Part shown: piece after piece, positions 1 to 64,000 of the stretch
Layout of the letters: the number at the start of each line of letters is the position of its first letter
How positions within the stretch are numbered: position 1 is the first letter of the stretch
Source of the DNA: a phage
Reading direction: 5' to 3' (one strand)
Length of the DNA: 64,000 nucleotides
Sequence record: MZ956761.1
Program-made: the position numbers and the translations under genes
Notes under the pieces: model-generated
Databases searched by the model: none
Told to the model about the DNA's origin: nothing
Seen by the model: the letters and a program-made list of their open reading frames with translations, nothing else

Positions 1-94
1 TACAAAAACTGAAGATGATTTTATGAGCTCAAGCTCTGGCAGTTCATCTAGTGCTGATGACACGGACCTGGATGACCTTTTGAATGACCTTTAA
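1..94 (+). CDS. 32: ssDNA-binding protein gp32, C-terminal fragment (gene continues upstream of window)
   Basis: Frame 2 reads ...[30 protein letters not shown] with TAA at 92-94; matches the acidic C-terminal tail of T4 gp32 as recalled. Confidence 0.85.
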
Positions 95-116
95 TAGATT
101 ATATTACTAATTAATT

Positions 117-141
117 GGGGACCTCTAGGGTCCCCTTTTTT
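117..141 (+). terminator. Rho-independent terminator after gene 32
   Basis: GGGGACC-TCTA-GGGTCCCC hairpin followed by T-run. Confidence 0.7.
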
Positions 142-238
142 NTTTCAAAATTTTTTNANAAAANANTTTNNATANNACAAGGACNGTGGTNCTATNNAAC
201 NATNGGCNANANTGCTGATNATTAAANAGGAAAACAAN

Positions 239-466
239 ANGGCTAAAGTTNATATTGACATCGTNGATNNTGAATATATTNAAGAAATNATTCGTAATCG
301 TTATCCTNAACTTAGTATCACAAGCGTACAAGATTCTAAGTTTTGGAGTATTCAAATTGTTATTGAAGGTCCTCTTGAAGACCTCACTCGCTTTATGGCT
401 AATGAATATTGTGATGGCATGGATTCTGAAGACGCAGAATTTTACATGGGACTGATTGAACAATAA
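239..466 (+). CDS. Hypothetical small acidic protein; N-terminus lies in N-masked sequence
   Basis: Frame 2 open from a possible aNg(ATG?) at 239 preceded by AGGAAA, clean translation ...[50 protein letters not shown] ending TAA 464-466; the ORF-track calls here (255..455 with TTG start, 125..463 minus) look like artefacts. Confidence 0.4.
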
Positions 467-513
467 TTATCAAGGGGGCTATTTGATAGCCCCGTTAAAA
501 TGAGGAAATCAAA

Positions 514-900
514 ATGGAAGTTGGAAAAACTTATATCATTAACCCTTTATTTAAAAATGACTTTGCTAACGAGTGCCGTTGCAATGTGATGATGCTAAAT
601 TTAATAGAGAAGCACGGACCTAGTTTTGTTGTAGATGAAATGGAAAGTGATGATTGTGCTGGTGAATGTGTGGTACGTGTAACTATGGAAGATGGCACTG
701 AATACATGGCGGGTGGCCCACTTGAGACGTATTTTGAGATTTACTCTGAAGAATTCAAATACTTTACTGAGGTAACTTTAGAAAAGCCTCAATCCGCTAA
801 TGAAGGTATAGTTTCTGGCGTAACAAAAATTCACTGCATTGTTGACGAAAACAATGTAGATGAAATCATTGAACTTTTGCGAAAAACTTTTAAGGCCTAA
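514..900 (+). CDS. Hypothetical protein (128 aa), Cys-containing
   Basis: ATG with GAGGAA RBS; compact early-gene block between gene 32 and frd. Confidence 0.6.
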   Translation: MEVGKTYIINPLFKNDFANECRCNVMMLNLIEKHGPSFVVDEMESDDCAGECVVRVTMEDGTEYMAGGPLETYFEIYSEEFKYFTEVTLEKPQSANEGIVSGVTKIHCIVDENNVDEIIELLRKTFKA

Positions 901-901
901 T

Positions 902-1162
902 ATGACTAAAGATGATTTCCTGGATGCGGTAGAAAAAGCTAGTGAGAAATTTGAAGTGATGGGTGTACGGGTCCATAAAGACAGAAATTACGGGCTCGAT
1001 ATTCAAACGTATTCGTTATGGCTTGTGGGTGAACACAGTCTTGTAACCAGTTTAGTTATGGGTGTCGATACCTATCCTCTATTGGTTAAGTTCAGAAGTA
1101 TGGAAAAGGCTACTAAAGAAATGATTAAGCTTGGTAAGTGGCTCGATAAAATTCAAAAATAA
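902..1162 (+). CDS. Hypothetical protein (about 86 aa)
   Basis: In-frame ATG immediately after stop of the preceding ORF (TAATATG); the ORF-track start at 860 overlaps the upstream gene. Confidence 0.5.
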   Translation: MTKDDFLDAVEKASEKFEVMGVRVHKDRNYGLDIQTYSLWLVGEHSLVTSLVMGVDTYPLLVKFRSMEKATKEMIKLGKWLDKIQK

Positions 1163-1164
1163 TT

Positions 1165-1200
1165 GTTTACAACAGGGTAGTAGTGTGATACTATTACCCT
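1165..1200 (+). promoter_or_regulatory. T4-type early promoter candidate embedded in imperfect dyad symmetry
   Basis: GTTTAC at 1165-1170, about 18-nt spacer, gTGaTACTAT -10-like; GGGTAGTA / TACTATTACCC inverted repeat; followed by GAGGAGAATAAAATG. Confidence 0.5.
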
Positions 1201-1222
1201 ATCAACTACTGAGGAGAATAAA

Positions 1223-1465
1223 ATGAGATTACAACGCCAGAGCATCAAAGATTCAGAAGTTAGAGGTAAATGGTATTTTAATATCATCGGTAAAGATTCT
1301 GAGCTTGTTGAAAAAGCTGAACACCTTTTACGTGATATGGGGTGGGAAGATGAATGTGATGGATGTCCTCTTTATGAAGATGGAGAAAGCGCGGGATTTT
1401 GGATTTACCATTCTGACGTTGAACAGTTTAAAGCTGATTGGAAAATTGTGAAAAAGTCTGTTTAA
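1223..1465 (+). CDS. Hypothetical protein (80 aa)
   Basis: ATG with GAGGAG RBS. Confidence 0.6.
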   Translation: MRLQRQSIKDSEVRGKWYFNIIGKDSELVEKAEHLLRDMGWEDECDGCPLYEDGESAGFWIYHSDVEQFKADWKIVKKSV

Positions 1466-1475
1466 GGAAAATAAT

Positions 1476-2302
<827 letters not shown>

Positions 2303-2321
2303 AATAACACTGGCGGAAAAT

Positions 2322-2669
2322 ATGAATTTTAATTATTACCCTATTCTATTAGAAAAAGACGCGAAACAACCAAAATGGCAGGGTCCTCAGTTTATTAAAG
2401 GTGTCTATCAATTAGTAGTTCCTAAAGACAAAATTTATAGTAGTTGTTTCACTGAATCCGCTTGCAGTATTTTTGGTAATAGTTCTCCATATTGGAATTT
2501 TGATATAAAGCTTGACAGAAATATCGATATTTGGTTGAAAGCTATGGATATTGGCAATATCACGTTTGATGAGAATAATTATCATATTATTGGTCGCTTT
2601 TCCAAGCGTGGTAAAGAATTATATTTTACGCCTGAAATTGAAAGAAAATTTGATGCTAAACCGTATTGA
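2322..2669 (+). CDS. Hypothetical protein (115 aa) inserted between frd and td
   Basis: Intact ORF with ATG; no recognisable motif; frd and td overlap directly in T4 as I recall. Confidence 0.6.
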   Translation: MNFNYYPILLEKDAKQPKWQGPQFIKGVYQLVVPKDKIYSSCFTESACSIFGNSSPYWNFDIKLDRNIDIWLKAMDIGNITFDENNYHIIGRFSKRGKELYFTPEIERKFDAKPY

Positions 2670-2713
2670 TTATTAGCTTCATAAAATGTATTATAATTTA
2701 TATAAGGTACTAA

Positions 2714-3574
2714 ATGAAACAATACCAAGATTTAATTAAAGACATTTTTGAAAACGGCTATGAAACCGATGACCGAACAGGCACAGGAACAATTGCTTTG
2801 TTCGGTACTAAATTACGCTGGGATTTAACTAAAGGTTTTCCTGCAGTAACGACTAAGAAGCTCGCCTGGAATGCATGTATTTCTGAATTATTGTGGTTCT
2901 TATCAGGAAGTACTAACGTAAATGATTTACGTCAACGTACTCATGGATCTTTAATTGCAGGAAAAACAATTTGGGATGAAAACTACGAAAATCAGGCCAA
3001 AGACTTAGGTTATCATAGCGGTGAACTTGGTCCAATTTACGGAAAACAGTGGCGTGATTTTGGTGGTGTAGATCAAATTGTAGAAGTTGTTAATCGTATT
3101 AAAACATTTCCCAATGATAGACGTCAAATTGTGTCGGCATGGAATCCAGCTGAACTCAAGCAGATGGCATTACCTCCTTGTCATATGTTCTATCAGTTTA
3201 ATGTGCGTAACGGATACCTTGACCTCCAATGGTATCAACGTTCGGTAGATGTTTTCCTCGGTCTTCCATTTAACATCGCGAGTTATGCTGCTCTTTTACA
3301 TATTGTTGCTGACATGTGTGAACTAGTTCCGGGCGATTTGGTATTCTCGGGTGGTAATACACACATTTATTCTAACCATATTGAGCAATGCAAAGAGATA
3401 TTAAATAGAACTCCTATGGATCTATGCAAACTCAGTATTAATTGGCCTAATGGATTCAGTCAATGCGATACTGAAACTCAAATGTATTGGTTAACTGAAT
3501 ATATGACAGCACGGGATTTCGTTCTCAAAGATTATCAGTCCCACGGTGTTTTGAAAGGAAAGATGGCGGTGTAA
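2714..3574 (+). CDS. td: Thymidylate synthase, uninterrupted (no group I intron)
   Basis: 286 aa continuous ORF, MKQYQDLIKDIFENGYETDDRTGTGT...PPCH..; same length as spliced T4 Td. Confidence 0.95.
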   Translation: MKQYQDLIKDIFENGYETDDRTGTGTIALFGTKLRWDLTKGFPAVTTKKLAWNACISELLWFLSGSTNVNDLRQRTHGSLIAGKTIWDENYENQAKDLGYHSGELGPIYGKQWRDFGGVDQIVEVVNRIKTFPNDRRQIVSAWNPAELKQMALPPCHMFYQFNVRNGYLDLQWYQRSVDVFLGLPFNIASYAALLHIVADMCELVPGDLVFSGGNTHIYSNHIEQCKEILNRTPMDLCKLSINWPNGFSQCDTETQMYWLTEYMTARDFVLKDYQSHGVLKGKMAV

Positions 3575-3597
3575 TTTTAATTTAATTGAGAGGATAT

Positions 3598-3861
3598 ATG
3601 ATTTTACGATTTAAGGATACTTCTGGTGTCGTTCTTTTTACACTTCCTAATCCAAGCGAGTTAGAAGTTCCAGGACCAGAACAGCCTATTATCATTTATG
3701 GTAAAAAGTATTATACTCATAAAATGACTCGTGAGTATTTTGATAATAAAATTTCCACAGTTAAAACTTCTTCTGATTGTTATTATGATATTACTGTTTT
3801 AACGGAACAACAATATGACGAATTATTACCGCGCGGGCCGTCTATGCCGGGTAGTGAATAA
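3598..3861 (+). CDS. Hypothetical protein (about 87 aa)
   Basis: ATG at 3598 preceded by GAGAGGA; the track ORF begins at an upstream TTG. Confidence 0.5.
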
Positions 3862-4141
3862 ATATAAATCCGACTTTGATGTTAATATTCACCGCGGTAC
3901 ATTTTGGGGAAATTACGTCGGTAAAGATGCTGGCAGCCGGGAGGCTGCCATTGAATTATTCAAAAAAGATTTTATACGTCGAATTAAATCCGGAGAAATA
4001 ACTAAAGCACATTTAGAGCCTTTACGTGGAATGAGGCTAGGATGCACATGTAAACCAAAGCCGTGTCATGGTGATATAATAGCTCATATAGTTAACCGAT
4101 TGTTTAAAGACGATTTTCAAGTTGAGGACTTATGCAATTAA
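3815..4141 (+). CDS. Small conserved protein with Cys/His cluster (DUF4326-like motif [13 protein letters not shown])
   Basis: 108 aa; IHRG..WGN..CxCxPxPCHGD pattern resembles a phage-associated domain of unknown function (recalled, not searched). Confidence 0.55.
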
Positions 4142-6396
4142 TTAATGTTATCAAAAGTAGTGGTGTTTCTCAGAGCTTTGACCCGCAAAAAATTATTAAA
4201 GTTTTATCTTGGGCAGCTGAAGGAACATCTGTAGATCCTTATGAATTATATGAAAATATTAAATCATATCTCCGTGATGGAATGACAACTGATGACATTC
4301 AGACTATTGTCATTAAGGCTGCTGCGAATTCTATTTCAGTTGAAGAGCCTGATTACCAATATGTAGCTGCACGCTGTTTAATGTTCGCTCTTCGTAAACA
4401 TGTTTACGGGCAGTATGAACCACGTTCATTTATTGACCATATTTCTTACTGTGTAAATGAAGGTAAATATGACCCTGAACTGTTGTCAAAATATTCTGCC
4501 GAAGAAATTACATTTTTAGAATCAAAAATTAAGCATGAGCGGGATATGGAATTTACTTATTCCGGGGCGATGCAATTAAAAGAAAAATATCTAGTTAAAG
4601 ATAAAACCACTGGTCAAATTTATGAAACTCCACAGTTTGCATTTATGACTATTGGAATGGCATTGCATCAAGATGAACCTGTTGATAGATTAAAACACGT
4701 TATCCGTTTTTATGAAGCAGTATCTACTCGACAGATTTCACTGCCAACTCCTATTATGGCTGGTTGCCGTACTCCAACTCGGCAGTTTAGTTCATGCGTT
4801 GTTATTGAAGCAGGTGATTCATTAAAGTCTATCAATAAGGCTTCTGCTTCAATTGTTGAATATATCTCCAAACGCGCTGGAATTGGTATTAACGTTGGTA
4901 TGATTCGTGCCGAAGGTTCTAAGATTGGCACAGGTGAAGTACGCCATACTGGTGTTATTCCTTTTTGGAAACATTTTCAGACTGCAGTTAAATCATGCTC
5001 ACAGGGTGGAATTCGTGGCGGCGCTGCTACTGCTTATTATCCTATTTGGCATTTGGAAGTTGAAAATCTTCTCGTTTTGAAAAATAACAAAGGCGTAGAA
5101 GAAAACCGTATCCGTCATATGGATTATGGCGTTCAACTGAATGACCTAATGATGGAACGATTCGGAAAGAATGATTACATTACTTTGTTCAGTCCGCATG
5201 AAATGGGTGGCGAACTTTATTATTCTTATTTTAAAGACCAAGACCGTTTCCGTGAATTATACGAAGCCGCAGAAAAAGACCCTAATATTCGTAAAAAGCG
5301 TATTAAAGCCCGTGAACTGTTTGAATTGCTCATGACTGAACGCTCAGGAACAGCAAGGATTTATGTACAGTTCATAGATAATACGAATAACTATACTCCG
5401 TTTATTCGTGAAAAGGCACCTATTCGTCAGAGCAACTTGTGCTGTGAAATTGCTATTCCAACAAATGATGTTAATAGCCCTGATGCCGAAATTGGATTGT
5501 GTACGTTATCTGCATTTGTGTTAGATAACTTCGATTGGCAAGACCAAGATAAAATTAATGAATTGGCAGAAGTCCAAGTTCGTGCTCTTGATAATCTTTT
5601 GGACTACCAAGGATATCCAGTTCCTGAAGCAGAAAAAGCTAAAAAGCGTCGAAATCTTGGTGTAGGTGTTACTAACTATGCAGCTTGGCTGGCAAGTAAT
5701 TTTGCTTCTTATGAAGATGCTAACGATTTAACACATGAACTATTTGAGAGATTGCAGTATGGACTCATTAAAGCATCCATTAAGCTCGCCAAAGAAAAAG
5801 GACCTTGCGAATATTATTCAGACACTCGTTGGTCTCGAGGCGAATTACCTATCGACTGGTACAATAAAAAGATTGACCAAATCGCAGCTCCAAAATACGT
5901 TTGTGACTGGTCGTCGCTGCGGGAAGACCTTAAGCTCTTTGGCATCCGTAATAGCACATTATCAGCACTTATGCCATGTGAGTCATCTTCCCAAGTTTCT
6001 AACAGTACAAACGGTATCGAGCCTCCACGTGGACCAGTCTCTGTTAAAGAATCAAAAGAGGGTTCCTTTAATCAAGTCGTGCCCAATATTGAGCATAACA
6101 TAGACCTCTATGATTATACGTGGAAATTAGCTAAGAAAGGTAATAAACCTTATCTTACGCAAGTAGCTATTATGTTGAAATGGGTATGTCAATCAGCTTC
6201 AGCGAATACATATTATGACCCGCAGATTTTTCCAAAAGGAAAGGTTCCAATGTCAATAATGATTGATGACCTTTTATATTTTTGGTATTTTGGCGGAAAA
6301 AATTTCTATTATCATAATACACGCGACGGTTCTGGTACTGATGATTATGAAATAGAAACTCCAAAAGCTGAAGATTGTTCATCCTGTAAATTATGA
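4132..6396 (+). CDS. nrdA: Ribonucleotide reductase large subunit (aerobic class I)
   Basis: 754 aa; ATP-cone N-terminus and catalytic-core motifs; length as T4 NrdA. Confidence 0.95.
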   Translation: MQLINVIKSSGVSQSFDPQKIIKVLSWAAEGTSVDPYELYENIKSYLRDGMTTDDIQTIVIKAAANSISVEEPDYQYVAARCLMFALRKHVYGQYEPRSFIDHISYCVNEGKYDPELLSKYSAEEITFLESKIKHERDMEFTYSGAMQLKEKYLVKDKTTGQIYETPQFAFMTIGMALHQDEPVDRLKHVIRFYEAVSTRQISLPTPIMAGCRTPTRQFSSCVVIEAGDSLKSINKASASIVEYISKRAGIGINVGMIRAEGSKIGTGEVRHTGVIPFWKHFQTAVKSCSQGGIRGGAATAYYPIWHLEVENLLVLKNNKGVEENRIRHMDYGVQLNDLMMERFGKNDYITLFSPHEMGGELYYSYFKDQDRFRELYEAAEKDPNIRKKRIKARELFELLMTERSGTARIYVQFIDNTNNYTPFIREKAPIRQSNLCCEIAIPTNDVNSPDAEIGLCTLSAFVLDNFDWQDQDKINELAEVQVRALDNLLDYQGYPVPEAEKAKKRRNLGVGVTNYAAWLASNFASYEDANDLTHELFERLQYGLIKASIKLAKEKGPCEYYSDTRWSRGELPIDWYNKKIDQIAAPKYVCDWSSLREDLKLFGIRNSTLSALMPCESSSQVSNSTNGIEPPRGPVSVKESKEGSFNQVVPNIEHNIDLYDYTWKLAKKGNKPYLTQVAIMLKWVCQSASANTYYDPQIFPKGKVPMSIMIDDLLYFWYFGGKNFYYHNTRDGSGTDDYEIETPKAEDCSSCKL

Positions 6397-6447
6397 TATA
6401 ATTTGACTCACGGACGAGTCACTATCTATTAACTAAGCGGAAAATTT

Positions 6448-7617
6448 ATGAGCACAGTTTTTAATACAAATCCAGTTGATGTTTTAAAAGAACCTATGTT
6501 CTTCGGTTCAGGTCTTGGTATTGCGCGTTATGATATTCAACGCCATAAAGTTTTTGAAGATTTAACCGAAAAGCAATTATCATTTTTCTGGCGTCCTGAA
6601 GAAGTAAACTTGATGATGGATGCTGCACAATTTAACAAGCTTCCTCAGTATCAACAAGATATTTTTACTAATAACCTGAAGTATCAATCACTTTTGGATA
6701 GCATTCAGGGTCGTGCACCGTCTGCTGTACTTATGTCATTAATTTCAGATCCAAGCCTTGATACATGGGTTGCTACATGGACTTTTAGTGAAACTATTCA
6801 CAGTCGTTCATATACTCATATCATGCGAAATCTTTATACTGATCCGTCAAAGGTGTTTGATGAGATTGTATTAGATAAAGCTATTATGAAACGTGCCGAG
6901 TCCATTGGTCGCTATTACGATGATGTTCTAGTTAAGACTCGTGAATACCAGAACGCGGTTGAAGATTATGAAGGAATTTTATCAGAAGGATTTCGTAAAG
7001 AAGAGCTAGGCAAAGTTGTTGAATGTACTAAACGAGCACTAATGAAATCTCTTTACCTCTGCCTGCACGTAATCAACGCCTTGGAAGCTATTCGTTTTTA
7101 TGTATCTTTCGCATGTACCTTTAACTTCCATAAAAACATGGAAATCATGGAAGGTAATGCCAAGATTATGAAGTTCATTGCACGTGATGAGCAGCTTCAC
7201 CTTAAAGGCACCCAATATATTATTCGTCAACTTCAACTTGGCACTGATGGTGATGAATGGGTTAAAATTGCCCAAGAGTGTGAACAAGAAGCAGTTGATA
7301 TTTTCATGGAAGTTAACCGTCAAGAAAAAGATTGGGCAGTTCATTTATTTAAAGATGGCGATGTTCCTGGATTAAATACAAATAGCATGTGGAGCTTTAT
7401 TGATTACTTAACTGTATCTCGTATGAAACAGTGCGGTCTTCCATGCCCAATTACCGATGCTCCGGTTAAACATCCGTATCCTTGGATTCGTGAATATCTT
7501 AATTCTGATAATGTTCAATCCGCGCCGCAAGAAGTAGAACTGTCATCTTATCTTGTAGCACAGATTGATAATGATGTTGATGATAAAGTTATGATGAGTT
7601 TTAAAAAATATTTTTAA
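6448..7617 (+). CDS. nrdB: Ribonucleotide reductase small subunit, uninterrupted (no intron)
   Basis: 389 aa continuous ORF; T4 nrdB carries a group I intron, absent here. Confidence 0.95.
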   Translation: MSTVFNTNPVDVLKEPMFFGSGLGIARYDIQRHKVFEDLTEKQLSFFWRPEEVNLMMDAAQFNKLPQYQQDIFTNNLKYQSLLDSIQGRAPSAVLMSLISDPSLDTWVATWTFSETIHSRSYTHIMRNLYTDPSKVFDEIVLDKAIMKRAESIGRYYDDVLVKTREYQNAVEDYEGILSEGFRKEELGKVVECTKRALMKSLYLCLHVINALEAIRFYVSFACTFNFHKNMEIMEGNAKIMKFIARDEQLHLKGTQYIIRQLQLGTDGDEWVKIAQECEQEAVDIFMEVNRQEKDWAVHLFKDGDVPGLNTNSMWSFIDYLTVSRMKQCGLPCPITDAPVKHPYPWIREYLNSDNVQSAPQEVELSSYLVAQIDNDVDDKVMMSFKKYF

Positions 7618-7621
7618 GGAG

Positions 7622-7644
7622 TGGGCCGCAAGGCCCATTTTATT
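7622..7644 (+). terminator. GC hairpin plus T-run between nrdB and denA
   Basis: TGGGCC-GCAA-GGCCCA followed by TTTTATT, directly abutting the denA ATG. Confidence 0.55.
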
Positions 7645-9232
<1,588 letters not shown>

Positions 9233-9235
9233 GCT

Positions 9236-9289
9236 GTTTACAAGTCCCTCGTGTTGTGTTATAGTAGTCTTACTGACATAACATGAGGA
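9236..9289 (+). promoter_or_regulatory. Early promoter/5'UTR cassette, copy 1 (54 bp, identical to 24489-24542)
   Basis: GTTTAC, about 18-nt spacer, TGtTATAGT, then RBS GAGGA; arms GTCCCTCGTGTTGTG / CATAACATGAGGAC form an imperfect dyad; starts 3 nt after rnlA stop. Confidence 0.7.
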
Positions 9290-9293
9290 CTTT

Positions 9294-9800
9294 ATGATGG
9301 ATTTGCAGCTTATTACTACTGAAATGGTCGTTGAAGCATACGGTGATACTACAGATGGGATTTCTGTATTCAAAGGAAATCGTCGAGTTGGATATATCAC
9401 CGATCTTAAGAAAGATTTAGCTAAGCAAGTTAAGCGGAAAACGACCGTTAAAGAATATCGAAATCGTCGTCTTGAGCAAGCCCGTGATATGCTTCCTGAT
9501 GCGGTTGAAGAGATGAAAGTCTTTTTAGAAAATCAACTCGCTAAGTATGATTGTGAAGTGTTCATTAATCAGACTCAACCTAATGTTCATATCAATAGCT
9601 GTAAATGCTATATCATCGTTAATCCTTTAACGGGAAAACATCGTCTTGGAATTAGTAATCCAAATCGTAGTGCATCGGATATGGCAGAAGATGTTGAGGC
9701 ATGCTTTAAAATTTCTAAATCTCCGGCGGAACATCATATTTTAATTAACGGTCTTTCTCAAGACGATATTGTAGAGGTTATTAAAACTTTATGCATGTAA
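9294..9800 (+). CDS. alc: Alc, inhibitor of host transcription on cytosine-containing DNA
   Basis: 168 aa MMDLQLITTEMVVEAYGD...; length and position as in T4. Confidence 0.85.
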   Translation: MMDLQLITTEMVVEAYGDTTDGISVFKGNRRVGYITDLKKDLAKQVKRKTTVKEYRNRRLEQARDMLPDAVEEMKVFLENQLAKYDCEVFINQTQPNVHINSCKCYIIVNPLTGKHRLGISNPNRSASDMAEDVEACFKISKSPAEHHILINGLSQDDIVEVIKTLCM

Positions 9801-10144
9801 GTAATTTTACAGCTGGATTGCTATTACTTGTAATAGCATTTGGCGGAACATCTATTATTTTAAAAAATAAGGTAGAAAGATTAGAAACATCAGTTACTGA
9901 AATTACAAAAACAGCCAATGAAAACGCCTTAGCATTAAATAATTTGCGAATTCAGTATAATTATATTGATGCGATGAATAATAAAAATCGTGAGGCAATT
10001 GCTGCTATTGAGCGTGAAAATGAAAAACTGCGCAAAGACGCAAAGAAGGCGGATGTGGTGGCTCATAAGCCAGGATTGGTTGAAAAACAAATCAACAACT
10101 CCTTCAGCAAGTTCGCAGAAGACATCCAGGACCTTTCTAAATGA
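9791..10144 (+). CDS. i-spanin (inner-membrane spanin subunit)
   Basis: 117 aa; N-terminal TMD FTAGLLLLVIAFGGTSIIL then coiled-coil-like charged region; immediately upstream of a lipoprotein ORF. Confidence 0.75.
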   Translation: MHVSNFTAGLLLLVIAFGGTSIILKNKVERLETSVTEITKTANENALALNNLRIQYNYIDAMNNKNREAIAAIERENEKLRKDAKKADVVAHKPGLVEKQINNSFSKFAEDIQDLSK

Positions 10145-10440
10145 TTAAACTATCAGCAGTAATATTATCTATTGGTCTTCTAGTTGGTTGTTCGACAAAG
10201 CCTCTAGAAGTAAAGAAAGAAACAGTTCATCCTAATTGGCCTGTGCAAATAAAGTCATATGACGAAGCTAAACTATCTTGGCAAGTTAAAGTTATCGATG
10301 GTAGAGCTTGGGTCGGTATGCCATTTGAAGATTCCCAGGAATTTCGTATTTGGCTTAATGATGTAAAACGATATGTACATGACCAGAAAACTATGATATG
10401 TTATTATCGTCAAGAGCTAAAAGAGGATAAATGTAAATGA
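10141..10440 (+). CDS. o-spanin (outer-membrane lipoprotein spanin subunit)
   Basis: 99 aa; signal peptide with lipobox LLVG-C; C-terminal Cys residues; ATGA overlap with the i-spanin. Confidence 0.75.
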   Translation: MIKLSAVILSIGLLVGCSTKPLEVKKETVHPNWPVQIKSYDEAKLSWQVKVIDGRAWVGMPFEDSQEFRIWLNDVKRYVHDQKTMICYYRQELKEDKCK

Positions 10441-10663
10441 TTTCATGGCATCAATTTGAACATCTCAAAGGATTGATTTATGAATCCGAGATGGCTGCAA
10501 TGATTTATGGACGCCAGATTCAGCGGTTAGAATCTTTACCTCCAACTAATGATGTTTTATTAGCTCAATCACGTGCTAATCTTAAAAATGAATATCAAAA
10601 TAAGTGGGGCAAAGCATCTAAAGACCTGCATGATTATATTCAATCATTGGTTGAGAAAAATAA

Positions 10664-10667
<4 letters not shown>
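10437..10667 (+). CDS. Hypothetical protein (76 aa)
   Basis: ATG ORF with overlapping stop/start junctions typical of T4 early operons. Confidence 0.55.
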
Positions 10668-11870
<1,203 letters not shown>

Positions 11871-11871
<1 letters not shown>

Positions 11872-12068
11872 TGGCGTGGCATCATGAAACTTGGGCTATT
11901 ATTATTGTAAATAGTGGTTTAGTCGGTACTAGTAATGGGCAATTTTGTGTATTCACTAGTGAAATCAGAGCTTGGGAGGAATGTCTTAAATTAAGAGAAA
12001 AGAATCCCGATGTTGAACTAACAGTAAAGAAAACTAAACTGCCTTTACCATGGAAAACTTATGAATAA
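11871..12068 (+). CDS. cd.5: Hypothetical protein (65 aa)
   Basis: ATG overlapping pseT stop (TAATG); symbol assigned by synteny only (5 ORFs between pseT and cd). Confidence 0.5.
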
Positions 12069-12261
12069 CATAGAAAAGATTTATCAACTTTGTGATAAAA
12101 TTGAAAAAGAAAAGAAATATTTATTTTGTTTATGGCCTATTGTTAATGGAAGAGTAGGCTTAGATGTTCTTGATTATGAAACAGAAGACAAAGTAGATGG
12201 TTCAACTTTTGATAATGCGTTGGATGTTATTGATTGGCTTGAAGAAAATTATGTGAGGTAA
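12061..12261 (+). CDS. cd.4: Hypothetical protein (66 aa)
   Basis: ATG ORF; symbol by synteny. Confidence 0.5.
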   Translation: MNNIEKIYQLCDKIEKEKKYLFCLWPIVNGRVGLDVLDYETEDKVDGSTFDNALDVIDWLEENYVR

Positions 12262-12263
12262 AT

Positions 12264-12539
12264 ATGTTTCCGACTTATTCTAAAATCGTAGAAGTAGTGT
12301 TTAGCCAAATTATTGCTAATAATATGTTTGAAAAGCTTGATAACGCAGCCGAGCTTCGAATTCATGCTCAAGTGACTCATGTATTGAATACTTTGCTTCC
12401 AGACCAGGTGGATTCTATTGCCATTACGCTGTATCCAGGTTCCGCGCATATCATTGTCGTATTCGGTCTTGATGCTGAGCTAGTCATCAAAGGTGATATT
12501 CGTTTTGAATCGCAGACATCAGAATTCAAAGCAATTTAA
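12264..12539 (+). CDS. cd.3: Hypothetical protein (91 aa)
   Basis: ATG ORF; symbol by synteny. Confidence 0.5.
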   Translation: MFPTYSKIVEVVFSQIIANNMFEKLDNAAELRIHAQVTHVLNTLLPDQVDSIAITLYPGSAHIIVVFGLDAELVIKGDIRFESQTSEFKAI

Positions 12540-12541
12540 TA

Positions 12542-12580
12542 GTTTACTTTATGGTAGAGTTGTGATATTATAGCTCTACC
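12542..12580 (+). promoter_or_regulatory. T4-type early promoter embedded in dyad symmetry
   Basis: GTTTAC 12542-12547, 18-nt spacer, gTGaTATTAT; GGTAGAG / CTCTACC inverted repeat flanks the -10; GAGGAAAACAAAATG follows. Confidence 0.6.
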
Positions 12581-12601
12581 AAAACAAATGAGGAAAACAA
12601 A

Positions 12602-12838
12602 ATGCTAAGTGAAAAACCAATTACTGTTAAAGAATTCCAAGAAAAAGTTAAACTATTTGCTCAGGAATTGGTAAATAAGGTTTCTGAACGATTTCCAGAA
12701 ACATCGGTTCGCGTTATTACCGAAACTCCTCGTTCAGTATTAGTAATTGTGAATCCAGGTGATGGTGATCAAATAACACATCTCAAACTGGATTTTGATG
12801 GATTAGTTGAAGCACAAAGGGTGTATGGCGTACTATGA
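12602..12838 (+). CDS. cd.2: Hypothetical protein (78 aa)
   Basis: ATG ORF with GAGGAAA RBS; symbol by synteny. Confidence 0.55.
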   Translation: MLSEKPITVKEFQEKVKLFAQELVNKVSERFPETSVRVITETPRSVLVIVNPGDGDQITHLKLDFDGLVEAQRVYGVL

Positions 12839-13173
12839 TGAATTTAACTGATATAATTGATAATTGTCTTGAAAATGATACTGGCGATCATAGAGCGCTT
12901 GACTCTGAAACAGCACAGTTCATTAGAATAACTTTAATGAATGACACTCTAGTGAATAGTATTCATCCTTCTGTGTATGATGCTATTATTGTGACGAAGT
13001 ATCCAGTTGAGCTTCACAAAAAGATTGTTGGCGCAATTTTTATTGATAAGAAAAACCGCTTTAAAGATGGGCAGAATATAATTAGTTCTGTTATTAAAAG
13101 TATAACTAAACTTCGTCACGAAATTTATCGTGTTGAAACTGCTAAATCTGCTTATCTGGTGATTATGAAATGA
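12835..13173 (+). CDS. cd.1: Hypothetical protein (112 aa)
   Basis: ATG ORF, ATGA overlaps on both sides; symbol by synteny. Confidence 0.55.
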   Translation: MMNLTDIIDNCLENDTGDHRALDSETAQFIRITLMNDTLVNSIHPSVYDAIIVTKYPVELHKKIVGAIFIDKKNRFKDGQNIISSVIKSITKLRHEIYRVETAKSAYLVIMK

Positions 13174-13751
13174 AAGCGAGTACAGTACTTCAAATTGCAT
13201 ATTTAGTATCACAAGAATCAAAATGTTGCTCCTGGAAGGTAGGAGCAGTAATTGAAAAGAATGGACGTATTATTTCTACCGGATATAATGGTTCACCTGC
13301 CGGGGGTGTGAACTGTTGTGATTATGCTGCTGAGCAAGGTTGGTTGCTGAATAAGCCTAAACATACTATCATTCAAGGTCATAAACCCGAATGCGTATCA
13401 TTTGGTTCAACTGATCGTTTTGTCTTGGCGAAAGAACACCGTAGCGCTCACTCTGAATGGTCGTCTAAAAATGAAATTCATGCTGAACTAAATGCGATTT
13501 TGTTTGCTGCACGAAATGGTTCTTCAATTGAAGGTGCTACTATGTATGTAACACTTTCTCCTTGCCCAGATTGCGCAAAAGCGATAGCTCAATCTGGTAT
13601 TAAAAAGCTGGTTTATTGTGAAACATACGATAAAAATAAACCTGGCTGGGATGATATTCTGCGAAATGCAGGTATTGAAGTGTTTAATGTTCCTAAGAAA
13701 AACTTGAATAAGTTAAACTGGGAAAATATCAACGAATTCTGTGGTGAATAA
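13170..13751 (+). CDS. cd: dCMP deaminase
   Basis: 193 aa; zinc-dependent deaminase motifs HAE and PCxxC (SPCPDCAKAI). Confidence 0.9.
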   Translation: MKASTVLQIAYLVSQESKCCSWKVGAVIEKNGRIISTGYNGSPAGGVNCCDYAAEQGWLLNKPKHTIIQGHKPECVSFGSTDRFVLAKEHRSAHSEWSSKNEIHAELNAILFAARNGSSIEGATMYVTLSPCPDCAKAIAQSGIKKLVYCETYDKNKPGWDDILRNAGIEVFNVPKKNLNKLNWENINEFCGE

Positions 13752-13987
13752 TGAAATTTCGTTTGGTACAGCTCACAGCAATTAGTTCTTATTCTAACGA
13801 GAATATTTCATTTGCTGTAGAGTATAAGAAATATTTTTTCTCTAAATGGAAGCAGTATTATAAGTCAGAATGGGTTTGTATTGATAGACCGTATAGTTGG
13901 AAATCTGATTTAGAAAAATGCCAAAAATTGCTTTCCACTCTTAAAGAACGTGGAACAACCCATATTAAAACTGTAATAGGTAAATAA
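13751..13987 (+). CDS. 31.2: Hypothetical protein (78 aa)
   Basis: ATG ORF; symbol by synteny. Confidence 0.5.
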   Translation: MKFRLVQLTAISSYSNENISFAVEYKKYFFSKWKQYYKSEWVCIDRPYSWKSDLEKCQKLLSTLKERGTTHIKTVIGK

Positions 13988-14296
13988 ATGAAACTGACAA
14001 CTGAACAGAAAGTAGCAATTCGTGAAATTTTGAAAACTAAATTGTCCATGGGGGTTTCAAACGTAGTTTTTGAAAAGTCTGATGGTACTATTCGTACTAT
14101 GAAAGGCACTCGTGATGCGGACTTTATGCCAACCATGCAAACTGGTAAATTGACTGAATCTGCTCGGAAAGAATCTACTGATATGATTCCAGTATTTGAT
14201 GTTGAGCTTGGCGAGTGGCGAGGTTTTTCTATTGACAAATTGATTTCCGTTAATGGTATGAAAGTTGAGCATTTGCTCCAATTTATTGGTAAATAA
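13988..14296 (+). CDS. 31.1: Hypothetical protein (102 aa)
   Basis: ATG ORF; symbol by synteny. Confidence 0.55.
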   Translation: MKLTTEQKVAIREILKTKLSMGVSNVVFEKSDGTIRTMKGTRDADFMPTMQTGKLTESARKESTDMIPVFDVELGEWRGFSIDKLISVNGMKVEHLLQFIGK

Positions 14297-14297
14297 A

Positions 14298-14322
14298 TGC
14301 TTTAAGAATTATTTGTTATTAT
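14298..14322 (+). promoter_or_regulatory. Middle promoter candidate for gene 31 (MotA box TGCTTTA plus TATTAT)
   Basis: aaaTGCTTTA, 12-nt spacer, TATTAT. Confidence 0.5.
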
Positions 14323-14352
14323 TAATTCATCTGTTAACAAAAAGGAAAAACG

Positions 14353-14688
14353 ATGTCTGAAGTACAACAGCTACCAATTCGTGCTGTCGGTGAATATGTT
14401 ATTTTAGTTTCTGAACCTGCACAAGCCGGTGATGAAGAAGTTACAGAATCAGGACTTATTATCGGTAAACGTGTTCAAGGTGAAGTTCCTGAACTGTGTG
14501 TAGTTCACTCTGTTGGTCCTGATGTTCCTGAAGGTTTCTGTGAAGTTGGTGATTTGACTTCTCTTCCAGTTGGTCAAATTCGAAACGTTCCACACCCTTT
14601 TGTAGCTCTGGGTCTTAAGCAGCCAAAAGAAATTAAACAAAAATTCGTTACCTGTCACTATAAAGCTATTCCGTGTCTTTATAAGTGA
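14353..14688 (+). CDS. 31: Co-chaperonin gp31 (GroES functional homologue)
   Basis: 111 aa [19 protein letters not shown]...; length and sequence as recalled for T4 gp31. Confidence 0.9.
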
Positions 14689-14696
14689 TATAAATA
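14689..14696 (+). promoter_or_regulatory. Late promoter TATAAATA
   Basis: Exact TATAAATA directly after gene 31 stop, upstream of rIII leader. Confidence 0.5.
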
Positions 14697-14835
14697 ATAA
14701 TATGAATTGGGTGTCGGAATAATAAGTTAACCGAACAATTCTACGTGGTAGTCTACAACTGAGAGATCTGTCGAAAGAAGATGAAATTCAGAAGAACGTG
14801 ACTACCGAATTTTAATCTCTAACGAGAATTTTTAA

Positions 14836-15084
14836 ATGATTAAACAATTACAACACGCTCTTGAACTGCAACGAAACGCATGGAATAATGGTCACGAAAA
14901 CTATGGCGCATCTATTGATGTTGAAGCCGAAGCTCTTGAAATCCTGCGTTATTTCAAACATCTGAATCCTGCTCAAACTGCATTAGCTGCTGAGCTTCAG
15001 GAAAAAGATGAACTTAAATATGCTAAGCCTCTGGCTTCTGCCGCACGAAAAGCAGTTCGTCACTTTGTGGTAACACTGAAGTAA
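14836..15084 (+). CDS. rIII: rIII lysis-inhibition accessory protein
   Basis: 82 aa MIKQLQHALELQRNAWNNGHENYG...; length as T4 RIII. Confidence 0.85.
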   Translation: MIKQLQHALELQRNAWNNGHENYGASIDVEAEALEILRYFKHLNPAQTALAAELQEKDELKYAKPLASAARKAVRHFVVTLK

Positions 15085-15279
15085 TTTATTGGAGAGTCAC
15101 TGCCTTAGTGTGAAGTTAAAACGAGGAGCCGTCGAACTTTGTTTTACGGTGTACCTCTTGAATGTTGACGAGGTTTATGGTTATCCTGTCGGTAAATATT
15201 CAAAACCTAAGTACCCCCTTGAGGGCTTGCGCAGGCAATGCCAATAAGTCCTGCATTTTCATTTAAAAGAGAATTTATA

Positions 15280-15456
15280 ATGGCAAAACAAGCTAAAGCA
15301 AAGAAAGCAGTTGAAAAGAAAGTTGGTGATTCTAAACGCGCTGGTTACAAGCGTGGGTCGAACTCTCGTATCAATCAAACTGTTGAGAAGATCATGCGCC
15401 GAGCACGTGCGGTTCTTCGAGATGATGCTTCTCGTTTTGGTAAGCAGAAAGTATAA
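15280..15456 (+). CDS. 30.9: Small highly basic protein (about 58 aa)
   Basis: MAKQAKAKKAVEKKVGDSKRAGYKRG...; the upstream ATG at 15238 has no RBS; symbol by synteny (9 ORFs between rIII and gene 30). Confidence 0.55.
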   Translation: MAKQAKAKKAVEKKVGDSKRAGYKRGSNSRINQTVEKIMRRARAVLRDDASRFGKQKV

Positions 15457-15462
15457 GTTGAG

Positions 15463-15490
15463 GACTCCTTCGGGAGTCCTTTTTATTTTC
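15463..15490 (+). terminator. Rho-independent terminator
   Basis: GGACTCC-TTCG-GGAGTCC hairpin followed by TTTTTATTTT. Confidence 0.75.
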
Positions 15491-15508
15491 CAAAGATTGC
15501 ACAAAGTT

Positions 15509-15545
15509 GTTTACAGTATGGTTCCTTTGTGATAGTATTATCTTA
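15509..15545 (+). promoter_or_regulatory. T4-type early promoter
   Basis: GTTTAC 15509-15514, 18-nt spacer, gTGaTAGTAT; followed by AAAGGAGAATAAAATG. Confidence 0.6.
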
Positions 15546-15565
15546 CACAAACAAAGGAGAATAAA

Positions 15566-15898
15566 ATGAAAACGATTAATCTGAACGCTGCAGTTAAAAC
15601 TAAATGCTTCAATGGTAAATATGATGAAACTATGTGGTTCTTAATGGCAGTTGAAGGTGATATTATTGAAGTAGAAACAACAGAAGGTATGGGAACAGAT
15701 TTCACCTTTACAATTCAAGTTCATAATTTCTTTACTGGTTGGATTTATGAATTGAATACAGTAATCGTTGGAAAAATTGAACAAAATGAATTAGGTGAAT
15801 GGCATTATGTTACAGCTCGCCAACGCGCAGAACGCTTAATTGAGAAGATGAAAAAAGTTGGTAAACTTGACATGCAGCACTGGAAAGTAGTAAAATAA
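15566..15898 (+). CDS. 30.8: Hypothetical protein (110 aa)
   Basis: ATG with AAGGAGA RBS; symbol by synteny. Confidence 0.6.
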   Translation: MKTINLNAAVKTKCFNGKYDETMWFLMAVEGDIIEVETTEGMGTDFTFTIQVHNFFTGWIYELNTVIVGKIEQNELGEWHYVTARQRAERLIEKMKKVGKLDMQHWKVVK

Positions 15899-15901
15899 TT
15901 G

Positions 15902-15942
15902 TTTACTTTGGTACAGGATATGATATTATATACCTGTACCGC
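15902..15942 (+). promoter_or_regulatory. T4-type early promoter embedded in dyad symmetry
   Basis: GTTTAC 15902-15907, 17-nt spacer, TATTAT; GGTACAGG / CCTGTACC inverted repeat flanks the -10. Confidence 0.6.
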
Positions 15943-15965
15943 AATTAAACATCTTGGAGAATAAA

Positions 15966-16331
15966 ATGAACTACATCAACTTTGAACGTAAATATGTTTC
16001 TAATGGTATTGCAGGTTCTATTGATACTATTTGCCTCTGGAAACATCAAAACGGATCAGTATGCGAAATTGAACAGTATATGACTCCTAACTACGTTTAT
16101 ATGCGATTTGAAAATGGCATCACGGTTTCAATCACAATGGAAGGTTCCAACTTCAAAATCGCTCTGGATGATGATTTTCGTCAACGTGATTTAGGGACTC
16201 ATCCTTGCTGGAATGGCGTTAATCGCAAGCTTCTGGTTAAAACTTGGATTCGTCATATTCTGAGTAACAGAGCTAAACCTGAGCATCTTGAAGCGATCTT
16301 TGATGTAGTTCTTAATGAATTTGATATTTAA
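15966..16331 (+). CDS. 30.7: Hypothetical protein (121 aa)
   Basis: ATG at 15966 with GGAGAATAAA RBS (track ORF starts at an upstream TTG); symbol by synteny. Confidence 0.6.
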   Translation: MNYINFERKYVSNGIAGSIDTICLWKHQNGSVCEIEQYMTPNYVYMRFENGITVSITMEGSNFKIALDDDFRQRDLGTHPCWNGVNRKLLVKTWIRHILSNRAKPEHLEAIFDVVLNEFDI

Positions 16332-16342
16332 AATAAAATGAG

Positions 16343-16356
16343 GGGCTTCGGCCCCT
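16343..16356 (+). terminator. GC hairpin without clear U-tract (attenuator or processing/stability element)
   Basis: GGGGC-TTCG-GCCCC between 30.7 and 30.6, followed by TTACTGAGGAAAA. Confidence 0.35.
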
Positions 16357-16372
16357 TACTGAGGAAAATATA

Positions 16373-16660
16373 ATGTTTATGACTACTTATTTTGATACTC
16401 GTAAAAACTTCTGCGAAGTGGTTTTCTCTAAGGCGCCTAAAGACCTTCCTGCTCATTTGCAACCTACCAGCGAATCGATTAAAAACTACGTTAATGTAGT
16501 ATGTCCTTTAGAGTTCCGTACTGTAAATGGGCGCGATACTTTAGCTATCACTAAACTTAATCGTGAAATTGACATTGACCCTTCAATTGCGCGTGAAATT
16601 AATATTTCTGATATTGGCGGTGGTAATGTTAAATCACACGGCTTTCAGATGAGGTTCTAA
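16373..16660 (+). CDS. 30.6: Hypothetical protein (95 aa)
   Basis: ATG with GAGGAAAA RBS; symbol by synteny. Confidence 0.55.
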   Translation: MFMTTYFDTRKNFCEVVFSKAPKDLPAHLQPTSESIKNYVNVVCPLEFRTVNGRDTLAITKLNREIDIDPSIAREINISDIGGGNVKSHGFQMRF

Positions 16661-16857
16661 TGAAATTCTTTTTAGGTCAAACTGTTGAATTAAAGGGAGT
16701 TGGTATACCTGGATTAATTTCTAAGGTTCTACCTCCATTTAAATGGAGTGGTATTCAAATAAAAGAGGCTTATATTGTTTCCTGGGTAGATGGAAATGAA
16801 GACCTTCGTATGGGTGATGAATTATCTCCTATTTACGGATTAAAGGAATTAGTATGA
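16660..16857 (+). CDS. 30.5: Hypothetical protein (65 aa)
   Basis: ATG ORF with overlapping junctions; symbol by synteny. Confidence 0.5.
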   Translation: MKFFLGQTVELKGVGIPGLISKVLPPFKWSGIQIKEAYIVSWVDGNEDLRMGDELSPIYGLKELV

Positions 16858-17060
16858 ATATAATTAATAAGATTTTTGGAATTCAGTACATTAAGGTCAC
16901 ATATAAAGTAACAGATAAAAATCCGTATACTGATGAACACGAAGAACCGAAAGTTGAGTCTATTATATTAGAAAAGGACCCTAACTGGCCAGTTGAATTT
17001 CGTCTTCCTTGCTATGGTCATTGGGCTGATGTTGAAATTATAAGCATTGAAAATGTCTGA
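16854..17060 (+). CDS. 30.4: Hypothetical protein (68 aa)
   Basis: ATG ORF; symbol by synteny. Confidence 0.5.
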   Translation: MNIINKIFGIQYIKVTYKVTDKNPYTDEHEEPKVESIILEKDPNWPVEFRLPCYGHWADVEIISIENV

Positions 17061-17511
17061 GATAGAGATTAGAAGTAATTTTAGATGGCCATCATGCGCA
17101 TTAAGTAATTTCGCCCATTGGCCTTTCGTTATGGATGGTATTCAATTTGGAGGTCTCGAAGGATTCCTCCAAGGGTGCAAGGTGAAAAATGTTGAACAAC
17201 AACGTCGTATATTTGGGTTATCCGGGCTTGCCGCCCAACAAGCTGGAAGGTCTTATGCAAGAGCTCAGGACCGCGGGACCCTCTTCTGGCTTGGAGTTCC
17301 GTTTTCAAGATACTCCCCGGCGTGGAAAGAATTATACACAAATGCATATTTTGAAGCAGCGATCCAAAACAAGGGCTTTCGTGATGCATTACAAGCCTCA
17401 AAAGGAAAAGTTTTGAAGCACAGCATGGCTAGTGGTCTAACAAAAGATGATACAATACTAACCGAAGCTGAATTTATTGATGTGTTAAACCTATTAAGAG
17501 ACTCTCTATGA
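17053..17511 (+). CDS. 30.3: NADAR-domain protein (YbiA-like; candidate ADP-ribose N-glycosidase)
   Basis: About 152 aa from ATG 17053; LSNFAHWPFVMDGIQF..EGFLQGCK pattern resembles the NADAR/DUF1768 family (recalled). Confidence 0.65.
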   Translation: MSEIEIRSNFRWPSCALSNFAHWPFVMDGIQFGGLEGFLQGCKVKNVEQQRRIFGLSGLAAQQAGRSYARAQDRGTLFWLGVPFSRYSPAWKELYTNAYFEAAIQNKGFRDALQASKGKVLKHSMASGLTKDDTILTEAEFIDVLNLLRDSL

Positions 17512-18368
17512 AGCCTACTATTTTGACTGATATTGATGGTGTATGTTTAAGCTGGCAATCAGGTCTTCCTTATTTTGCTCAGAAATATAATCTTCCGTTA
17601 GAACATATTTTAAAAATGATCCAAGATGAGAAATTTATTTCTCCTGGTAAACTCTTTAATTGTGATGAAGAACTTGGCGTCAAGTTAATTGAAAAATACA
17701 ATCGTTCAGATTTTATTCGTTACTTGTCTCCATATAAAGATGCCCTGTGTGTAATTAACAAGTTAAAAGAAGATTATAATTTTGTTGCTGTTACAGCATT
17801 GGGTGATTCTATTGACGCTCTGCTGAATCGTCAATTTAATTTGAATGCTCTTTTTCCTGGTGCCTTCTCAGAAGTATTGATGTGTGGTCATGATTCTTCA
17901 AAAGAAGAGTTGTTCAAAAAGGCAAAAGAGAAATATAACGTAATTTGTTATATCGACGATCTCGCTCACCACTGCGATCATGCGAGTGAAATATTAAGTG
18001 TTCCTGTTTATTGGATGGCTCGAGGGGAGCGTGACAATATTCCAAAAACTGCACAGCGAGTTTATACATGGAATGATGTCGAGAATAAGCTTTTTCCATC
18101 GAAGGAAAATAAAGAAAGTTTTGATAGTGAAAAAGCTATAAAAGATGTAATTGAAAAGATGATTAAAAACGATTCTTTTCGTTGGAACACTACTTGGAGA
18201 ACTCCTGGATTTAATCCTTATAATCCATATCATCCATATTATACACACTCATATCAGAATCCATTCCATCCATTCCATACATGGAGTTATATTAAGCCTG
18301 GCGATGCAGGGTATTTTAATAGACTTACTAGTGGTAGTGGTGATAATATTTTCCAAGGAGCATTCTAA
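17508..18368 (+). CDS. 30.2: HAD-superfamily 5'(3')-deoxyribonucleotidase-like protein with low-complexity C-terminal tail
   Basis: 286 aa; N-terminal ILTDIDGV (DxDG HAD motif I); C-terminal P/Y/H/N-rich tail GFNPYNPYHPYYTHSYQNPFHPFHTWSY. Confidence 0.6.
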   Translation: MKPTILTDIDGVCLSWQSGLPYFAQKYNLPLEHILKMIQDEKFISPGKLFNCDEELGVKLIEKYNRSDFIRYLSPYKDALCVINKLKEDYNFVAVTALGDSIDALLNRQFNLNALFPGAFSEVLMCGHDSSKEELFKKAKEKYNVICYIDDLAHHCDHASEILSVPVYWMARGERDNIPKTAQRVYTWNDVENKLFPSKENKESFDSEKAIKDVIEKMIKNDSFRWNTTWRTPGFNPYNPYHPYYTHSYQNPFHPFHTWSYIKPGDAGYFNRLTSGSGDNIFQGAF

Positions 18369-18637
18369 TGTTTGTTGTTCACACTATTTATGAAAATGAA
18401 GGTAATACTACTCGTGATTACGGTCACGTAAATCAATTTTTTAGATGCAATCCAGAATTTCGAGCTCAAAAAGACGAACGAATTTTTAAAAAATGTGTAG
18501 AGCAAGGTTTCATTTACGTCAAGCATTGGATGCAAGGAAATAAAGTTAGAACCACGTACCATAGGTCTTTGACTGAGCTTAATGATGAATTGATTTATAA
18601 TAGAGCTGTAAACCAAACTCTAAAGGATGAACAATGA
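18368..18637 (+). CDS. 30.1: Hypothetical protein (89 aa)
   Basis: ATG ORF, ATGA overlaps with neighbours; symbol by synteny. Confidence 0.5.
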   Translation: MFVVHTIYENEGNTTRDYGHVNQFFRCNPEFRAQKDERIFKKCVEQGFIYVKHWMQGNKVRTTYHRSLTELNDELIYNRAVNQTLKDEQ

Positions 18638-20097
18638 TTCTTAAAATTCTGAACGAAATAGCATCTATTGGTTCAACTAAGCAGAAGCAAGCAATTCTTG
18701 AAAAGAATAAAGATAATGAATTGCTTAAACGAGTATATCGTCTGACTTATTCTCGTGGGTTGCAGTATTATATCAAGAAATGGCCTAAATCTGGTATTGC
18801 TACCCAGAGTTTTGGAATGTTGACTCTTACCGATATGCTTGACTTCATTGAATTTACATTAGCTACTCGGAAATTGACCGGAAATGCGGCAATTGAGGAA
18901 TTAGTAGGTTATATTACTGACGGTAAAAAAGATGATGTTGAAGTTTTGCGTCGAGTGATGATGCGAGACCTTGAATGTGGTGCTTCAGTATCTATTGCAA
19001 ACAAAGTTTGGCCAGGTTTAATTCCTGAACAACCTCAAATGCTCGCAAGTTCTTATGATGAAAAAGGCATTAGTAAGAATATCAAATTTCCAGCCTTTGC
19101 ACAATTAAAAGCAGATGGAGCTCGGTGTTTTGCTGAAGTCCGAGGTGATGAATTAGATGATGTTCGTCTTTTATCACGAGCTGGTAATGAATATCTAGGA
19201 TTAGATCTTCTTAAGGAAGAGTTAATCAAAATGACTGCTGAAGCCCGCCAGATTCATCCAGAAGGTGTGTTAATCGATGGCGAATTGGTATACCATGAGC
19301 AAGTTAAAAAGGAACCAGAAGGCCTAGATTTTCTTTTTGATGCTTATCCTGAAATTAGTAAAGCTAAAGAATTCGCCGAAGTAGCGGAATCTCGTACTAC
19401 TTCTAATGGAATCGCTAATAAATCTTTAAAGGGAACTATTTCAGAAAAAGAAGCTCAATGCATGAAGTTTCAGGTCTGGGATTATGTTCCGTTGGTAGAA
19501 ATATACGGTCTTCCAGCATTTCGTTTAAAATATGATGTACGTTTTTCTAAATTAGAACAAATGACATCAGGATATGATAAAGTAATTTTAATTGAAAACC
19601 AAGTAGTAAATAACCTAGATGAAGCTAAGGTAATTTATAAAAAGTATATTGACCAAGGTCTTGAAGGTATTATTCTCAAAAATATCGATGGATTATGGGA
19701 AAATGCTCGTTCAAAAAATCTCTATAAATTTAAAGAAGTAATTGATGTTGATTTAAAAATTGTAGGAATTTATCCTCACCGTAAAGACCCTACTAAAGCA
19801 GGTGGATTTATTCTTGAGTCAGAGTGTGGAAAAATTAAGGTAAATGCTGGTTCAGGCTTAAAAGATAAAGCCGGCGTAAAATCGCATGAACTTGACCGTA
19901 CTCGCATTATGGAAAACCAAAATTATTATATTGGAAAAATTCTAGAGTGCGAATGCAACGGTTGGTTAAAATCTGATGGCCGCACTGATTACGTTAAATT
20001 ATTTCTTCCGATTGCGATTCGTTTGCGTGAAGATAAAACTAAAGCTAATACATTCGAAGATGTATTTGGTGATTTTCATGAGGTAACTGGTTTATGA
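18634..20097 (+). CDS. 30: ATP-dependent DNA ligase
   Basis: 487 aa; adenylation motif KADGAR (FAQLKADGARCFAEV); length as T4 ligase. Confidence 0.95.
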   Translation: MILKILNEIASIGSTKQKQAILEKNKDNELLKRVYRLTYSRGLQYYIKKWPKSGIATQSFGMLTLTDMLDFIEFTLATRKLTGNAAIEELVGYITDGKKDDVEVLRRVMMRDLECGASVSIANKVWPGLIPEQPQMLASSYDEKGISKNIKFPAFAQLKADGARCFAEVRGDELDDVRLLSRAGNEYLGLDLLKEELIKMTAEARQIHPEGVLIDGELVYHEQVKKEPEGLDFLFDAYPEISKAKEFAEVAESRTTSNGIANKSLKGTISEKEAQCMKFQVWDYVPLVEIYGLPAFRLKYDVRFSKLEQMTSGYDKVILIENQVVNNLDEAKVIYKKYIDQGLEGIILKNIDGLWENARSKNLYKFKEVIDVDLKIVGIYPHRKDPTKAGGFILESECGKIKVNAGSGLKDKAGVKSHELDRTRIMENQNYYIGKILECECNGWLKSDGRTDYVKLFLPIAIRLREDKTKANTFEDVFGDFHEVTGL

Positions 20098-20282
20098 AAG
20101 CTTACTTAGAAACAATTGTTGTGGCTCAAAAAGAAGGCGGAGATGTTTCTACTTCTGTATCACAAATCATGATTGAATTTATAGATGCATATGCTTATAA
20201 TAAATTCACAGAAACTTTTGATGCTTATGAAAAAGGTCCAAAGTTTGAAATATATCGTACTCTCTTACCAATAGATTATTAA
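20094..20282 (+). CDS. Hypothetical protein (62 aa)
   Basis: ATG overlapping ligase stop; followed by terminator. Confidence 0.5.
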   Translation: MKAYLETIVVAQKEGGDVSTSVSQIMIEFIDAYAYNKFTETFDAYEKGPKFEIYRTLLPIDY

Positions 20283-20303
20283 AGGCCTTCGGGCCTTTAA
20301 TTT
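20281..20303 (+). terminator. Rho-independent terminator
   Basis: AAAGGCC-TTCG-GGCCTTT followed by AATTTT. Confidence 0.65.
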
Positions 20304-20311
20304 TATAAATA
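20304..20311 (+). promoter_or_regulatory. Late promoter TATAAATA upstream of first alt gene
   Basis: Exact TATAAATA about 20 nt upstream of the alt ATG. Confidence 0.6.
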
Positions 20312-20331
20312 GAATAAACACTAGAGAGGAT

Positions 20332-22428
20332 ATGATGGAACTCATTACAGAATTATTTGACGAAGATACTACTCTTCCGATTACAAACTTAAACCCAAAG
20401 AAGAAAATACCACAAATTTTTTCAGTTCATGTTGATGATGCAATTGAACAACCAGGCTTTCGTTTATGTACCTATACATCTGGAGGTGATACTAATCGCG
20501 ATTTAAAGATGGGCGATAAAATGATGCATATTGTTCCTTTTACATTAACTGCTAAAGGTTCAATTGCTAAATTAAAAGGTCTCGGTCCAAGCCCAATTAA
20601 CTACATCAATTCAGTTTTTACCGTTGCAATGCAGACGATGCGTCAGTATAAAATTGATGCCTGTATGCTCCGTATTCTTAAGTCTAAAACTGCTGGTCAA
20701 GCTCGACAAATTCAAGTTATTGCTGATAGACTTATCCGTAGTCGTTCAGGTGGCAGATACGTCCTTCTTAAGGAACTCTGGGATTACGATAAAAAGTATG
20801 CATATATTCTTATACATCGCAAAAATGTATCACTAGAAGACATTCCAGGAGTTCCGGAAATTAGTACCGAGCTCTTTACTAAAGTTGAATCGAAGGTCGG
20901 TGATGTTTATATCAATAAAGATACCGGAGCTCAAGTAACTAAAAATGAGGCAATTGCAGCATCTATTGCGCAAGAAAACGATAAACGTTCTGACCAAGCT
21001 GTAATCGTTAAAGTTAAAATTTCCCGTAGAGCAATTGCACAAAGTCAATCATTAGAATCTTCTAGATTTGAAAGTGAATTATTCCAGAAGTATGAATCTA
21101 CCGCAGCTAATTTCAATAAACCTGCTACCGCTCCTTTAATTCCCGAAGCAGAAGAAATGAAACTTGGAATTAATTCAATAGCTTCTAAAACTAAGGCAGC
21201 AAAAATCATTGCCGAAGGAACTGCAGATGAACTTCACTATGATTATAAATTCTTTTCAAAAAGTGAGGTTAATGAAGTTTCTGAAAAGATAAAAGATGTA
21301 ATTCTTAATGCGATTAAAAATGAACCAACTACTTCAATAAAATGTTTAGAGAAATACGCAGCAGCTGTTAATCAACTCTTTGAAGAATATAAAGATAATT
21401 GGCTTGATAAACATAATAAAACTCGTAAAGGGCAGCCAGATGAAGTCTGGGAAGAAATGACTAAAAATTCCTGGAACGCAGCAAAAACTAAATTCCTCAA
21501 AAGAATGATTTATAGTTTTTCTGGAATTGGTGCAGGTCCAATGATTGATATTACTATTGCCCGTGATGGTTCTAAATATACTCCATCACAAAAGCGCGGC
21601 ATTAGAGAGTATTGTGGTTCAGGATATACAGACATTAATAATCTTCTTTTAGGTCGTTACAATCCAGAACGGTATGAAATAATGAGTGAAAAAGAAATTG
21701 AATCTGCTATAAATAATTTAGATTCAGCTTTTGAAAATGGCGACCGTATACCGGAAGGCATTACAGTTTATCGTGCTCAAAGTATGACTGCTCCTATATA
21801 CGAAGCACTAGTTAAAAATAAAGTGTTCTATTTCAGAAATTTTGTATCTACTTCTTTAACTCCTATCATTTTTGGACGTTTTGGAATTACACATGCTGGT
21901 ATTGGTCTTTTAGAACCAGAAGCTCGTAACGAATTAACAGTTGATAAAAATGAAGAAGGAATAACTATTAATCCAAACGAAATAAGAGCGTATAAAGAAA
22001 ATCCTGAATACGTTAAAGTTCAAATAGGATGGGCAATTGATGGAGCTCATAAAGTTAATGTTGTATATCCAGGAAGTCTCGGAATAGCAACAGAAGCTGA
22101 AGTTATTCTACCGCGCGGATTGATGGTCAAAGTTAATAAAATAACTGATGCTTCTAATAATGACGGAACAACATCTAATAATACAAAACTCATTCAAGCT
22201 GAAGTTATGACCACAGAAGAACTCACCGAATCGGTAATCTATGACGGAGACCGTTTAATGGAAACCGGCGAAGTAGTTGCAATGACTGGTGATATTGAAA
22301 TAGAAGATAGAGTTGACTTTGCATCATTTGTTTCATCAAATGTTAAACAGAAAGTAGAATCATCTCTTGGAATTATTGCGTCTTGCATAGATATTACAAA
22401 CATGCCTTACAAGTTCGTTCAAGGATAA
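20332..22428 (+). CDS. alt: Alt-family NAD-protein ADP-ribosyltransferase (packaged internal head protein), paralog 1
   Basis: 698 aa; N-terminus MELITELFDE...; C-terminal domain carries R (VYRAQ), STS (FVSTSL) and E-x-E (TEAEVILPRG) motifs. Confidence 0.85.
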   Translation: MMELITELFDEDTTLPITNLNPKKKIPQIFSVHVDDAIEQPGFRLCTYTSGGDTNRDLKMGDKMMHIVPFTLTAKGSIAKLKGLGPSPINYINSVFTVAMQTMRQYKIDACMLRILKSKTAGQARQIQVIADRLIRSRSGGRYVLLKELWDYDKKYAYILIHRKNVSLEDIPGVPEISTELFTKVESKVGDVYINKDTGAQVTKNEAIAASIAQENDKRSDQAVIVKVKISRRAIAQSQSLESSRFESELFQKYESTAANFNKPATAPLIPEAEEMKLGINSIASKTKAAKIIAEGTADELHYDYKFFSKSEVNEVSEKIKDVILNAIKNEPTTSIKCLEKYAAAVNQLFEEYKDNWLDKHNKTRKGQPDEVWEEMTKNSWNAAKTKFLKRMIYSFSGIGAGPMIDITIARDGSKYTPSQKRGIREYCGSGYTDINNLLLGRYNPERYEIMSEKEIESAINNLDSAFENGDRIPEGITVYRAQSMTAPIYEALVKNKVFYFRNFVSTSLTPIIFGRFGITHAGIGLLEPEARNELTVDKNEEGITINPNEIRAYKENPEYVKVQIGWAIDGAHKVNVVYPGSLGIATEAEVILPRGLMVKVNKITDASNNDGTTSNNTKLIQAEVMTTEELTESVIYDGDRLMETGEVVAMTGDIEIEDRVDFASFVSSNVKQKVESSLGIIASCIDITNMPYKFVQG

Positions 22429-22431
22429 ATC

Positions 22432-24489
22432 ATGGAACTTATTACAGAATTATTTGACGGCGCTTCGGCGCCGGTTGTTAACTTAAATCCTAAGCATAAA
22501 ATACCTCAAATTTTTGCTATTCAAGCCGGTGAAGAAAGTGTTCTCCCTGGATTTAGATTTTGTACATACACCTCTGGTGGTGATACAAATAAAAACGTTA
22601 AGCCAGGCGATAAAATGATGCATATCGTAATGATAGGTGTCAATGAGAAACTATCATTAGTTAAGCTTAAAAACTTGGGTGGAAATCCAATTGGTGTCAT
22701 TAATGCCGTTTTTGATACTGCTCTTCAAACAATGAAACAGTATAAAATCGACGCATGCCTATTCCGCGTACTAAAAAGTAAAACAAATGGCGCAGCTCGT
22801 CAAATGCAAGTTATTGCTGACCGTTTAGTACGTACTAAGGGAGCAGGTCGATATGTTCTTTTAAAGGAAATCTGGGACTATGATAAAAAATATGCATATA
22901 TTATGGTTTACCGTAAAAATGCCAATTTAGAAGACATTCCAGGTGTACCTCCTATTTCAACTGAGTTATTCACAAAAGTTGAATCAAAGGTTGGTGATGT
23001 TTATGTAGATGTTAAAACAGGTAATGCTGTTCCTAAAGCTGTTGCTGTTGCTGCTTCTATTGCTTTAGAAAATGATAAGCGCACGGATCAAGCTGTTATT
23101 CAGAAAACTAAAATTAGTCGTCGATTAGCAGCACAAGCTCAATATTCTACTGTTGATGCTTCACTTCAGGGTGATAGCTTCGCCGCTAAGAAATATCAAG
23201 AGTTTGAATCTAAAGTTCCGGTATATAAAGCAGAAGGACCAATGAACTCTGGCGTTATTCAGATTGGTTCCAACTTCGGCAAAGGAGCTATCGGTGGTAT
23301 GAGAAGTGCTTCTCGTTTTAAATCTAACGATTATGAACTAGAAAGCTTTCGAAATCATATTGCATTGGCCCATGCACGTTTACGTGATCCGTCTATCAGA
23401 CTGCAGAGCGATATAACACATCAAGGTTCTCAAGAATATTTAAAGAATAAAGAATTTTTTGATTATAAAACCGATAAAATTTTGAGCGATCTCGCTGACA
23501 TTAATATTTCTAATAGCTTTGATGTTATTAAGAAAATTATCAATGATTTAGTTAAAGGTTCTAAAGCCACGCCAGACGAAAAGGTAGCTATTATTCAATT
23601 TGTCATGAATAGCATTTATAAATTGATTAATGAATCTGCTGCCCAGGCATATGAATACGCAAGCACCGAAGTAACTCCAAAAGGACTGACTCAGGCTGAA
23701 TCTGATGTAATTGAAGATTATTGTGCAGATTCATATGTTGAAATGAACTCGTTCCTTTTGGGTAAACCAGATTCTACCCGTGAAGAATACATGGAACGAG
23801 CTATTAAACACATCGAGACGTTGGATTCTGCATTCGCCAAAGGATCAGTTCTTCCTCCAGGAACTACGCTTTATCGTGGACAAGAAGTTACTTTTAAAAC
23901 TTTACGCCATAATATTGAAAATAAAATGTTCTATTTCAAGAACTTCGTATCAACATCGCTTAAACCAAATATCTTCGGTGAGCATGGTAAAAACTATATG
24001 GCTCTAGATGATTCTGGCGCAGTATTTTCTGGCGAAGGAGAAGGTTCTGTTGATGCAGAAGATTTGATGCATATGGGTAGTCATTCTACATATGCCAATG
24101 AAGATGCTGAAACTAGCGTAGGTATGGTAATTAAAGGGGCTGAGCGAATCAAAGTTATCGTTCCAGGTCATTTATCAGGATTTCCATCAGAAGCTGAAGT
24201 TATTCTACCACGTGGAATTTTGTTGAAGATTAATAAAGTAAGCACGTACATGATGAAAGAAACTGCTTATAACAAGTATCTAATCGAAGGTACAATCGTT
24301 CCTCCTTCTGAACAATTAGAAGAATCAGTATATGATGGAGACCATCTAATGGAAACTGGTGAAGTTCGTCCAATGGCTGGATTTAATCAATTCCTTGTAG
24401 AAGAATCAAAAGAAGAGGAAAACGAAGTTTCTCAAATCTTGGCTTCTTTGGTTAACATCAACGGAATGTCTAAAAAGTTCAAGATGTAG
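22432..24489 (+). CDS. Alt-family ADP-ribosyltransferase, paralog 2
   Basis: 685 aa; N-terminal about 230 aa closely similar to paralog 1, divergent middle region, R (LYRGQ), STS (FVSTSL) and E-x-E (SEAEVILPRG) motifs retained. Confidence 0.85.
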   Translation: MELITELFDGASAPVVNLNPKHKIPQIFAIQAGEESVLPGFRFCTYTSGGDTNKNVKPGDKMMHIVMIGVNEKLSLVKLKNLGGNPIGVINAVFDTALQTMKQYKIDACLFRVLKSKTNGAARQMQVIADRLVRTKGAGRYVLLKEIWDYDKKYAYIMVYRKNANLEDIPGVPPISTELFTKVESKVGDVYVDVKTGNAVPKAVAVAASIALENDKRTDQAVIQKTKISRRLAAQAQYSTVDASLQGDSFAAKKYQEFESKVPVYKAEGPMNSGVIQIGSNFGKGAIGGMRSASRFKSNDYELESFRNHIALAHARLRDPSIRLQSDITHQGSQEYLKNKEFFDYKTDKILSDLADINISNSFDVIKKIINDLVKGSKATPDEKVAIIQFVMNSIYKLINESAAQAYEYASTEVTPKGLTQAESDVIEDYCADSYVEMNSFLLGKPDSTREEYMERAIKHIETLDSAFAKGSVLPPGTTLYRGQEVTFKTLRHNIENKMFYFKNFVSTSLKPNIFGEHGKNYMALDDSGAVFSGEGEGSVDAEDLMHMGSHSTYANEDAETSVGMVIKGAERIKVIVPGHLSGFPSEAEVILPRGILLKINKVSTYMMKETAYNKYLIEGTIVPPSEQLEESVYDGDHLMETGEVRPMAGFNQFLVEESKEEENEVSQILASLVNINGMSKKFKM

Positions 24490-24542
24490 TTTACAAGTCC
24501 CTCGTGTTGTGTTATAGTAGTCTTACTGACATAACATGAGGA
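24489..24542 (+). promoter_or_regulatory. Early promoter/5'UTR cassette, copy 2 (54 bp, identical to 9236-9289)
   Basis: Exact 54-nt identity with the cassette upstream of alc; begins at the last base of the alt paralog 2 stop codon. Confidence 0.7.
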
Positions 24543-24549
24543 ACACAAA

Positions 24550-24840
24550 ATGAAATCTTCTTTACGCTTTTTAGGTCAAGAACTTGTAGTTGAAGGCGTT
24601 ATTCCTGCTGATAACGCTTTTAATGAAGCAGTTTACGATGAATTTATCAAAATTTTTGGAACAGATAAAAAGTTCGGAATTTTTCCTTCTGAAAATTTTT
24701 CAAAGCCAGAACAGACTGAAAGCATTTTCCAAGGTGTAGTAACAGGTAAATTTGAGTCAGAAGCTCCGGTAAAAATTGAAGTTTATATTGAAGACAGTTT
24801 AGTTGCTTCAGTTGCTGCTTTTATTTCATTCCGTAAATAA
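24550..24840 (+). CDS. Hypothetical protein (96 aa)
   Basis: ATG with GAGGA RBS supplied by the repeated cassette; followed by bidirectional terminator. Confidence 0.55.
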   Translation: MKSSLRFLGQELVVEGVIPADNAFNEAVYDEFIKIFGTDKKFGIFPSENFSKPEQTESIFQGVVTGKFESEAPVKIEVYIEDSLVASVAAFISFRK

Positions 24841-24846
24841 AAATAT

Positions 24847-24864
24847 GGGGACCGAAAGGTCCCC
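24847..24864. terminator. Bidirectional terminator hairpin between convergent genes
   Basis: GGGGACC-GAAA-GGTCCCC; A/T-rich flanks on both sides. Confidence 0.65.
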
Positions 24865-24868
24865 ATTG

Positions 24869-25834
24869 TTATATTGCTCCTAATATTTTACTCTGCGAAT
24901 TAACAATCCCTGTCATAGTATTAATGTTTGAAATGCTTCCTGCAGTTCCACCTAATCTACTGAGTCGTGAAAGCGAATTAGATAGTCCAGTAACACCTCC
25001 ACTATTTCCGAGAACGCTTTGAATACCATTTATAGCAGCAGATTCAAGCCATTCAAGCGCAGCTTGCCTATCAACCGCTCCAGCCTGCATCACTCTGTAC
25101 GCAAAAGTAACATCAAATGTAGTTATTTGGTTATCTCCATCATATGATAACTCAGGAGCGCTCACTGATATTGGAATGCATCCGGTGAACATCACCGCAG
25201 TATGAGGCAATCCATTACGAGAATGAAGATTAACCTGAATATCTGCCTCGACATCTTGCGGCAAAGCACGTAATCCAGTTACTGGGTCTTGAACAGAGTT
25301 AACCCAGTCTTGCATTGCACGATAGTTACAAGCTTCTGAGTCCATTCTAAATGAAATAACCAAAGGGTCTAATTCTCTCCCAGTTATACGAATATTAGGA
25401 GAATTATAGTTCCAGTCAGTTTCATATGATAATCTATTCTCTGGCATTTTTACAGAGTATATCATCAATCCAGATGAGTTATATGCCATGTTAAAGAAGT
25501 CAATTAAATATGTACCAACTGTAAATGAGCCCAATAAACTTTGAACTGTACGTTGACTCATGGCACCAATAAGATATTTACTAACCCCTGATTTTCTTAT
25601 CAGTTTTTGTGTGCCAGCTGTAATTAGCGTGGTAATTCCCTGATTAATATCACCTTGAGTTAATCCTAGCCAATCTGAATTTAGGCCCAAGTTATTATAA
25701 GAAAAGTTGCTAATTGAACTTATCAACGAAGAGCTTTTAGTTGATGGAGTTGTTGCAAAAACGCAGCTAAACATATTATTACGTTGGAAATCTGCGTTTA
25801 TTGCTTGATTATTAAATTCCTCTAAAGAATACAT
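24869..25834 (-). CDS. 54: Baseplate tail tube initiator
   Basis: 321 aa; position and length as T4 gp54; TAATG overlap with gene 48. Confidence 0.9.
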   Translation of the reverse strand: MYSLEEFNNQAINADFQRNNMFSCVFATTPSTKSSSLISSISNFSYNNLGLNSDWLGLTQGDINQGITTLITAGTQKLIRKSGVSKYLIGAMSQRTVQSLLGSFTVGTYLIDFFNMAYNSSGLMIYSVKMPENRLSYETDWNYNSPNIRITGRELDPLVISFRMDSEACNYRAMQDWVNSVQDPVTGLRALPQDVEADIQVNLHSRNGLPHTAVMFTGCIPISVSAPELSYDGDNQITTFDVTFAYRVMQAGAVDRQAALEWLESAAINGIQSVLGNSGGVTGLSNSLSRLSRLGGTAGSISNINTMTGIVNSQSKILGAI

Positions 25835-26928
25835 TAAAAAGTCCCCGCATATAAAGAAGCACGGTTTAACGTGATAATTTCTCTCATAGTAATCTCAAGA
25901 GTAAATGTACTAGGGAGGTTTGGAGCAATAGCTAATCCGTTAAAGTTACCATTAGGTGTTTTATCAAATCTGATGCTCTGTATTTGACATGGGCCAAATA
26001 TTTCCGTTTTTCCATCAAACTTAGATGTTGCACCAAAGTTTTTCACCATCCAAATTGTCGGGTTTGAAACTACTAGAACGTTAGTTAAACTCGATGTCAT
26101 TTTCTCAAATAGTGTTTTATTTTTAGCTGCGTCTTCCGGAGATAAAGGTTCAATTAACGTAGAACGATACCAATCATCTAAATACCCCTTTATTTCAGCA
26201 GCATATTGAGATTTACCCGTTTCACCATAAGAAAAATAGTTAAAATATTGATAGATATTAATAATAGCCATTAAATCTTCTGTTGAACGTGGCGTCAAAT
26301 CCCATGTAAACACTTTAGTTCTATTCTCAGCACCGCCATACATACTTCTGGCTGTCGTATAAATCTGTTCATTATTATCAGCCATTATACCTTGCGTTAT
26401 ACTTTCCAGTGCCCCAAATACTGCAGTTGAAGCAATATTACTTAACACACCAGTAGCAGTACCTCCGCCTCTGCTGATAAGACTTTCTTGAACATCATTA
26501 AATCTATGTGATGACGTATCAACGTCAGATTTAGATCTCGGTAAAAGAATGTTTGCGACAGGAGCTTTACTTATTGTTCCTGAATTATTGTTTGATATTA
26601 ATCCATTTGATAGTTTTGATACTGTACTACTAATAGTGTTTCTAGCTGTACTTAAAATACTCGAAGATGAAGAAGAGTAGTTAGATCTCATCGATCTAAG
26701 ACTTCCAGAATCCCTAGATGACATATTGTATGCAGTAAATAATAATCCATTCTTATATAGATCTGTTACCTGGAAGTCCCCTGTAGTGTCATTACCACTA
26801 GCACGCCCAGTTGGAAACTGGGCAGTGTATGTTTTAGTTGCTACTTCTGATTTAGTACTCTGTCCGGCTGAAATTTTCTCACCGGACTTTTTAATTAAAT
26901 CAGCAGTTATTTCTTTAACAATTGCCAT
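25834..26928 (-). CDS. 48: Baseplate tail tube cap/junction protein
   Basis: 364 aa MAIVKEITADLIKK...; length as T4 gp48. Confidence 0.9.
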   Translation of the reverse strand: MAIVKEITADLIKKSGEKISAGQSTKSEVATKTYTAQFPTGRASGNDTTGDFQVTDLYKNGLLFTAYNMSSRDSGSLRSMRSNYSSSSSSILSTARNTISSTVSKLSNGLISNNNSGTISKAPVANILLPRSKSDVDTSSHRFNDVQESLISRGGGTATGVLSNIASTAVFGALESITQGIMADNNEQIYTTARSMYGGAENRTKVFTWDLTPRSTEDLMAIINIYQYFNYFSYGETGKSQYAAEIKGYLDDWYRSTLIEPLSPEDAAKNKTLFEKMTSSLTNVLVVSNPTIWMVKNFGATSKFDGKTEIFGPCQIQSIRFDKTPNGNFNGLAIAPNLPSTFTLEITMREIITLNRASLYAGTF

Positions 26929-26936
26929 ATTATTCC

Positions 26937-28709
26937 TTAATTAACTCCAGTCGCATCAAATACACCAGGAGCAGTCGTGCTCGTTACAGGTGTCATATTA
27001 TGAACGACAGTATTTTTCTTAATAACATTATTAGTATTATTGATCGAAGGAGATGCTTGTTGAACAGGAGCTTGCTGTGCTTTGTTCTTTTCTATTACCT
27101 GGACTTGTTTTGCTTCCGGTGATTTAGCAGAAGTTTCAGGTTTGGCATTAGGCTGATTTTTCTTGAGCTCTTGATAAGTAGCATCAATTTTAGAAAATCT
27201 AGCAGCAAGTTCTTTTTTAACTGCCGGTGAATTATTTAAATCCGGGTCATCCATTCGTTTTTTAAGGTCTTCATAGGCAGCTTCAACTGATTTAACCGTT
27301 GAGTCTTTACTCATATCAGCCGAATCAGCGTATTTTTCAAAACGAATCATCGCGGCACGAGCTTCATTAGCTTTCATTAAAGCATTTTTTCTTTCTTCTG
27401 GTGAAAGTTGCTTTAATTTTTCTTCTTCTGCTGCGCGTTCTTCATCGGTTGTCAATGCTTCTTTATTATCAACACCACGAATCCAGTTAGATGCACGGGT
27501 TTTCCAATTAGCAATTTTATCTAATCCTTTTGCTATTGGACCAAGATCGTCATTCATTCGTTTATCTTGATAATTTGCTACTTTTTCCTGGTCTTCTTTA
27601 TTGAGAGATGCTCCAGTAGAATTTTGGAAATTTTCTAGTGCTCTTCCTTCTACTTCATCAGCGGTATCCTTCATGCCAGGAATGACTCGAAGAATTGCAG
27701 CAGATAATTTAGCCATTCCAAGCTGAATAAGTTCTCCTAAATTATAAAGAACCTTTCCAAGCCCTTCTACAATAGCTACCGTCAAACCGCCCCAATCTCC
27801 CTCTTCCCAGAATTTTTTAATTTCATCAATAGAACTAAAGATGCTCTGTAATAAAGGACCCCATGTTCCCGTTTCACTAGAGAATTTAGTAAAGTCTGTA
27901 CTAAATAAATCCCATGCCTGTGAAAATTTATCTGACCAATATTTGAAATGAACCATCAACAGGTCTATTCCAACAACAACAGCCAATATCATTGCAGTCA
28001 TTTTAGCGGCTTCAATAGCAGCACTGACAGTATACTTAAATAGCATGCTTGATATTTTATCAGTAATTGAAATGGATTTCTTAAATCCGAAATCAACAGT
28101 CTTTGTTAATTTATCTAAAGCTTGAGATAATTTTAAGTTAAATGCTTCTTTTTTCTGTTTTTCTTCTGGCGATTCTTGTTTGGGTTCAACTGGTTGAGGG
28201 GTAGGGAAAAAATCAGCATCAGGATCATTATTAACTGCTTCAGGAGCTGGTAATAAAGGACCCACAGATTCAGCTGTATCGTCCTCAACAACTTTAACAG
28301 GAATAGCGCTTTCAACCGTAGCTAAACTAGTTCCTGTTTGTTGAATTCCGGCTGTCTGGATTTTTTGCTCGAGTAAACTCGTTAATTTATCTAATTTACT
28401 TCCGAGCGATTCACCGATTTCTTTATTAATATTATTGCCAATTTCGACAGTTTCAGCAATTAACTCAGAACCAGCAGTAGTATCACTCACTGCGCTTTCT
28501 ACATTGTCAATTGCTCCAATTATTTCATTCGATTTTTCTTCGACAGTTTGAGCAATTAATTCAGAAGCAGCTTGAGCATCATCCAATTTCGTAGATATAT
28601 CGTTAAGTCCAGATAGAGTATTGGAAGCGGATTTAGCCGCTTCCTGTGTTGGTTTATTATCTGAAATAACTTTTCTACGCATCGTTTGCATTTCTTGTGG
28701 CTTTTTCAT
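26937..28709 (-). CDS. 29: Tail tube length determinant (tape measure) / baseplate hub subunit
   Basis: 590 aa; length and synteny as T4 gp29. Confidence 0.9.
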   Translation of the reverse strand: MKKPQEMQTMRRKVISDNKPTQEAAKSASNTLSGLNDISTKLDDAQAASELIAQTVEEKSNEIIGAIDNVESAVSDTTAGSELIAETVEIGNNINKEIGESLGSKLDKLTSLLEQKIQTAGIQQTGTSLATVESAIPVKVVEDDTAESVGPLLPAPEAVNNDPDADFFPTPQPVEPKQESPEEKQKKEAFNLKLSQALDKLTKTVDFGFKKSISITDKISSMLFKYTVSAAIEAAKMTAMILAVVVGIDLLMVHFKYWSDKFSQAWDLFSTDFTKFSSETGTWGPLLQSIFSSIDEIKKFWEEGDWGGLTVAIVEGLGKVLYNLGELIQLGMAKLSAAILRVIPGMKDTADEVEGRALENFQNSTGASLNKEDQEKVANYQDKRMNDDLGPIAKGLDKIANWKTRASNWIRGVDNKEALTTDEERAAEEEKLKQLSPEERKNALMKANEARAAMIRFEKYADSADMSKDSTVKSVEAAYEDLKKRMDDPDLNNSPAVKKELAARFSKIDATYQELKKNQPNAKPETSAKSPEAKQVQVIEKNKAQQAPVQQASPSINNTNNVIKKNTVVHNMTPVTSTTAPGVFDATGVN

Positions 28710-29239
28710 TCAAATAATCCAATAATATTACCAATTCCAGTTATTGGACCATTAGGGCCAGGAATTGCTAAAGTTGTAAAAATATCATTTGCCCATTTTA
28801 AAACGAATGCTGGCATCTCAAGAAAATTAATTTCTTTAACTTCATCATTGACCTTAAGCAAGCATTTGGATAACATATCGCTCACTGTTAAAAATTGTTC
28901 AAATTTTCCAGGAGGTCTAAAATAAAATGTATTTCCTTGGTATTGAAATTCTAATCTTTGGCACACATAAACATCATTAATGTCATAAGTATAACCATTT
29001 ATTTCTTTACGAGATTTAATCTTTCCATTAAATTCCAATAAATGAATAGAAACAAAATCAACTTCTGCTGGTGATAAATTCGGACAAATAGAATCAATAA
29101 GAAGTTTTAAATTTTCATCAGGACCTTTAACATCTTTTAAAATGTTATAATGTTTAAGACCCATTTTAGGAATAGAAACTTCTTTATTGCTTATTGGAAG
29201 AACTACTTTCTTCAGTGGTAGTATCAGATTTAAATTCAT
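28706..29239 (-). CDS. 28: Baseplate distal hub subunit
   Basis: 177 aa; overlaps gene 27 3' end by 56 nt. Confidence 0.85.
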
Positions 29240-30359
29240 TTTTAACCTTAACTGGGTCTATTGTTTCCAGTTTCGTTGCATTAGTGAACATATATAGATG
29301 AGTTACTGAATTATTATTGGATAATTCATGGATAACTTCATCAACGTAAAATTCTGTTTTAAATTGGTTTTTACTATCATTAAAAATAATTTTAACGCCA
29401 GGAGTCAAGTTAAAATTACCGACAGTAGAACATTTAGCATAGCCGTCATATTGCGCCATAGTTTGAAGACGAATAGCTTCTTCATAGCCATTCCTATAAG
29501 TCATTTCAGAATAAGCACCTGACCTTGACACTACAATAGAGTTTTCGCCCTTTCCTGTAGTAATCATTGGCAATGAAGAATCTAAAAATGAATGAGCATA
29601 AATAGTAGCATTTTTCATTGGGTCGCGTTTGTGAGGATTCGATTTAGTCAACCAAACGAAATCATATGCTAATGGATATTTTAATTCTTGGATGAATTGA
29701 CCTATTAAAGATGGCTCACCGACAATCATTGGATACGGTTCTTGATTTATCATCATATCATAGTCCATCATGTTAACTCCCATGATGTCTTGCCACACAA
29801 ATACAAATTTGTCACTTCCTACAGCTAGAGCAACTTCCCTGACATACGACAAATAGTTTTCAAATGTGCTAGTCCATGGAATATCAGGAACATAAGCATT
29901 TATAGCATTTATTGCTGGAGTTAATAACGTGCGATCCTGATAAATGACGCCAAGCATTTCCTTTATAGATTCACCTGCATCAGAGAAAAACGGTCTGCCA
30001 AATTTAAGATTTTCTATGGAATGAATAGTTCCCAATTCAATAGCAATGATGTTATCACCTTTTGAATCTACAGATACAGAAAAATGCTTACATCCATAAA
30101 TTCGTGTTTTAACATTATTAATATCGTTTGCATTAGCTACAGAAATCTGAATTATTTCATTTCCATCCATTTTTGTATGGATATTTTTAGAATCATAAAA
30201 CTGCAGCATTCCTTCATTTCGGCCATAAAGAGAATCCCGCATAGTTAATGTGGTAATAGTAGCAGCTAATTCAACAAATCTATTATTACTCCAAGCGTCG
30301 TAGCTATCAAATAATTTAACGCTGAGATTTGGATATCCTGGGCGTTGCAACATACTCAT
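29184..30359 (-). CDS. 27: Baseplate hub subunit
   Basis: 391 aa [18 protein letters not shown]...; length as T4 gp27. Confidence 0.9.
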
Positions 30360-31108
30360 TATTGTTTATCCTTCTCAATCAGTTTTAATACGAATCCGCG
30401 CTCAGCAGGAATCATTTTCATTATTGAATTTAAGCTATAATTACTTTTTACGAGCGTGTGATTGATTTGATAAAAAGTAAATATTTCATCTGGGTTAACT
30501 AATAGCTTAAACACATCTACTATATCAGTGTATTTTTTTACATACTTATTACAACATGACATATGCAATGTTAAATTAATAGGATTCATTGCATCGAGAA
30601 TTTTTTCTAATGTTTCTATCTCGATGGCATCAACAAGTTCTATTTGACTCGATTCGCTAATTTCCTTCCAATCATACCATATTTCATCTACTTGAACAGA
30701 ATGAATATTTTCAGTAATCATCTTTGCTTTATTTTCATAAAACTCAGAAGGAAACTTTAATTTAATTTTAACATTAGCTACATCAAAAACAGGTTCCTTT
30801 AATTCTTTTTGATATATTTCAAATGGAACTGTCTTTTCTTTTTTACATTTTGGACACACAAATGTGACCGGTACTTTAGTTTTACCTATTGACCCTACAA
30901 ATACCTGCAAAAATATAAATGGTTGCCAAGTCTTCGGATAGTCTCCAAAATAATCAGCAATTAAATCAGCAATTATTTCTTTTTGTTCTTGTGGTGACCG
31001 ATGTTCTATATCGTTTCGAACTAACAAAAAATCTCGATAATCTTCTACCGTAAATGGTTTAAAACGATGAACACCATCTGGTAATTTACAACGAATAATG
31101 TTTGCCAT
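30359..31108 (-). CDS. 51: Baseplate hub assembly catalyst
   Basis: 249 aa; AAGGAG RBS; late promoter upstream. Confidence 0.85.
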
Positions 31109-31125
31109 AGATGCTCCTTTTATTC

Positions 31126-31133
31126 TATTTATA
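31126..31133 (-). promoter_or_regulatory. Late promoter TATAAATA (minus strand) for gene 51 operon
   Basis: TATTTATA on the plus strand, 18 nt upstream of gene 51 ATG; overlaps the plus-strand late promoter for gene 26. Confidence 0.65.
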
Positions 31134-31137
31134 AATA
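31130..31137 (+). promoter_or_regulatory. Late promoter TATAAATA for gene 26
   Basis: Exact TATAAATA 22 nt upstream of gene 26 ATG. Confidence 0.65.
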
Positions 31138-31158
31138 TGATAAATAAAGGAGCTAAAT

Positions 31159-31785
31159 ATGTATGAATACAAATTTGATGTGAGAGTTGGTTCTAAAATA
31201 ATCAACTGTCGCGCATTTACTCTTAAAGAATATCTAGAACTTATTACTGCTAAAAAGAACGGTTCAGTAGAAGAGATCGTTAAAAAGCTAATCAAAGACT
31301 GTACAAATGCAAAAGATTTAAACCGTCAAGAATCAGAACTACTGCTGATTCATTTATGGGCGCATTCTCTTGGAGAAGTTAATCACGAAAACTCCTGGAA
31401 GTGCATCTGTGGAACTGAAATACCATCCCATATAAATCTATTACATACACAAATAGATGCACCAGAAGACCTCTGGTATACACTGGGTGACATTAAAATT
31501 AAGTTCCATTACCCTAAAATTTTTGATGATAAAAATATAGCCCACATGATAGTATCATGTATAGAAACGATTCATGCTAACGGTGAAAGCATTCCAATTG
31601 AAGACTTAAATGAAAAAGAGTTGGAAGATTTATATTCTATCATCACAGAGTCAGATATTGTAGCTATAAAAGATATGCTTTTAAAGCCTACTGTTTATTT
31701 GGCTGTTCCAATTAAGTGTCCAGAGTGTGGAAAAACTCACGCTCATGTAATAAGAGGACTCAAAGAATTCTTTGAGCTATTGTAA
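31159..31785 (+). CDS. 26: Baseplate hub subunit
   Basis: 208 aa; AAAGGAG RBS; length as T4 gp26. Confidence 0.85.
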
Positions 31786-32183
31786 TGGCAAATATTAATA
31801 AGCTTTATTCTGACATTGACCCAGAAATGAAAATGGATTGGGACAAAGATGTTTCAAGATCTCTTGGATTAAGGTCAATTAAAAATAGCCTTTTAGGAAT
31901 TATTACAACCAGGAAAGGGTCAAGGCCATTTGACCCAGAATTTGGATGCGATTTATCTGATCAGCTTTTTGAGAATATGACTCCTCTTACTGCTGATACT
32001 GTTGAGCGTAACATTGAAAGCGCAGTAAGAAACTACGAGCCACGTATTGATAAATTAGCAGTTAATGTAATACCAGTTTATGATGATTATACTCTGATAG
32101 TAGAAATACGCTTTTCAGTCATCGATAATCCTGATGATATTGAGCAGATAAAACTACAACTGGCTTCCAGTAACAGAGTATAA
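31785..32183 (+). CDS. 25: Baseplate wedge subunit / sheath initiator (LysM-like fold family)
   Basis: 132 aa [22 protein letters not shown]...; length as T4 gp25. Confidence 0.9.
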   Translation: MANINKLYSDIDPEMKMDWDKDVSRSLGLRSIKNSLLGIITTRKGSRPFDPEFGCDLSDQLFENMTPLTADTVERNIESAVRNYEPRIDKLAVNVIPVYDDYTLIVEIRFSVIDNPDDIEQIKLQLASSNRV

Positions 32184-32209
32184 TGCTTCACGTATAAACG
32201 TGGTATAAT
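32184..32209 (+). promoter_or_regulatory. Middle promoter for uvsY (MotA box TGCTTCA plus TATAAT)
   Basis: aaTGCTTCA, 13-nt spacer, TATAAT; late-like GTATAAACG in the spacer. Confidence 0.6.
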
Positions 32210-32249
32210 GAATCTAAGTCCATCCAATAACAATTGAATAGAGAACAAT

Positions 32250-32663
32250 ATGAAATTAGAAGATCTTCAAGAAGAATTGAAGAAAGATGTGTTTATAGAT
32301 TCGACTAAATTACAGTATGAAGCAGCTAATAATGTGATGTTATATAGTAAATGGCTCAATAAGCATTCAAGTATTAAAAAGGAAATGCTTAGAATTGATG
32401 CGCAGAAAAAAGTTGCTCTTAAAGCTAAATTAGACTACTACTCGGGACGAGGAGATGGTGATGAATTTAGTATGGACCGTTATGAGAAATCAGAAATGAA
32501 GACAGTTCTATCAGCTGATAAGGATGTTTTAAAAGTTGATACTTCATTACAATATTGGGGAATTTTATTGGATTTCTGTAGCGGAGCTCTTGATGCTATT
32601 AAATCACGCGGATTTGCTATTAAGCATATTCAAGACATGCGAGCATTTGAGGCTGGAAAATAA
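32250..32663 (+). CDS. uvsY: Recombination mediator UvsY
   Basis: 137 aa; length and position as T4 UvsY. Confidence 0.9.
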   Translation: MKLEDLQEELKKDVFIDSTKLQYEAANNVMLYSKWLNKHSSIKKEMLRIDAQKKVALKAKLDYYSGRGDGDEFSMDRYEKSEMKTVLSADKDVLKVDTSLQYWGILLDFCSGALDAIKSRGFAIKHIQDMRAFEAGK

Positions 32664-32887
32664 TGAAATATAGCATTGATGATGCTTTTAATTATGAAGA
32701 AGAATTCGAAACGGAAATTCAATTCTTAATGAAAAAGTATAATCTCAAGCGTCAGGATATTCGTATCCTGGCCGACCACCCATGCGGTGAAGATGTACTT
32801 TATGTTAAAGGAAAATTTGCTGGATATCTTGATGAATATTTTTATTCTAAAGATATGGGCATTGATATGCATATGAGAGTTATATAA
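32663..32887 (+). CDS. uvsY.-1: Hypothetical protein (74 aa)
   Basis: ATGA overlap with uvsY; symbol by synteny. Confidence 0.5.
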   Translation: MKYSIDDAFNYEEEFETEIQFLMKKYNLKRQDIRILADHPCGEDVLYVKGKFAGYLDEYFYSKDMGIDMHMRVI

Positions 32888-32890
32888 ATA
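32883..32890 (+). promoter_or_regulatory. Late promoter TATAAATA
   Basis: Exact TATAAATA overlapping the stop of the preceding ORF, upstream of the small Zn-ribbon ORF. Confidence 0.5.
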
Positions 32891-32915
32891 GATATATAAT
32901 TTAGAGGAGACAATC

Positions 32916-33083
32916 ATGTCAGATAAGATTTGCGTTGTCTGTAAAACTCCAATCGATTCTGCATTGGTTGTTGAAACAGACAAAGGTCCTGTACATCCTG
33001 GGCCTTGTTATAATTACATTAAAGAACTACCAGTTTCAGAAAGTTCGGAAGAACAATTAAATGAAACACAACTTTTGCTATAG
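32916..33083 (+). CDS. uvsY.-2: Small Cys-rich protein (55 aa, CxxC...C, possible zinc ribbon)
   Basis: ATG with GGAGA RBS; MSDKICVVCKTPIDS...GPCYNY; below the 60-aa ORF-track cutoff. Confidence 0.45.
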   Translation: MSDKICVVCKTPIDSALVVETDKGPVHPGPCYNYIKELPVSESSEEQLNETQLLL

Positions 33084-33106
33084 TGTGACCTTTAGTCTAT
33101 AGTTTT

Positions 33107-33135
33107 GGCCCTTCCTTTTTGGTTGGGCCTTTTTT
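33107..33135 (+). terminator. Rho-independent terminator after uvsY operon
   Basis: GGCCC...GGGCC hairpin followed by TTTTTT. Confidence 0.5.
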
Positions 33136-33138
33136 AAT

Positions 33139-33369
33139 TTAAAAGCTTTCTTCTACTTCATCGTCTGAATCTTCTAATTCAGCTCTTTTTCCTGCCAAAG
33201 CATCTCTCACAGAGATGTCATCAGTATCTTTTAATTCAGTTTCTTTAACTCTTTTCTTATAATAAGCTTCAAGTTCTTCTAGACCTTCTATCGTTTGACA
33301 AGAGGCAATTTTACCCATAAATTCATCAATAGAAGCTTCATAAAGAAATTGTTTAAATTCTAGTAACAT
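33139..33369 (-). CDS. uvsW.1: UvsW.1 (small helicase-associated protein)
   Basis: About 76 aa from internal ATG (track ORF starts at TTG); acidic C-terminus; immediately downstream of uvsW. Confidence 0.6.
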   Translation of the reverse strand: MLLEFKQFLYEASIDEFMGKIASCQTIEGLEELEAYYKKRVKETELKDTDDISVRDALAGKRAELEDSDDEVEESF

Positions 33370-33394
33370 CTTTTTCTCCAAAGGGCCGAAGCCC

Positions 33395-34906
33395 TTATAA
33401 ATTAACTGTTTTCATTACGTAATTAAATTTTTCATCTGCGTAGCGCTGAATACGATCAATGCCGTGTTTTAAAAGATAGTTCAAATGAACGTATTTCTTT
33501 TTCGTATTAGCAGATTTTGGCTTAACACCGCAATCATCTATGAGGTCCCAGACTGTTGCGATTGTTTTGGAACCATGCTTACGTAATACGCGACCTATTG
33601 TTTGCAATACAATAATTTTAGATTTAACACCGTGTGCTAAAACAACGTGATGCAGATTTTTAACTGAAATACCGGTAGAAAATACACCATAACTAGCTAC
33701 TATAATTATTCCTTTACCGTTTTCAGCTAAGGTTTTCATTATATTGCGGGTTTCGGTATCAACTTCCCCTGATACGTAATAAACTTTATCGTATTCATTT
33801 TTAATTAAATCGAAAATAGCTTTACCGTGCGATACGTGTTTAAACATGACAAAAGCGTTTTCATCTTTTTGTGCAAGCTTAATAGCTAATTTAGCGATCC
33901 ATTTATTTCTTTTACTGAGTCCAGTGATAATTTTTATTTCTTCTTGGTAAGTTTTTCCCTTTAATTTAGTAGTGAACTCATCGGGATAGCGAAGAAAAAT
34001 ACTATTAATTTTTAGCTCAGTTACTTGTCCATCTTCCATTAATTTAGAAGTCGTTACTGGCTTAAATATTTCGCCAAACATTCCAACATACTGCATGATA
34101 TTAGCTTTGCCATCACGTAATGAACCAGACAAACCAAATTTAAACATACAGTTATTTAAACCTGATATGATAGATGAAATACTTTTTCCTGTAGCAAGAT
34201 GACATTCATCATTCATCATCATTCCAAACTGTGAGAACCATTCTTTCGGTTGTTTTACTACAGTTTGCCATGTACCAACAACGACTGGTGCATCATTTTT
34301 ATATTTATCATCTTTTGATGCTCCGCCGCCAATTTTCTTTATCATTGCATGACTGAATAAACGATAGTCGACGAAGTCATCAGCCATCTGAGTTGTCAGA
34401 GCAGTTGTTGGAACAATGATAAGAATTTTACCTTCATAATTTTCCAAATAATACCGCGCAAGCAAAGCTTGAATTAAAGATTTACCTGCGGATGTTGGAA
34501 GATTAAGAATTCTACGACGATTAACTAATCCTTCGAACACTGCATCTTTTTGATACCAGTGTGGTTCAATTCTTTTATTTCCTGAATAGATTTCTAATTT
34601 AGAAAGCCATTCATCAAAATCTTTTCTTGATAATTCTTCTTTTTCGTTAATCTGTGGGTCAATCCAGGCTTTATAGCCAAAGTTATCACAGAACTTTTTA
34701 ATTTGCCCGACTAAGCCGAATGGAAGAAGACGATTATAATCTAAAAGACGGATTCGTCCATCCCAGTGACCATATTTGTACTTCGGATTAAAACGATACC
34801 CATCAGCTTCAAAGCTAAAGAAATCACGGAGTTCATGAAATGTACTTTCTTCACAATCAATTCTCACGTGACTAAAATCATAAAAATGTACTTTAATGTC
34901 AGTCAT
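33395..34906 (-). CDS. uvsW: UvsW DNA/RNA helicase (SF2)
   Basis: 503 aa; helicase motifs (GKS-type Walker A, DECH box NDECHLATG). Confidence 0.9.
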   Translation of the reverse strand: MTDIKVHFYDFSHVRIDCEESTFHELRDFFSFEADGYRFNPKYKYGHWDGRIRLLDYNRLLPFGLVGQIKKFCDNFGYKAWIDPQINEKEELSRKDFDEWLSKLEIYSGNKRIEPHWYQKDAVFEGLVNRRRILNLPTSAGKSLIQALLARYYLENYEGKILIIVPTTALTTQMADDFVDYRLFSHAMIKKIGGGASKDDKYKNDAPVVVGTWQTVVKQPKEWFSQFGMMMNDECHLATGKSISSIISGLNNCMFKFGLSGSLRDGKANIMQYVGMFGEIFKPVTTSKLMEDGQVTELKINSIFLRYPDEFTTKLKGKTYQEEIKIITGLSKRNKWIAKLAIKLAQKDENAFVMFKHVSHGKAIFDLIKNEYDKVYYVSGEVDTETRNIMKTLAENGKGIIIVASYGVFSTGISVKNLHHVVLAHGVKSKIIVLQTIGRVLRKHGSKTIATVWDLIDDCGVKPKSANTKKKYVHLNYLLKHGIDRIQRYADEKFNYVMKTVNL

Positions 34907-34935
34907 GTCTAAATACCATGTAATAAATATATCTA

Positions 34936-34943
34936 TATTTATA
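34936..34943 (-). promoter_or_regulatory. Late promoter TATAAATA (minus strand) for uvsW
   Basis: TATTTATA on the plus strand, 30 nt upstream of uvsW ATG. Confidence 0.6.
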
Positions 34944-34956
34944 CTGAGGAAATATT

Positions 34957-35637
34957 ATGATAGATAAAGATTATATTGCAGAGCTGAAGGCTCTTGATGA
35001 TAATAAAGAAGCTAAAGCTAAATTAGCTGAATATGCTGAACAGTTTGGTATAAAGGTCAAAAAGAATAAATCTTTTGATAATATCGTTAATGATATTGAA
35101 GAAGCCCTCCAGAAGCTCGCTAGTGAACCTATGCCAGAGACTGATGGGTTATCTATTAAAGACTTAATTGATGCTGCTGATGCTGCAGACGGATTAAAAT
35201 ATGACGATGAAGAAGTCAATCCAGAGGCAGCACTTCTGATTGATTCTCCGGTTAAATCTGACATTAAAATTGAAGTAGTAGAAACGGATAAAATTCTTGA
35301 AAATACCGATGTTTTGATTGAAGATACTCCTTTTGTTGAAGAAAAATTCGAGCAGGCTGTAGCTGAGATTATTGAATCTGAAAAGCCGTCTGTATTTACT
35401 CTTCCGGAAAACTTTAGTCCGAATCTTCAGCTGATTGGAAAAAATCCAGGATTCTGCACTGTTCCTTGGTGGATTTACCAGTGGATTGCTGAAACTCCGG
35501 ATTGGAAATCTCACCCAACTAGTTTTGAACATGCGTCGGCACACCAAACTTTATTTAGCTTAATTTACTACATTAATCGTGACGGATCAGTTCTAATTCG
35601 TGAAACACGTAATTCTTCTTTCGTAACATTAAAATAA
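34957..35637 (+). CDS. inh: Inhibitor of prohead protease
   Basis: 226 aa; position between uvsW and hoc as in T4. Confidence 0.8.
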   Translation: MIDKDYIAELKALDDNKEAKAKLAEYAEQFGIKVKKNKSFDNIVNDIEEALQKLASEPMPETDGLSIKDLIDAADAADGLKYDDEEVNPEAALLIDSPVKSDIKIEVVETDKILENTDVLIEDTPFVEEKFEQAVAEIIESEKPSVFTLPENFSPNLQLIGKNPGFCTVPWWIYQWIAETPDWKSHPTSFEHASAHQTLFSLIYYINRDGSVLIRETRNSSFVTLK

Positions 35638-35646
35638 GGATAACTT

Positions 35647-36777
35647 ATGGCTTTTACAGTTGATATAACTCCTAAAACACCTACTGGAGTTATAGATCAG
35701 ACTCAGCAGTTTACTGCTACACCCAGTGGTCAAACTGGAGATGGACCTATTACATATGCTTGGACTGTAGACGACGCTCCGCAGGAAGAAACGTCAGCAA
35801 CTTTTAGTTATGTACTAAAAGGACCTGCCGGTCAAAAGACTATTAAAGTCGTTGCAACCAATCAAGTTGCAGAATCTGAACCTGAAACAGCTGAAATTAG
35901 TACAACTATCACGGTTCAAAATAAAACACAGACAACTACCTTAGCAGTAACTCCTGATAGTCCTTCAGCTGGAGTAATTGGAACCCCAGTTCAATTTACT
36001 GCTGCCTTAGCTTCACAGCCGCCAGGTGCATCTGCTACGTATCAATGGCACGTTGACGGTTCTCCTGTAAGCGAAGCAACTGACGCTACATTCAATTACA
36101 CTCCTGACACAAGCGGAGTTAAAACAATTAAGTGTGTAGCTCAAGTAACCGCGACAGATTATGATACAAAGGAAGTTACTTCCAATGAAGTGTCACTGAC
36201 TGTTAATAAGAAGACAATGAATCCACAAGTTACATTGACTCCTCCTTCTATTAACGTTCAGCAAGATGCTTCGGCTACATTTACTGCTAATGTTACGGAT
36301 GCTCCAGAAGAAGCACAAATCGAATATTCATGGAAGAAAGATTCTTCTCCAGTAGAAGGGTCAACTAATGTATACACGGTTGATACATCATCTATTGGAA
36401 GTCAAACTATTGAAGTTACTGCAACTGTTACTGCTACTGATTATGATAGCAAAACTATCACAGCAGAAGGTCAAGTTCAGGTAACTGATAAAGTTGCTCC
36501 AGAACCAGAAGGTGAATTGCCTTATGTTCATCCTCTTCCACATCGTACTTCAGCTTATATCTGGTGCGGTTGGTGGGTTATGGATGAAATCCAAAAAATG
36601 ACCGAAGAAGGTAAAGATTGGAAAACTGAAGATCCAGATAGTAAATACTACCTGCATCGTTACACCCTTCAGAAGATGATGAAAGACTATCCAGAAGTTG
36701 ATGTTCAAGAATCACGTAATGGATACATCATTCATAAAACTGCTTTAGAAACTGGTATCATCTATACCTATCCATAA
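35647..36777 (+). CDS. hoc: Highly immunogenic outer capsid protein Hoc (tandem Ig-like domains)
   Basis: 376 aa; three to four internal repeats of an Ig-like module (e.g. ..ITYAWTVDDAPQEETSATFSYV.., ..ATYQWHVDGSPVSEATDATFNYT.., ..EYSWKKDSSPVEGSTNVYTV..). Confidence 0.9.
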   Translation: MAFTVDITPKTPTGVIDQTQQFTATPSGQTGDGPITYAWTVDDAPQEETSATFSYVLKGPAGQKTIKVVATNQVAESEPETAEISTTITVQNKTQTTTLAVTPDSPSAGVIGTPVQFTAALASQPPGASATYQWHVDGSPVSEATDATFNYTPDTSGVKTIKCVAQVTATDYDTKEVTSNEVSLTVNKKTMNPQVTLTPPSINVQQDASATFTANVTDAPEEAQIEYSWKKDSSPVEGSTNVYTVDTSSIGSQTIEVTATVTATDYDSKTITAEGQVQVTDKVAPEPEGELPYVHPLPHRTSAYIWCGWWVMDEIQKMTEEGKDWKTEDPDSKYYLHRYTLQKMMKDYPEVDVQESRNGYIIHKTALETGIIYTYP

Positions 36778-36782
36778 TCATA

Positions 36783-36809
36783 AGGGGCTTCGGCCCCTTT
36801 CTTCATTTT
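36783..36809 (+). terminator. Rho-independent terminator after hoc
   Basis: AGGGGC-TTCG-GCCCCT hairpin followed by T-rich tract. Confidence 0.7.
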
Positions 36810-36866
36810 GAAAGCACACAAAACACACTCAGAAAATGATGTATATAATGGCACCAACTCGATAAC

Positions 36867-37082
36867 ATGAGATTGATTATGAGAACTGAGGTTGTGGTGT
36901 TTACTCTTCATGAGTCTGGAAAGTCATTCATTGAAATTGCTCGTGAATTGAACTTACAGGCAAAGGAAGTGGCTGTATTATGGGCTCGAGCTATGACTGC
37001 TAAGAATAAATTTGAAACTCGAGAAAAAGTTGTCTATAGAAAAAGGCATATTAATAAAAAGGTGAAAAATGGAACAGTATGA
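36867..37082 (+). CDS. 24.3: Hypothetical protein (71 aa)
   Basis: ATG ORF; symbol by synteny. Confidence 0.5.
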   Translation: MRLIMRTEVVVFTLHESGKSFIEIARELNLQAKEVAVLWARAMTAKNKFETREKVVYRKRHINKKVKNGTV

Positions 37083-37347
37083 TCTTTATGAAAATGAATC
37101 TTTTGCTAATCAATTACGTGAAAAAGCACTTAAAAGTAAACAGTTTAAACTAGAGTGTTTTATTAAAGATTTTTCGGAACTTGCTAATAAAGCAGCTGAA
37201 CAAGGTAAAACATATTTTAGTTATTATTGTACTGCTCGCGATAAATTGATTACTGAAGAAATTGGTGATTGGCTGAGAAAAGAAGGATTTAGCTTTAAAG
37301 TCAATAGTGATCAGCGTGATGGTGATTGGTTAGAAATTACATTTTGA
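37069..37347 (+). CDS. 24.2: Hypothetical protein (92 aa)
   Basis: ATG ORF; symbol by synteny. Confidence 0.5.
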   Translation: MEQYDLYENESFANQLREKALKSKQFKLECFIKDFSELANKAAEQGKTYFSYYCTARDKLITEEIGDWLRKEGFSFKVNSDQRDGDWLEITF

Positions 37348-37356
37348 GGATTAATT

Positions 37357-38361
37357 ATGTTTAAAAAGTATAGCAGTCTTGAAAATCATTACAACTCTAA
37401 ATTTATTGAAAAACTTTACAGTTTAGGATTGACTGGCGGCGAATGGGTAGCTCGTGAAAAGATTCATGGTACAAATTTCTCGCTAATTATTGAGCGTGAT
37501 AAAGTAACTTGTGCTAAACGTACTGGTCCTATTCTTCCTGCTGAAGATTTCTTTGGGTATGAAATTATTTTGAAGAATTACGCTGATTCCATTAAAGCAG
37601 TACAAGAAATTATGGAAACTTCAGCGGTTGTATCTTATCAAGTCTTTGGTGAATTCGCCGGACCTGGCATTCAGAAGAATGTCGATTATGGTGATAAAGA
37701 TTTTTATGTATTTGACATTATTGTTACTACCGAAAGTGGTGATGTGACTTATGTCGATGATTATATGATGGAATCATTCTGTAATAAATTTAAATTTAAA
37801 ATGGCTCCACTTTTAGGTCGCGGTAAATTTGAAGAGCTGATTAAATTGCCAAATGATTTAGATTCTGTCGTACAGGATTATAATTTTACGGTAGACAATG
37901 CTGGATTAGTTGATGCAAATAAATGCATTTGGAATGCCGAAGCAAAAGGCGAAGTATTTACCGCTGAAGGATATGTATTGAAACCTTGCTATCCTTCTTG
38001 GATGCCTAATGGTAATCGCGTAGCTATCAAATGCAAGAACTCTAAATTCAGTGAAAAGAAAAAGTCTGATAAGCCTATTAAAGCTAAAGTTGAGTTGTCA
38101 GAAGCTGATAATAAATTGCTGGGAATTTTAGCTTGTTACGTTACACTGAACCGAGTAAATAACGTTATTTCTAAAATTGGCGAAATTGGTCCAAAAGATT
38201 TTGGAAAGGTGATGGGACTAACGGTTCAAGATATTTTGGAAGAAACTTCTCGTGAAGGTATTACTCTAACTCAAGCGGATAATCCTTCTTTGATTAAGAA
38301 GGAATTAGTTAAAATGGTACAAGATGTACTTCGTCCGGCTTGGATTGAATTGGTAAGTTAA
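37357..38361 (+). CDS. rnlB: RNA ligase 2
   Basis: 334 aa [20 protein letters not shown]..; nucleotidyltransferase lysine motif KIHGTN (EKIHGTNFS). Confidence 0.9.
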
Positions 38362-38367
38362 ATAAAA

Positions 38368-38394
38368 AGGGACCTTTCGGTCCCTTTGTTTTAT
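38368..38394. terminator. Bidirectional terminator between rnlB and gene 24
   Basis: AGGGACC-TTTC-GGTCCCT hairpin with flanking T/A runs. Confidence 0.65.
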
Positions 38395-39674
38395 TCATCA
38401 ATGATAATTTTTGGTAGTTTAACACCTAATAAAACAGACAAATCTGAACGACCCGCCATTTTATCCATGTCTCCACCGTCAATTACTCTTGCTTCTTTTT
38501 CATCTTTTGCTACAGTGTAAGGATTTGCAGATAAAGCATATCTAACTAATAAACCGATAGATGGCTGCAAACTTTCTGGATCGACTACAACTTTAAATGC
38601 ACCTACATGTTCAGGGTCATCTAAGTCAAGACCTTCTGTATACGGAGCATAGAAAATTGACCCAACAATTTCTTTTTCACCGATATTTTCTACTACGCCA
38701 ACGATTACATAATCTAATGGGCTGTTGGTATCGCAATAAAGTGGTAAACCATTAGCTAAGAACCCGTAGGCATTTTGTGAAAGATATTTGTCATCTTCTG
38801 GTTTATGTTTTAACCAACCTGATGCAGCAAGAATCGCAGCAGCACGAGCTGAAGCAACACAGAACGTTGCAGTATAAGTTGATTCTTTTTGGATATGCGA
38901 AACCATTTCACATACCATTCGGTATAATGAACGACCAGCTTCAGGCGCAGATGCATAACTCAAATCAATGAATCCAGTATCAGTAATTCCTGTAACTTTA
39001 TAGCGTTTTGACACTGTAATCAAAGACTGCAGAATATCTTTATTGATTTCATCTGCCATTTCGGTTGCAAGCAAATCTTCCAAGAAATTAGGAGCATCGA
39101 ATCCGTTTGCTTCTAAATCTTGTGCTAATTCAACTGTGATGCCAGTTTTAAGTTTACGAGATTTAACTGCGGTTTGCCATTTATTAATCTGGAATCTAGC
39201 ATCCGCAATTTCACTATCAGAGCTTTCAAATTTGCTTGTTACTGCAGCATCAGAAAATAGACGAACCTTTAAAAGAACAATTGCAATCTGAAGAGCTAAT
39301 TCTAAATCACTTTCTTCAATATCAGCAAATGGTGTATCTTCTAATACTTTATAAACGATATTATTATATTTGAATAAATCGCCTTTATTGAGAGTTAATT
39401 TAGACTCTTCTGTTAATTCTGTGATTTGTTCTCGGTCTACGTATCCAGCTTCGCCGGCGTAAGTAGCACCAGTTTTAAATGTAAATTCGTTATCTGGGTT
39501 AAGGTATTTGATACCATAAAAAGCAGCAACAGGTTGATTAGTTCTTTGCGTTGCTACAATGTCAGAATATATTAATTTAGTGGTAGCGCGAGTCAAAGCA
39601 ACGAGATTTGGGCGACCGATTGAGTTGCTATTCGTTGTGGTTGATTCGCGCAGAAGTTCGTTGATTTTAGCCAT
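38391..39674 (-). CDS. 24: Head vertex protein
   Basis: 427 aa; paralog of the major capsid protein; length as T4 gp24. Confidence 0.95.
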   Translation of the reverse strand: MAKINELLRESTTTNSNSIGRPNLVALTRATTKLIYSDIVATQRTNQPVAAFYGIKYLNPDNEFTFKTGATYAGEAGYVDREQITELTEESKLTLNKGDLFKYNNIVYKVLEDTPFADIEESDLELALQIAIVLLKVRLFSDAAVTSKFESSDSEIADARFQINKWQTAVKSRKLKTGITVELAQDLEANGFDAPNFLEDLLATEMADEINKDILQSLITVSKRYKVTGITDTGFIDLSYASAPEAGRSLYRMVCEMVSHIQKESTYTATFCVASARAAAILAASGWLKHKPEDDKYLSQNAYGFLANGLPLYCDTNSPLDYVIVGVVENIGEKEIVGSIFYAPYTEGLDLDDPEHVGAFKVVVDPESLQPSIGLLVRYALSANPYTVAKDEKEARVIDGGDMDKMAGRSDLSVLLGVKLPKIIIDE

Positions 39675-39701
39675 TGCGCTTTCCTTTTGGTTTATATGAT
39701 T

Positions 39702-39709
39702 TATTTATA
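39702..39709 (-). promoter_or_regulatory. Late promoter TATAAATA (minus strand) for gene 24
   Basis: TATTTATA on the plus strand, about 28 nt upstream of gene 24 ATG. Confidence 0.65.
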
Positions 39710-39725
39710 CCATAAAAACAACTAA

Positions 39726-39743
39726 AGGGACCCGAAGGTCCCT
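39726..39743 (-). terminator. Terminator hairpin after gene 23
   Basis: GGGACC-TTCG-GGTCCC on the minus strand followed by TTTAGTTGTTTTT. Confidence 0.7.
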
Positions 39744-39757
39744 TAAATCGTCAAAGA

Positions 39758-41323
39758 TTAGATACCTTTAACATATACACGGCGGAAGTAAGCGTTTTTA
39801 CCAAGGCTATTCAGAATAGAAGGCATACCGCTCTGGATGCGAGAAGCCGGAGCCTGAGCAGCGGATTCTGCAAATGGGTTGATACCGATACCGTAACGAG
39901 TTTTGAATCCCATTACTGGTTGGAAGTTCTTCGGATCGGAACCACGCAGCGGAGTCAGAGCTACATATGGAGCGTAGTAAATACCAGCATCCATTTCGTT
40001 CGGACCTTTATAACCTACAGTGAAATAATCCTGTTTAGCATACTGGTCGATATATACACGGTATTTACCACCCAGAACACCAGCAAATACTGACTTGGTA
40101 GTATCAGTGTTAAAGCCGGTAGCCAGACCCTGTGCAGCATAAGAAATGCCAGTATCAACTGAAGCCAGAACGTTAACTACGTTACGGGAAGCGATAATGA
40201 AGTTACCTTCACCACGACCGGTCTGACGAGCAATTTCAACTGCTTCTTTGTCAATCTGGAACAACAGAGCTTTAAAGGATTCACCCGCCCAGCGAGCACC
40301 ACGAATATCAATCGGATCCTGGAAGTCAAATACACCAGCTTTAGAACCCGGAGTCAGGGTCATACCAGATTTACCAACCTGAGCTGAGTAGTTAATCCAA
40401 TCAACAACTTCACGGTTGATTTCCAGCATGATTTCGGTAGCCAGAATACCAGACAGTTCAGCATCAGCATCCATACCGTGAACAGCGCGGAGGTCTTGTG
40501 CTAATTCGATAGAGTAAGCAGCTTTCAGCTGACGAGATTTAGCTTCGATAACTTGTTTATCAATACGGAAGCCCATTTCATTCCATGGGTTATCGGTAGA
40601 ACCGTTGAAACCTTCCTGAAGTTCAGCGATAGAAGTAGCCATACCTTCAGCGATTTCTACCAGTACACCAGCTTCCATTTGTTTCTTAATTTCAGCATCT
40701 AATTTAGCTGCGTCATCTGCAGTAGAACTAATTGTTACTTGAGCAGAAGCTTGCAGATACACAGTACCAGTGTCCTGGAAGAAGTGAGTATAGATATCAC
40801 CTACTGTAGTTTGCGTGCTAGCAGCCAGAGCTGGGAATTTCTTAGCAGCACCCTGACCAGAGAACATTGCATCTGGACCATACATTGGGTGGAATGCTTC
40901 TTTAGCACCGGCAGCGATTGGGTCTTTACCATATACTGCGCGCAGTGCGAATACCTGGCCAGTCGGGCTGTTCATCGGCTGAACACCGCAAATATCGAAA
41001 GCAATCAGGTTAGGAATAGCACGACGTACCATACCCATAACAGCTGGGCCAATCTGAGTTACTGCGCCAGAAGTCTGACCAGCAGCGATGTTAGTAGCGT
41101 TGTAACCGTGGTCACCACCGATTTCAGCTTCTGTTAAGAAAGAACCAAACGCCTGAGCGATTTTTTCGTCTTTGTATTCTGGAGCTGTCTGGAAATCTTT
41201 TTCCTGGTTTTCAAAGATTTTAGCGATAATCGCTTGTTTGCTATTAGCAATTTCCGGTAAACCTTCACCTTCCAGTAATGGCTTCCATTTGTTCAAAAGT
41301 TCAGCTTTAGTTTTGATAGTCAT
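39758..41323 (-). CDS. 23: Major capsid protein
   Basis: 521 aa MTIKTKAELLNKWKPLLEGEGLPE...; length and sequence as recalled for T4 gp23. Confidence 0.97.
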   Translation of the reverse strand: MTIKTKAELLNKWKPLLEGEGLPEIANSKQAIIAKIFENQEKDFQTAPEYKDEKIAQAFGSFLTEAEIGGDHGYNATNIAAGQTSGAVTQIGPAVMGMVRRAIPNLIAFDICGVQPMNSPTGQVFALRAVYGKDPIAAGAKEAFHPMYGPDAMFSGQGAAKKFPALAASTQTTVGDIYTHFFQDTGTVYLQASAQVTISSTADDAAKLDAEIKKQMEAGVLVEIAEGMATSIAELQEGFNGSTDNPWNEMGFRIDKQVIEAKSRQLKAAYSIELAQDLRAVHGMDADAELSGILATEIMLEINREVVDWINYSAQVGKSGMTLTPGSKAGVFDFQDPIDIRGARWAGESFKALLFQIDKEAVEIARQTGRGEGNFIIASRNVVNVLASVDTGISYAAQGLATGFNTDTTKSVFAGVLGGKYRVYIDQYAKQDYFTVGYKGPNEMDAGIYYAPYVALTPLRGSDPKNFQPVMGFKTRYGIGINPFAESAAQAPASRIQSGMPSILNSLGKNAYFRRVYVKGI

Positions 41324-41341
41324 TTGTGTTAACCTTTAAAA

Positions 41342-42151
41342 TTAGAAACGAGATGCGACTTTCGCATATACACTTACAATATCTTCTGCACCAGGTGCAG
41401 CTTTATCTTCTACAGCTTCAGTGACGAAATTCAGTCCGGCTGCTTCAGTATCAGGAGTATTTATACCCTCAGTAATAGTGCTTTCATCTTTATTAGACTT
41501 CTTCACCATTTCTACGATGGCACTCAATTTACTTGAGAATGCATCTGAATAATCCATACCTTCGACCAGAGCAGAGACTTTTTCTTTTTGAGACTCAGTC
41601 AGATCTTTAGTACTTTCGCTCAATGCCACTTCACGCTGCACATAATTGATATATGCGTCGCGCATATTGAGTTCTTCGAACAGACGAGCTGATTCTTCTT
41701 TATGTTCTTGCAGCTCTTCTTCCATTTCAGCTACAACATCAACTGATTCTTCTGGAACAACAACGTTGTGTTCAACAAAGAGCTCTTTTAATCCACCAAG
41801 CATGGATTCAAACAGTTCGGCTTTGATGCCTTTATCAACTGCTAATTTATTTTCAGCGAGCCATTCTTTCGCAAGATGGTCGATGAATTTAGAAGCTTGC
41901 TCAGCGATTTTCTTCTCAGCTTTTTCTTCGGCTTCTTCTTTATTTTTTTCTACTTCTTCTTCTGCTTTTTCAGCAATTTTAGCGATATGAGATTCAGCTA
42001 ATTTAACGGCGTGCTGCTTGACGGTAGCTTCGAATACAGTGCCGAAAGTTTCTTTTGCTTCCGGAGAAATATTAACTGATTCGAAAATACTATCAAGAGC
42101 AACGGAAGCATCAATTTTTTGCGCTTCAGCAATCAGTTGTTCTTTAAGCAT
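41342..42151 (-). CDS. 22: Prohead core scaffold protein
   Basis: 269 aa, highly charged coiled-coil-like; length as T4 gp22. Confidence 0.9.
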   Translation of the reverse strand: MLKEQLIAEAQKIDASVALDSIFESVNISPEAKETFGTVFEATVKQHAVKLAESHIAKIAEKAEEEVEKNKEEAEEKAEKKIAEQASKFIDHLAKEWLAENKLAVDKGIKAELFESMLGGLKELFVEHNVVVPEESVDVVAEMEEELQEHKEESARLFEELNMRDAYINYVQREVALSESTKDLTESQKEKVSALVEGMDYSDAFSSKLSAIVEMVKKSNKDESTITEGINTPDTEAAGLNFVTEAVEDKAAPGAEDIVSVYAKVASRF

Positions 42152-42178
42152 TTTGTAGTCCTGTTGTTTAGATAATAA

Positions 42179-42186
42179 TATTTATA
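42179..42186 (-). promoter_or_regulatory. Late promoter TATAAATA (minus strand) for gene 22
   Basis: TATTTATA on the plus strand overlapping gene 21 stop, about 28 nt upstream of gene 22 ATG. Confidence 0.6.
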
Positions 42187-42820
42187 ACGCTTTTTTCATG
42201 GCCTCTGCGAGAGCCATATAGGCGTCATCGGCACTTGTATCGGCTTCCGCCGTCTGTGATTCGGTAATTTCCTTAGGAGTTACCCATGCATCTGGAGCAC
42301 TTGGACCCCATACTGCATCAACACCTACAGTTAATTTGAATCCTTCGTTTACGATACGATAACCTTTATTTGTGTCAGTCAATGAACCTAATCCACGAGA
42401 AGAAACTCCTGGAATCCATCCGGCACGAATATTAGCTGCTAATTTATCTCCAGGACCATGGTCACCTTCAATAACACGAGCTCGTCCGTATACGTCATTT
42501 CCTTTCCACCACATATCTTCTATAATGATAGCGGCTTGCATCGGGTCAACATTAGCGCGTGGAGGATGATTTAATTCTCCGAGAGCTTGTTTAGTTAAAA
42601 CTTGCTCATTGATATAGTCTTTTACCGCTTTTTCTAATATGCGTTTTGGATAAAGACGTTTATTTCTATTGACGACTTCCGCTTGCATGAATATTCCTTC
42701 GATGTATAAACCAGGTTTTAAACCTAGGTCTTTTCCATCATGAGATTCAAGCATTGGCACGCCATCAATAATTTCGCCAGGTTGACCCCAAGTTTCAATT
42801 AGTAATTGGGGTTCATTCAT
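42182..42820 (-). CDS. 21: Prohead core protease
   Basis: 212 aa [18 protein letters not shown]...; length as T4 gp21. Confidence 0.9.
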   Translation of the reverse strand: MNEPQLLIETWGQPGEIIDGVPMLESHDGKDLGLKPGLYIEGIFMQAEVVNRNKRLYPKRILEKAVKDYINEQVLTKQALGELNHPPRANVDPMQAAIIIEDMWWKGNDVYGRARVIEGDHGPGDKLAANIRAGWIPGVSSRGLGSLTDTNKGYRIVNEGFKLTVGVDAVWGPSAPDAWVTPKEITESQTAEADTSADDAYMALAEAMKKAL

Positions 42821-43245
42821 TAGCTTAATCCTAATGCTTTACGGCGTTTAAGAGCTTTTTTACGCTTACGCTGAGCACGAGATTGACCTGCTGGGTTGGC
42901 AATCTTCGTTTTGGTAGCTTTGCGAGCAATTTGTCTACGTTTTGCTTTAGACAGCCCGGTGGTTTGAAATGCATTACGTTCACGCGTTTTGCGGTCTTTG
43001 GTACGTGTAATTTCACCACGAGCAGAAACATGTTTAACGATGAATTCGTTTAGCGGCATATCTTCATTAATAGAAGCTAATGCAATTGCTAAATCAGTTT
43101 CATCATCAAGCATATTCTCGACAATTGTATTTATATCGTCTTTATTTAAAGCAGAAGACAATTCGTCAAAGCGACCCTGTGCTTCAGGAATAAGTGCTTC
43201 GACATTCTCGAGAACTAATTCATGAGTTTCAGGGATCAGAAGCAT
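42820..43245 (-). CDS. 68: Prohead core protein
   Basis: 141 aa; basic C-terminus; synteny between 67 and 21. Confidence 0.75.
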
Positions 43246-43501
43246 TATTCATCATCCTCGTCTTCGTCATCTTCGTCAGAGTCTTTGTCTTTTTTGTCGT
43301 CTTTATCATCGCTATCTTCGTCATCATCCTCGTCTTCATCATCCTCATCATCGGGTTCTTCACCTTCGATTAAGAAATTACGAGCGATAGCGATTTTTTC
43401 TTCTTTAATTAAATCAATCGTTCTTGCAGCCATGGCTTCAGCAAAGAATTTACGAGCGGCTACGAGGTCGTTTGATTTAATAGCTTCAATTAAACCTTCC
43501 A

Positions 43502-43502
<1 letters not shown>
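43245..43502 (-). CDS. 67: Prohead core protein with poly-acidic C-terminal tail
   Basis: 85 aa; C-terminal D/E run [38 protein letters not shown]. Confidence 0.75.
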
Positions 43503-45154
<1,652 letters not shown>

Positions 45155-45159
45155 TCATT

Positions 45160-45651
45160 TTATTCCCAATAATCGAGAGCAAGAGTTACTTCAAATGTTT
45201 GGATTTCATTGTTTGAATCCCAATCTAATTGAAGTTCACCCACGTTAGTAGGCCACAGGCCTTTAATTTCGACTTCTTTTGTTACAGTTTTAGCGTCACG
45301 AGCATATTGGCGAACAACAGCGCTCTTTTTATATTCTGCTGGTTTTCCACCAGTAATTTCGTTCCCTTGCCCAGCAGCAATGCTTTGCCAATCAACAAAC
45401 TTCTGGCGAGCATCATGTGCCTCATCGTTCATTACTGTAACAGTCCAGTCATCGAATGTACGATCGCCTGCTACGTTAATTTTACGGTTCATGAATCCGA
45501 CTGGAATTTTTTCTACAATACCAGCTGGTAAAGCAGTGGCTTTACATTGAAACGTAAAATTTTGTCCAAGATAAGAAATTTCTACTTGGAATAAGTTAGG
45601 TCGAGCAAAATCACCAGATTCAAACGCTCGTGTTACATCATCTACAAACAT
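45160..45651 (-). CDS. 19: Tail tube protein
   Basis: 163 aa MFVDDVTRAFESGDFARPNLFQVEISYLG...; length as T4 gp19. Confidence 0.9.
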   Translation of the reverse strand: MFVDDVTRAFESGDFARPNLFQVEISYLGQNFTFQCKATALPAGIVEKIPVGFMNRKINVAGDRTFDDWTVTVMNDEAHDARQKFVDWQSIAAGQGNEITGGKPAEYKKSAVVRQYARDAKTVTKEVEIKGLWPTNVGELQLDWDSNNEIQTFEVTLALDYWE

Positions 45652-45665
45652 ATTAGCCTCTGTAG

Positions 45666-45673
45666 TATTTATA
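45666..45673 (-). promoter_or_regulatory. Late promoter TATAAATA (minus strand), proximal to gene 19
   Basis: TATTTATA on the plus strand about 15 nt upstream of gene 19 ATG. Confidence 0.5.
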
Positions 45674-45724
45674 TCCCTATGTTTAACCTAGGGCATATAG
45701 AATTAAAGAATTAAGGATATAGTG

Positions 45725-45732
45725 TATTTATA
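45725..45732 (-). promoter_or_regulatory. Late promoter TATAAATA (minus strand), distal, just downstream of the HNH gene hairpin
   Basis: Second exact TATTTATA on the plus strand in the HNH-19 intergenic region. Confidence 0.5.
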
Positions 45733-45734
45733 TG

Positions 45735-45752
45735 GCCTGCCGAAACAGGCCT
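45735..45752 (-). terminator. Hairpin after HNH endonuclease gene
   Basis: GGCCTG-tttcgg-CAGGCC on the minus strand immediately after the HNH stop. Confidence 0.45.
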
Positions 45753-45758
45753 TTAGAA

Positions 45759-46376
45759 TCATTCTAGTAAATCCCAAAGATCTACACTATTTCTTTTTGA
45801 TTTTTCTCGGTTAGATTCCCAAGTGATTATTTCTAAATTATTAATACCACCAATTATTTTAGCAGGAATTAAATTATCAAAACCGTATTTGATAGATACC
45901 TTATGATCAAGTTGGTAAGCACCTTTTGTACCGCACACTCCTATTTTATCAGCATTTGGCCATTTTGACCAAATTTTCTTATGCTTACGAGTTTCTTTAT
46001 ATACCAATGAAATATATTCACGCATTTCAGATTTATTTGGGTTCCATCTTGGATGATTTACGCCATGCATACATTCTACTGTTTTTCCTTTATTCGCGGA
46101 ACCATATGAATTATTGCGCATTTTATCTTTATGACGGCAATCACGACAAATATCAGTGTTTCTTCCAATGCGTTGGTTATATTCAATTCCACATTTATCG
46201 CAACGGCATTTTACATACGCGGTACTACCTTTAATGTCTTCAACTTTAACATCAATTTCATAATACCTAAATCCATGTTTAACCGCTCCAAGAGGTGTTA
46301 ATTTATAACCCTTTGATTGATAATGTTTAAAATTTGATGGTACAATTTTCACTTTAACAAACTTAGAAATAATCAC
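45759..46376 (-). CDS. HNH endonuclease-like protein (possible freestanding homing endonuclease) inserted between genes 18 and 19
   Basis: C-terminal YQLDHKVSIKYGF...GGINNLEIITWESNREKS fits an HNH motif; central CxxC...CxxC cluster; start set at GTG 46376 with GAGGAA RBS just after the gene 18 hairpin (alternative ATG at 46409 lies inside the hairpin). Confidence 0.6.
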   Translation of the reverse strand: MIISKFVKVKIVPSNFKHYQSKGYKLTPLGAVKHGFRYYEIDVKVEDIKGSTAYVKCRCDKCGIEYNQRIGRNTDICRDCRHKDKMRNNSYGSANKGKTVECMHGVNHPRWNPNKSEMREYISLVYKETRKHKKIWSKWPNADKIGVCGTKGAYQLDHKVSIKYGFDNLIPAKIIGGINNLEIITWESNREKSKRNSVDLWDLLE

Positions 46377-46393
46377 TTGTTTCCTCGAGAATA

Positions 46394-46407
46394 GGGGCCG
46401 AAGCCCC
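46394..46407 (-). terminator. Hairpin immediately after gene 18 stop
   Basis: GGGGC-TTCG-GCCCC on the minus strand 8 nt after the gene 18 TAA. Confidence 0.5.
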
Positions 46408-46415
46408 ATAATCAA

Positions 46416-48395
46416 TTAACCTGCAAGACCAGTTAACTCATCGAAATCTGCACCAGTAGCAGTTGCGACGAAATTCAAAGTAATATAATTTATACTGCGC
46501 GCCGGTTGGATGTAGAATGTTGCAACAAACTCATTTCTATCAATTACTGACGGAGTGTTATTTGTTGTATCGCAAACTACACGATATTCATAAATTCCAC
46601 CGAGAGCTTTAATTCCCTGCAAGTACTGGGAAGTTTCTGTGCGGAATGATGAACGAGTAAACGCGTTGTTTAATTCGAACAAACGATATTTTGAACTACG
46701 TCCAATATTCGTTTTCAACATATTAAACAGACGACGAACGTTAATACGATCAAATGGAGAAGGAACAGAAGTAGCTGTTTTATCACCATACAATACGTAA
46801 CCATCACCACCTGTACCAGTTACTGGGTTGATAGCTTCTTGGTATAAACGATCGCGCTGCGCCTGGCGAGTTTCAATAGCAAGTTTAATAACGTTCAAAA
46901 TTTGGCCACGATTATAACCAGCTGGGGACATCCAAGTCTGAGAAACGTTATCTGTTCTCGCGCATAAACCAGCAATATCAGCTGCTAATGGAACCCAACG
47001 ATTCACATCATTATATTTGTCATACTGATACTTGTAGTTACCATCAATTGCTGCGTAGGTTGAACTGATATTAAAGTTATTATCAGTGTATGAACCTGCT
47101 GCAGTTCTCCAATTGACTAAGTTATCAACAGCACGAGTTACAGGAATTCCAACTACAGTTTCACGCGGTGGTGAGCACAGTACTAAGCAATCTTGGCGAG
47201 CATCCCCAATTGAAACGACGTGTTTTTGGACAGTAGATGCTGTTTCTAAAGATTCACCGGCACAAGAACCCGCAATAAACAACTGAACATCAACAGATTC
47301 ACGGTCAGCAAAGAAGTCCCAAGCTTCCATCAAATCTCCTGCTGTCACTTCAGCATTTGATGATAAACCACCAGACAGAGTTAAAATTCCAGAGAAGCCT
47401 TCTGGCCAGTTTTGTGCAGTTGCGAAAATATATTCTGAACCACCTTTTGCGAAAAAGTCATCAATATAGATGTTACTATCGTAAATATCTTTTTCACCAC
47501 GCTTTGTTGAAAGAACAACGCTTTGAACAATAGCATCATTGCGACGAACTATAATAGCGTATTGTGAATCAGTTTGTGGTCCATATCCAAACACTGCTTT
47601 GGCAGTAGATGCGCGTGTGCCGCCGCCTGGATAAATTGGAAGTAATGCAGAAGCACCTTTTGCGTAGTCAGCTTTAGATACGATTTCAATTTCGATTTTA
47701 TCGCCCAACTCGCCTGGATAAAGAGCTACTACTCCTGGAATTCCATATTTTTCGAGATTTGCTTGAAAGTCAACAGCTGTCATGGCAGCTTCGGCATTTT
47801 CAATTTCAGCTAATAAAATACCAGAATCGGTAATAATTTTTCCAAGAGTTATTACTGCAGCTAAACCAGAGGAAGACGAAGAAATTTCCGCGGTCCAGTT
47901 AGAACCTAATTCTGGATATTCGCCTACTTCTTTCGCTTTAGCGATAATTTTTGCGGTAGGAATATTAATTTTCTTAATTTTTCCATCAGCATCTACTTCG
48001 GTAACTTTACATTCTGTTTCAACATCTTCTGAAACATACTTAACCGTGATTTTATCTCCAACCGCGTAGTTACTACCTGGGGTAGAAATAGTGTATTCAA
48101 TATTACCGGCAATCGGAGATGAGTTTTTAGCGGTATCTCTATCGACAACACGCACAACTCGCAAATCATTTCCGTATTGTAAGAAATTCATTGCAGACAT
48201 AAAATAGTCAGCAGTTTCAGCTGTAGGTTGACCAAAAGTATTAACTAAATCTACTTCATTCGTAACCTGTTTAATTTGAAAAGCAGGACCCCACTGGAAT
48301 TTACCGGCCAAAGCTGCTGTACCAGTAGAGTTATTAACCACGGTGCTTTGAACCGTAGTTTCTTTGAGCTCAATGCCCGGAGATAATAAAGTCAT
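46416..48395 (-). CDS. 18: Contractile tail sheath protein
   Basis: 659 aa MTLLSPGIELKETTVQSTVV...; length as T4 gp18. Confidence 0.95.
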   Translation of the reverse strand: MTLLSPGIELKETTVQSTVVNNSTGTAALAGKFQWGPAFQIKQVTNEVDLVNTFGQPTAETADYFMSAMNFLQYGNDLRVVRVVDRDTAKNSSPIAGNIEYTISTPGSNYAVGDKITVKYVSEDVETECKVTEVDADGKIKKINIPTAKIIAKAKEVGEYPELGSNWTAEISSSSSGLAAVITLGKIITDSGILLAEIENAEAAMTAVDFQANLEKYGIPGVVALYPGELGDKIEIEIVSKADYAKGASALLPIYPGGGTRASTAKAVFGYGPQTDSQYAIIVRRNDAIVQSVVLSTKRGEKDIYDSNIYIDDFFAKGGSEYIFATAQNWPEGFSGILTLSGGLSSNAEVTAGDLMEAWDFFADRESVDVQLFIAGSCAGESLETASTVQKHVVSIGDARQDCLVLCSPPRETVVGIPVTRAVDNLVNWRTAAGSYTDNNFNISSTYAAIDGNYKYQYDKYNDVNRWVPLAADIAGLCARTDNVSQTWMSPAGYNRGQILNVIKLAIETRQAQRDRLYQEAINPVTGTGGDGYVLYGDKTATSVPSPFDRINVRRLFNMLKTNIGRSSKYRLFELNNAFTRSSFRTETSQYLQGIKALGGIYEYRVVCDTTNNTPSVIDRNEFVATFYIQPARSINYITLNFVATATGADFDELTGLAG

Positions 48396-48423
48396 TTTTA
48401 ATCCTCTTTAATATGCTTTAATA

Positions 48424-51564
<3,141 letters not shown>

Positions 51565-51605
51565 GATTTCTCCTAATCTGGGCTTTAATTAGTTTATAAT
51601 ATTTA

Positions 51606-53307
<1,702 letters not shown>

Positions 53308-53319
53308 TTAAAATCCTTT

Positions 53320-53335
53320 GGGGCCTTGCGGCCCC
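53320..53335 (-). terminator. GC hairpin between wac and gene 13
   Basis: GGGGCC-GCAA-GGCCCC on the minus strand 4 nt after wac stop, followed by AAAGGATTTTAAATG (gene 13 RBS/start). Confidence 0.5.
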
Positions 53336-53338
53336 ATG

Positions 53339-54802
53339 TTATGCTGGTGATAAAAAGGTAGAAAGCAATACCCATTCGCCGTCTTTACGAACGTAAGCTT
53401 GCCCATCTCTTGGAGCTTCAGGAATATAACCGGCTTCTTGGAGAGCTTGAACATCACCTTGTAAAGAAGATATATTGCCTTTGGCTGTATTCACTTCTTG
53501 TGTAACTGATGCAATGTTGGTTTCGTTAGCTTTTATTGAATTGGTTAATCCGCGTTCTTCAACAGTTGAGCCGTTTGGATTAGTTCCATTTACTAAAGTA
53601 TTTAACGCTACAACTTGCCCTTTAATTCCTGTGCTGTTATTACCAATCTCTACTTGTAGGTTTTGAACATCATTATTCAAGCCTGAAACAGAAGTTTCAA
53701 TTGCAGAAACTCGGTTTAAAAGAGACCCAGGAGGAGAAGGTTGTCCACCGCTAGAATCAGTTCCAACAATTTGGTTTAACCATGAAACATTCGCTCTTAA
53801 ACCAGATGAAGTGTTTTCACCGACGATTCCATTTAGAGATTCGATTGAAGTTGTATTATCTTTGATTTGACCTTTAATACTCGAAGGAATATCATCTGAT
53901 CCAATAGAAGTTTCAATAACGGTTAAACGCTGTTTAATACCTCCACTTTGATTTAGTTCTAAATTAATAGATGCAATATTATCAGTGTTTGTATTAACAC
54001 TCGTGATAATCGAATTATTTCCTGGATATCCTATTGAGGTCTTAATAGCACTAATGTCAGACTCAACTGTTGTCTGTTTAGTGTCAATTTCATTTAAACG
54101 ACTGTAAACGTTCTGCGAAAATGACGGCGGTTTTGGTCCAAGCTCTTCGCGAAGATTACCAACTTCAATAGTCAAAGAACCTACATCAGATTCAATAAAT
54201 TTTGTTTCTAATTCGCTTAAACGTATTCCCTGTGAAGTAATGACATCAGTATTATTAATAATGCGATGCTTCATTCCACTACTAGGATTTCCTACAACAG
54301 GAAGACCATTAATATCTTGACCTGTGTATTGTCCAAGTTCACGCTTTATCCATAGTAAATCATTTCTGATCGTTCTGTATACAGAGTTGGCCTCGGAGTT
54401 AAATGGACCAATATCAGCAAGAATGCTGTCAACTGTACTATTAGTCCCATTTAATATTTCTGTATGTTCACTGGTTAGCGTTTTAAGGTCAGAAATATCA
54501 TTTTTATTGATACTTATTTGGGCCAAAGCTTCAATATCACCAGATACATCTAAGATGCCCTGAATTGTTTTAATATCACTATTTGCGGTTTCTAAAGATG
54601 TTTTAAGTATTCCAATGTTTTTATCAAGAACTTCAACATTTCTTAGTACAGAAACTGTAGGTCTATTCATTGAACCTTCACTTCCATACTGTGTGTCAGC
54701 TCCTAATATTTCTTCGCCGTTTTTAATCCAGGAAATGCGGCTCTGGCCCTCTGCAGGAGGGCCGTCAACGAATGGTAAGTCATTCAGTACAATATCTGTC
54801 AT
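53339..54802 (-). CDS. wac: Fibritin (whisker) protein
   Basis: 487 aa; long heptad-repeat coiled coil and C-terminal foldon [27 protein letters not shown]. Confidence 0.9.
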
Positions 54803-56382
54803 TCTTTTACCTTAATTATGTAGTTTAAAGAAATGTTCCATGGACGTGTTTCATTTCCAATTAATTCAGGACGATTTAGTGTATATTTGGAATTTCGTTG
54901 TGATGCCGGGTCAATTTCATATCCGTCATTGGTGAAGTATGAACGGTTATCCCAGTCAAGTCCTTTACGTGTACCAACAAAATTTGATCTGCGGGTATTA
55001 CCGAATGCTCCAGAATCATCATGCTCACCAAATCCGCCAGCGTGTTTATGATAAGACATCTGCTGTTTTTGTACTTCGCCAACATATCCACCGGTACAAC
55101 CTACGCCTAATCTAGGCTTACCAAATTGGTCATTACCATTAACATTTGGATTTGTTAAGTGAGAGCCACGACCAGAGCCACGAACAAAAAGGCCACGCAT
55201 ATCAGGTAATCCAGGATTTGATGAACTTCCGCCGTATCTTGTTCCAATTCTAGAAGCATATAATGGACAATCTGATGCTGAAACAGTTCCGCCATGACAG
55301 AAGCGCCAAGCATCACTAGGAAGGCTATCAGCCGCCCACATCATAATAGCTCCGACAGGAATAGTTCTATCTATTTCATTCTGCGTTACAACACGCTTAC
55401 CTTGAATATAACCACCGGTCATGTTAACTGTTCCGGTAATGTTTGCTCCGCCTGAAGCTATTGTGAGCGTATTATTAATGCGAAGTGTTCCATTAATCGT
55501 TTGACCACCTCTTTGGTGGATAACGTCAGCATTCCAAGCTAGTGCTGATGAAGCATCGCCTCCACTCTGTGAGCCGGCGGTTGTAGTTAATTTAACTACG
55601 CCTCTCATTGACGTTGTAGAACCACGACCATTAAGAGTTGCGCCAGTAACCGCAACAGAAGCATTATTCGAGTTAACTTCTGATTGTGTTCCTAATTTAA
55701 TTACGCCTTTATATTCTTCAGTAGCAGTAGAATTCATTAGCGTATAAGGAGAAATTGCATAGCCTTCTCTTAAGGTTCCTTGACGAACTTGAGCTACTGT
55801 CGCCAATTGAACAACACCTTGGTCCGATTCGGTAGCTGTGGTTTCAGAAGGAGCGATTTGCGCAATTAATTTAATAGCTAACTGCTGTGTTTTTAACGGA
55901 GTCATTGCAGTAGTATCATCTGCGCCAGCTAATGCTTGCGGTAGAGATGAAATTTTAATAACTCCATTTGATGATTCAGTTGAAACACGAGTTTCAAAGG
56001 CATTATTAAGGGCAACAGTAAATTTAGCGGGAGTTATAGAAGATTCATTATTAACTCCGGCAATTGCTTCATCATTGGTTGAATATCTTGTTAATCCGTA
56101 AACAGTTTCAGTTGCGTTTGGATAAGATAATCTTGTTGCCAACGTTGCTGGTGTAACTGCTTTGGTATTATCAGTTCCGTCGATAACTTCCTGTTCAGTG
56201 GCAAGAAACAAAATTCCCTTTGTTGTTGATGATGCGTCAGGAACTCCATTTACGCCAGCAGGAGAAATGGCTGCTATAGCAGCCTGAACATCAGTAATCT
56301 CTGCCGGAAAATTTGTACCAGTTGGATCAAATTTTACATAACGAGATTCATTAGAAACGTGTTGATATGTATTATTACTCAT
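54799..56382 (-). CDS. 12: Short tail fibre protein
   Basis: 527 aa; length as T4 gp12; ATGA overlap with wac. Confidence 0.9.
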
Positions 56383-57038
56383 GCTGTTCTCTCAAAATGA
56401 TAAAATACTGTAGGAGTCTGCTGATTATCTAAAGTTACAGTTTGTGCGCCTAATAAATTCCATGTACCATAGCCAGGTTTAGACTCAGAAATAATTTCCT
56501 GCGAAATAGTTATTCCATATGTAGAATATGTGCTTAATACATGTTTTTGATTATCTAAATAAGTAACTTCTAATTTACTACCATCTGTTGGATGGTCTTT
56601 ATATGAATTGATAGCAGTAAATGACGCAATAGCTTCTTGTAGTGCAACACGAACTTTGGCAACAAACTCGATAGCTGTCATTCCGGTTGTTGCTGAAACT
56701 GGAAGACCAAATACTAATACCGTAACAGGAGAACCAGGAGGAAGAGAATCGTCTGTTACAGTTCCAGAAAATGCCCAATAATCAGTTTGAGAAACGCCCT
56801 CAGGAGAAACACCAGTTTTATTAGTAATAATTGTACCAACGTCTTTTATAGAAAAATTATGAACATCATTAATAGCTGATTCTACGTTTGGTTCATAAAA
56901 TCCTTTCGCTAATTGAGAAATTGTCACTGACCCAACTGATTGACGATTCATTACATCTATATTACCAGCTTTAGGTCTAAAACCAAGAAAATCGGCTAAG
57001 CGGGAAATAACTCCCGCTTTATTATTAAGTAAACTCAT
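56379..57038 (-). CDS. 11: Baseplate wedge / short tail fibre connector
   Basis: 219 aa from [20 protein letters not shown] (track ORF begins at an upstream TTG). Confidence 0.9.
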
Positions 57039-58846
57039 TATGCAATCCTTATCCAACGATAAACTGTAATATATGGTTGAATGTTAGTTATTGATGTTGG
57101 CGGAGTGTGAGCAGAGTTAGTAGATGCTTTAGCTTCACGGTATTTCGTGTAAATTGGACCAGATTCATCTGGATCGTATTGACATCCACCAACAATGACT
57201 GATCCATTTTCATCAACTATTAGAACTTCTTCATCTGTCTCAGTTGCAGGAAGATTAGCATTTTCCAGTGTAACAGAAGTAGAACCACCTGTTCCACCTG
57301 CAGTATGTGAAGGATTTCCACCCGAATCTAAATCGTTGTTATTTAGAGCAAAGTTAGGGTCTGAAATATCTTCATTCCATCCAACTAAAACTTTTCCTTG
57401 CCCAAATAATTTCCATGAGCCGAATCCCATATATGTAACAGGGTTATTTGGATTAACGGCGTTTTCATATATAGTTCCAATAGGATAAATCGTATCAAAG
57501 ATATTTGAAACAGCATTAAATTCGCGTTGATAAGATTGAACTGCTTCTACATTTGGCCAACCAATTTTATCGAAGTCTGTTAAATTTACATCACCGGAAA
57601 TATCTACTCCTGGTCCTTGTGATACATAGAGATTATCAGTTTCATCAATAATCTCATCTTTTGTTAATAATGTACCCAAATCATTATTAAACCAGGTGAT
57701 ATTGATAATGTCACCATGCTCAAATACTCTATCGAAATGTAAAATTTCCGGTATGCCGTTTTCATCAGTTTCAACTGAATAATCGGTATGAGATTGTTCC
57801 CAAGTTCCACCTAAAACAGAGCATTCTACTTCATCGTCTGAATCAGCACCAACACAATGAAATAATGGCATTCCAACTGTTCCAGCCAATTCCTGCAAAA
57901 TCCCGTTAAAACGAACCTCAAGAGAATTAGGATTAATAGGTTCTCCTGGAATTAATCCAAAAGCAGAAAATGGAATTGATTTCATTGTTGATAAATCAGC
58001 AACGTAAATACTTCCTTCTAGAGAAGTTTTTGACGTTAATTTTGAATCTAACAATCTAATTTGACGTCTTGTATATGAACTTCTCCACTGCGATACACCA
58101 TCCATAAATGTTTCAATTTGAACAGTGTCACCAATATTACAAGGCTGTCTTAATCGAATATTAAATCCATCAAGAGGAACTAGTTCTCCTTCATTTTCGC
58201 CCGGAGAGCCAAAATCGCTGTTTTCGCTAAATACATCACCGTAATACAATTCGTTACCACGATGTTTTACTCTGATGTTATTTACATTATAACTAGTTCC
58301 ACGGAAAACATCTAAAAAGTCTGTTTGCCCTTGGACTTCGACTAAAAATTCTTTACGAGCTACATTACTAATGTCTGAACTGGTAATTTTGTCAATTTGT
58401 TTATTTTTGACATATTCCCAACGTCCTGGGGCACAATACACTAGTTCTAAATCGCTGAATTGAACATTAATTTCAACTGGTACTGCAGATCCTTTAATCG
58501 TATCGCCGGAAGCAGCTACTAGTGTAACTGGGTTGACGTTCCATGTAGCAAATACGTCTCTAGCTCTAATTACCTTGTTGTAATCATTAACTGTACCCTT
58601 TGGAAGATTTATAGTCACTCTTCCAGAAGATGTATTAATAGCGTATGATTTTCCCCATTCTGCTGTTAATGTTTGTCCTGATGAAGCATTATAAGTTTTC
58701 CAGGCACCGGCTGAATATGGAACATCACCATCACCGAGTTCATAATAAAGCTCATCAAAGTTTTCATTTATTTTTATACCACCTTTACGCAGGTAGTCAC
58801 CGGTACCATCATCTACAACATTACCGATATTAATATTTTGTTTCAT
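57038..58846 (-). CDS. 10: Baseplate wedge tail pin protein
   Basis: 602 aa; length as T4 gp10. Confidence 0.9.
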
Positions 58847-59712
58847 TATTGAGCCACCCCGATTTTCTGCGTAGCGATAACTTTAACTGCTGCTCTCATA
58901 CCGACAGTTGAAGAACTTATAGTCGCCGTTACATAATTTTCTTTAATACTAAATGCAATATTAGCGATTTCGTCTTCTTCGGTTTCATTCCCAACTCGCA
59001 TGACAGCATATTCAGAAGAAATTACCTCTGAATTAACAGTATCCACAAGAATATTTATTTCTGCTGTTTTAATTTTTCTTCCATCTACCGATTGGCACGT
59101 AACTAGCAATTTAGCCATATTATATTCAGTGCGATGAAATAGTGGAATATCAACTGATCCGGATGTAGAAATATTCCATGTACCTTCAGCTGGTGATTCC
59201 TTTTGTCCAAACATACTTTCAATAGAATAATTCCAAACCGAAGTAGAATTATCAGATGAAATACAGCGTAAAGTAACTTTACTATATGGGCTAGTTACTA
59301 CTAAATTACCCGAAACACCTTTAATTGAATCAATAGCTTGAATTGTTAAAGGATTAGTAACTGATATTGATCCATTTGAGTTAATGAATTCAACACAATC
59401 GCCGAGTTCGCCTCTTTCAATGATAACTTTAACACCTACAGTAGAGGTATCAATATCATGCCTAGTGCCAACTTTCACTGGAGTTGCATACTCTGTAATA
59501 GAGTGTTTTTGATAATATCCAGTAGCATGGATAATTTGACCATCTGCTCCAGTGCCATTTGCTACTGCCATTTTACGCTGATCGCCAAACGCATTATAAA
59601 TTGCGTTAAAATCACTATTAATTTTATTACCACCGTCGAATAAGATATCACCAGTAGAAGCGTTACCAATTTCGCCGGTATCAATCAATTTCTTTGGTTC
59701 TTGAATGAACAT
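58846..59712 (-). CDS. 9: Baseplate wedge long-tail-fibre socket protein
   Basis: 288 aa; length as T4 gp9. Confidence 0.9.
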   Translation of the reverse strand: MFIQEPKKLIDTGEIGNASTGDILFDGGNKINSDFNAIYNAFGDQRKMAVANGTGADGQIIHATGYYQKHSITEYATPVKVGTRHDIDTSTVGVKVIIERGELGDCVEFINSNGSISVTNPLTIQAIDSIKGVSGNLVVTSPYSKVTLRCISSDNSTSVWNYSIESMFGQKESPAEGTWNISTSGSVDIPLFHRTEYNMAKLLVTCQSVDGRKIKTAEINILVDTVNSEVISSEYAVMRVGNETEEDEIANIAFSIKENYVTATISSSTVGMRAAVKVIATQKIGVAQ

Positions 59713-59736
59713 AGCGGTTTCCTTATGAGTTTATAG

Positions 59737-59744
59737 TATTTATA
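59737..59744 (-). promoter_or_regulatory. Late promoter TATAAATA (minus strand) for gene 9
   Basis: TATTTATA on the plus strand about 25 nt upstream of gene 9 ATG. Confidence 0.6.
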
Positions 59745-59752
59745 AAGAAAAA

Positions 59753-59770
59753 GGGAGCCCATGGGCTCCC
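59753..59770 (-). terminator. Terminator after gene 8
   Basis: Perfect 18-nt palindrome GGGAGCCCATGGGCTCCC followed on the minus strand by TTTTTCTTT. Confidence 0.65.
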
Positions 59771-59775
59771 TTAAT

Positions 59776-60780
59776 TTAAAATGTAAACAGAATATTGATT
59801 TCTTCTGTTTGATCCATTGCCATAATAATAGGTGGCCTATTTTCCATATAAATCATTTCACCCGAATGCCTCATTAAATCTTCTGGGTCATAATAATCCT
59901 TTTCAGCTTTAACGTTTGGGTCATTTGGATGAGCTTTAGCTTCAAGAGGATTCGTGATTATTGATATTTGTCTAAATCCTTTATTTCCTGGCAATGCAGC
60001 TTCAGGAAAATAAACTGAATCTAAATATGCTTTAAAACGGATAGTATTTGCCTTAACACGGTAAATTAATCCAAAATCATCTTGTTGCCAAGTGAGATTA
60101 TCTTCATACCCCCATCTGGTCGGGTCTTCTTTTAATTCCTCAGGCCAAGGAACCACGATATATTCATTCGTGCATCTATTTATAGATACATCAGGCGGAA
60201 TCTCAAATAGATATTCCCACACATACCCGTCTCCGGGTTCAATTGTTCCTTCAGCATCTCCTCGACCTTCAGGCGGAGTCATTGACCTAGCAGAAGGAGT
60301 CCATTTTCCACCTAACTTAAGGCATTCATCTTTATCAGTTAAAGATGCTATTGAACACATTCCGGTATCAGGAACATCTAAACAACGATACACTAACCAA
60401 CCAGCGCCTGATTCAGTAGCGTTGTAAGGAGCTGAGTTACACACTACAATATCGTTAATTCTAAATGTGTATGGATCAGGATATCTAGTATCTCCCCAAT
60501 CTCGACGAGGAATAACTGCGTCAAGCATTGATGGAAGAACTTTTACCGTTCCCATCATATGCGTCCACATGTCAGTTACGCCTAATACAGAATCGGTTGG
60601 ATAAGGTGGGGCAAAGCCCACCTCATTTTCATTTGATGACCACGGTTCTGATCTTCCAAATGTGATAAAGATAGTGTTTTTATCCGGACCACTTCCAATT
60701 GAATTATAAAAATTCAACATTTTTTCTGTTCTAAATTTTGAAGTAACTATCGCACGATAGATAACACTTGAATCATTCAT
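59776..60780 (-). CDS. 8: Baseplate wedge subunit
   Basis: 334 aa; length as T4 gp8. Confidence 0.9.
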   Translation of the reverse strand: MNDSSVIYRAIVTSKFRTEKMLNFYNSIGSGPDKNTIFITFGRSEPWSSNENEVGFAPPYPTDSVLGVTDMWTHMMGTVKVLPSMLDAVIPRRDWGDTRYPDPYTFRINDIVVCNSAPYNATESGAGWLVYRCLDVPDTGMCSIASLTDKDECLKLGGKWTPSARSMTPPEGRGDAEGTIEPGDGYVWEYLFEIPPDVSINRCTNEYIVVPWPEELKEDPTRWGYEDNLTWQQDDFGLIYRVKANTIRFKAYLDSVYFPEAALPGNKGFRQISIITNPLEAKAHPNDPNVKAEKDYYDPEDLMRHSGEMIYMENRPPIIMAMDQTEEINILFTF

Positions 60781-63700
60781 CTATTTTAACCTGTGTTGGA
60801 TTTTCAGGGTCTCTTGGATTTCCTATATTATCTTTTAGACGTTTATCAACTAAATCTCTAAATTGCGCAAATGTTGTTCCAGATGCATCAAATAAAGGAC
60901 TCATTAATTTACGTCGTTCAGACGGCAATTGACCTTGAAATATTGAATTATTATTTTCAGCATTATAGTCATCAGGAAGAGGATATTTTACACCAGCCAT
61001 TGGGCCAGGCTCATAAATTGCTTCGCCTGTTACTGAATCATGCTCAATTTCACCAGTTGGAGTTAATTTAGCTACTCTATCAGCATATTCAGTAGGCAAT
61101 CCAGAATCCCATTTATAGTTTTTGTATTTATTAATTATAGTCTCTGTATGTTTAAGAGTTAAACCAACATTAATAAACATCGTTAAAAGAGTAATTGCTA
61201 TAAATCCAAATCCTACTGGATGAACAAAACGAATAACGTCAGATTTCCAACGAGAAGAAGGTAAATTGGATTTAATTTTCATTACATAGTATGATCTACT
61301 TCTATTAATATAGTCTATATTGTTTTGAAGCAAATCCTTTCCTTTAACGCCACGAATAATTTCGCCTTCAAAACTAGGGAGTCTTTCTGCTTTAACTTCT
61401 TGACCAGCAATTAATCTTCCCAAAAGATTATGAATAGTTACGGTCCATTGCAATTTACCATTAGAATAGCTTCTTTCTATATAAGTAACATTACATCTTC
61501 CTGTGGCTGTATAAATCGTTTGTCCTACTAAGTCTTCAGTCAAAGAATCAGATTGAACGATTATATCATATTCAGTACCAGCCCCAGATTCAATTTCAAT
61601 TTCAACTTCTTCATTATAAAGAACTTTAAAAAGAAATTTGTATGATGCTTCAATTCCTTTAGTAGAATAAAAATCATAGCTACGCGATTCAAAGAATCTC
61701 GCAACAGCATCACGTTTATCAGCATTTAAATAAATGTTTCTTTTATATATCTCTGACCACAAATATTCCCATGCATGCTCTTCTCGTGGATATTGGTTAC
61801 GAATTAAATTTCGTAAATTGTTATACTGAGTTCCATATCCATCAGAAAGATATTGAATATATGCTTCGCAAAATGCCTCAAAATTCGAATCCTGTAACAA
61901 ATAAGAATCAGGCATCATTGTGCCAATTAATGGTCTTAAATCAGGGTCAGCTAATCCACGCTCTTCTTCTGGTGACCAAGGAGTCTCATGCTCTTGGTTT
62001 TGTAAAAATGCTTTTAAAAATACTTCAGTTGGCTTCCAAATAATTTCTACTGTATCTCTCACACGATAGTTAAAATCATAGTAAGAAATTATTTCACCGG
62101 AGGCTTTATAGAAAAGCATTCCTGATGCGTATTTTTTAAATCCAGTGAATTTAACATTTGGCATTACTATAGTACAATCGCCATCATCCCAATATTCATG
62201 AACTAATCTATCTGGTGATGTTTCCGGAATATTTTCTATAACTTTAGTGTATTTTAAATCAGCATAAACTACTACAGCTCTATCAGAGTTGTTTATCCAA
62301 CAACGTGTGTTAGATTTTTTAGACCAGTTAAAGAACGGTTCTGCGTAGTATTTCATTGGTTGAGGAGTAAAAGTCTCCCAATCAGATTTTTCATCCGCTA
62401 TAAATGCCATCATATGATAATGCTTATCAGCTAACCATTCACGAGGAAATTCATATTTAACAGCGCCAATTAACTGATATTTTGCTGCAGTTTCAGGGTC
62501 ATTAACAACATTATCACTTAAAAATTTAAAATTACTCGAAGACAGAGAAACTAATTTACCGTCAGTTGACATATTCGCATATCCGGGTTGAATACGTCTT
62601 CTTTCTTCTTCGGTATTACCAAAAACTCTTTTCCATGTTTTTTCGTCATGATTTAAAACATATATTCCTTTATCAGCGGAATCAATTATTTTTGATGTTC
62701 TCGGATTGGCATTTAATGTTTCAACTTCTCCAATAATAAGAGCAAAAACTTTATCACCGATAGAATCCATTTTATAGCATACTGCTTTAGGATTTCCGGT
62801 TATAGTCATAGTATCAGGTTCAAAAAGTCTTTCCGAATATGTTGGAGATAATGGATCAGAATCTATAGGTGCATTACTCGTTTTTATGTATCTAACTTTG
62901 TCTCTGGCGACAACGTAAATGTAATCATCGGTGCAAGTAATAGCTTCTGCAATGCGGTATACATTCGCTGGCAAAGTCGCGTAAGTGGCAAAAATTTCTA
63001 CATCAAATCCTAGATGTAATTGGTCGCCAAGTTTAGCAAATGTTATATCCTGAGAACTAAATCTGACATCATCGGCTGACCATCTAACATCAGTAGATTT
63101 GCGGCCATAGAAAATCTTGTCGTATCCTAGAACGTATGTTGTGTTCGCAGATTGGTAATATACTGTCTTAGATAAAGGATATCCTACACGGTCATTGAAG
63201 AGCTTCACAGCTTTCCAGGTTTGTCCTTTATCATTAGATACTTTAACTACGGGTTGATAGCGCTCAAAAAGATATAGAATCCCTTCTGATTCCATCAAAT
63301 AAACACGGTTAATATCCTTACATACTTGCTGAATAGAACCTTGTATTTCATGATATTCATTTTCACCAATAATAAAATTACTTATTGATGAAACATCAAC
63401 ATATGATGGGCTGAATTGGAACGATTCATTCATCAATGCAGCCATTATAGTGTCATTATTAAAATTAACATAATCAGAATTATTAAGAGTAAATTTTTCC
63501 TGAATGAATTTATTGGCTAATTGCATTTCAATCATGTTTTGAAATGTATAAGCATTTGTAGCAAAAGTTTCAAACTCTTCAGTATAAATCCAATCAGACT
63601 GCTCAAAATCTTGCGCAGCTGTAGCTACCCTAATAATGTATGATGTCAATGGATCAGCATCATCAAAAAAGAAGCTGTTATTTGCAGTATATCCTAAGTT

Positions 63701-63871
63701 AATCCATCTGTATTGATTACTCGGGAGATTTTCCCCCGAGTTTGTTTTTGTCTCAGCGATTTCTACAAAATAGTAGAAATTAGCACCAACGTCATCCCAG
63801 CGTACTTGCACCTGATTTGCGGATAACTTGGAAATTCTGAGACTAGTGACTGAAGGTGCTTTTACTGTCAT
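60773..63871 (-). CDS. 7: Baseplate wedge initiator
   Basis: 1032 aa; length as T4 gp7; 8-nt overlap with gene 8. Confidence 0.9.
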   Translation of the reverse strand: MTVKAPSVTSLRISKLSANQVQVRWDDVGANFYYFVEIAETKTNSGENLPSNQYRWINLGYTANNSFFFDDADPLTSYIIRVATAAQDFEQSDWIYTEEFETFATNAYTFQNMIEMQLANKFIQEKFTLNNSDYVNFNNDTIMAALMNESFQFSPSYVDVSSISNFIIGENEYHEIQGSIQQVCKDINRVYLMESEGILYLFERYQPVVKVSNDKGQTWKAVKLFNDRVGYPLSKTVYYQSANTTYVLGYDKIFYGRKSTDVRWSADDVRFSSQDITFAKLGDQLHLGFDVEIFATYATLPANVYRIAEAITCTDDYIYVVARDKVRYIKTSNAPIDSDPLSPTYSERLFEPDTMTITGNPKAVCYKMDSIGDKVFALIIGEVETLNANPRTSKIIDSADKGIYVLNHDEKTWKRVFGNTEEERRRIQPGYANMSTDGKLVSLSSSNFKFLSDNVVNDPETAAKYQLIGAVKYEFPREWLADKHYHMMAFIADEKSDWETFTPQPMKYYAEPFFNWSKKSNTRCWINNSDRAVVVYADLKYTKVIENIPETSPDRLVHEYWDDGDCTIVMPNVKFTGFKKYASGMLFYKASGEIISYYDFNYRVRDTVEIIWKPTEVFLKAFLQNQEHETPWSPEEERGLADPDLRPLIGTMMPDSYLLQDSNFEAFCEAYIQYLSDGYGTQYNNLRNLIRNQYPREEHAWEYLWSEIYKRNIYLNADKRDAVARFFESRSYDFYSTKGIEASYKFLFKVLYNEEVEIEIESGAGTEYDIIVQSDSLTEDLVGQTIYTATGRCNVTYIERSYSNGKLQWTVTIHNLLGRLIAGQEVKAERLPSFEGEIIRGVKGKDLLQNNIDYINRSRSYYVMKIKSNLPSSRWKSDVIRFVHPVGFGFIAITLLTMFINVGLTLKHTETIINKYKNYKWDSGLPTEYADRVAKLTPTGEIEHDSVTGEAIYEPGPMAGVKYPLPDDYNAENNNSIFQGQLPSERRKLMSPLFDASGTTFAQFRDLVDKRLKDNIGNPRDPENPTQVKIDE

Positions 63872-64000
63872 TGTGATATAGGCTCCAAATCGATAGTTAA
63901 GTATTGCGGACGTAAGTCATTTTCAAATACAATCAGTGAACCATCGCGAGTAAAGATAACATCATCGGTTGGGTCAGAATATAATTCAATAGTCTGAACT
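63868..64000 (-). CDS. 6: Baseplate wedge subunit gp6, C-terminal fragment (gene continues beyond window)
   Basis: Open frame through window edge, ...DLRPQYLTIDLEPISQ* with TGA overlapping gene 7 ATG (ATGA). Confidence 0.6.
   Translation of the reverse strand, partial: VQTIELYSDPTDDVIFTRDGSLIVFENDLRPQYLTIDLEPISQ

What the first reader, a model, noticed from the sequence alone, without database searches (positions are those of the whole stretch)
3815..4141. Small protein with invariant CxCxPxPCHGD motif between td and nrdA
The 108-aa ORF contains HRG..WGN and [15 protein letters not shown], which I associate with a domain of unknown function (DUF4326-like) common in phages and often found near nucleotide-modifying or defence-related genes. 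The Cys/His cluster suggests metal binding or catalysis. It overlaps the end of the preceding ORF by 47 nt.
Basis: partly seen in the sequence, partly recalled or inferred. Interest (0 to 1): 0.45.

Follow-up and report, generated by a model that had tools for sequence, protein, structure and literature searches.

The report
T4 nrdA.1: a stand-alone DUF4326 protein
The ORF is real and is the phage T4 gene nrdA.1, a small cysteine-rich protein of the widespread family DUF4326, whose function has never been tested; it is a known gene, not a new discovery.

Summary
ORF 3815..4141 (+, 108 aa) lies between td and nrdA, overlaps the upstream ORF by 47 nt and carries HRGTFWGN and [15 protein letters not shown]. 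The window is a Tequatrovirus. The ORF is the orthologue of T4 nrdA.1 (97% aa identity, same position) and matches Pfam DUF4326 end to end (E=5.5e-22).

The family is large: 10,493 clusters at 50% identity, and 1,946 of 50,697 phage records. C77, C79, C84 and N33 are invariant in 100 diverse members; P81 and H85 are 99%. P83 is not conserved, so the true motif is G-C-x-C-x-P-x-x-C-H-G-D.

An AlphaFold model (pLDDT 91.7) gives a small alpha/beta domain with C77 at the end of a strand, then a loop and a helix. It matches no solved structure.

Elsewhere the domain is fused to SLOG, NADAR, Macro and TIR domains. In bacteria it sits in a DuOB-DUF488-(mSLOG-DUF4326) operon. The same window encodes gp30.3/AdfN, a proven NADAR anti-DarTG1 enzyme.

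My best reading, which is inferred, is a cysteine-dependent enzyme acting on phosphoribosyl or ADP-ribose-derived nucleotides. This agrees with published predictions from the Aravind group. Linkage to ribonucleotide reductase is mostly T4-like synteny. The gene is already known and of modest interest.

The parts
3815..4141 (+). nrdA.1 orthologue, 108 aa, a stand-alone DUF4326 domain
   Evidence: ORF list. Pfam PF14216 E=5.5e-22. PHROG 464 E=1.2e-48. Annotated nrdA.1 in phage ime09 and 'DUF4326 domain-containing protein' in T4 at the same position. AlphaFold model pLDDT 91.7.
4040..4075 (+). Signature G76-C77-T-C79-K-P81-K-P-C84-H85-G86-D87: end of strand b3, loop, start of helix a3. Putative active or metal site.
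   Evidence: C77, C79 and C84 are 100%, P81 and H85 99%, G76 and G86 94%, D87 93% in 100 diverse members. The DNA pattern of this motif is specific for the family.
3893..3913 (+). R27-G-T-F-W-G32-N33 loop motif (family consensus G-R-G-S-x-W-G-N-P-F)
   Evidence: R27 98%, G32 94%, N33 100%. The T4 clade deviates at H26 (Gly in 77%) and Y34 (Pro in 85%).
3586..3861 (+). nrdA.2 (DUF5496), the upstream gene. Its last 47 nt (3815-3861) are read in a second frame as the start of nrdA.1.
   Evidence: Pfam PF17600 E=7.6e-60, full length. Annotated nrdA.2 in ime09.
4132..6396 (+). nrdA, RNR large subunit. Its ATG overlaps the nrdA.1 stop by 10 nt, which suggests translational coupling (inferred).
   Evidence: Pfam Ribonuc_red_lgC E=3e-135; sequence read. 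No terminator-like site, and promoter-like sites at chance level, in 2600-4400.
2714..3574 (+). td, thymidylate synthase (intronless here), the upstream context
   Evidence: Pfam Thymidylat_synt E=3e-95.
17047..17511 (+). gp30.3/AdfN, a NADAR enzyme. It is a candidate pathway partner because NADAR and DUF4326 are fused in other organisms (inference only).
   Evidence: Pfam Phage_30_3 E=7.7e-70. BLASTP E=3e-6 to the NADAR domain of the NADAR-DUF4326 fusion P0221. Anti-DarTG1 DNA ADP-ribosylglycohydrolase activity is shown in bioRxiv 10.1101/2024.07.11.602962 and PMC11125620.

Best explanation
Shown: the ORF is the orthologue of phage T4 nrdA.1 and consists of one stand-alone DUF4326 domain. No terminator-like site lies between td and nrdA, so it is probably co-transcribed with td, nrdA.2 and nrdA (inferred). 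The model is a small alpha/beta domain: b1 12-15, a1 42-59, a2 64-70, b3 74-77, loop 78-84, a3 85-96. The invariant C77 ends strand b3, and C79, P81, C84 and H85 line the following loop and the helix N-terminus. Inferred: this strand-Cys-loop-helix arrangement, together with the other near-invariant polar residues (N15, D22, R27, N33, R42, D87), is an active site. I take the protein to be a cysteine-dependent enzyme that acts on the phosphorylated ribose of a nucleotide or an NAD+/ADP-ribose-derived product, for example by removing or transferring a terminal phosphate. This is the prediction of Iyer, Burroughs and Aravind, who place DUF4326 in the rhodanese-phosphatase superfamily. In T4-type phages it would act in trans with other ADP-ribose enzymes of the same genome, such as the NADAR enzyme AdfN/gp30.3, either to clean up nucleotide by-products or to blunt NAD-based host immunity. 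The identity of the gene and family is essentially certain. The biochemical activity is an inference; no substrate has been tested.
For: Identity: Pfam DUF4326 E=5.5e-22; 97% aa identity and the same position as T4 nrdA.1. Conservation pattern typical of an active site across 100 diverse members and across 49 multidomain members. Confident model placing C77 at a strand end followed by a loop and a helix. Domain fusions: among 49 long representatives, SLOG families (YAcAr 7, mSLOG 6, DprA-like 5, YpsA 1), NADAR 4, Macro 2 and TIR 1. 29 of 120 bacterial/archaeal copies are mSLOG-DUF4326 fusions, and 4-5 of 19 long viral copies carry SLOG domains. All of these partners bind or cleave phosphoribosyl/ADP-ribosyl compounds. 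There is a conserved bacterial operon DuOB-DUF488-(mSLOG-DUF4326) in at least 25 of 120 loci. DUF488 shares the C...P-x-x-C-H motif and aligns to DUF4326 by hhalign (E=0.0029, 56 columns, C77/P81/C84/H85 matched). The window itself encodes the NADAR enzyme gp30.3/AdfN, which is experimentally an anti-DarTG1 DNA ADP-ribosylglycohydrolase. Published predictions: PMC7824862 and PMC9503650.
Against: Foldseek found no solved structure with E<=0.001 (best E=2.4), so similarity to rhodanese, PTP or RapZ-C folds was not reproduced here. Sequence and profile searches of the PDB found nothing. The loop lacks the C-x5-R phosphate-binding signature of phosphatases. Three invariant Cys plus a His within 9 residues looks equally like a Zn site. 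The hhalign probability against DUF488 is only 10.6%. In viral contigs about 85% of copies are stand-alone, with no fixed neighbour, so the fusion logic reaches T4 only indirectly. The T4 clade departs from the family consensus at two well-conserved positions (H26, Y34). AdfN alone is reported necessary and sufficient against DarTG1, so no role for NrdA.1 in that defence is indicated. Truncated copies occur in some T4-like phages (P0046, P0072; BFVD entries of 57-59 aa), so the gene is probably dispensable.
Confidence: 0.4

Rival explanations
1. Non-catalytic zinc module. C77, C79, C84 and H85 bind a structural Zn2+, and the domain is a small nucleic-acid-, nucleotide- or protein-binding adaptor rather than an enzyme.
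For: Three invariant Cys plus a 99% conserved His lie within nine residues. The protein is small (108 aa). Some relatives are fused to, or neighbour, DNA-handling proteins: Pol A, RNase H, RNA polymerase, SSB, ParB and the dual-OB protein. The sister family DUF488 also has a three-Cys-plus-His pattern, C-x2-C-x7-C-H.
Against: Several other polar residues far from the Cys cluster in sequence are almost invariant (N15, D22, R27, N33, R42, D87), which is more typical of a substrate pocket. Adjacent Cys-His rarely both bind one metal ion (general structural knowledge). Pfam distinguishes 'active' and 'inactive' DUF488 subclades, which implies that the curators read the Cys as catalytic.
Confidence: 0.2
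2. Thiol redox or sulfur-transfer enzyme. The CxC...C cluster runs a persulfide or disulfide relay, as in rhodaneses or ArsC-type arsenate reductases, for a nucleic-acid or nucleotide modification.
For: Three invariant cysteines sit in a strand-loop-helix site. The Aravind group assign the family to the rhodanese-phosphatase superfamily (PMC9503650). The bacterial operon with a dual-OB protein and DUF488 points to a nucleic-acid substrate.
Against: There is no Foldseek similarity to rhodaneses. No sulfur-mobilising partners (cysteine desulfurase, ThiI or Dnd/Ssp-like proteins) appeared among the recurrent neighbour clusters that were scanned (the 10 largest of each sample). The fusion partners point to ribose/ADP-ribose chemistry instead.
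Confidence: 0.15
3. Ribonucleotide-reductase accessory. NrdA.1 serves T4 NrdAB directly, for example as a reductant, assembly or regulatory factor. This would explain its position and its translational coupling to nrdA.
For: The stop codon overlaps the nrdA ATG. The gene lies next to nrdA or nrdB in Tequatrovirus, Slopekvirus and Acinetobacter T4-like phages. In the unrelated Lahexavirus LAh_6 it follows nrdB-nrdA-HNH-dam-thioredoxin-like. A CxC motif could be redox-active.
Against: Only 4 of 120 IMG/VR loci have NrdA within four genes. In KVP40, Ackermannviridae, Thalassavirus, Otagovirus, Vequintavirus-like and Bacillus phages it is not near RNR genes. No RNR gene appeared among the recurrent neighbour clusters in the cellular sample, whose largest clusters were DuOB, DUF488 and SLOG. 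There is no Pfam similarity to thioredoxin, glutaredoxin or NrdI. The 'NrdA-like' labels trace to the gene name only.
Confidence: 0.1

Closest known systems
Phage T4 NrdA.1 (hypothetical protein between nrdA.2 and nrdA)
   Same: 97% amino-acid identity, the same length (108 aa), the same neighbours and the same overlaps. It is the same gene in a close relative; the DNA is 100% identical to Escherichia phage ADUt over 3400-4400.
   Different: Nothing of substance in the gene itself. The surrounding td and nrdB genes lack the T4 introns, and mobE is absent.
Pfam DUF4326 (PF14216) / PHROG 464
   Same: Full-length profile match, the full signature, and a predicted fold matching other DUF4326 models from phages, archaeal viruses and giant viruses (TM 0.6-0.86).
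   Different: The T4 clade has His for Gly at position 26 and Tyr-Val for Pro-Phe/Tyr at 34-35, plus a 10-residue N-terminal extension. It is stand-alone, whereas a minority of the family is fused to SLOG, NADAR or Macro.
DUF488 (PF04343), the proposed sister family
   Same: It shares a strand-Cys ... Pro-x-x-Cys-His-helix motif and aligns over 56 columns by hhalign (E=0.0029). It is encoded next to mSLOG-DUF4326 in a conserved bacterial operon.
   Different: DUF488 is larger (about 145 aa), with a different N-terminal half and C-x2-C instead of C-x-C. The similarity is weak (probability 10.6%). It also has no solved structure and no tested function.
Cys-based phosphatases and rhodaneses (rhodanese-phosphatase superfamily)
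   Same: A nucleophile-type Cys at the C-terminal end of a beta-strand, followed by a loop and a helix N-terminus. Published superfamily assignment (PMC9503650).
   Different: No C-x5-R loop, only three short strands in the model, and no Foldseek hit to any solved member. No activity is known.
AdfN / gp30.3 (phage NADAR, anti-DarTG1)
   Same: It is encoded in the same window (17047..17511). NADAR is fused to DUF4326 in other genomes. It belongs to the same NAD/ADP-ribose theme.
   Different: It has an unrelated fold and a demonstrated activity and phenotype. NrdA.1 has neither, and AdfN works against DarTG1 without any reported need for NrdA.1.

Membership tests
Pfam DUF4326 (PF14216) | Profile HMM score above the curated gathering threshold, over the whole domain | tested here: met
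   78.7 bits against a cut-off of 25, E=5.5e-22, residues 11-90 on profile positions 1-81 of 82.
Pfam DUF4326 (PF14216) | Signature residues R-G...G-N and G-C-x-C-x-P-x-x-C-H-G-D | tested here: met
   All are present in the window protein. They are 93-100% conserved in 100 diverse members.
Pfam DUF4326 (PF14216) | Same predicted fold as other family members | tested here: met
   Foldseek against BFVD gave 17 hits with E<=0.001, nearly all labelled DUF4326 or unnamed (two carry other labels), TMq 0.60-0.86 except one 57-aa fragment (0.38). The query model has pLDDT 91.7.
T4 nrdA.1 orthologue group | High identity to T4 NrdA.1 and the conserved position nrdA.2 - nrdA.1 - nrdA | tested here: met
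   97.2% aa identity to T4 (H35), with identical gene order and overlaps in ime09 and T4.
Rhodanese-phosphatase superfamily (RapZ-C/DUF488/DUF4326 clade; the clade name is recalled from Burroughs & Aravind 2023, which could not be read here) | Conserved Cys at the end of a core beta-strand, followed by an active-site loop and a helix | tested here: met
   DSSP of the model gives strand 74-77 ending at C77, loop 78-84 and helix 85-96. No coordinates were available to inspect the geometry.
Rhodanese-phosphatase superfamily | Detectable structural similarity to solved rhodanese, PTP or RapZ-C domains | tested here: not met
   Foldseek against the PDB gave no match with E<=0.001; the best was E=2.4, TM 0.21, and none of the listed hits was a rhodanese or phosphatase.
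Rhodanese-phosphatase superfamily | C-x5-R (phosphatase) or C-x4/5-[RT] (rhodanese) anion-binding loop | tested here: not met
   The sequence reads C77-T-C79-K-P-K-P-C84-H85. There is no Arg at +6 from either Cys; His is at +6 from C79.
Rhodanese-phosphatase superfamily | Profile-level homology to the sister family DUF488 | tested here: inconclusive
   hhalign of A3 against A5 gave E=0.0029, probability 10.6% and 56 columns. The motif residues line up, but the DUF488 alignment was narrow (18 sequences).
Rhodanese-phosphatase superfamily | Phosphatase, phosphotransferase or sulfurtransferase activity | not testable with these tools
   This needs biochemistry. No paper reporting an assay was found.
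Structural Zn (Cys3His) module | Four invariant ligand-type residues in the right geometry | tested here: inconclusive
   The conservation criterion is met (C77, C79, C84 100%; H85 99%). The geometry could not be measured because model coordinates are not exposed.
RNR accessory proteins (thioredoxin/glutaredoxin/NrdH/NrdI) | Sequence membership in those families, or conserved RNR linkage across unrelated phages | tested here: not met
   The only Pfam hit is DUF4326. NrdA lies within four genes in only 4 of 120 viral loci. The gene is absent from the RNR neighbourhood in six other phage lineages.
Catalogued defence-system proteins (PADLOC) / NCBIfam named families | Profile match | tested here: not met
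   No hit with E<=1 in PADLOC-DB or NCBIfam.

The most novel reading that the evidence does not exclude
NrdA.1 is a previously unrecognised cysteine-dependent enzyme of T4 that destroys or recycles a phosphoribosyl/ADP-ribose-derived molecule. Candidates are a product of AdfN/NADAR, Alt/Mod ADP-ribosyltransferases, SLOG-type nucleotide cleavage, or a host NAD-derived immune signal or toxin. That would make it an unassigned counter-defence or nucleotide-salvage activity in the best-studied phage, and the first activity for a family of more than 10,000 protein clusters.
Probability: 0.25. Interest if true: 0.65.

Novelty: already known. Interest (0 to 1): 0.3.

Why it matters
The gene and its family are already catalogued: T4 nrdA.1, Pfam DUF4326 and PHROG 464. 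A functional prediction has been published, so the finding adds no new entity. Its value is as a tractable open question. A 108-aa domain with near-invariant catalytic-looking residues is present in about 4% of sequenced phages and in bacteria, archaea and giant viruses. It is repeatedly fused to enzymes of NAD/ADP-ribose chemistry, yet it has no tested activity and no solved structure. T4 offers a single-domain version, easy genetics and a proven NADAR partner candidate (AdfN) in the same genome. It is therefore a good system in which to assign the family's function.

Tried and rejected
- Single-sequence AlphaFold failed (pLDDT 46.6). The run with a 100-sequence alignment succeeded.
- Foldseek against the PDB gave nothing significant.
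- phmmer and hmmsearch against PDB sequences gave only chance hits, for DUF4326 and for DUF488.
- NCBIfam and PADLOC gave no hits.
- The look-up of encoding contigs on two representatives returned only 1-3 kb contigs of little use.
I used a degenerate DNA motif scan instead.
- Burroughs & Aravind 2023 (NAR Genom Bioinform lqad029, PMC10034599) and the T4 genome review (PMC150520) are not held. The 'RapZ-C/DUF488/DUF4326 clade' wording therefore rests on my memory of the abstract.
- A literature search for mSLOG/DuOB/PF14216 was swamped by unrelated words. 'nrdA.2' gave no papers, and 'nrdA.1' appears only in annotation tables.
- I rejected a chance ORF, because of the profile hit and the conservation.
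- I rejected a later start codon, because no in-frame ATG, GTG or TTG lies before the conserved strand.
- I rejected 'NrdA-like reductase', because that PHROG/Pharokka label is a name-propagation artefact.

Full report
**1. Observation**

The ORF 3815..4141 on the + strand (108 aa, ATG start) is present as described. The sequence read contains H26-R-G-T-F-W-G-N33 and L75[14 protein letters not shown]89.

The preceding ORF 3586..3861 ends 47 nt after the ATG at 3815, so the stated overlap is exact. The nrdA.1 stop codon also overlaps the start of the next gene (ATGCAATTAA at 4132-4141). The flanking genes are thymidylate synthase (2714..3574) and the large subunit of class Ia ribonucleotide reductase (4132..6396). 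Dihydrofolate reductase lies upstream; NrdB, a GIY-YIG endonuclease (DenA) and RNA ligase 1 lie downstream.

No in-frame start codon lies between 3815 and the conserved C11-R-V-V-N strand. The long overlap with the upstream gene is therefore forced by the sequence and is not an annotation choice.

**2. What it is**

The region 3400-4400 is 100% identical to Escherichia phage ADUt and 96-99% identical to about 500 Tequatrovirus genomes. In phage ime09 the ORF is annotated nrdA.1 and the upstream ORF nrdA.2. In a T4 record it is labelled 'DUF4326 domain-containing protein' and is 97.2% identical in protein sequence.

- Pfam gives DUF4326 (PF14216) at E=5.5e-22 and 78.7 bits against a cut-off of 25, covering profile positions 1-81 of 82.
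- The upstream ORF is DUF5496.
- PHROGs gives family 464, 'unknown function', at E=1.2e-48.
- NCBIfam, PADLOC and PDB sequence searches return nothing.

**3. Size and conservation of the family**

- tblastn finds the protein in 1,946 of 50,697 phage records. These include T4-like, Vi01-like and rV5-like phages, KVP40, jumbo phages, T5-like Vibrio phages and Bacillus phages.
- A profile search of 1.84 billion representatives finds 10,493 clusters with E<=0.001.
- In an alignment of 100 diverse, mostly stand-alone members, N33, C77, C79 and C84 are invariant. P81 and H85 are 99%. V14, D22 and R27 are 98% and N15 is 96%. G32, G76 and G86 are 94%, and D87 is 93%.
- The T4 clade is atypical at H26 (Gly in 77%) and at Y34-V35 (Pro-Phe/Tyr elsewhere).
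- A 36-nt degenerate DNA pattern encoding the motif hit only true family members. All 120 bacterial/archaeal and all 121 IMG/VR matches are ORFs that the family HMM recognises.

**4. Structure**

Single-sequence AlphaFold failed. With the 100-sequence alignment the model is confident (pLDDT 91.7, pTM 0.83). Its elements are strand 12-15, a short strand 23-24, a long loop carrying R27 and G32-N33, helices 42-59 and 64-70, strand 74-77, loop 78-84 and helix 85-96.

C77 therefore ends a beta-strand. C79 and P81 lie in the following loop, and C84-H85 start the next helix. Cys-based phosphatases and rhodaneses use this arrangement.

Foldseek found no solved structure with E<=0.001. In the viral model library it found essentially only other DUF4326 proteins, from phages, haloarchaeal viruses, pandoraviruses, pithoviruses and marseilleviruses.

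**5. Context and domain partners**

In T4-like phages the gene sits next to nrdA or nrdB. In the unrelated Aeromonas phage LAh_6 it follows nrdB-nrdA-HNH-dam-thioredoxin-like. It is elsewhere in KVP40, Ackermannviridae, Thalassavirus, Otagovirus, rV5-like phages and a Bacillus phage.

In 120 IMG/VR loci the median length is 105 aa. No neighbour family occurs in more than 5 loci. Those that recur are RNase H, thymidylate synthase, RNA ligase 1, NrdA, NrdB, a DNA methylase and primase-helicase. Phage copies are thus mostly stand-alone genes in replication/nucleotide-metabolism modules.

The multidomain members are more informative:

- Of 49 long representatives, the co-occurring Pfam families are SLOG (YAcAr 7, mSLOG 6, DprA-like 5, YpsA 1), NADAR 4, Macro 2 and TIR 1, plus single cases of Pol A, RNase H and RNA polymerase.
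- In bacterial and archaeal genomes, 29 of 120 copies are mSLOG-DUF4326 fusions. Four to five of 19 long viral copies also carry SLOG domains.
- Neighbour clustering shows that the bacterial fusions lie in a conserved three-gene unit, DuOB (dual-OB) - DUF488 - (mSLOG-DUF4326), in at least 25 loci.
- A second recurring module pairs a 124-aa DUF4326 with a 317-aa YAcAr-SLOG protein, a NikA-like protein and SSB or ParB. This module looks like a mobile element.
- DUF488 shares a C...P-x-x-C-H motif. It aligns with DUF4326 by hhalign at E=0.0029 over 56 columns, with C77, P81, C84 and H85 matched. The probability is only 10.6%.

**6. A partner candidate in the same window**

I searched the window's ORFs with the non-DUF4326 parts of the fusion proteins. 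This gave one hit, ORF 17047..17511. It is T4 gp30.3 (Pfam Phage_30_3, E=7.7e-70). It matches the NADAR domain of a NADAR-DUF4326 fusion with BLASTP E=3e-6 through the NADAR 'SNF...E..FQ..K' signature.

gp30.3 has been renamed AdfN. It is experimentally a DNA ADP-ribosylglycohydrolase that is necessary and sufficient to overcome the DarTG1 defence in T-even phages (bioRxiv 10.1101/2024.07.11.602962; PMC11125620). The phage thus carries, as separate genes, two domains that are fused elsewhere. This is suggestive only. The AdfN work gives no sign that NrdA.1 is needed against DarTG1.

**7. Literature**

DUF4326 appears in eight held papers, and none has experiments on it.

- Iyer et al. [quoted passage not shown] They predict an enzyme.
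- Iyer et al. [quoted passage not shown]
- A 2025 preprint notes amoeba-virus homologues of the anti-Avs SLOG-like protein ORF83 that carry a C-terminal DUF4326.
- The detailed 2023 paper by Burroughs and Aravind is not held.
- nrdA.1 is mentioned only in annotation tables.

My fusion and operon counts reproduce the published contextual claims independently. My fold search does not reproduce the superfamily assignment.

**8. Mechanism**

Shown:
- The gene and family identity.
- The conservation pattern.
- The strand-Cys-loop-helix placement in a confident model.
- The recurrent fusions to domains that bind or cleave phosphoribosyl/ADP-ribosyl compounds.
- No terminator-like site between td and nrdA.

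Inferred: NrdA.1 is a cysteine-dependent enzyme acting on the phosphorylated ribose of a nucleotide or ADP-ribose-derived product, working in trans with enzymes such as AdfN. I give this about 0.4.

Rivals:
- A structural Cys3His zinc module with a binding role (0.2).
- A thiol or persulfide relay enzyme (0.15).
- A direct RNR accessory (0.1). This is weakened by the lack of RNR linkage outside T4-like synteny and by the absence of any thioredoxin-like signature.

**9. Verdict**

The feature is an already known, uncharacterised T4 gene with a published computational prediction, so its novelty is 'already known'. Interest is modest (0.3). The family is large, enzyme-like, untested and linked to NAD/ADP-ribose conflict systems, and T4 is a convenient place to test it.

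Noticed in passing
window 17047..17511 (+): The 154-aa ORF is T4 gp30.3/AdfN, a NADAR enzyme shown experimentally to reverse DarT1 DNA ADP-ribosylation. It matches the NADAR half of a NADAR-DUF4326 fusion protein (BLASTP E=3e-6). The phage therefore encodes both fusion partners as separate genes.
   Followed up: partly
window 143..310: Scattered ambiguous bases (N) lie just downstream of the gene 32 end, in the frd.3 region. They give X residues in the ORF translations there. This is probably a sequencing or assembly quality issue.
   Followed up: no
window 2714..3574, 6396..6448 and 6448..7617: td and nrdB are uninterrupted here (no group I introns, no I-TevI/I-TevIII). No mobE lies between nrdA and nrdB, unlike the T4 record fetched.
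   Followed up: partly
window 2322..2669 (+) and 1476..1721 (+): Small ORFs lie between frd and td (115 aa, PHROG 1928, no Pfam hit) and just before frd (81 aa). They are annotated as hypothetical in ime09 and have no counterpart annotated in the T4 record examined.
   Followed up: no
L007 3881..4267 (Escherichia phage VivaForever) and PHROG 24867: A 128-aa protein is labelled 'NrdA-like ribonucleotide reductase'. It matches the C-terminal half of NrdA.1/DUF4326, and the PHROG carries the same label. This looks like a name-propagation artefact from the gene name nrdA.1, not a reductase.
   Followed up: partly
L019, L026, L028, L044, L048, L056, L065, L071, L079, L094, L099, L109, L111, L129 and others (bacterial genomes): There is a conserved three-gene unit: a dual-OB protein (PF22557), DUF488 (PF04343, 'active N3' subclade) and an mSLOG-DUF4326 fusion of about 200 aa. 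It occurs in at least 25 of 120 sampled loci across Gammaproteobacteria and other phyla. No experimental study of it was found.
   Followed up: partly
L060, L062, L064, L080, L082, L087 (all from MAG chromosome OZ241875.1): One genome carries at least six copies of a module comprising DUF4326 (124 aa), a 317-aa YAcAr-SLOG protein and a NikA-like protein, with SSB nearby in some copies. This looks like a multi-copy mobile or conjugative element.
   Followed up: no
P0046, P0072; H33; BFVD A0A7D5FR63 and A0A1B1IXX6: Some T4-like phages carry truncated or frameshifted nrdA.1 copies (57-87 aa). This suggests the gene is dispensable under some conditions.
   Followed up: no

Follow-up and report, generated by a model that had tools for sequence, protein, structure and literature searches.

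The window, by which we mean the whole stretch of 64,000 nucleotides analysed here (phage sequence record MZ956761.1, one strand, 5' to 3'), carries between positions 15463 and 15942 the small gene 30.8 and the region just upstream of gene 30.7, both genes being preceded by a promoter and a dyad symmetry. Positions 14800-16400 were found to be 100% identical to Escherichia phage ADUt, and around 800 Tequatrovirus and related records matched them; the window derives from a Tequatrovirus. Its sequence is collinear with the T4 minus strand at approximately 96% identity across this region, and its plus strand is the direction of T4 early transcription. The gene order is pseT, cd.5 to cd, 31.2, 31.1, 31, rIII, 30.9, 30.8, 30.7, 30.6 to 30.1 and DNA ligase (Table 1). 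A sequence-only reading of this DNA had proposed a family of early promoters, each embedded in a dyad, with one such unit for every small ORF of the 30.x cluster. We observed these features at 30.8 and 30.7, where the left arm of the dyad lies in the spacer between the -35 and -10 elements and the right arm follows the -10, but the promoter is present at only two of about ten ORFs. Genes 30.6 to 30.1 are tightly packed downstream of 30.8 and 30.7 and have no early promoter of this type of their own. No family match was returned by an Rfam search of the window and of L001.

Table 1. Positions of genes, promoters, hairpins, leaders and related cassettes in the window.
Feature	Position	Strand	Evidence or remark
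Cassette before frd.1 (DUF5417)	1165..1225	+	GTTTAC, GGGTAGTAG/CTATTACCC hairpin around -10, GGAGAATAAAATG; fold z -1.8
Cassette before alc	9236..9296	+	long hairpin with G·U pairs, right arm over GAGG ribosome-binding site; fold z -5.4
Cassette before cd.2 (T4 Pe133295)	12542..12604	+	GGTAGAG/CTCTACC hairpin around -10; leader GAGGAAAACAAAATG; fold z -5.9
Intrinsic terminator 3' of gene 30.9	15460..15490	+	terminator scan
Early promoter of 30.8	15500..15538	+	motif match; promoter annotation in Lutter
Read-through RNA hairpin, 30.8 cassette	15522..15559	+	fold -12.1 kcal/mol, z -2.1
Predicted transcription start, 30.8 promoter	15545	+	from -10 spacing (7 nt after -10); inside hairpin loop
Shine-Dalgarno leader of 30.8, GGAGAATAAAA + ATG	15556..15568	+	identical to RegB/S1 11-nt consensus
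Gene 30.8	15566..15898	+	110 aa, Pfam Phage_30_8
Early promoter of 30.7	15901..15929	+	motif match; promoter annotation in Lutter
Read-through RNA hairpin, 30.7 cassette	15909..15941	+	fold -19.4 kcal/mol, z -4.85
Predicted transcription start, 30.7 promoter	15936	+	from -10 spacing; inside right arm
Leader of 30.7, GGAGAATAAAA + ATG	15956..15968	+	RegB/S1 consensus; direct repeat of 15556-15570
Gene 30.7	15966..16331	+	121 aa, Pfam Phage_T4_Gp30_7
DNA ligase gene	18634-20097		last gene of the order given in the text
Cassette before alt.-3	24489..24552	+	near-identical copy of 9236 cassette; fold z -4.4

The first dyad in the interval, which the sequence-only reading had overlooked, is an ordinary terminator. 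Its stem-loop (15460-15481; in DNA letters GAGGACTCC-TTCG-GGAGTCC, with a T-run after it) has a 9-bp stem and a UUCG loop and is followed by TTTTTATTTT, that is, it shows the G+C-rich stem-loop with an immediate U-run of a Rho-independent terminator. The RNA of the terminator folds at -15.4 kcal/mol (z -3.7), and a terminator is annotated at the corresponding position of the Lutter and G9062 records. The terminator scan of the plus strand in this interval reported no terminator besides this hairpin.

The promoter of 30.8 comprises a conserved upstream block, CACAAAGTT, the GTTTAC motif at 15509-15514 with the -35 hexamer TTTACA at 15510-15515, a 17-nt spacer and the extended -10 element TGaTAGTAT at 15530-15538. 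Its counterpart is the T4 promoter at 130309, from which it differs by a single spacer base. The left arm of the hairpin, UUCCUUUGU (15522-15530), lies in the spacer, the -10 element is in the loop, and the right arm, ACAAAGGAG (15551-15559), includes the GGAG ribosome-binding site. This hairpin is no more than modestly better than its shuffles (z -2.1; 5/200). The predicted mean probability of GGAG being unpaired was 0.84 in the transcript from the own promoter and 0.04 in the read-through transcript.

The promoter of 30.7 is identical to the T4 promoter at 129917 and is built of GTTTAC at 15901-15906, the -35 hexamer TTTACT at 15902-15907, a 16-nt spacer and the extended -10 TGaTATTAT at 15921-15929. 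The core arms of its hairpin, GGTACAGG (15910-15917) and CCTGTACC (15933-15940), are lengthened by AUAU/AUAU, so placed that TGn and the -10 element are in the apical part and the ribosome-binding site is outside the stem. The sequence-only reading had located GTTTAC of 30.8 correctly at 15509, while it gave 15902 instead of 15901 for the second GTTTAC and set GGTACAGG and CCTGTACC one base too far to the right. In 14 IMG/VR relatives the arms show no change despite diverged non-coding flanks, and in the relative L005 a C-to-T change in an arm produces a G·U pair, whereby pairing is kept. The Shine-Dalgarno (SD) sequence of 30.7 had a predicted probability of being unpaired of 0.40 in the own-promoter transcript and 0.76 in the read-through RNA. 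Because the predicted accessibility is higher in the read-through RNA, masking is not the explanation at 30.7, and since this hairpin leaves the ribosome-binding site unmasked, no single masking mechanism would serve both genes.

We noticed six plus-strand matches to TT[TG]AC-N13-16-TGnTAnnnT in the window, against an expectation of approximately 2.3 for both strands together, and all six are intergenic, immediately upstream of a start codon and in early regions; the T4 early strand has 33 matches. The elements at 1165 and 12542, for which the same architecture had been claimed, were found to have it, as do those at 9236 and 24489 in addition. The GGAGAATAAA-ATG leader thought to be common to the four cited elements occurs in three of them, but 12542 carries a different one (Table 1). 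GGAGAATAAAATG itself is present in three copies in the window (1213, 15556 and 15956), where 0.00 would be expected, and this shared leader, not recognised as such by the sequence-only reading, is the published target consensus of the RegB/S1 nuclease system.

The hairpins fall into two classes. In one the right arm lies over the ribosome-binding site, as at 30.8 and 9236/24489 in the window and at T4 promoters that include regB, denV, 166806, 53942 and 8217; the SD at 9236 had a predicted probability of being unpaired of 0.65 in the own-promoter RNA and 0.01 in the read-through RNA. In the other (30.7, 12542 and 1165) the stem stands directly around the -10 and the ribosome-binding site is free. 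No U-run follows any hairpin around a -10 element in the window, the sequence there being A-rich instead, e.g. ACCUGUACCGCAAUUAAAC, and for this reason these hairpins are not canonical terminators, unlike 15460-15490.

Most of these features have been described before. PeSLs (promoter-early stem-loops) were defined in phages RB49 and phi1 as strong early promoters with stem-loops mostly between the -35 and -10 elements or overlapping the -10. G-T pairs were recorded in them, the region upstream is AT-rich, an SD with ATG stands at the 3' end, and a connection with mini-circles and with insertions and deletions of ORFs was drawn (Arbiol et al. 2010, PMC2839356). The T4/PST pair was added later, with TTTACW-N17-TAYWAT as its consensus and, according to the figure legend, with the stem-loops just upstream of the promoter (Comeau et al. 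2014, PMC4122927). The elements reported here likewise have an intergenic sigma-70-type early promoter that fits TTTACW-N17-TAYWAT and has an SD and a start codon downstream, they have a stable stem-loop upstream (15460-15481) or overlapping the -10 (15522-15559 and 15909-15941), and they are repeated in the genome, six in the window and 33 as motif matches in T4, among small accessory ORFs. The stem-loop placement of the T4/PST PeSLs fits here only the 15460 terminator together with the 30.8 promoter. The dyads that surround the -10, like the pairings with ribosome-binding sites, resemble the RB49-type PeSL classes. At the promoter level we found no difference from the T4 early promoters (Pe), which combine UP, -35, TGn and -10 elements, have GTTTAC as the -35 and give immediate-early expression (Hinton 2010, PMC2988021); here too GTTTAC is at -36 to -31, with a TGn extended -10, the hexamer TAnnnT and a conserved upstream block. 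The searched text of that review makes no mention of dyads or hairpins at early promoters, and our literature search found no mapped 5' ends for the 30.8 and 30.7 promoters and nothing specific on sequestration of ribosome-binding sites at early promoters in T4.

A related geometry is known from the T4 genes e, soc, 49 and I-TevI, whose long upstream-initiated transcripts fold the SD into a helix, while a promoter inside the hairpin gives translated transcripts that lack the 5' arm, the late promoters thus delaying expression (Uzan and Miller 2010, PMC3014915). The 30.8 (15522-15559) and 9236 cassettes are predicted to have the same arrangement of an SD in a helix with an internal promoter. 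However, the internal promoters here are sigma-70 early and not late (gp55) promoters, so that the distinction would be made by the origin of the transcript and not by time, and at 30.7 the SD is outside the stem. As to the leader, the RegB/S1 target is an 11-nt element of GGAG plus an A-rich, C-free 7-mer, with GGAGAAUAAAA as the consensus for efficient cleavage; 26 sites have been mapped. RegB cleaves early mRNAs within their Shine-Dalgarno sequence, and RNA that is structured around GGAG resists it (Durand et al. 2006, PMC1702504). Exact matches to GGAGAAUAAAA at 1213, 15556 and 15956, all in translation initiation regions, make these leaders putative RegB/S1 targets. As the features match published PeSLs and T4 early promoters, the finding is already known and is accounted for by T4 early promoters, RegB sites and PeSLs; what we add, namely covariation statistics, strand asymmetry, terminator exclusivity and spacer pairing with the ribosome-binding site, are modest extensions.

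Like PeSLs, the elements adjoin indels and replacements between close relatives, and the claim that the promoter, hairpin and ribosome-binding-site unit marks gain and loss of cassettes held up in the comparisons that we made. In T2 and close isolates 30.8 is missing, and its promoter and leader are joined directly to the start codon of 30.7. The deletion in T2 is of exactly 400 bp and its junction falls within a 15-nt direct repeat, GGAGAATAAAATGAA, which is the shared leader and not, as in PeSLs, the stem-loop. A deletion of this size between the repeats is compatible with the mini-circle recombination described for PeSLs. In G9062 the flanks of the 30.8 ORF are conserved, but the body between them (15586-15884) is a different one. 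Homology to IME08 (Dhakavirus) and EP32a (Mosigvirus) resumes exactly at 15901, and in these phages the 30.8 promoter is replaced by another cassette that resembles the T4 denV promoter and whose spacer pairs weakly with GGAG. Lutter, G9062 and IME08 have an extra ORF inserted at 12598-12604, directly after the leader of the cd.2 promoter, and in the comparison with T4 homology resumes at 1209, where promoter 1165 has its leader, and at 24470, which is 19 nt upstream of promoter 24489. A search for tRNAs in the Lutter insert between rIII and 30.9 found none. Gene content is mostly conserved within Tequatrovirus, with the loss of 30.8 confined to the T2 lineage; the interval nevertheless varies and the dyads are conserved, which is the reverse of the pattern (invariant gene content with unconserved dyads) that would have spoken against the sequence-only reading.

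We examined the pairing itself in T4, for which the whole genome was assembled and the spacers of 30 early promoters were paired with their own leaders and with the leaders of the other promoters. Duplexes of -15 kcal/mol or better were formed by 11/30 cognate pairs as against 13/870 (1.5%) non-cognate ones, and none of 20,000 permutations matched the observed value for cognate pairing; about half of the T4 early promoters showed no significant pairing between spacer and leader. A scan of IMG/VR for GTTTAC...TGnTAnnnT...GGAGAATAAAATG yielded 94 distinct elements. Single-linkage similarity merged these into 11 clusters; a spacer-distance filter, used in its place, left 33 representatives with dissimilar spacers. 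Cognate pairing at -10 kcal/mol or better was found in 18/33 of them compared with 10.8% of non-cognate pairs, and the cognate leader ranked first or second for 18/33. Since the hairpins use several registers (33, 34, 37 and 39), the attempt at one consensus structure covering every element was given up and only the commonest register was counted formally. In the 12 sequences of this register, changes on both sides were seen in 11/15 pairs. Of the cells, 89% were paired as compared with 31-61% when the partner was slid, a value that is partly by construction because the 12 sequences were chosen for folding in that register, though the diversity of compensating pairs is not. The dyads are not due to chance.

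When a Watson-Crick pair undergoes a neutral transition, G·T and A·C mismatches are equally probable outcomes, and neither a cruciform nor a palindromic site for a protein favours one strand. Within the stems we observed 15 mismatches of the G·U type, as read on the sense strand, against one of the A·C type, and two independent procedures gave the same result. Fixed-column pair counts of A1 (9 G·U and 7 A·C) were set aside in favour of this count of interior mismatches because they included the unpaired ends of shorter stems. The sense strand folded more stably than the antisense strand in 27/33 elements, to which base composition may contribute. The excess of G·U over A·C inside the stems, together with the better folding of the sense strand, points to selection on the sense-strand RNA and not on a cruciform. 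The sequence-only reading had offered both a hairpin in read-through RNA and a cruciform in DNA; the former is thus corroborated and the latter is argued against by the strand asymmetry. As the predicted starts are inside the dyads and RNA from the own promoter lacks the left arm, only read-through RNA would be able to fold. In T4, moreover, a strong embedded hairpin was found at 0/9 early promoters with an upstream intrinsic terminator and at 11/21 without one (Fisher p = 0.011), and this exclusivity suggests that hairpin and terminator are two alternative ways to handle upstream transcription. An insulation model agrees with this exclusivity, and so does the attenuator idea put forward by the PeSL authors.

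Taken together, we think it probable that the interval contains a pair of T4-type cassettes for early expression, of the PeSL kind, in which the hairpin separates, and most likely insulates, read-through RNA from RNA made at the own promoter. A very strong sigma-70 promoter, with its upstream block, GTTTAC and TGnTAnnAT, would be fired by the host RNA polymerase immediately after infection, and a start about 7 nt after the -10 would give a leader of 21-30 nt. GGAGAAUAAAA in this leader would act both as the ribosome-binding site and as an optimal RegB/S1 target, so that a burst of translation followed by nuclease shut-off is to be expected. The promoter spacer is complementary to the sequence just after the -10 at 30.7, or to the ribosome-binding site at 30.8, and only RNA initiated upstream would hold both arms and fold. 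At 30.8 this would bury GGAG and thereby block translation and RegB cutting of read-through copies, backing up the 15460-15490 terminator, and at 30.7 it would form a stable intercistronic stem with the ribosome-binding site left open. On the DNA, the recurring modules of promoter and leader serve as the junctions at which cassettes are gained, lost and swapped. The sequence features, the mosaic junctions, the asymmetry between strands and the non-random, covarying pairing are observed results; in this scheme we infer the start sites, the effects on translation, on RegB cleavage and on stability, and any attenuation.

The original PeSL proposal, by which embedded stem-loops act mainly as attenuators or terminators against upstream polymerases and limit the build-up of transcription along the cluster, draws support from one RB49 PeSL stem-loop that lowered lacZ expression to a similar extent as the rrnB T1 terminator (Arbiol 2010, PMC2839356), and the occurrence of strong embedded hairpins in T4 only where an upstream intrinsic terminator is lacking would fit functional redundancy. 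However, the RB49 stem so tested was G/C-rich (PMC2839356), unlike the stems here, the sequence downstream of the hairpins around the -10 is A-rich and lacks a U-tract, on this strand of the interval nothing but the 15460 hairpin came out of the terminator scan, and many right arms are specifically on the ribosome-binding site, which termination does not need; we regard attenuation as the main function as unlikely. The hairpins might instead be elements of RNA stability or processing, with the stem shielding the 3' end of the upstream message, e.g. the 30.8 mRNA, from exonucleases after cuts by RegB or RNase E/G. Hairpins of the 30.7 type do stand 10-25 nt upstream of an unmasked RegB site, and the decay of RegB-processed T4 RNAs is known to be influenced by the state of their 3' end. 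Yet such a role, which appears rather improbable to us, leaves unexplained both why the left arm is placed in the promoter spacer and why right arms lie over the ribosome-binding site.

A role of the dyad at the level of double-stranded DNA, where it would form a cruciform or offer a palindromic site to a protein modulating or shutting off early promoters, is suggested by its centring on the extended -10 and by the description of the T4 early-promoter shut-off mechanism as not understood. But the arms have wholly different sequences from one promoter to the next, which leaves no common site for a protein, G·U mismatches outnumber A·C ones by 15:1, which is unexpected for a strand-symmetric structure or site, and the long-range pairings with ribosome-binding sites, with loops of 20-45 nt, would make poor cruciforms. 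We consider it very unlikely and have rejected the cruciform and operator readings on the strand asymmetry and the lack of a common arm sequence. An origin of the dyads by chance, or as a side effect of the promoter consensus and the common descent of the copies, would agree with the use of conserved promoter letters in the innermost pairs (TG with the 3' part of the -10) and with the recent duplication of some promoters, e.g. 9236 and 24489. It is largely refuted and hardly credible any longer in view of the permutation tests of cognate against non-cognate pairs, the shuffle z-scores down to -6, the compensatory changes at 11 of 15 positions, and the conservation of the 30.7 arms amid diverged flanks.

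Beyond the insulating hairpin at these two genes, we put forward as a tentative idea, on balance somewhat doubtful, that the spacer of each T4-like early promoter has co-evolved with its own leader and forms a general switch on the origin of the transcript, by which upstream RNA would be masked and RegB-resistant or otherwise marked and own-promoter RNA would be open, as an alternative to an upstream intrinsic terminator. If this is true, each small-gene cassette would behave alike wherever it lands. Such a switch goes beyond the published view of PeSLs as terminator and promoter modules and recombination sites, and, if confirmed experimentally, it would explain how densely packed accessory genes of phages are insulated and would offer a design rule for portable expression cassettes. 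To rediscover T4 early promoters and the PeSL model adds little, but the quantitative covariation, the selection on sense RNA and the exclusivity with terminators could matter. In work on sigma-54 promoters, short CT-rich anti-SD motifs are reported to be associated with lower downstream expression only under read-through (bioRxiv 10.1101/086108). Those insulators, as described there, belong to another promoter class and organism and were studied in a synthetic library; compared with that description, the pairing observed here is longer, is specific to the own leader and occurs in sigma-70 promoters of a phage.

As listed in the table, an early promoter together with its embedded hairpin, about 55 bp in all, was found in near-identical form twice in the window, the two copies being direct repeats separated by 15 kb, and the counterparts of this pair in T4 are located at 136335 and 123092. 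The GTTTAC of the second copy (24489) is overlapped by the stop codon of a second Alt-like ORF (22432-24489), which is full-length and encodes 685 aa, whereas T4 carries only the fragments alt.-1 and alt.-2 at this position. No T4 match was obtained for about 1.7 kb of this region (22780-24470).

Features located in the window
Feature	Position	Context
Promoter and hairpin copy	9236-9296	precedes alc
Promoter and hairpin copy	24489-24545	precedes alt.-3
GGGGC-UUCG-GCCCC hairpin	16341-16356	between 30.7 and 30.6
TTGACA-18 nt-TAAAAT	15867-15896	within end of gene 30.8; 11/12 match to sigma-70 consensus
ORFs without megablast match in T4	514-900 and 860-1162	in or overlapping the 530-1208 segment

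A gap of 5 nt separates the sigma-70-like sequence from the 30.7 promoter that follows it; in relatives its first hexamer, TTGACA in the window, reads TTGATA. The UUCG hairpin further downstream is accompanied by a T-run on the minus strand but not on the plus strand, and it could act either as an RNA stabiliser or as a terminator of antisense transcription.

Several related phages (L001, at 4339-4566, L005, L016, L021 and L024) carry between rIII and 30.9 a G+C-rich insert, roughly 230 nt long, that comes after the promoter-like TTTACGGTGTACCTCTTGAATGTTA, and only a stump of it is present in the window (about 15143-15170). Neither a tRNA (ARAGORN) nor an Rfam family was detected in the insert, and a further related record, G9062, annotates a 62-aa ORF at its position.

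At the left end, T4 homology restarts at 1209 with the GGAGAATAAAATG leader preceding frd.1 (DUF5417). Translations of about 255-455 contain many X residues, which indicates that bases there are ambiguous or masked. The phage appears to be devoid of mobE and of the introns that T4 carries in td and nrdB. When the window is aligned with T4, these T4 segments are passed over, with window gaps at 2304-2711, 6392-6448 and 7109-7115.

Outside the window, the spacer of the T4 regB promoter (62796) pairs over 14 bp, two of them G·U, with the Shine-Dalgarno region of regB itself (fold z -5.8). On this predicted fold, read-through regB mRNA would be untranslatable and shielded from self-cleavage by RegB, the nuclease that cuts Shine-Dalgarno sequences of early mRNAs.

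Follow-up and report, generated by a model that had tools for sequence, protein, structure and literature searches.

Gene 30.3 of a Tequatrovirus is an intact T4-type allele of adfN and very probably encodes a NADAR-fold ADP-ribosylglycohydrolase that counters DarTG1

The window analyzed here is a 64,000-nt stretch of phage DNA (sequence record MZ956761.1). Its bases 16000–19000 were 100% identical to Escherichia phage ADUt (OQ466432.1, Tequatrovirus) and 90–97% identical to hundreds of T4-like phages; the phage of the present window is a Tequatrovirus. The genes of the region follow the order known from T4: 30.7, 30.6, 30.5, 30.4, 30.3, 30.2, 30.1, DNA ligase (gene 30), alt.1, and alt. An open reading frame on the plus strand at 17053..17511, found exactly where the earlier note had placed it, starts with ATG at 17053 and has a stop codon ending at 17511. 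It encodes a protein of 152 aa with a single NADAR domain. Since the gene order matches T4, this frame is gene 30.3, and its assignment by the earlier note to the 30.x cluster holds (T4 synteny 30.4–30.3–30.2–30.1–DNA ligase). Its neighbors are 30.4, without a Pfam match, and 30.2, with a HAD fold, followed by 30.1 and the DNA ligase. The product was identical to T4 gp30.3 at 149 of 152 aa (98%) and of equal length. The frame is thus the ADUt/T4-type allele of adfN, the name given to gene 30.3 after the DarTG1 resistance of T-even phages had been mapped to it (Johannesman et al., Nat Commun 2025).

The mechanical list of open reading frames started the gene at TTG at 17047, two codons 5′ of the ATG; the ATG at 17053 was preferred because the T4 and ADUt records both annotate it. 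The start of adfN and the stop of the gene before it share 8 nt (ATGTCTGA), and the stop of adfN overlaps the start of gene 30.2 by 4 nt (ATGA). On the plus strand at 16373..20097, all junctions from 30.6 through gene 30 overlap by 1–8 nt; therefore, adfN is probably part of a tightly packed 30.x run that is translated as one coupled unit. A promoter and terminator scan of 14.5–20.5 kb gave counts equal to those of shuffled sequence. The best sigma-70-like site, at 15867..15896 on the plus strand (TTGACA, 18 nt, TAAAAT; 11/12), is located immediately upstream of 30.7 (15966..16331) and could be an early promoter for the 30.7–30 run, though the scan did no better than on shuffled sequence. An Rfam search of 14–21 kb on both strands detected no RNA family.

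A Pfam scan of gp30.3 returned PF08010 (Phage_30_3) with 233.6 bits against a gathering cut-off of 36 (E=7.4e-70; full model 1–138 covered), and tblastn detected gene 30.3 in 1511 phage records. This profile match and these records show the gene to be real. The ADUt record annotates its product as “hypothetical protein”, the same label was found in nearly all of 30 rows sampled from the 1511 records, and in PHROGs gp30.3 belongs to phrog_652, “unknown function”. A search of NCBIfam with gp30.3 gave no match. Two minus-strand frames within adfN (17129..17401 and 17265..17426) were rejected as purely mechanical. A further frame inside adfN, in the +1 register at 17189..17416 (+), corresponds to T4 gene 30.3′; it would encode 75 aa and matches PF11097/DUF2883 (E=3e-51). 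The 30.3′ frame is open in T4, in the present window, and in Gaprivervirus PSD2001; Yersinia phage MHG19 has it closed. Some database entries given as “proteins” join the 30.3 and 30.3′ frames through a frameshift.

The earlier note had assigned the product to the NADAR/YbiA (DUF1768) family by an LSNF...PF..DG signature. The signature is present exactly: residues 17–29, encoded at 17101..17139 (+), read LSNFAHWPFVMDG (LSNF-AHW-PF-VM-DG). In a set of 72 full-length homologues with 34–93% identity, L17, S18, N19, F20, and F25 were invariant, and D28 and G29 were at least 90% conserved; for this reason, the signature cannot be regarded as a chance match. The profile-based part of the assignment stood only indirectly. 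The direct Pfam scan of gp30.3 matched PF08010 alone, with PF08719 (NADAR) absent even at E≤10, and a single-sequence phmmer search against all PDB sequences gave matches at the level of chance (E 0.29 and 0.61). Through the homologues, the family was reached: 29 of the 72 matched PF08719 at E≤1 (best E=1.5e-7), several carried the JGI label COG3236/YbiA, and a profile of all 72 had E. coli YbiA as its sole match among all PDB sequences (E=0.011). In the HMM alignment, LSNF...DG falls on “FSNFAAWPIKVDG” and EGFLQ..K on EHYFQAQK of YbiA. The phmmer search with one homologue (P0084) against the PDB likewise returned YbiA at E=0.04, the rest being noise. The T4-type family has its own Pfam entry, PF08010.

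The predicted structure of gp30.3 matched characterized NADARs. The best match was the Phytophthora nicotianae NADAR with ADP-ribose (8bau, 12.1), followed by E. coli YbiA (2b3w, 11.5) and the DarT1-linked NADAR of Geobacter lovleyi (8bat, 9.5). In the model, the NADAR domain begins at about residue 3 of 152, and residues 138–151 (17464..17505, +) form a C-terminal alpha-helix that is intact and identical to that of T4. A NADAR fold had been predicted for the family years earlier (de Souza and Aravind, as cited in Schuller et al., 2023; Iyer et al., 2022). The link of gp30.3 to the NADAR superfamily (PF08719/DUF1768/COG3236) is indirect, drawn transitively from homologue profiles and from the comparison of a predicted model. 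The earlier note had proposed to treat the lack of a significant NADAR profile hit as a refutation. Taken literally, the direct Pfam scan triggers that condition, but the verdict would have been misleading, because the relationship is seen only along these two routes.

The motif E-x-[FY]-x-Q-x-x-K is present in gp30.3 as E36-G-F-L-Q-G-C-K43. The catalytic glutamate E36 (codon 17158..17160, +) was found in 72/72 homologues and aligns to the Glu of YbiA “SEHYFQAQKF”; the lysine K43 (codon 17179..17181, +), which binds the phosphate of ADP-ribose, is K in 70/72 and aligns to the Lys of YbiA “QAQKF”. The equivalents of these residues, E88/K95 in the E. coli C7 NADAR and E43/K50 in PnNADAR, contact ADP-ribose, and K95 is essential in the former (Schuller et al., 2023). 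In AdfN-T4, E36A and K43A both impaired DarTG1 counter-defense, and E36A abolished activity in vitro (Johannesman et al., 2025). The third active-site position is probably H123 (codon 17419..17421, +), which is H in 72/72 homologues. This equivalence is suggested by the local motif (LKH vs. LVE) and by the end of the YbiA alignment of homologue P0084, which stops one residue before the position of H123. In phage NADARs, His replaces a conserved Glu (Asp in DarT1-linked NADARs), and His at the third catalytic position is a hallmark of the T4-type phage clade, with Glu in YbiA-like proteins (Schuller et al., 2023; Johannesman et al., 2025).

The histidine also bears on the substrate. YbiA, which ranked second in the structure comparison, acts as an N-glycosidase on riboflavin intermediates, and phage NADARs were proposed to act mainly on soluble ADP-ribose derivatives (Iyer et al., 2022). 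Along these lines, AdfN would degrade soluble ADP-ribose-derived molecules (immune second messengers) or intermediates of the riboflavin pathway and not DNA adducts. We consider this highly improbable: the Glu that defines YbiA is His in gp30.3, the T4 clade is nearest to DarT1-linked NADARs and not to YbiA, and removal of ADP-ribose from DNA was seen in direct assays. For the T4-type clade, those DNA assays have overtaken the soluble-substrate proposal of Iyer et al. (2022). AdfN could nevertheless have a side activity on small molecules.

The present allele differs from T4 by three substitutions, L4I, Q22H, and I125M. I4, H22, and M125 sit at positions that vary freely among the 72 homologues. 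Residues 126–152 are identical to T4, and all conserved residues are intact. The intact C-terminal helix matters because in the RB69 allele a frameshift removes the last 15 residues and RB69 is sensitive to DarTG1; the same truncation in the T4 protein lowers its activity, and RB69 is rescued by ectopic adfN (Johannesman et al., 2025). Truncated or frame-shifted alleles thus occur in nature, and database clusters of 86–126 aa with 80–98% identity, some of them fused to 30.3′ (P0004–P0007, P0013, P0015–P0017, P0049), would fit the same pattern. The allele of the present window might by that precedent be non-functional or weakened like that of RB69, so that the gene is there but the phage is unprotected. 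The frame, however, is full length and T4-identical over residues 126–152, its three substitutions spare every conserved residue, and the T2 allele is functional with the same 98% identity to T4 (Johannesman et al., 2025). There is little chance that this allele is defective; with substitutions only at naturally variable positions, it would be expected, by analogy, to behave like the T4 protein. Gene identity, synteny, fold, residue conservation, and the intact C-terminus were all established in the present analysis.

Many truncated gp30.3 entries of 83–126 aa and 80–98% identity (P0004–P0007, P0013–P0018, P0021, P0049) were encountered in phage genomes and metagenomes, with phages SV76, NR1, UGJNEcP4, and RPN226 as examples. 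Some of them may be RB69-like inactivated adfN alleles, and others may be sequencing or gene-calling artifacts. Such truncated alleles could serve to predict sensitivity to DarTG1.

The function of gene 30.3 is already known, its activity having been demonstrated in 2024 and its biological role in 2025. NADARs hydrolyze the guanine-N2-ADP-ribose made by DarT1 (Schuller et al., 2023). In vitro, T4 gp30.3 removed ADP-ribose from guanine and not from thymine, and in uninfected cells it did not rescue DarT1 toxicity (Cihlova et al., Toxins 2024). [quoted passage not shown] The purified protein strips ADP-ribose from DarT1-modified DNA, whereas E36A does not; a two-hybrid assay showed no interaction between AdfN and DarT1, and DarTG2 is not countered (Johannesman et al., 2025). 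In a transposon screen, insertions in 30.3/adfN were lost specifically on DarTG1 hosts (HIDEN-SEQ preprint, 2025), and the gene is non-essential on K-12 (HIDEN-SEQ, 2025; Johannesman et al., 2025). This work, done on a 98%-identical protein, supports the proposal of the earlier note that the product removes ADP-ribose from guanine and counters host DarTG-like defense. Enzymatic activity, specificity, and counter-defense phenotype would carry over to the present allele by analogy with T4.

Taken together, we are highly confident that the frame is an allele of adfN and encodes a stand-alone NADAR-fold ADP-ribosylglycohydrolase countering DarTG1. The host toxin DarT1 would modify guanines of the phage DNA with ADP-ribose at their exocyclic amino group and thereby block replication. 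AdfN would hydrolyze the guanine–ADP-ribose bond, using E36, K43 (for phosphate binding), and probably H123, and the restored, unmodified DNA would allow the phage to replicate on DarTG1 hosts. The enzyme would neither bind the toxin nor act on thymine-ADP-ribose, the product of DarT2.

The phage also encodes ADP-ribosyltransferases, as the earlier note had stated. Two tandem Alt-like genes with PF03496 domains lie on the plus strand in the same early region, at 20332..22428 (698 aa) and 22432..24489 (685 aa). Located directly after ligase and alt.1, the two appear to be paralogues; in T4, the stretch inspected (from 124 kb) has a single alt gene beside alt.1. NADARs of T4-like phages sit among early genes and are co-expressed with ADP-ribosyltransferases (Iyer et al., 2022). 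With these two genes 2.8 kb downstream of adfN, and ModA/ModB elsewhere, AdfN might mainly edit the marks of the phage's own transferases (arginine-ADP-ribosylation or RNAylation of host proteins), its anti-DarT action being secondary; the published work reports no assays on protein-ADP-ribose, including arginine-ADP-ribose. The characterized NADARs, however, act on the N-glycosidic bond to guanine, and even thymine-ADP-ribose is not cleaved by them. The phenotype of the T4 deletion on DarTG1 is clean and complementable, with 30.3 dispensable on K-12, and neither genetics nor biochemistry has been reported to connect the protein with Alt or Mod. This explanation is very unlikely, and the suggestion of the earlier note that the protein edits the phage's own marks, or protein ADP-ribosylation at all, found no support, the published activity being on guanine in DNA.

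The anti-DarTG1 hydrolase interpretation is itself incomplete in one respect. AdfN-T4 is fully active only in T-even infection and gives no more than weak rescue of non-T-even phages, for which its authors infer a further T-even factor (Johannesman et al., 2025). Because of this weak rescue and the failure to rescue uninfected cells, the picture of a free-standing hydrolase does not account for everything. We considered the adjacent gene 30.2 (17508..18368, +), annotated as “hypothetical”, as a candidate partner. A Pfam scan of gp30.2 gave no match. In its model, residues 1–200 are confident and residues 228–286 are disordered, the C-terminal tail of about 60 aa being rich in Pro, Tyr, and Asn. 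Foldseek with this model returned the HAD superfamily, with the cytosolic 5′(3′)-deoxyribonucleotidase 2jao on top (E=2e-8), and a profile search reached the same entry at E=0.03. D8, D10, K132, D150, and D151 (DxDGV, K, and DD motifs) were invariant in 52 homologues. The model predicts gp30.2 to be a hydrolase with a HAD fold, most similar to 5′(3′)-deoxyribonucleotidases, in which the DxD...K...DD active site is intact.

Of three distant Straboviridae loci that were compared, those of a Gaprivervirus and of Acinetobacter phage KARL-1 retain the order adfN–30.2–ligase; in the Yersinia phage MHG19 locus, 30.3 is followed by two small ORFs, and no 30.2 homologue was identified there. Gene 30.2 was found in 1452 phage records, vs. 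1511 for 30.3, with the same spectrum of genera. This co-distribution does not discriminate for a functional link, because 30.2 and 30.3 each resemble near-core genes of the Straboviridae. Gene 30.2 is not mentioned in the HIDEN-SEQ text. That gp30.2 is the T-even factor required by AdfN-T4 for full activity in cells is, in our estimate, a speculative and improbable proposition. If true, AdfN and gp30.2 would be a two-enzyme module, in which ADP-ribose is taken off DNA and the product is then disposed of, or in which the enzyme is recruited to DNA. In a weaker variant of this proposition, AdfN would also reverse the ADP-ribosylation of guanine by further host toxins yet to be discovered.

The data have several practical consequences. 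Entries now labeled “hypothetical protein” could be re-annotated as adfN, an anti-DarTG1 NADAR. A plain Pfam NADAR scan misses the T4-type clade, so screens for anti-defense genes need PF08010 or structure comparison. The intact allele predicts that the present Tequatrovirus, which is of the type used in therapy, is insensitive to DarTG1 hosts.

Among known NADAR systems, the closest is AdfN-T4 (T4 gp30.3, NP_049816; PF08010), which has the same length, the same E36/K43/H123 and C-terminal helix, and 98% identity to the present protein. Its flanks are alike, with 30.4 upstream and 30.2 downstream, both overlapping, and the three differences between the alleles (see above) are conservative or fall at variable sites. 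DarG1 (E. coli C7; Geobacter lovleyi, 8bat) is paired with DarT1, whereas gp30.3 is an orphan with no DarT domain in its neighbors. DarG1 has an N-terminal extension and 219 aa, against 152 aa without the extension in gp30.3, and a catalytic Asp (D171 in E. coli C7) where gp30.3 has His. DarG1 is also not replaceable by the T4-type protein in uninfected cells. Membership of gp30.3 among DarG1 antitoxins was rejected because gp30.3 lacks both a toxin gene beside it and the extension and has His in place of Asp.

YbiA-like and eukaryotic NADARs (2b3w, 8bau) have a conserved Glu (E125 in PnNADAR) where the gp30.3 family has His, and YbiA serves riboflavin metabolism as a housekeeping enzyme, lies in a LexA-controlled operon, and gives no protection from DarT1 in cells. 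The His was found in all 72 homologues, and a YbiA-type housekeeping role for gp30.3 was rejected. AdfN-Bas32 and AdfN-Bas60 (T5-like, Vequintavirinae) resemble the T4-type protein in being phage-encoded, guanine-adduct-specific NADARs that counter DarTG1, but their NADAR clades are different ones, and their acquisition was independent. Both are active in uninfected cells and protect unrelated phages, whereas the T4-type protein depends on the T-even context.

What the first reader, a model, noticed from the sequence alone, without database searches (positions are those of the whole stretch)
17508..18368. HAD-like nucleotidase (30.2) with an unusual P/Y/H/N-rich C-terminal tail
The N-terminus (ILTDIDGV) matches HAD motif I of 5'(3')-deoxyribonucleotidase-type phosphatases. 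The last 60 or so residues form a low-complexity tail (GFNPYNPYHPYYTHSYQNPFHPFHTWSY) unlike a canonical HAD cap. It sits directly downstream of, and is translationally coupled to, the NADAR gene (ATGA overlap). The pairing suggests sequential processing of a nucleotide-derived substrate, for example an ADP-ribose or nucleotide signalling product. The aromatic/proline tail could mediate protein-protein or membrane interaction.
Basis: inference. Interest (0 to 1): 0.45.

Follow-up and report, generated by a model that had tools for sequence, protein, structure and literature searches.

The report
T4 gene 30.2: HAD nucleotidase-like phosphatase
This is the phage T4 gene 30.2, an uncharacterised but fairly ordinary phosphatase related to deoxyribonucleotidases; it carries a floppy, fast-evolving tail, and nothing specific links it to the neighbouring anti-defence NADAR gene.

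Summary
The ORF is real: 17508..18368 on the + strand, 286 aa. It is the orthologue of T4 gene 30.2 in a Tequatrovirus, and the window is 100% identical to Escherichia phage ADUt.

Residues 1-195 are a confidently predicted HAD fold. All four catalytic motifs are invariant or nearly so (D8/D10, T96, K132, D150/D151), and a helical C1 cap occupies about residues 13-76. The closest solved structures are cytosolic and mitochondrial 5'(3')-deoxyribonucleotidases. The protein itself has no Pfam hit, but 20 of 42 distant family members match Pfam NT5C, so it is a divergent, phage-restricted NT5C-type branch.

The P/Y/H/N-rich tail is real but is not a cap. It is a disordered C-terminal extension:
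- it is absent from about 45% of homologues;
- it is remodelled by in-frame 3- and 6-bp indels;
- it is under relaxed but purifying selection (dN/dS 0.08-0.40, against 0.01-0.05 in the core).

The NADAR neighbour is AdfN, a published anti-DarTG1 DNA ADP-ribosylglycohydrolase. The ATGA overlap is one of six consecutive overlapping junctions. 30.3 is adjacent in only 18 of 78 related loci, whereas DNA ligase lies directly downstream in 64.

HAD and nucleotidase labels already exist in UniRef and some GenBank records. No substrate is known. Interest is low to moderate.

The parts
17508..18368 (+). Gene 30.2 orthologue, 286 aa plus TAA stop.
   Evidence: ORF list and sequence. The region is 100% identical to phage ADUt, and the protein is 88% identical to the T4 30.2 locus in NC_000866. 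Matches phrog_420 at E 1e-90.
17529..17543 (+). HAD motif I, D8-I-D10-G-V. D8 is the predicted nucleophile and D10 the general acid/base.
   Evidence: D8, D10 and G11 are invariant in alignments A1 and A3; D7/D9 are invariant in the distant set A5.
17544..17735 (+). C1-type helical cap, about residues 13-76, with helices at 16-26, 32-40, 46-49, 54-65 and 68-72. Contains invariant W16, S18, Y64 and S67 and nearly invariant F69/I70.
   Evidence: AF2 secondary structure with pLDDT above 90. A profile alignment to cdN 2jao covers this region, pairing DGVxxxW-x-SGL with DGVLADF-E-SGL.
17784..17801 (+). Strand 2 and HAD motif II (VAVTAL, T96).
   Evidence: T96, A97 and L98 are at least 90% conserved, with Ser replacing Thr in a few sequences. 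Predicted strand at 91-96.
17901..17903 (+). HAD motif III lysine, K132.
   Evidence: Invariant in A1, A3 and A5.
17955..17960 (+). HAD motif IV, D150-D151, the predicted Mg2+ ligands.
   Evidence: Invariant in A1 and A3. They sit at the end of predicted strand 145-150.
18093..18179 (+). Charged linker, residues 196-224, with a predicted amphipathic helix at 207-220 (KAIKDVIEKMIKN).
   Evidence: AF2 helix 207-220, with a block pLDDT of 89 for residues 211-220. The equivalent helix is longer in the model of homologue P0047.
18180..18365 (+). Disordered aromatic/Pro/Asn/His-rich tail, residues 225-286. It includes a degenerate copy (GDAGYFNRLTS) of the motif G-x-G-[IV]-E-Y-L-x-x-Q-P-T found in other genera.
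   Evidence: pLDDT below 50 for 225-233 and 241-286. Composition. Tail survey of 167 unique homologues. Motif alignment. dN/dS 0.08-0.40.
18212..18282 (+). Two short 9-bp tandem-repeat tracts, 18212-18239 and 18259-18282. They encode the NPY/HPY/HPF repeats and are sites of in-frame indels between close relatives.
   Evidence: Tandem Repeats Finder. DNA alignment with L001-L004 shows only 3- and 6-bp (in-frame) gaps.
18355..18360 (+). AAGGAG Shine-Dalgarno sequence for gene 30.1, embedded in the last codons of 30.2 (..FQGAF). The 30.1 ATG (18368-18370) overlaps the 30.2 TAA stop.
   Evidence: Read directly from the sequence. The last 30 nt are almost invariant among relatives, so conservation of the extreme C-terminus is confounded by this signal.
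17053..17511 (+). [quoted passage not shown] It is full length here. The ORF tool starts it at TTG 17047; the ATG at 17053 gives the 152-aa T4 length.
   Evidence: Pfam PF08010 at E 8e-70. PMC11825919. UniRef name NADAR_BPT4 for a 152-aa member.
18368..20097 (+). Context: gene 30.1 (DUF3045, 18368-18637) and gene 30, ATP-dependent DNA ligase (18634-20097). These are the most conserved neighbours of 30.2.
   Evidence: Pfam DUF3045. Ligase lies within 700 bp downstream in 64 of 78 loci.

Best explanation
gp30.2 is a Mg2+-dependent phosphomonoesterase of the HAD superfamily. It belongs to a divergent, phage-restricted branch of the NT5C-type 5'(3')-deoxyribonucleotidase family.

Inferred chemistry, from established HAD enzymology:
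- Asp8 attacks the substrate phosphate to form an aspartyl-phosphate intermediate.
- Asp10 acts as general acid/base.
- Thr96 and Lys132 hold the phosphate.
- Asp150 and Asp151 hold Mg2+.
- The C1 helical cap (about residues 13-76, with invariant W16 and nearly invariant F69) closes over a small substrate.

The most likely substrate is a (deoxy)nucleoside monophosphate. The enzyme would then trim or clean the nucleotide pool during T4-type infection, alongside the DNA replication and repair genes it travels with.

The C-terminal 90 residues are not catalytic. They consist of a linker helix plus an intrinsically disordered aromatic/proline-rich segment. This segment evolves by repeat slippage, is dispensable in many lineages, and most plausibly serves as a weak docking or self-association module.

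Shown here: fold, motifs, family relationship, tail disorder and tail variability. Inferred: substrate class, biological role and tail function.
For: Catalytic motifs:
- All four HAD motifs are invariant or nearly so across 30 homologues at 34-95% identity.
- The two Asp of motif I and the motif III Lys also hold in 42 much more distant representatives.

Fold:
- AF2 gives pLDDT above 90 for residues 1-195.
- Foldseek top PDB hits are mouse and human cdN and mdN (2jao, 2i7d, 1mh9, 1q92) and the S. epidermidis deoxyribonucleotidase-like protein 3bwv: E 2e-8 to 1e-6, probability 1.00, target-normalised TM-score 0.62-0.70.
- BFVD hits include phage proteins named 5' nucleotidase and the PhiW-14 nucleotidase.

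Sequence:
- The best PDB hit of the family profile is cdN 2jao at E 0.016. The alignment runs through motif I and the first cap helices.
- 5 of 30 close members match Pfam NT5C PF06941.
- 20 of 42 distant members do so, best E 4e-10.

Precedent and context:
- A phage NT5C-family enzyme, the PBS1 dTMP phosphatase, has been characterised biochemically (PMC12697855).
- Neighbours of distant members are nucleotide or DNA-metabolism genes. These are a MazG-like pyrophosphatase directly downstream in L077/L078, plus exonuclease, UvsX/UvsY and dCMP deaminase elsewhere.

Selection:
- The core is under strong purifying selection, dN/dS 0.01-0.05.

Tail:
- pLDDT is below 50 in two independent models.
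- 74 of 167 unique homologues have 20 aa or fewer after the core.
- Only in-frame indels separate close relatives.
- dN/dS is 0.08-0.40 among close relatives.
Against: - The window protein has no Pfam or NCBIfam hit even at E up to 1, so NT5C membership rests on structure and transitive homology.
- HAD C1-cap enzymes are notoriously promiscuous, and substrate cannot be read from fold.
- A dNMP-destroying activity looks counterproductive for a phage that salvages host dNMPs. This point rests on established T4 biology.
- No paper in the searched library mentions gp30.2 function.
- The tail motif did not dock on the core in the AF2 model and occurs in no other protein family, so its partner, if any, is unknown.
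Confidence: 0.6

Rival explanations
1. gp30.2 works with AdfN (gp30.3, NADAR). It would process a phosphorylated product downstream of DNA de-ADP-ribosylation, such as AMP or ribose-5-phosphate after Nudix cleavage of ADP-ribose. Alternatively it is the unidentified T-even protein that AdfN needs for full activity.
For: - The two genes are adjacent with an ATGA overlap in this window and in all Tequatrovirus- and Mosigvirus-type loci, 18 of 78.
- PMC11825919 reports that AdfN(T4) fails as an antitoxin in uninfected cells and in T5/Bas25 infections. The authors suggest it needs an additional T-even protein.
- RB69, which AdfN(T4) rescues, has an intact 271-aa 30.2.
- Iyer et al. describe cellular ADP-ribosylglycohydrolase operons coupled to phosphatases, including a HAD 5'-nucleotidase (PMC9503650).
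- Both genes occur in about 1450-1510 phage records with near-identical host distributions.
Against: - Adjacency is lineage-restricted: 41-43 of 78 loci have no 30.3 within 5 kb. In the Klebsiella phage vB_Kpl_K65 variants the genes lie about 100 kb apart.
- Overlapping junctions are the rule for the whole 30.6-30 block.
- Genome-level co-occurrence is uninformative, because both genes are near-universal in T4-like phages.
- Tail presence is unrelated to 30.3 adjacency.
- RB69 keeps an intact 30.2 although its 30.3 is truncated.
- ADP-ribose itself has no phosphomonoester.
Confidence: 0.08
2. gp30.2 is a nucleic-acid end-healing 3'-phosphatase, like the HAD phosphatase domains of T4 Pnk or PNKP. 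It would prepare nicks for the DNA ligase encoded immediately downstream.
For: - Ligase lies within 700 bp downstream on the same strand in 64 of 78 loci, far more conserved than the NADAR link.
- There is a weak PHROG hit to polynucleotide kinase, phrog_415 at E 0.0017.
- BFVD structural hits include phage polynucleotide kinase/phosphatases.
- One representative (P0150) fuses a 30.2-type HAD to a Pol-beta-like nucleotidyltransferase. That nucleotidyltransferase is a separate gene two ORFs downstream of the HAD in L072/L073.
Against: - The protein has a roughly 60-residue C1 cap, like small-molecule HADs, whereas PNKP-type DNA 3'-phosphatases are capless (established HAD classification; cap seen).
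- The top structural and Pfam relatives are nucleotidases, not PNKP.
- T4 already encodes Pnk.
- Ligase adjacency may simply reflect conserved T4-like synteny, and the most distant loci (L069-L071, L077, L078) lack ligase nearby.
Confidence: 0.1
3. gp30.2 is a phosphatase for a non-canonical small molecule. Candidates are a host immune-signalling or toxic nucleotide derivative, NMN, or a sugar phosphate. In that case the NT5C resemblance reflects ancestry only.
For: - The clade is phage-restricted. Only one hit was found in 185,579 species genomes, on a 178-kb phage-like contig.
- It is an early-region gene among host-takeover and anti-defence genes such as AdfN and Alt.
- It is divergent enough from NT5C to miss the Pfam threshold.
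- HAD substrate range is broad (established knowledge).
Against: - There is no direct evidence for any such substrate.
- The aromatic residues at the positions aligned with the cdN base-binding region are conserved: W16 against Phe, and F69-I70 against Phe-Phe. This suggests a nucleobase-containing ligand.
- The padloc library was not scanned, so there is no defence-system evidence either way.
Confidence: 0.15
4. The tail has no function of its own. It is tolerated slippage-generated sequence, kept in frame only because the ribosome-binding site and start codon of gene 30.1 lie at its 3' end.
For: - The tail is absent or 20 aa or shorter in 74 of 167 unique homologues.
- 9-bp repeats and frequent indels are present.
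- dN/dS reaches 0.86 in a comparison between genera, at saturated dS.
- The widely conserved IEYL..QPT motif is degenerate in this very phage.
- The C-terminal codons contain the 30.1 Shine-Dalgarno sequence.
Against: - dN/dS is 0.08-0.40 within genera, clearly below 1.
- Every indel between the five close relatives compared is in frame.
- Tails of 60-135 aa persist in many genera with a recurring layout of helix, P/aromatic stretch and terminal motif.
Confidence: 0.2

Closest known systems
NT5C family 5'(3')-deoxyribonucleotidases (Pfam PF06941; human and mouse cdN and mdN, PDB 2jao, 2i7d, 1mh9; S. epidermidis 3bwv)
   Same: - The HAD Rossmannoid core carries a DxDGV motif I, Thr motif II, Lys motif III and DD motif IV.
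- A C1 helical cap is inserted right after motif I.
- An aromatic residue sits six positions after the second motif I Asp (W16 aligned with Phe of cdN), followed by x-S-G-L.
- These are the best structural matches and the best PDB profile match.
- Half of the distant family representatives match PF06941.
   Different: - Only 14-19% identity to the solved enzymes.
- The window protein does not reach any Pfam threshold.
- The clade is essentially confined to T4-like phages.
- It carries a roughly 90-residue linker and disordered tail that NT5C enzymes lack.
- Activity is untested.
Phage PBS1 dTMP phosphatase (Dtm), a characterised phage NT5C-family enzyme (PMC12697855)
   Same: It is a phage-encoded PF06941-type HAD nucleotidase that acts on the nucleotide pool during infection.
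   Different: PBS1 Dtm removes dTMP to support dU-DNA. 30.2 occurs across T4-like phages of many hosts, so it is unlikely to be tied to one DNA modification. No homology beyond the family level was shown here.
HAD phosphatase domain of T4 polynucleotide kinase (Pnk/PseT) and PNKP-type DNA 3'-phosphatases
   Same: These share the HAD core and DxDG motif and are phage-encoded. The ligase-associated logic is similar. The hits are weak: phrog_415 and BFVD matches.
   Different: Those enzymes lack a cap and act on polynucleotide ends. gp30.2 has a C1 cap, and its nearest relatives are nucleotidases.
ADP-ribosylglycohydrolase operons coupled to phosphatases, including a HAD 5'-nucleotidase (Iyer et al. 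2022, PMC9503650)
   Same: A de-ADP-ribosylating enzyme, here the NADAR AdfN, is encoded next to a HAD nucleotidase-like phosphatase.
   Different: Those are cellular ARG-based operons with Nudix or WYL regulators. Here the linkage is not conserved outside T-even relatives and no Nudix gene was seen among the overlapping genes of the block (not systematically searched).

Membership tests
HAD (haloacid dehalogenase-like) superfamily phosphatases | Motif I DxDx(T/V) at the end of strand 1, with a nucleophile Asp and an Asp+2 acid/base. | tested here: met
   D8-I-D10-G-V. D8, D10 and G11 are invariant in A1 and A3, and the two Asp also in A5. Predicted strand at 4-7.
HAD (haloacid dehalogenase-like) superfamily phosphatases | Motif II Ser/Thr, motif III Lys/Arg and motif IV DD or DxxxD acidic pair, on successive core strands. 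| tested here: met
   T96 is at least 90% conserved (Ser otherwise). K132 and D150-D151 are invariant. They sit at the ends of predicted strands 91-96 and 145-150.
HAD (haloacid dehalogenase-like) superfamily phosphatases | Rossmannoid alpha/beta core fold. | tested here: met
   AF2 pLDDT above 90 over residues 1-195. 110 PDB matches at E up to 0.001; all 50 listed are HAD-superfamily hydrolases or designed enzymes built on that scaffold.
HAD (haloacid dehalogenase-like) superfamily phosphatases | Passes a curated Pfam HAD model (PF00702, PF13419). | tested here: not met
   The window protein has no hit at E up to 1. 8 of 30 homologues hit PF00702 only weakly, best E 3.5e-4.
HAD (haloacid dehalogenase-like) superfamily phosphatases | Mg2+-dependent phosphoryl transfer through an aspartyl-phosphate intermediate. 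| not testable with these tools
   Needs enzyme assays and D8N/D10N mutants.
NT5C-type 5'(3')-deoxyribonucleotidases (PF06941) | C1 cap, a small helical bundle inserted immediately after motif I. | tested here: met
   Five helices between residues 16 and 72, before strand 2. The profile alignment with cdN spans this region.
NT5C-type 5'(3')-deoxyribonucleotidases (PF06941) | Sequence membership: reaches the PF06941 gathering score. | tested here: inconclusive
   The window protein has no hit. 5 of 30 close homologues hit at best E 1.2e-4. 20 of 42 distant representatives of the same HMM family hit at best E 4.2e-10. The link is therefore transitive, not direct.
NT5C-type 5'(3')-deoxyribonucleotidases (PF06941) | Closest structural neighbours are cdN/mdN. 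| tested here: met
   The rank-1 PDB hit is 2jao at E 1.8e-8. 2i7d, 4yih, 1q92, 1mh9 and 3bwv follow, with target-normalised TM-scores of 0.62-0.70.
NT5C-type 5'(3')-deoxyribonucleotidases (PF06941) | Hydrolyses 5'- and 3'-(deoxy)nucleoside monophosphates. | not testable with these tools
Functional NADAR-phosphatase module | Conserved gene linkage or fusion between the NADAR and the phosphatase across lineages. | tested here: not met
   Adjacent in 18 of 78 loci, within 5 kb in 35, absent from the flank in 41-43. No NADAR fusion was seen among the ten longest or multi-domain representatives scanned. About 100 kb apart in some Klebsiella phages.

The most novel reading that the evidence does not exclude
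gp30.2 is the missing T-even-specific helper of the anti-DarT NADAR AdfN. Its disordered aromatic/proline tail would dock the phosphatase to AdfN or to the replisome. Its catalytic core would remove a phosphorylated by-product or lesion left when ADP-ribose is stripped from phage DNA. This would explain why AdfN works only during T-even infection.
Probability: 0.06. Interest if true: 0.65.

Novelty: new member of a known kind. Interest (0 to 1): 0.25.

Why it matters
T4 is the best-studied lytic phage, yet 30.2 is still labelled hypothetical in its reference record. The gene is conserved in about 1450 sequenced T4-like phages infecting Escherichia, Klebsiella, Acinetobacter, Aeromonas and Vibrio.

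Placing it as a divergent NT5C-type nucleotidase gives a concrete, cheap biochemical test and would fill a gap in the T4 nucleotide-metabolism map.

Its position next to AdfN makes it a convenient, though weakly supported, candidate for the unexplained T-even specificity of that anti-defence enzyme.

The tail is a tidy example of a slippage-driven disordered extension on a phage enzyme. Nothing here points to a new kind of system.

Tried and rejected
- **Direct family searches.** Pfam, NCBIfam and PDB sequence searches with the single protein gave nothing significant. Family profiles and structure were needed.
- **Literature.** A search for gp30.2 found nothing, and 30.1/30.2/30.3 as words returned only noise.
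- **Does the tail motif fold back onto the core?** An AF2 model of homologue P0047, which has the canonical GIGTGIEYLNRQPT motif, used a tail-rich alignment. It still gave pLDDT below 50 for the tail, so no intramolecular docking is predicted.
- **Is the tail a module shared with other proteins?** A profile search of 5.8 billion proteins with a tail alignment returned only two fragments of 30.2 itself. No similar segment or motif occurs elsewhere in the window.
- **Cellular homologues.** A scan of 185,579 species genomes gave one hit, on a 178-kb phage-like contig.
- **RB69 argument, withdrawn.** I first reasoned that RB69 has a tail-less 30.2, so the tail would be dispensable for AdfN function. 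The RB69 record shows a 271-aa tail-bearing 30.2, so that argument does not hold.
- **Promoter and terminator scan.** Hits were at chance level, and no + strand terminator-like site lies between the one at 15460-15481 and the end of the scanned region at 20500. This is consistent with co-transcription but uninformative about function.
- **C-terminal DNIFQGAF as a clamp- or SSB-type docking peptide.** Rejected. It fits no such motif that I know. It is confined to Tequatrovirus, and its conservation is confounded by the 30.1 ribosome-binding site.
- **Fusion partners of long family members.** Only P0150 was informative, with a Pol-beta-like nucleotidyltransferase N-terminus.
Full report
**What the window is.** The 1.7-kb region around the finding is 100% identical to Escherichia phage ADUt and 97-98% identical to many other Tequatrovirus genomes. 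The + strand carries the T4 gene block 30.6, 30.5, 30.4, 30.3, 30.2, 30.1, 30 (DNA ligase) and alt. The finding's ORF, 17508..18368, 286 aa, is the orthologue of T4 gene 30.2. It is 88% identical to the T4 30.2 locus in NC_000866, which is annotated there as a hypothetical protein.

**Checking the observation.**
- The N-terminus MKPTILTDIDGV, the quoted tail string and the ATGA stop/start overlap with the upstream gene are all there.
- The last 62 residues are 32% F/Y/W/H against 14% in the core, with 7 Pro, 6 Asn and only 6 charged residues.
- No other real gene in the 64-kb window has such a segment.

**The catalytic domain.** The single sequence matches nothing in Pfam or NCBIfam. In PHROGs it matches only phrog_420 (unknown function), plus a weak hit to polynucleotide kinase.

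- An alignment of 30 homologues at 34-95% identity shows D8, D10, K132 and D150/D151 invariant and T96 at least 90% conserved. These are the four HAD motifs. The two Asp and the Lys remain invariant in 42 far more distant representatives.
- AlphaFold2 with that alignment gives pLDDT above 90 for residues 1-195. The model is an alternating strand-helix core with five helices (residues 16-72) inserted directly after motif I. That is a C1 cap.
- Foldseek against the PDB ranks mouse cytosolic 5'(3')-deoxyribonucleotidase first (2jao, E 1.8e-8). Human cdN and mdN and the S. epidermidis deoxyribonucleotidase-like protein 3bwv come close behind, with target-normalised TM-scores of 0.62-0.70.
- The family profile's best PDB sequence hit is the same enzyme (E 0.016). 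The alignment runs from motif I into the cap, pairing DGVxxxW-x-SGL with DGVLADF-E-SGL.
- An exhaustive HMM search finds 1502 representatives at 50% clustering, mostly 190-215 aa. Of 42 sampled from the distant end, 20 match Pfam NT5C PF06941, best E 4e-10.

So 30.2 is a divergent NT5C-type HAD phosphatase by structure and by transitive homology, though not by direct Pfam membership. The clade is phage-restricted. It occurs in 1453 phage records. Among 185,579 species genomes there was a single hit, on a 178-kb phage-like contig.

The assignment is not new. UniRef calls a 279-aa member a 'Haloacid dehalogenase-like hydrolase domain-containing protein'. Some GenBank records say '5'-3' deoxyribonucleotidase', '5' nucleotidase', 'putative phosphatase' or 'HAD-like protein'.

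**The tail.** The tail is not an odd cap; the cap is elsewhere. After the core comes a charged linker with a predicted amphipathic helix (207-220). Residues 225-286 follow, predicted disordered with pLDDT 35-53.

- Among 167 unique homologues, 74 have 20 residues or fewer after the core. The rest have 21-148, mostly 60-110.
- Long tails share a layout: a helix, a Pro/Trp/Tyr/Phe-rich stretch, and a short terminal motif. The commonest motif is G-x-G-[IV]-E-Y-L-x-x-Q-P-T. It is found in Klebsiella, Enterobacter, Citrobacter and Dhakavirus-type phages and in T4-type sequences, as GGVEYLYNRPTS.
- In this window the motif is degenerate (GDAGYFNRLTS).
- At the DNA level the tail contains two 9-bp repeat tracts. 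It differs from close relatives only by in-frame 3- and 6-bp indels.
- dN/dS is 0.08-0.40 in the tail against 0.01-0.05 in the core. Selection is relaxed but still purifying.
- The motif does not dock on the core in an AF2 model of a homologue with the canonical motif.
- No other protein family shares the tail.
- The almost invariant last codons (..FQGAF) contain the AAGGAG ribosome-binding site of gene 30.1, whose ATG overlaps the 30.2 stop. That conservation therefore cannot be credited to the protein.

The best reading is an intrinsically disordered, slippage-prone extension with a weak docking or self-association role. The probability that it is largely tolerated junk is not negligible.

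**The NADAR pairing.** The upstream gene matches Pfam Phage_30_3 at E 8e-70. [quoted passage not shown]

That paper notes AdfN(T4) works fully only in T-even infections and may need another T-even protein. This makes the adjacent 30.2 an obvious candidate. The evidence here does not favour a specific partnership:
1. The overlap is generic. All six junctions from 30.6 to gene 30 overlap by 1-8 nt. No + strand terminator-like site lies between 15481 and the end of the scan at 20500.
2. In 78 related viral loci, 30.3 is adjacent in 18, within 5 kb in 35 and absent from the flank in 41-43. DNA ligase lies within 700 bp downstream in 64.
3. Variants of Klebsiella phage vB_Kpl_K65 place 30.3 near 27 kb and 30.2 near 135 kb of a 166-kb genome.
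4. Both genes are near-universal in T4-like phages, at 1511 and 1453 records, so co-occurrence says nothing.
5. Tail presence is independent of 30.3 adjacency.
6. RB69 keeps an intact tail-bearing 30.2 while its 30.3 is truncated.
7. ADP-ribose has no phosphomonoester.

A precedent for glycohydrolase-phosphatase coupling exists in cellular ARG operons (PMC9503650). The idea is therefore legitimate but unsupported here.

**Other context.** Distant family members sit among DNA and nucleotide-metabolism genes. These include a MazG-like pyrophosphatase directly downstream in L077/L078, a PD-(D/E)XK exonuclease, UvsX/UvsY, and a dCMP deaminase 2 kb away. One representative is fused to a Pol-beta-like nucleotidyltransferase that is a nearby separate gene in L072/L073. 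This favours a nucleotide or nucleic-acid-related substrate. A biochemically characterised phage NT5C enzyme exists: the PBS1 dTMP phosphatase (PMC12697855).

**Mechanism.** I commit to a Mg2+-dependent phosphomonoesterase that works through a phospho-Asp8 intermediate. It would act on (deoxy)nucleoside monophosphates enclosed by the C1 cap and adjust nucleotide pools during infection.

Rough confidences:
- about 0.9 that it is an active HAD phosphatase;
- about 0.5-0.6 that the substrate is a nucleoside monophosphate;
- lower for any specific physiological role.

Rivals, none excluded:
- an AdfN helper (about 0.08);
- a ligase-linked end-healing 3'-phosphatase (about 0.1, disfavoured by the cap);
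- a phosphatase for some other small molecule or signal (about 0.15).

**Verdict.** The tail is real but is a lineage-variable disordered appendage. The proposed functional coupling to the NADAR gene is not supported by comparative data. This is an uncharacterised member of a known enzyme kind, already partly annotated as such, so interest is low to moderate.

Noticed in passing
window 17053-17511 (+): Gene 30.3 (AdfN, the anti-DarT NADAR) is full length here. It keeps the C-terminal residues that are truncated in RB69 and that PMC11825919 reports as needed for full activity. This phage is therefore predicted to resist DarTG1. The ORF tool starts it at TTG 17047, but the ATG at 17053 gives the 152-aa length of the T4 protein.
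   Followed up: partly
window 20332-22428 and 22432-24489 (+): There are two tandem Alt-like ADP-ribosyltransferase paralogues of 698 and 685 aa, 41% identical over their full length. The first is 98% identical to the alt gene of loci L003/L004 but only 71% to that of L001/L002, so this locus appears to vary between close relatives.
   Followed up: partly
window 16373-20097 (+): Six consecutive gene junctions (30.6/30.5/30.4/30.3/30.2/30.1/30) overlap by 1-8 nt as TAATG, ATGA or ATGTCTGA. No + strand terminator-like site lies within the block, which suggests one tightly packed translational unit ending in DNA ligase.
   Followed up: partly
L077 5692-6000 and L078 5694-6002: In two metagenomic viral contigs, a distant 30.2-type HAD (32-33% identity) is followed directly by a MazG-like nucleotide pyrophosphohydrolase (phrog_1992/715, E 1e-37 to 1e-35). 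This would give an NTP to NMP to nucleoside two-step.
   Followed up: partly
P0150 (591 aa); L072 6336-7394 and L073: One family representative fuses an N-terminal Pol-beta-like nucleotidyltransferase (phrog_24943, named 'DNA polymerase') to a C-terminal 30.2-type HAD. The same nucleotidyltransferase (32% identity, E 6e-56) is a separate gene two ORFs downstream of the HAD in marine T4-like contigs. There is no homologue in this window.
   Followed up: partly
L080 (NZ_JBHSCL010000010.1, Flagellimonas marina assembly, 178,077-bp contig): The only hit in 185,579 species genomes lies on a contig the size of a T4-like phage genome, and the 30.2 homologue is 48% identical. It is probably a co-sequenced or contaminating T4-like phage rather than a bacterial gene.
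   Followed up: no
P0013 (302 aa); cluster of P0001: Some database entries fuse 30.2 with 30.1 (DUF3045) in one ORF. The 90%-identity cluster holding 30.2 also contains 152-aa 30.3 proteins. These are probably artefacts of frameshifted or read-through gene calls across the overlapping junctions.
   Followed up: no
L008-L013 (JS98/JS10-type phages), 30.2 C-terminus: These 212-aa versions have lost the linker and the aromatic stretch, but they end in ..AVEW[IV]ARG. MAFFT aligns this with the IEYL motif of the long tails, which may be a remnant of the terminal motif.
   Followed up: no

Follow-up and report, generated by a model that had tools for sequence, protein, structure and literature searches.

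The Alt protein of phage T4 (gene alt, NP_049811, 682 aa) is a packaged, gp21-processed and injected arginine mono-ADP-ribosyltransferase. Its targets are Arg265 of the RNA polymerase alpha subunit (PMC2988021) and further host proteins. About 40 copies are present in the T4 head and are injected with the DNA. T4 Alt is cleaved at ITE-6 and LTE-619, the latter site having been mapped by mass spectrometry (PMC5694885), and ADP-ribosylation was abolished in the 'E577A' mutant of a glutamate of the E-x-E motif (PMC11404850). Nolan et al. [quoted passage not shown] ModA and ModB of T4 provide a precedent for paralogous phage ADP-ribosyltransferases with different target spectra (PMC5512222, PMC2988021). 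Almost all knowledge of injected phage ADP-ribosyltransferases has come from T4, which carries one of two deeply diverged alt alleles.

We analysed a window of 64,000 nt of phage DNA (MZ956761.1) with 100% identity to Escherichia phage ADUt (Tequatrovirus). The reading we favour, with a probability of about 0.6, is that it carries a late operon of two Alt-family enzymes, both packaged, trimmed by gp21 and injected, and probably differing in substrates. The arrangement itself is ordinary and known; the unstudied part is the second paralogue. The pair is not peculiar to the present phage: two copies are the majority arrangement in Tequatrovirus, which was already known, and both genes are already named ADP-ribosyltransferases in the GenBank annotation. 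Of 549 records of related phages, at least 345 contained both genes, T2 and T6 included. The objection that the pair might simply be the standard T4 arrangement came close, since the pair is standard in Tequatrovirus, but it is not the arrangement of T4 itself.

Gene arrangement and transcription signals

The list of open reading frames contained two on the same strand, 20332..22428 (698 aa) and 22432..24489 (685 aa), with a gap of 3 nt. The features of the locus are as follows.

20281..20303, plus strand: GC-rich hairpin with T-rich tail AAAGGCCTTCGGGCCTTTAATTTT, terminator-like, after alt.1 and upstream of the alt operon (read from the sequence)
20304..20311, plus strand: T4-type late promoter consensus TATAAATA, 24 nt before ATG 20335 (exact match and context)
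20324..20329, plus strand: Shine-Dalgarno GAGAGG of copy 1 (read from the sequence)
20335..22428, plus strand: copy 1, alt, T2/T6-type allele, 697 aa (ORF, BLASTP, Pfam, PHROG, GenBank record of ADUt)
22421..22425, plus strand: Shine-Dalgarno AAGGA of copy 2, within the final two codons of copy 1 (sequence)
22432..24489, plus strand: copy 2, second Alt paralogue, 685 aa (ORF, BLASTP, Pfam, PHROG, alignment, model)
24490..24518, plus strand: sigma-70 or T4-early-like promoter, TTTACA-17-TATAGT with extended-10 TG, before alt.-3 (consensus match only)
24550..24840, plus strand: alt.-3, 96 aa, DUF5498, downstream neighbour of copy 2 (ORF, Pfam, T4 comparison)
24845..24866, no strand assigned: bidirectional terminator-like hairpin between alt.-3 and gene 54, ending the rightward unit (scan)

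The 698-aa frame first given for copy 1 begins one ATG early. The likely start is the second ATG at 20335, giving 697 aa, because GAGAGG lies 5 nt from it and only 2 nt from ATG 20332, and because this start is used in T4, T2, T6 and the GenBank record of ADUt. Copy 1 ends with TAA at 22426-22428, and copy 2 starts with ATG at 22432. Both copies lie between DNA ligase/alt.1 and alt.-3/gene 54, behind the late promoter, whose sequence TATAAATA is the well-established T4 late-promoter motif. A scan of the plus strand between copy 1 and copy 2 gave no terminator-like site. The locus can be read as a late operon that would run from TATAAATA at 20304 through alt to the second paralogue 3 nt on, and copy 2 would presumably be expressed late. 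The hairpin at 20281..20303 was not reported by a simple scanner; a conserved terminator upstream of alt was reported by Nolan et al. (2006, PMC1524935). In the record of phage G4498, terminators are annotated at the same places as this hairpin and the one at 24845..24866.

Catalytic domains, processing sites and divergence of the two proteins

Two tandem Alt-family genes had been proposed, and similarity searches bore this out. The pairwise comparison called for in the initial annotation gave 41% identity over the full length (41-44% overall), and with E = 4e-158 (BLASTP) the homology is far beyond chance. Pfam PF03496 (ADPrib_exo_Tox, cut-off 23.4 bits) scored 128.7 bits in copy 1 and 72.3 bits in copy 2. 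PHROG 802, 'Alt-like RNA polymerase ADP-ribosyltransferase', matched both end to end, covering residues 1-696 of copy 1 (908 bits) and 1-685 of copy 2 (851 bits). Both copies aligned with T4 Alt over its full length, N-terminal domain included, and the copy-2 cluster, like the chimeras described below, carries precomputed matches to PF26846 (Tevenvirinae_ADPRT) and PF03496.

The R / S-T-S / E-x-E motifs were intact in both copies, as originally noted, and were located by motif search.

21769-21780, 21841-21858 and 22093-22119, plus strand: YRAQ, FVSTSL and EAEVILPRG of copy 1
23872-23883, 23944-23961 and 24190-24216, plus strand: YRGQ, FVSTSL and EAEVILPRG of copy 2

The catalytic residues are R480, S505-T-S507 and E587/E589 in copy 1 and R482, S507-T-S509 and E587/E589 in copy 2. 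R482, S507, S509, E587 and E589 (copy-2 numbering) were invariant in a family alignment of 23 sequences. In the family profile, R and E-x-E aligned with the catalytic R and Q/E-x-E of the solved C3cer and BECa; the Alt S-T-S did not align to theirs and is assigned from the identity of the motif and its invariance. For copy 2, the AlphaFold model predicts a C3/VIP2-like R-S-E fold of the catalytic domain; Foldseek matched it to Vis, C3, CDTa, Certhrax and VIP2 with E of 1e-7 to 1e-4, a probability of 1.00 and a target-normalised TM-score of 0.55-0.68. The pLDDT of the model was mostly 75-90 in the ADP-ribosyltransferase (ART) domain, with dips to 55-65 in an inserted loop at about 511-560. The locus encodes two arginine-specific mono-ADP-ribosyltransferases of the Alt family, and we infer that copy 2 is active.

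Copy 1 comprises an N-terminal domain (1 to about 238), a variable cassette (about 240-615) of helical region and ART domain, and a C-terminal tail. In copy 2 an N-terminal alpha/beta domain (about 12-226) is followed by a helical region (about 240-470) and the ART domain (about 470-625). Identity between the copies was 68% in the N-terminal domain (1-238), 36% in the ART domain and 40% in the C-terminal tail. The middle regions, which had been described as strongly diverged, are indeed only 19% identical. The N-termini had been called near-identical, which is true of the first 9 residues but not of the domain as a whole. Between the N-terminal domains dS is saturated at 1.5 and the longest shared exact run is at most 22 nt, so recent gene conversion was rejected and the 68% identity is better explained by constraint. 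Between Tequatrovirus and Dhakavirus, the middle region and the N-terminal domain of copy 2 are equally conserved (46% each), a point in favour of different targets for the two copies.

The shared N-terminus had been taken for the region processed by gp21, and it does contain the ITE-6 site mapped in T4 Alt. The motifs are ITE-6 and LTE-632 in copy 1, and ITE-6 and LEE-631 in copy 2. Residues 4-6 read [L/I]-x-E in every one of the 23 homologues, copy 2 among them, and the C-terminal site reads [L/I/M]-x-E-S; [L/I]-x-E is a short motif, with 7 occurrences in copy 2.

22231..22425, plus strand: predicted C-terminal propeptide of copy 1, 65 aa after ...EELTE/S (aligns with LTE-619 of T4 Alt)
24325..24486, plus strand: predicted C-terminal propeptide of copy 2, 54 aa after ...SEQLEE/S (motif and model)

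The predicted propeptide of copy 2 is of low confidence in the model and probably disordered. Both proteins share a three-part build: a conserved N-terminal domain that opens with a propeptide of 6 residues ending in ITE, a variable cassette in which a helical region precedes a C3/VIP2-like R-S-E catalytic domain, and an acidic C-terminal propeptide past an [L/I]-x-E-S site. Most probably both are built into the prohead core, as shown for T4 Alt, where the gp21 protease would trim either end. They would then stay in the head, enter the host with the DNA and ADP-ribosylate host proteins on arginine ahead of any phage gene expression. For copy 2, packaging, cleavage and injection are suggested by analogy with T4 Alt.

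The two copies probably have different, perhaps overlapping, substrate sets. In C3-like toxins, including C3 and iota toxin, an aromatic residue in turn 1 of the ARTT loop contributes to substrate recognition. In the copy-2 lineage an aromatic residue stands 4-5 positions ahead of E-x-E; none is present in the copy-1 lineage. Different host targets, as first suggested, are plausible because the middle regions have diverged so far and the ARTT loops differ systematically; the argument combines sequence divergence with a rule borrowed from toxins.

The second copy in T4 and other phages

Comparison with the T4 genome showed that reference T4 does not have both copies. Copy 2 is missing, and a remnant of about 360 bp, annotated alt.-1/alt.-2, is left. 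This remnant corresponds to copy 2 minus 1,699 bp between two 9-bp repeats, plus a 1-bp frameshift.

22591..22595, plus strand: A5 run in copy 2; T4 lost one A, giving the frameshift that splits alt.-1 from alt.-2 (alignment with T4)
22771..22779, plus strand: left 9-bp direct repeat CTAAAAAGT, left end of the 1,699-bp T4 deletion (alignment with T4)
24470..24478, plus strand: right 9-bp direct repeat CTAAAAAGT, right end of the T4 deletion (alignment with T4)

After in silico excision of the 1,699-bp interval, the window aligned with T4 alt.-1/alt.-2 at about 97% with a single 1-nt gap; the T4 DNA corresponds to the initial 348 nt and the final ~20 nt of copy 2. The alt.-1 and alt.-2 families (PHROGs 23015 and 15247) scored copy 2 above copy 1. 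The T4 record labels alt.-1 and alt.-2 (61 and 67 aa) an old duplication of the first part of alt. Deletion of a full-length paralogue fits better than such a partial duplication, because the window has the intact ancestral form and T4 has the deletion and the 1-bp loss. The T4-like state without copy 2 was contiguous in 91 of 500 matching records. Databases also hold N-terminally truncated ORF calls of copy 2, and P0006 starts at M62, just downstream of the A5 run. Since T4 and close relatives do without copy 2 and truncated calls exist, copy 2 is dispensable, at least on laboratory hosts. It has never been studied because reference T4 keeps only the deletion remnant.

Dhakavirus IME341 has an orthologous pair with the same 3-nt spacing, its copy 1 nearest copy 1 (67%) and its copy 2 nearest copy 2 (50%). 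By sequence relationship, the duplication is older than the separation of Tequatrovirus and Dhakavirus, and orthology has been kept copy by copy since then. Natural chimeras with the copy-1 N-terminus and the copy-2 body occur in phage PST and in metagenomic proteins P0003, P0004, P0005 and P0007. Their crossovers lie at four different points, each within the N-terminal domain, which indicates that the N-terminal domains of the two copies are interchangeable. Single-gene loci were confirmed for PST, P0003 and P0005.

Copy 2 is a working gene and not a dead duplicate, as judged from strong purifying selection: dN/dS was 0.02-0.06 at dS 0.12-0.29 among six Tequatrovirus orthologues (ADUt, ECO07P5, G4498, T6, T2, SfPhi01). 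Its 685 codons are uninterrupted, and the window does not contain the junction left by the T4 deletion. A decaying, unexpressed duplicate or a non-catalytic structural core protein is strongly disfavoured and very improbable. T4 did cut copy 2 down, and the few truncated entries would suit decay, but about 400 phage records have an intact ORF, the catalytic motifs are invariant and the ART fold is modelled confidently. Redundancy, with both proteins packaged and sharing their targets (Arg265 of RNA polymerase alpha among them) for dose or backup only, is also unlikely. A dN/dS of at most 0.08 within both lineages would be unexpected for a purely redundant gene over the time since a duplication that predates the two genera, and copies kept for the same targets would hardly be expected to differ as they do in middle regions and ARTT loops. 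On the other side, architecture, catalytic residues and operon are common to both copies, T4 survives with one, and in PST-type phages a single chimeric gene with the copy-2 cassette alone replaces the pair.

Quite improbable, in our view, is an active but unpackaged copy 2, made late and acting in the producing cell, or a minor or non-virion protein somewhat like ModA and ModB. The conserved N-terminal domain with both gp21 motifs argues against it, as do the chimeras, which are the sole Alt of some viable phages, and the late operon beside baseplate genes, whereas ModA and ModB are early products (PMC2988021). The searchable literature, however, yielded neither a virion proteome of a two-copy phage nor proteomic evidence of copy 2 in virions, and the head copy numbers of T4 come from a phage without copy 2. 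Two packaged, injected enzymes with probably different substrates remain our preferred reading. On it, infection by most natural Tequatroviruses, and by T2 and T6, probably begins with the injection of two such enzymes.

A further proposal is tentative and rather doubtful. Copy 2 ('Alt2') would be a second injected effector with its own target set, through its distinct helical region and aromatic ARTT loop, possibly acting on defence or stress-response proteins, and the alt locus would be a delivery module with swappable effector cassettes. A role against host defences is speculation. If the proposal were true, Alt2 in T2, T6 and most wild Tequatroviruses would explain part of the differences in behaviour on defence-bearing hosts, and fifty years of T4 genetics would have missed it owing to a 1.7-kb deletion. 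Three diverged cassettes and recurrent unequal crossovers are seen in the genus, and the Alt N-terminal fold is also fused to other effector domains in unrelated phages. The pair bears on host takeover, on phage therapy candidates (mostly such Tequatroviruses) and on cargo delivery by the Alt N-terminal module.

Comparison with described systems

T4 Alt shares with the present pair the locus (gene 30/alt.1 to alt.-3/gene 54), the three-part build, R-S-E, the late promoter and the ITE-6 and [L]-x-E-S processing motifs. Copy 1 is 98-99% identical to T2 and T6 Alt and 72% to T4 Alt. Against T4 Alt, its N-terminal domain is 99.6% and its C-terminal tail 94% identical, but residues ~240-615 reach only 32-65% with saturated dS, which indicates exchange of the whole middle-plus-ART cassette. 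T4-type alleles of alt were found in about 215 records and T2/T6-type alleles in about 318. Copy 2 and T4 Alt share 44% identity overall; given this and the exchanged cassette of copy 1, the target list of T4 Alt is not simply transferable to either protein.

ModA and ModB belong to the same Alt/VIP2 R-S-E clade as both copies. Unlike Alt, they are small, early and unpackaged and have no Alt N-terminal domain. C3 exoenzymes, Vis and the enzymatic components of binary toxins (CDTa, Ia, BECa, VIP2) have the same catalytic fold, with R and Q/E-x-E aligned. Sequence identity is 14-20%. All of them are exotoxins of bacteria and have delivery domains of other kinds, and they differ from the Alt proteins, in which a long stretch is inserted between S-T-S and the ARTT loop. 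By tblastn, Aeromonas phages and JSE/Cognac-type coliphages have two alt places per record. 44RR and RB49 share with the window tandem, diverged alt paralogues adjoining alt in T4-like genomes, although the genera differ.

Organisation of the tandem alt locus and its two products

The 4.9 kb at 20000-24900 of the window showed 100% identity to Escherichia phage ADUt (OQ466432), a Tequatrovirus from hospital wastewater, and its gene order was that of T4 except for the second alt gene. The initial annotation had placed two tandem full-length ORFs of the Alt family here; both were found, with the start of the first moved by one codon. The mechanical ORF of copy 1 begins at ATG 20332 and the following ATG is at 20335. 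The latter is the better start because GAGAGG lies 5 nt before it, because the product then opens with MELITE... like that of T4, and because it is the start annotated for ADUt, T2 and T6. Copy 1 therefore encodes 697 aa; copy 2 encodes 685 aa.

Features of the alt locus. Coordinates are those of the window.
18634-20097, gene 30 (DNA ligase), upstream of alt.1
20094-20282, alt.1, 62 aa, overlapping the ligase stop by 4 nt
20281-20303, hairpin with T-rich tail, directly ahead of the late promoter
20304-20311, late-promoter consensus TATAAATA, followed by the Shine-Dalgarno sequence of copy 1
20335-22428, + strand, copy 1 (alt); R / S-T-S / E-x-E motif at R480, S505-S507 and E587/E589
21708-21715, second exact TATAAATA, within the copy-1 gene, some 720 nt ahead of copy 2
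22432-24489, + strand, copy 2 (second Alt paralogue), starting 3 nt past the copy-1 stop; AAGGA lies 6 nt before its start; R / S-T-S / E-x-E motif at R482, S507-S509 and E587/E589
22771-22779, left CTAAAAAGT repeat in copy 2, at an edge of the T4 jump
24470-24478, right CTAAAAAGT repeat in copy 2, 1,699 bp from the left repeat, at the other edge of the T4 jump
24490-24518, early-type promoter match ahead of alt.-3
24550-24840, alt.-3 (DUF5498), downstream of copy 2
24845-24866, bidirectional hairpin closing the unit
Past alt.-3, genes 54, 48 and 29, on the opposite strand

No terminator-like site was found on the + strand between the two copies, and the simplest reading of the signals is that both would be co-transcribed late in infection. 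The TATAAATA at 21708-21715 may act as a late promoter within copy 1 or may match by chance; the window contained 18 matches to this consensus (8.7 expected). An Rfam scan of 19500-25500 returned no RNA family. The alt.1 product gave a full-length match to Pfam PF24647 'Phage_blade' (E 7.5e-29). In T4, mutations extending the C-terminus of Alt.-3 allow escape from CmdTAC defence by blocking CmdA degradation (PMC11618068); alt.-3 of the window is the normal 96-aa form.

Both products had been described as intact Alt-family enzymes, which was borne out. The pairwise alignment proposed with that description gave 41% identity end to end (BLASTP, E = 4e-158), a similarity far beyond chance. Both copies matched Pfam ADPrib_exo_Tox and covered PHROG 802 ('Alt-like RNA polymerase ADP-ribosyltransferase') end to end, and the R / S-T-S / E-x-E residues did not vary in a 23-sequence family alignment. 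Identity between the copies was 68% in the N-terminal domain (1-238), 19% in the middle (239-410), 36% in the ADP-ribosyltransferase (ART) domain (411-622) and 40% in the C-terminal tail. Searched separately against Pfam, the N-terminal, middle and tail segments had no match that rose above noise. NCBIfam and PADLOC searches gave no matches.

At the sequence level, solved toxins were reached only with the family profile; a phmmer search of PDB sequences with copy 2 alone found nothing. The profile of the 23-sequence alignment placed the family 'lyR' on the catalytic Arg of C3cer and BECa, and 'E-A-E-viLPRG' on Q-x-E-LLLPR of C3 and E-Y-E of BECa; the S-T-S of the family and that of the toxins were not aligned to each other in this comparison. 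The AlphaFold model of copy 2 (mean pLDDT 74, mostly 75-90 in the helical and ART regions) resembled Vis toxin, C3 exoenzymes, Certhrax, CDTa and VIP2. Mutation of the E-x-E glutamate in T4 Alt ('E577A' in that paper's numbering) abolished ADP-ribosylation (PMC11404850). The motif is E574-M-E576 in the T4 Alt RefSeq protein, so the published number looks like a one-residue offset in the literature.

Distribution of the pair and the remnant in T4

Megablast with the two-gene region matched 549 phage records, in 345 of which one place spanned at least 80% of the query, and tblastn with copy 2 matched 397 records at 95% identity or more. T6 (AP018814) and T2 (PV958097) carry both full-length genes with the 3-nt spacer of the window. 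The comparison with T4 and other T-even phages, left to be made by the initial annotation, thus split: the pair is the usual arrangement of the genus, T2 and T6 included, but it is not the state of T4, which holds a remnant only. The pair is old: Dhakavirus IME341 also has a tandem pair with unchanged spacing, its first gene nearest copy 1 (67%) and its second nearest copy 2 (50%). The two-gene arrangement was already known: most of the genus has it, many GenBank and RefSeq records, ADUt among them, annotate both genes (as 'Alt-like RNA polymerase ADP-ribosyltransferase' or 'NAD(+)--arginine ADP-ribosyltransferase'), and a full-length alt duplicate was described in Aeromonas phage 44RR (Nolan et al. 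2006, PMC1524935). That paper was the only study of a second Alt in the searchable literature; PMC9958956, PMC12373910, PMC7917993 and PMC2993671 do not mention Alt paralogues.

In place of copy 2, reference T4 has two small ORFs after alt, alt.-1 and alt.-2, which the T4 record words as 'an old duplication of the first part of gene alt'. This stretch (1066-1451 of the T4 locus, L001) matched copy 2 at about 97% identity over the initial 348 nt of that gene. The T4 sequence then jumps straight to the gene's final codons and on into the intergenic region. The jump is bounded by the two CTAAAAAGT repeats. Removal in silico of the 1,699 bp between them gave the T4 sequence save for point differences and the loss of a single A. 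That loss falls in the A5 run at 22591-22595 and is the frameshift dividing alt.-1 from alt.-2. On these grounds, alt.-1/alt.-2 is the microhomology-deletion remnant of a full-length second alt rather than a partial duplication. For the PHROGs of alt.-1 and alt.-2, copy 2 outscored copy 1. The T4-type junction was contiguous in 91 of the 500 matching phage records, wild isolates among them, and the remaining records broke exactly at the junction, as expected with copy 2 intact. A match in ECML-134 was discarded: it was short, unrelated and located in another part of that phage's genome. No discussion of alt.-1/alt.-2 as a deletion remnant of copy 2 was found in the searchable literature.

Some database ORF calls of copy 2 begin at internal methionines: P0006 at M62, P0008 at M158 and P0010 at M271 (36, 7 and 12 member sequences, respectively). 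The P0006 start lies directly past the A5 run frameshifted in T4 (window 22591-22615). Such calls suggest recurrent slippage or homopolymer sequencing errors.

Packaging signals and constraint on both copies

T4 Alt is a prohead-core protein of about 40 copies, injected with the DNA. Its cuts by the prohead protease gp21 were located by mass spectrometry at ITE-6 and at LTE-619, and the cut at LTE-619 takes 63 residues off the C-terminus (PMC5694885). Copy 1 has ITE-6 and LTE at residue 632, and copy 2 has ITE-6 and, in the aligned position, LEE at residue 631; the predicted mature masses are 70.2 and 69.1 kDa. Both M-E-x-[L/I]-x-E at the N-terminus and [L/I/M]-x-E-S ahead of Y-D-G-D were kept in 23 of 23 homologues. 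The 68% identity of the N-terminal domains persists despite a saturated dS of 1.5, and their longest shared exact run is 22 nt. These values rule out recent gene conversion as the source of the likeness, which is instead maintained by selection.

Nei-Gojobori analysis of six Tequatrovirus orthologues (ADUt, ECO07P5, G4498, T6, T2 and SfPhi01) gave dS 0.12-0.29 and dN/dS 0.02-0.06 for copy 2. Copy 1 inside its allele class gave dN/dS 0.03-0.08, so the constraint on copy 2 is equally strong. The sequence data support both copies as functional and probably packaged.

Modelled alone, the N-terminal domain of copy 2 (22432-23151) formed an alpha/beta domain (pLDDT 85) with weak GNAT-like matches only among solved structures. 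Among predicted viral structures, the same fold occurred at the N-termini of large uncharacterised proteins from unrelated phages, namely Dickeya, Shigella and Erwinia phages related to Ackermannviridae, Vibrio phages, and Atu_ph07, a jumbo phage of Agrobacterium. Query-normalised TM-scores were about 0.5, with E 1e-7 to 1e-4, and some of the proteins carry zeta-toxin, deaminase or ParB annotations. As a lead, the models raise the possibility that the Alt N-terminal domain is a head-delivery module that can be reused in front of differing effectors.

Chimeras, cassettes and substrates

Yersinia phage PST has one alt gene of 686 aa. Its nucleotide sequence follows copy 1 at 98% identity as far as residue ~95 and copy 2 at 95-100% identity beyond that point. 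Four metagenomic proteins (P0003, P0004, P0005 and P0007) are likewise clean chimeras, and their four different crossover points all fall within the N-terminal domain. Single genes with a copy-1 N-terminus and a copy-2 body lie at 2460-4520 of the PST locus (L008) and at L010 4001-6055, L011 4001-6061 and L012 4001-6061; the P0003 and P0005 loci read ligase, alt.1, single alt, alt.-3, gene 54. Collapse during assembly is not a tenable origin, as the paralogues lack a long identical stretch and the complete PST genome has the chimeric structure too. The chimeras are products of unequal crossing-over between the tandem paralogues, and at least four differing crossover points indicate that it was recurrent. 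They also show that a phage can have a single Alt in which a copy-1 N-terminus carries a copy-2 body. No discussion of repeated unequal crossovers fusing the pair was found in the searchable literature.

The alt locus is modular. Copy 1 of ADUt and T4 Alt shared 99.6% identity in the N-terminal domain (dS 0.13) and 94% in the tail; across residues ~240-615 (window 21050-22180), identity was 32% in the middle and 65% in the ART domain, with dS saturated. Nucleotide identity ran from 94-100% to 41-75% and back to 94-100% along the gene. Given near-identical ends around this diverged segment, the genus holds two alt alleles differing by the whole middle-plus-ART cassette, the T2/T6 type in about 318 records (at least 90% identity) and the T4 type in 215 (60-80%). 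A third cassette is that of copy 2. The T2-type allele stands with copy 2 in ADUt, T2 and T6, the T4-type with copy 2 in G4498 and SfPhi01 and with the remnant in T4; PST has the chimera. The searchable literature yielded no discussion of two cassette alleles at alt.

Across the genus split, the middle region of the copy-2 lineage was conserved as much as its N-terminal domain (46% each); it is more than fast-evolving filler. The ARTT loop, the substrate-recognition loop ahead of E-x-E, contained an aromatic residue in every copy-2-lineage sequence (SGFPSEAE, SEYPEEAE, SNYPEEAE, SAFPDECE) and in no copy-1-lineage sequence (SLAPSNEME, L-GIATEAE, SPQSQEME). In C3 and iota toxins, that position contributes to substrate recognition. 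Taken together, the modular cassettes, the conserved copy-2 middle and the aromatic difference make it likely that the two copies have differing substrate spectra, and they single out neither a defence protein nor any other target. It is possible that the biochemistry of T4 Alt does not apply to the T2/T6-type Alt, the cassette being swapped.
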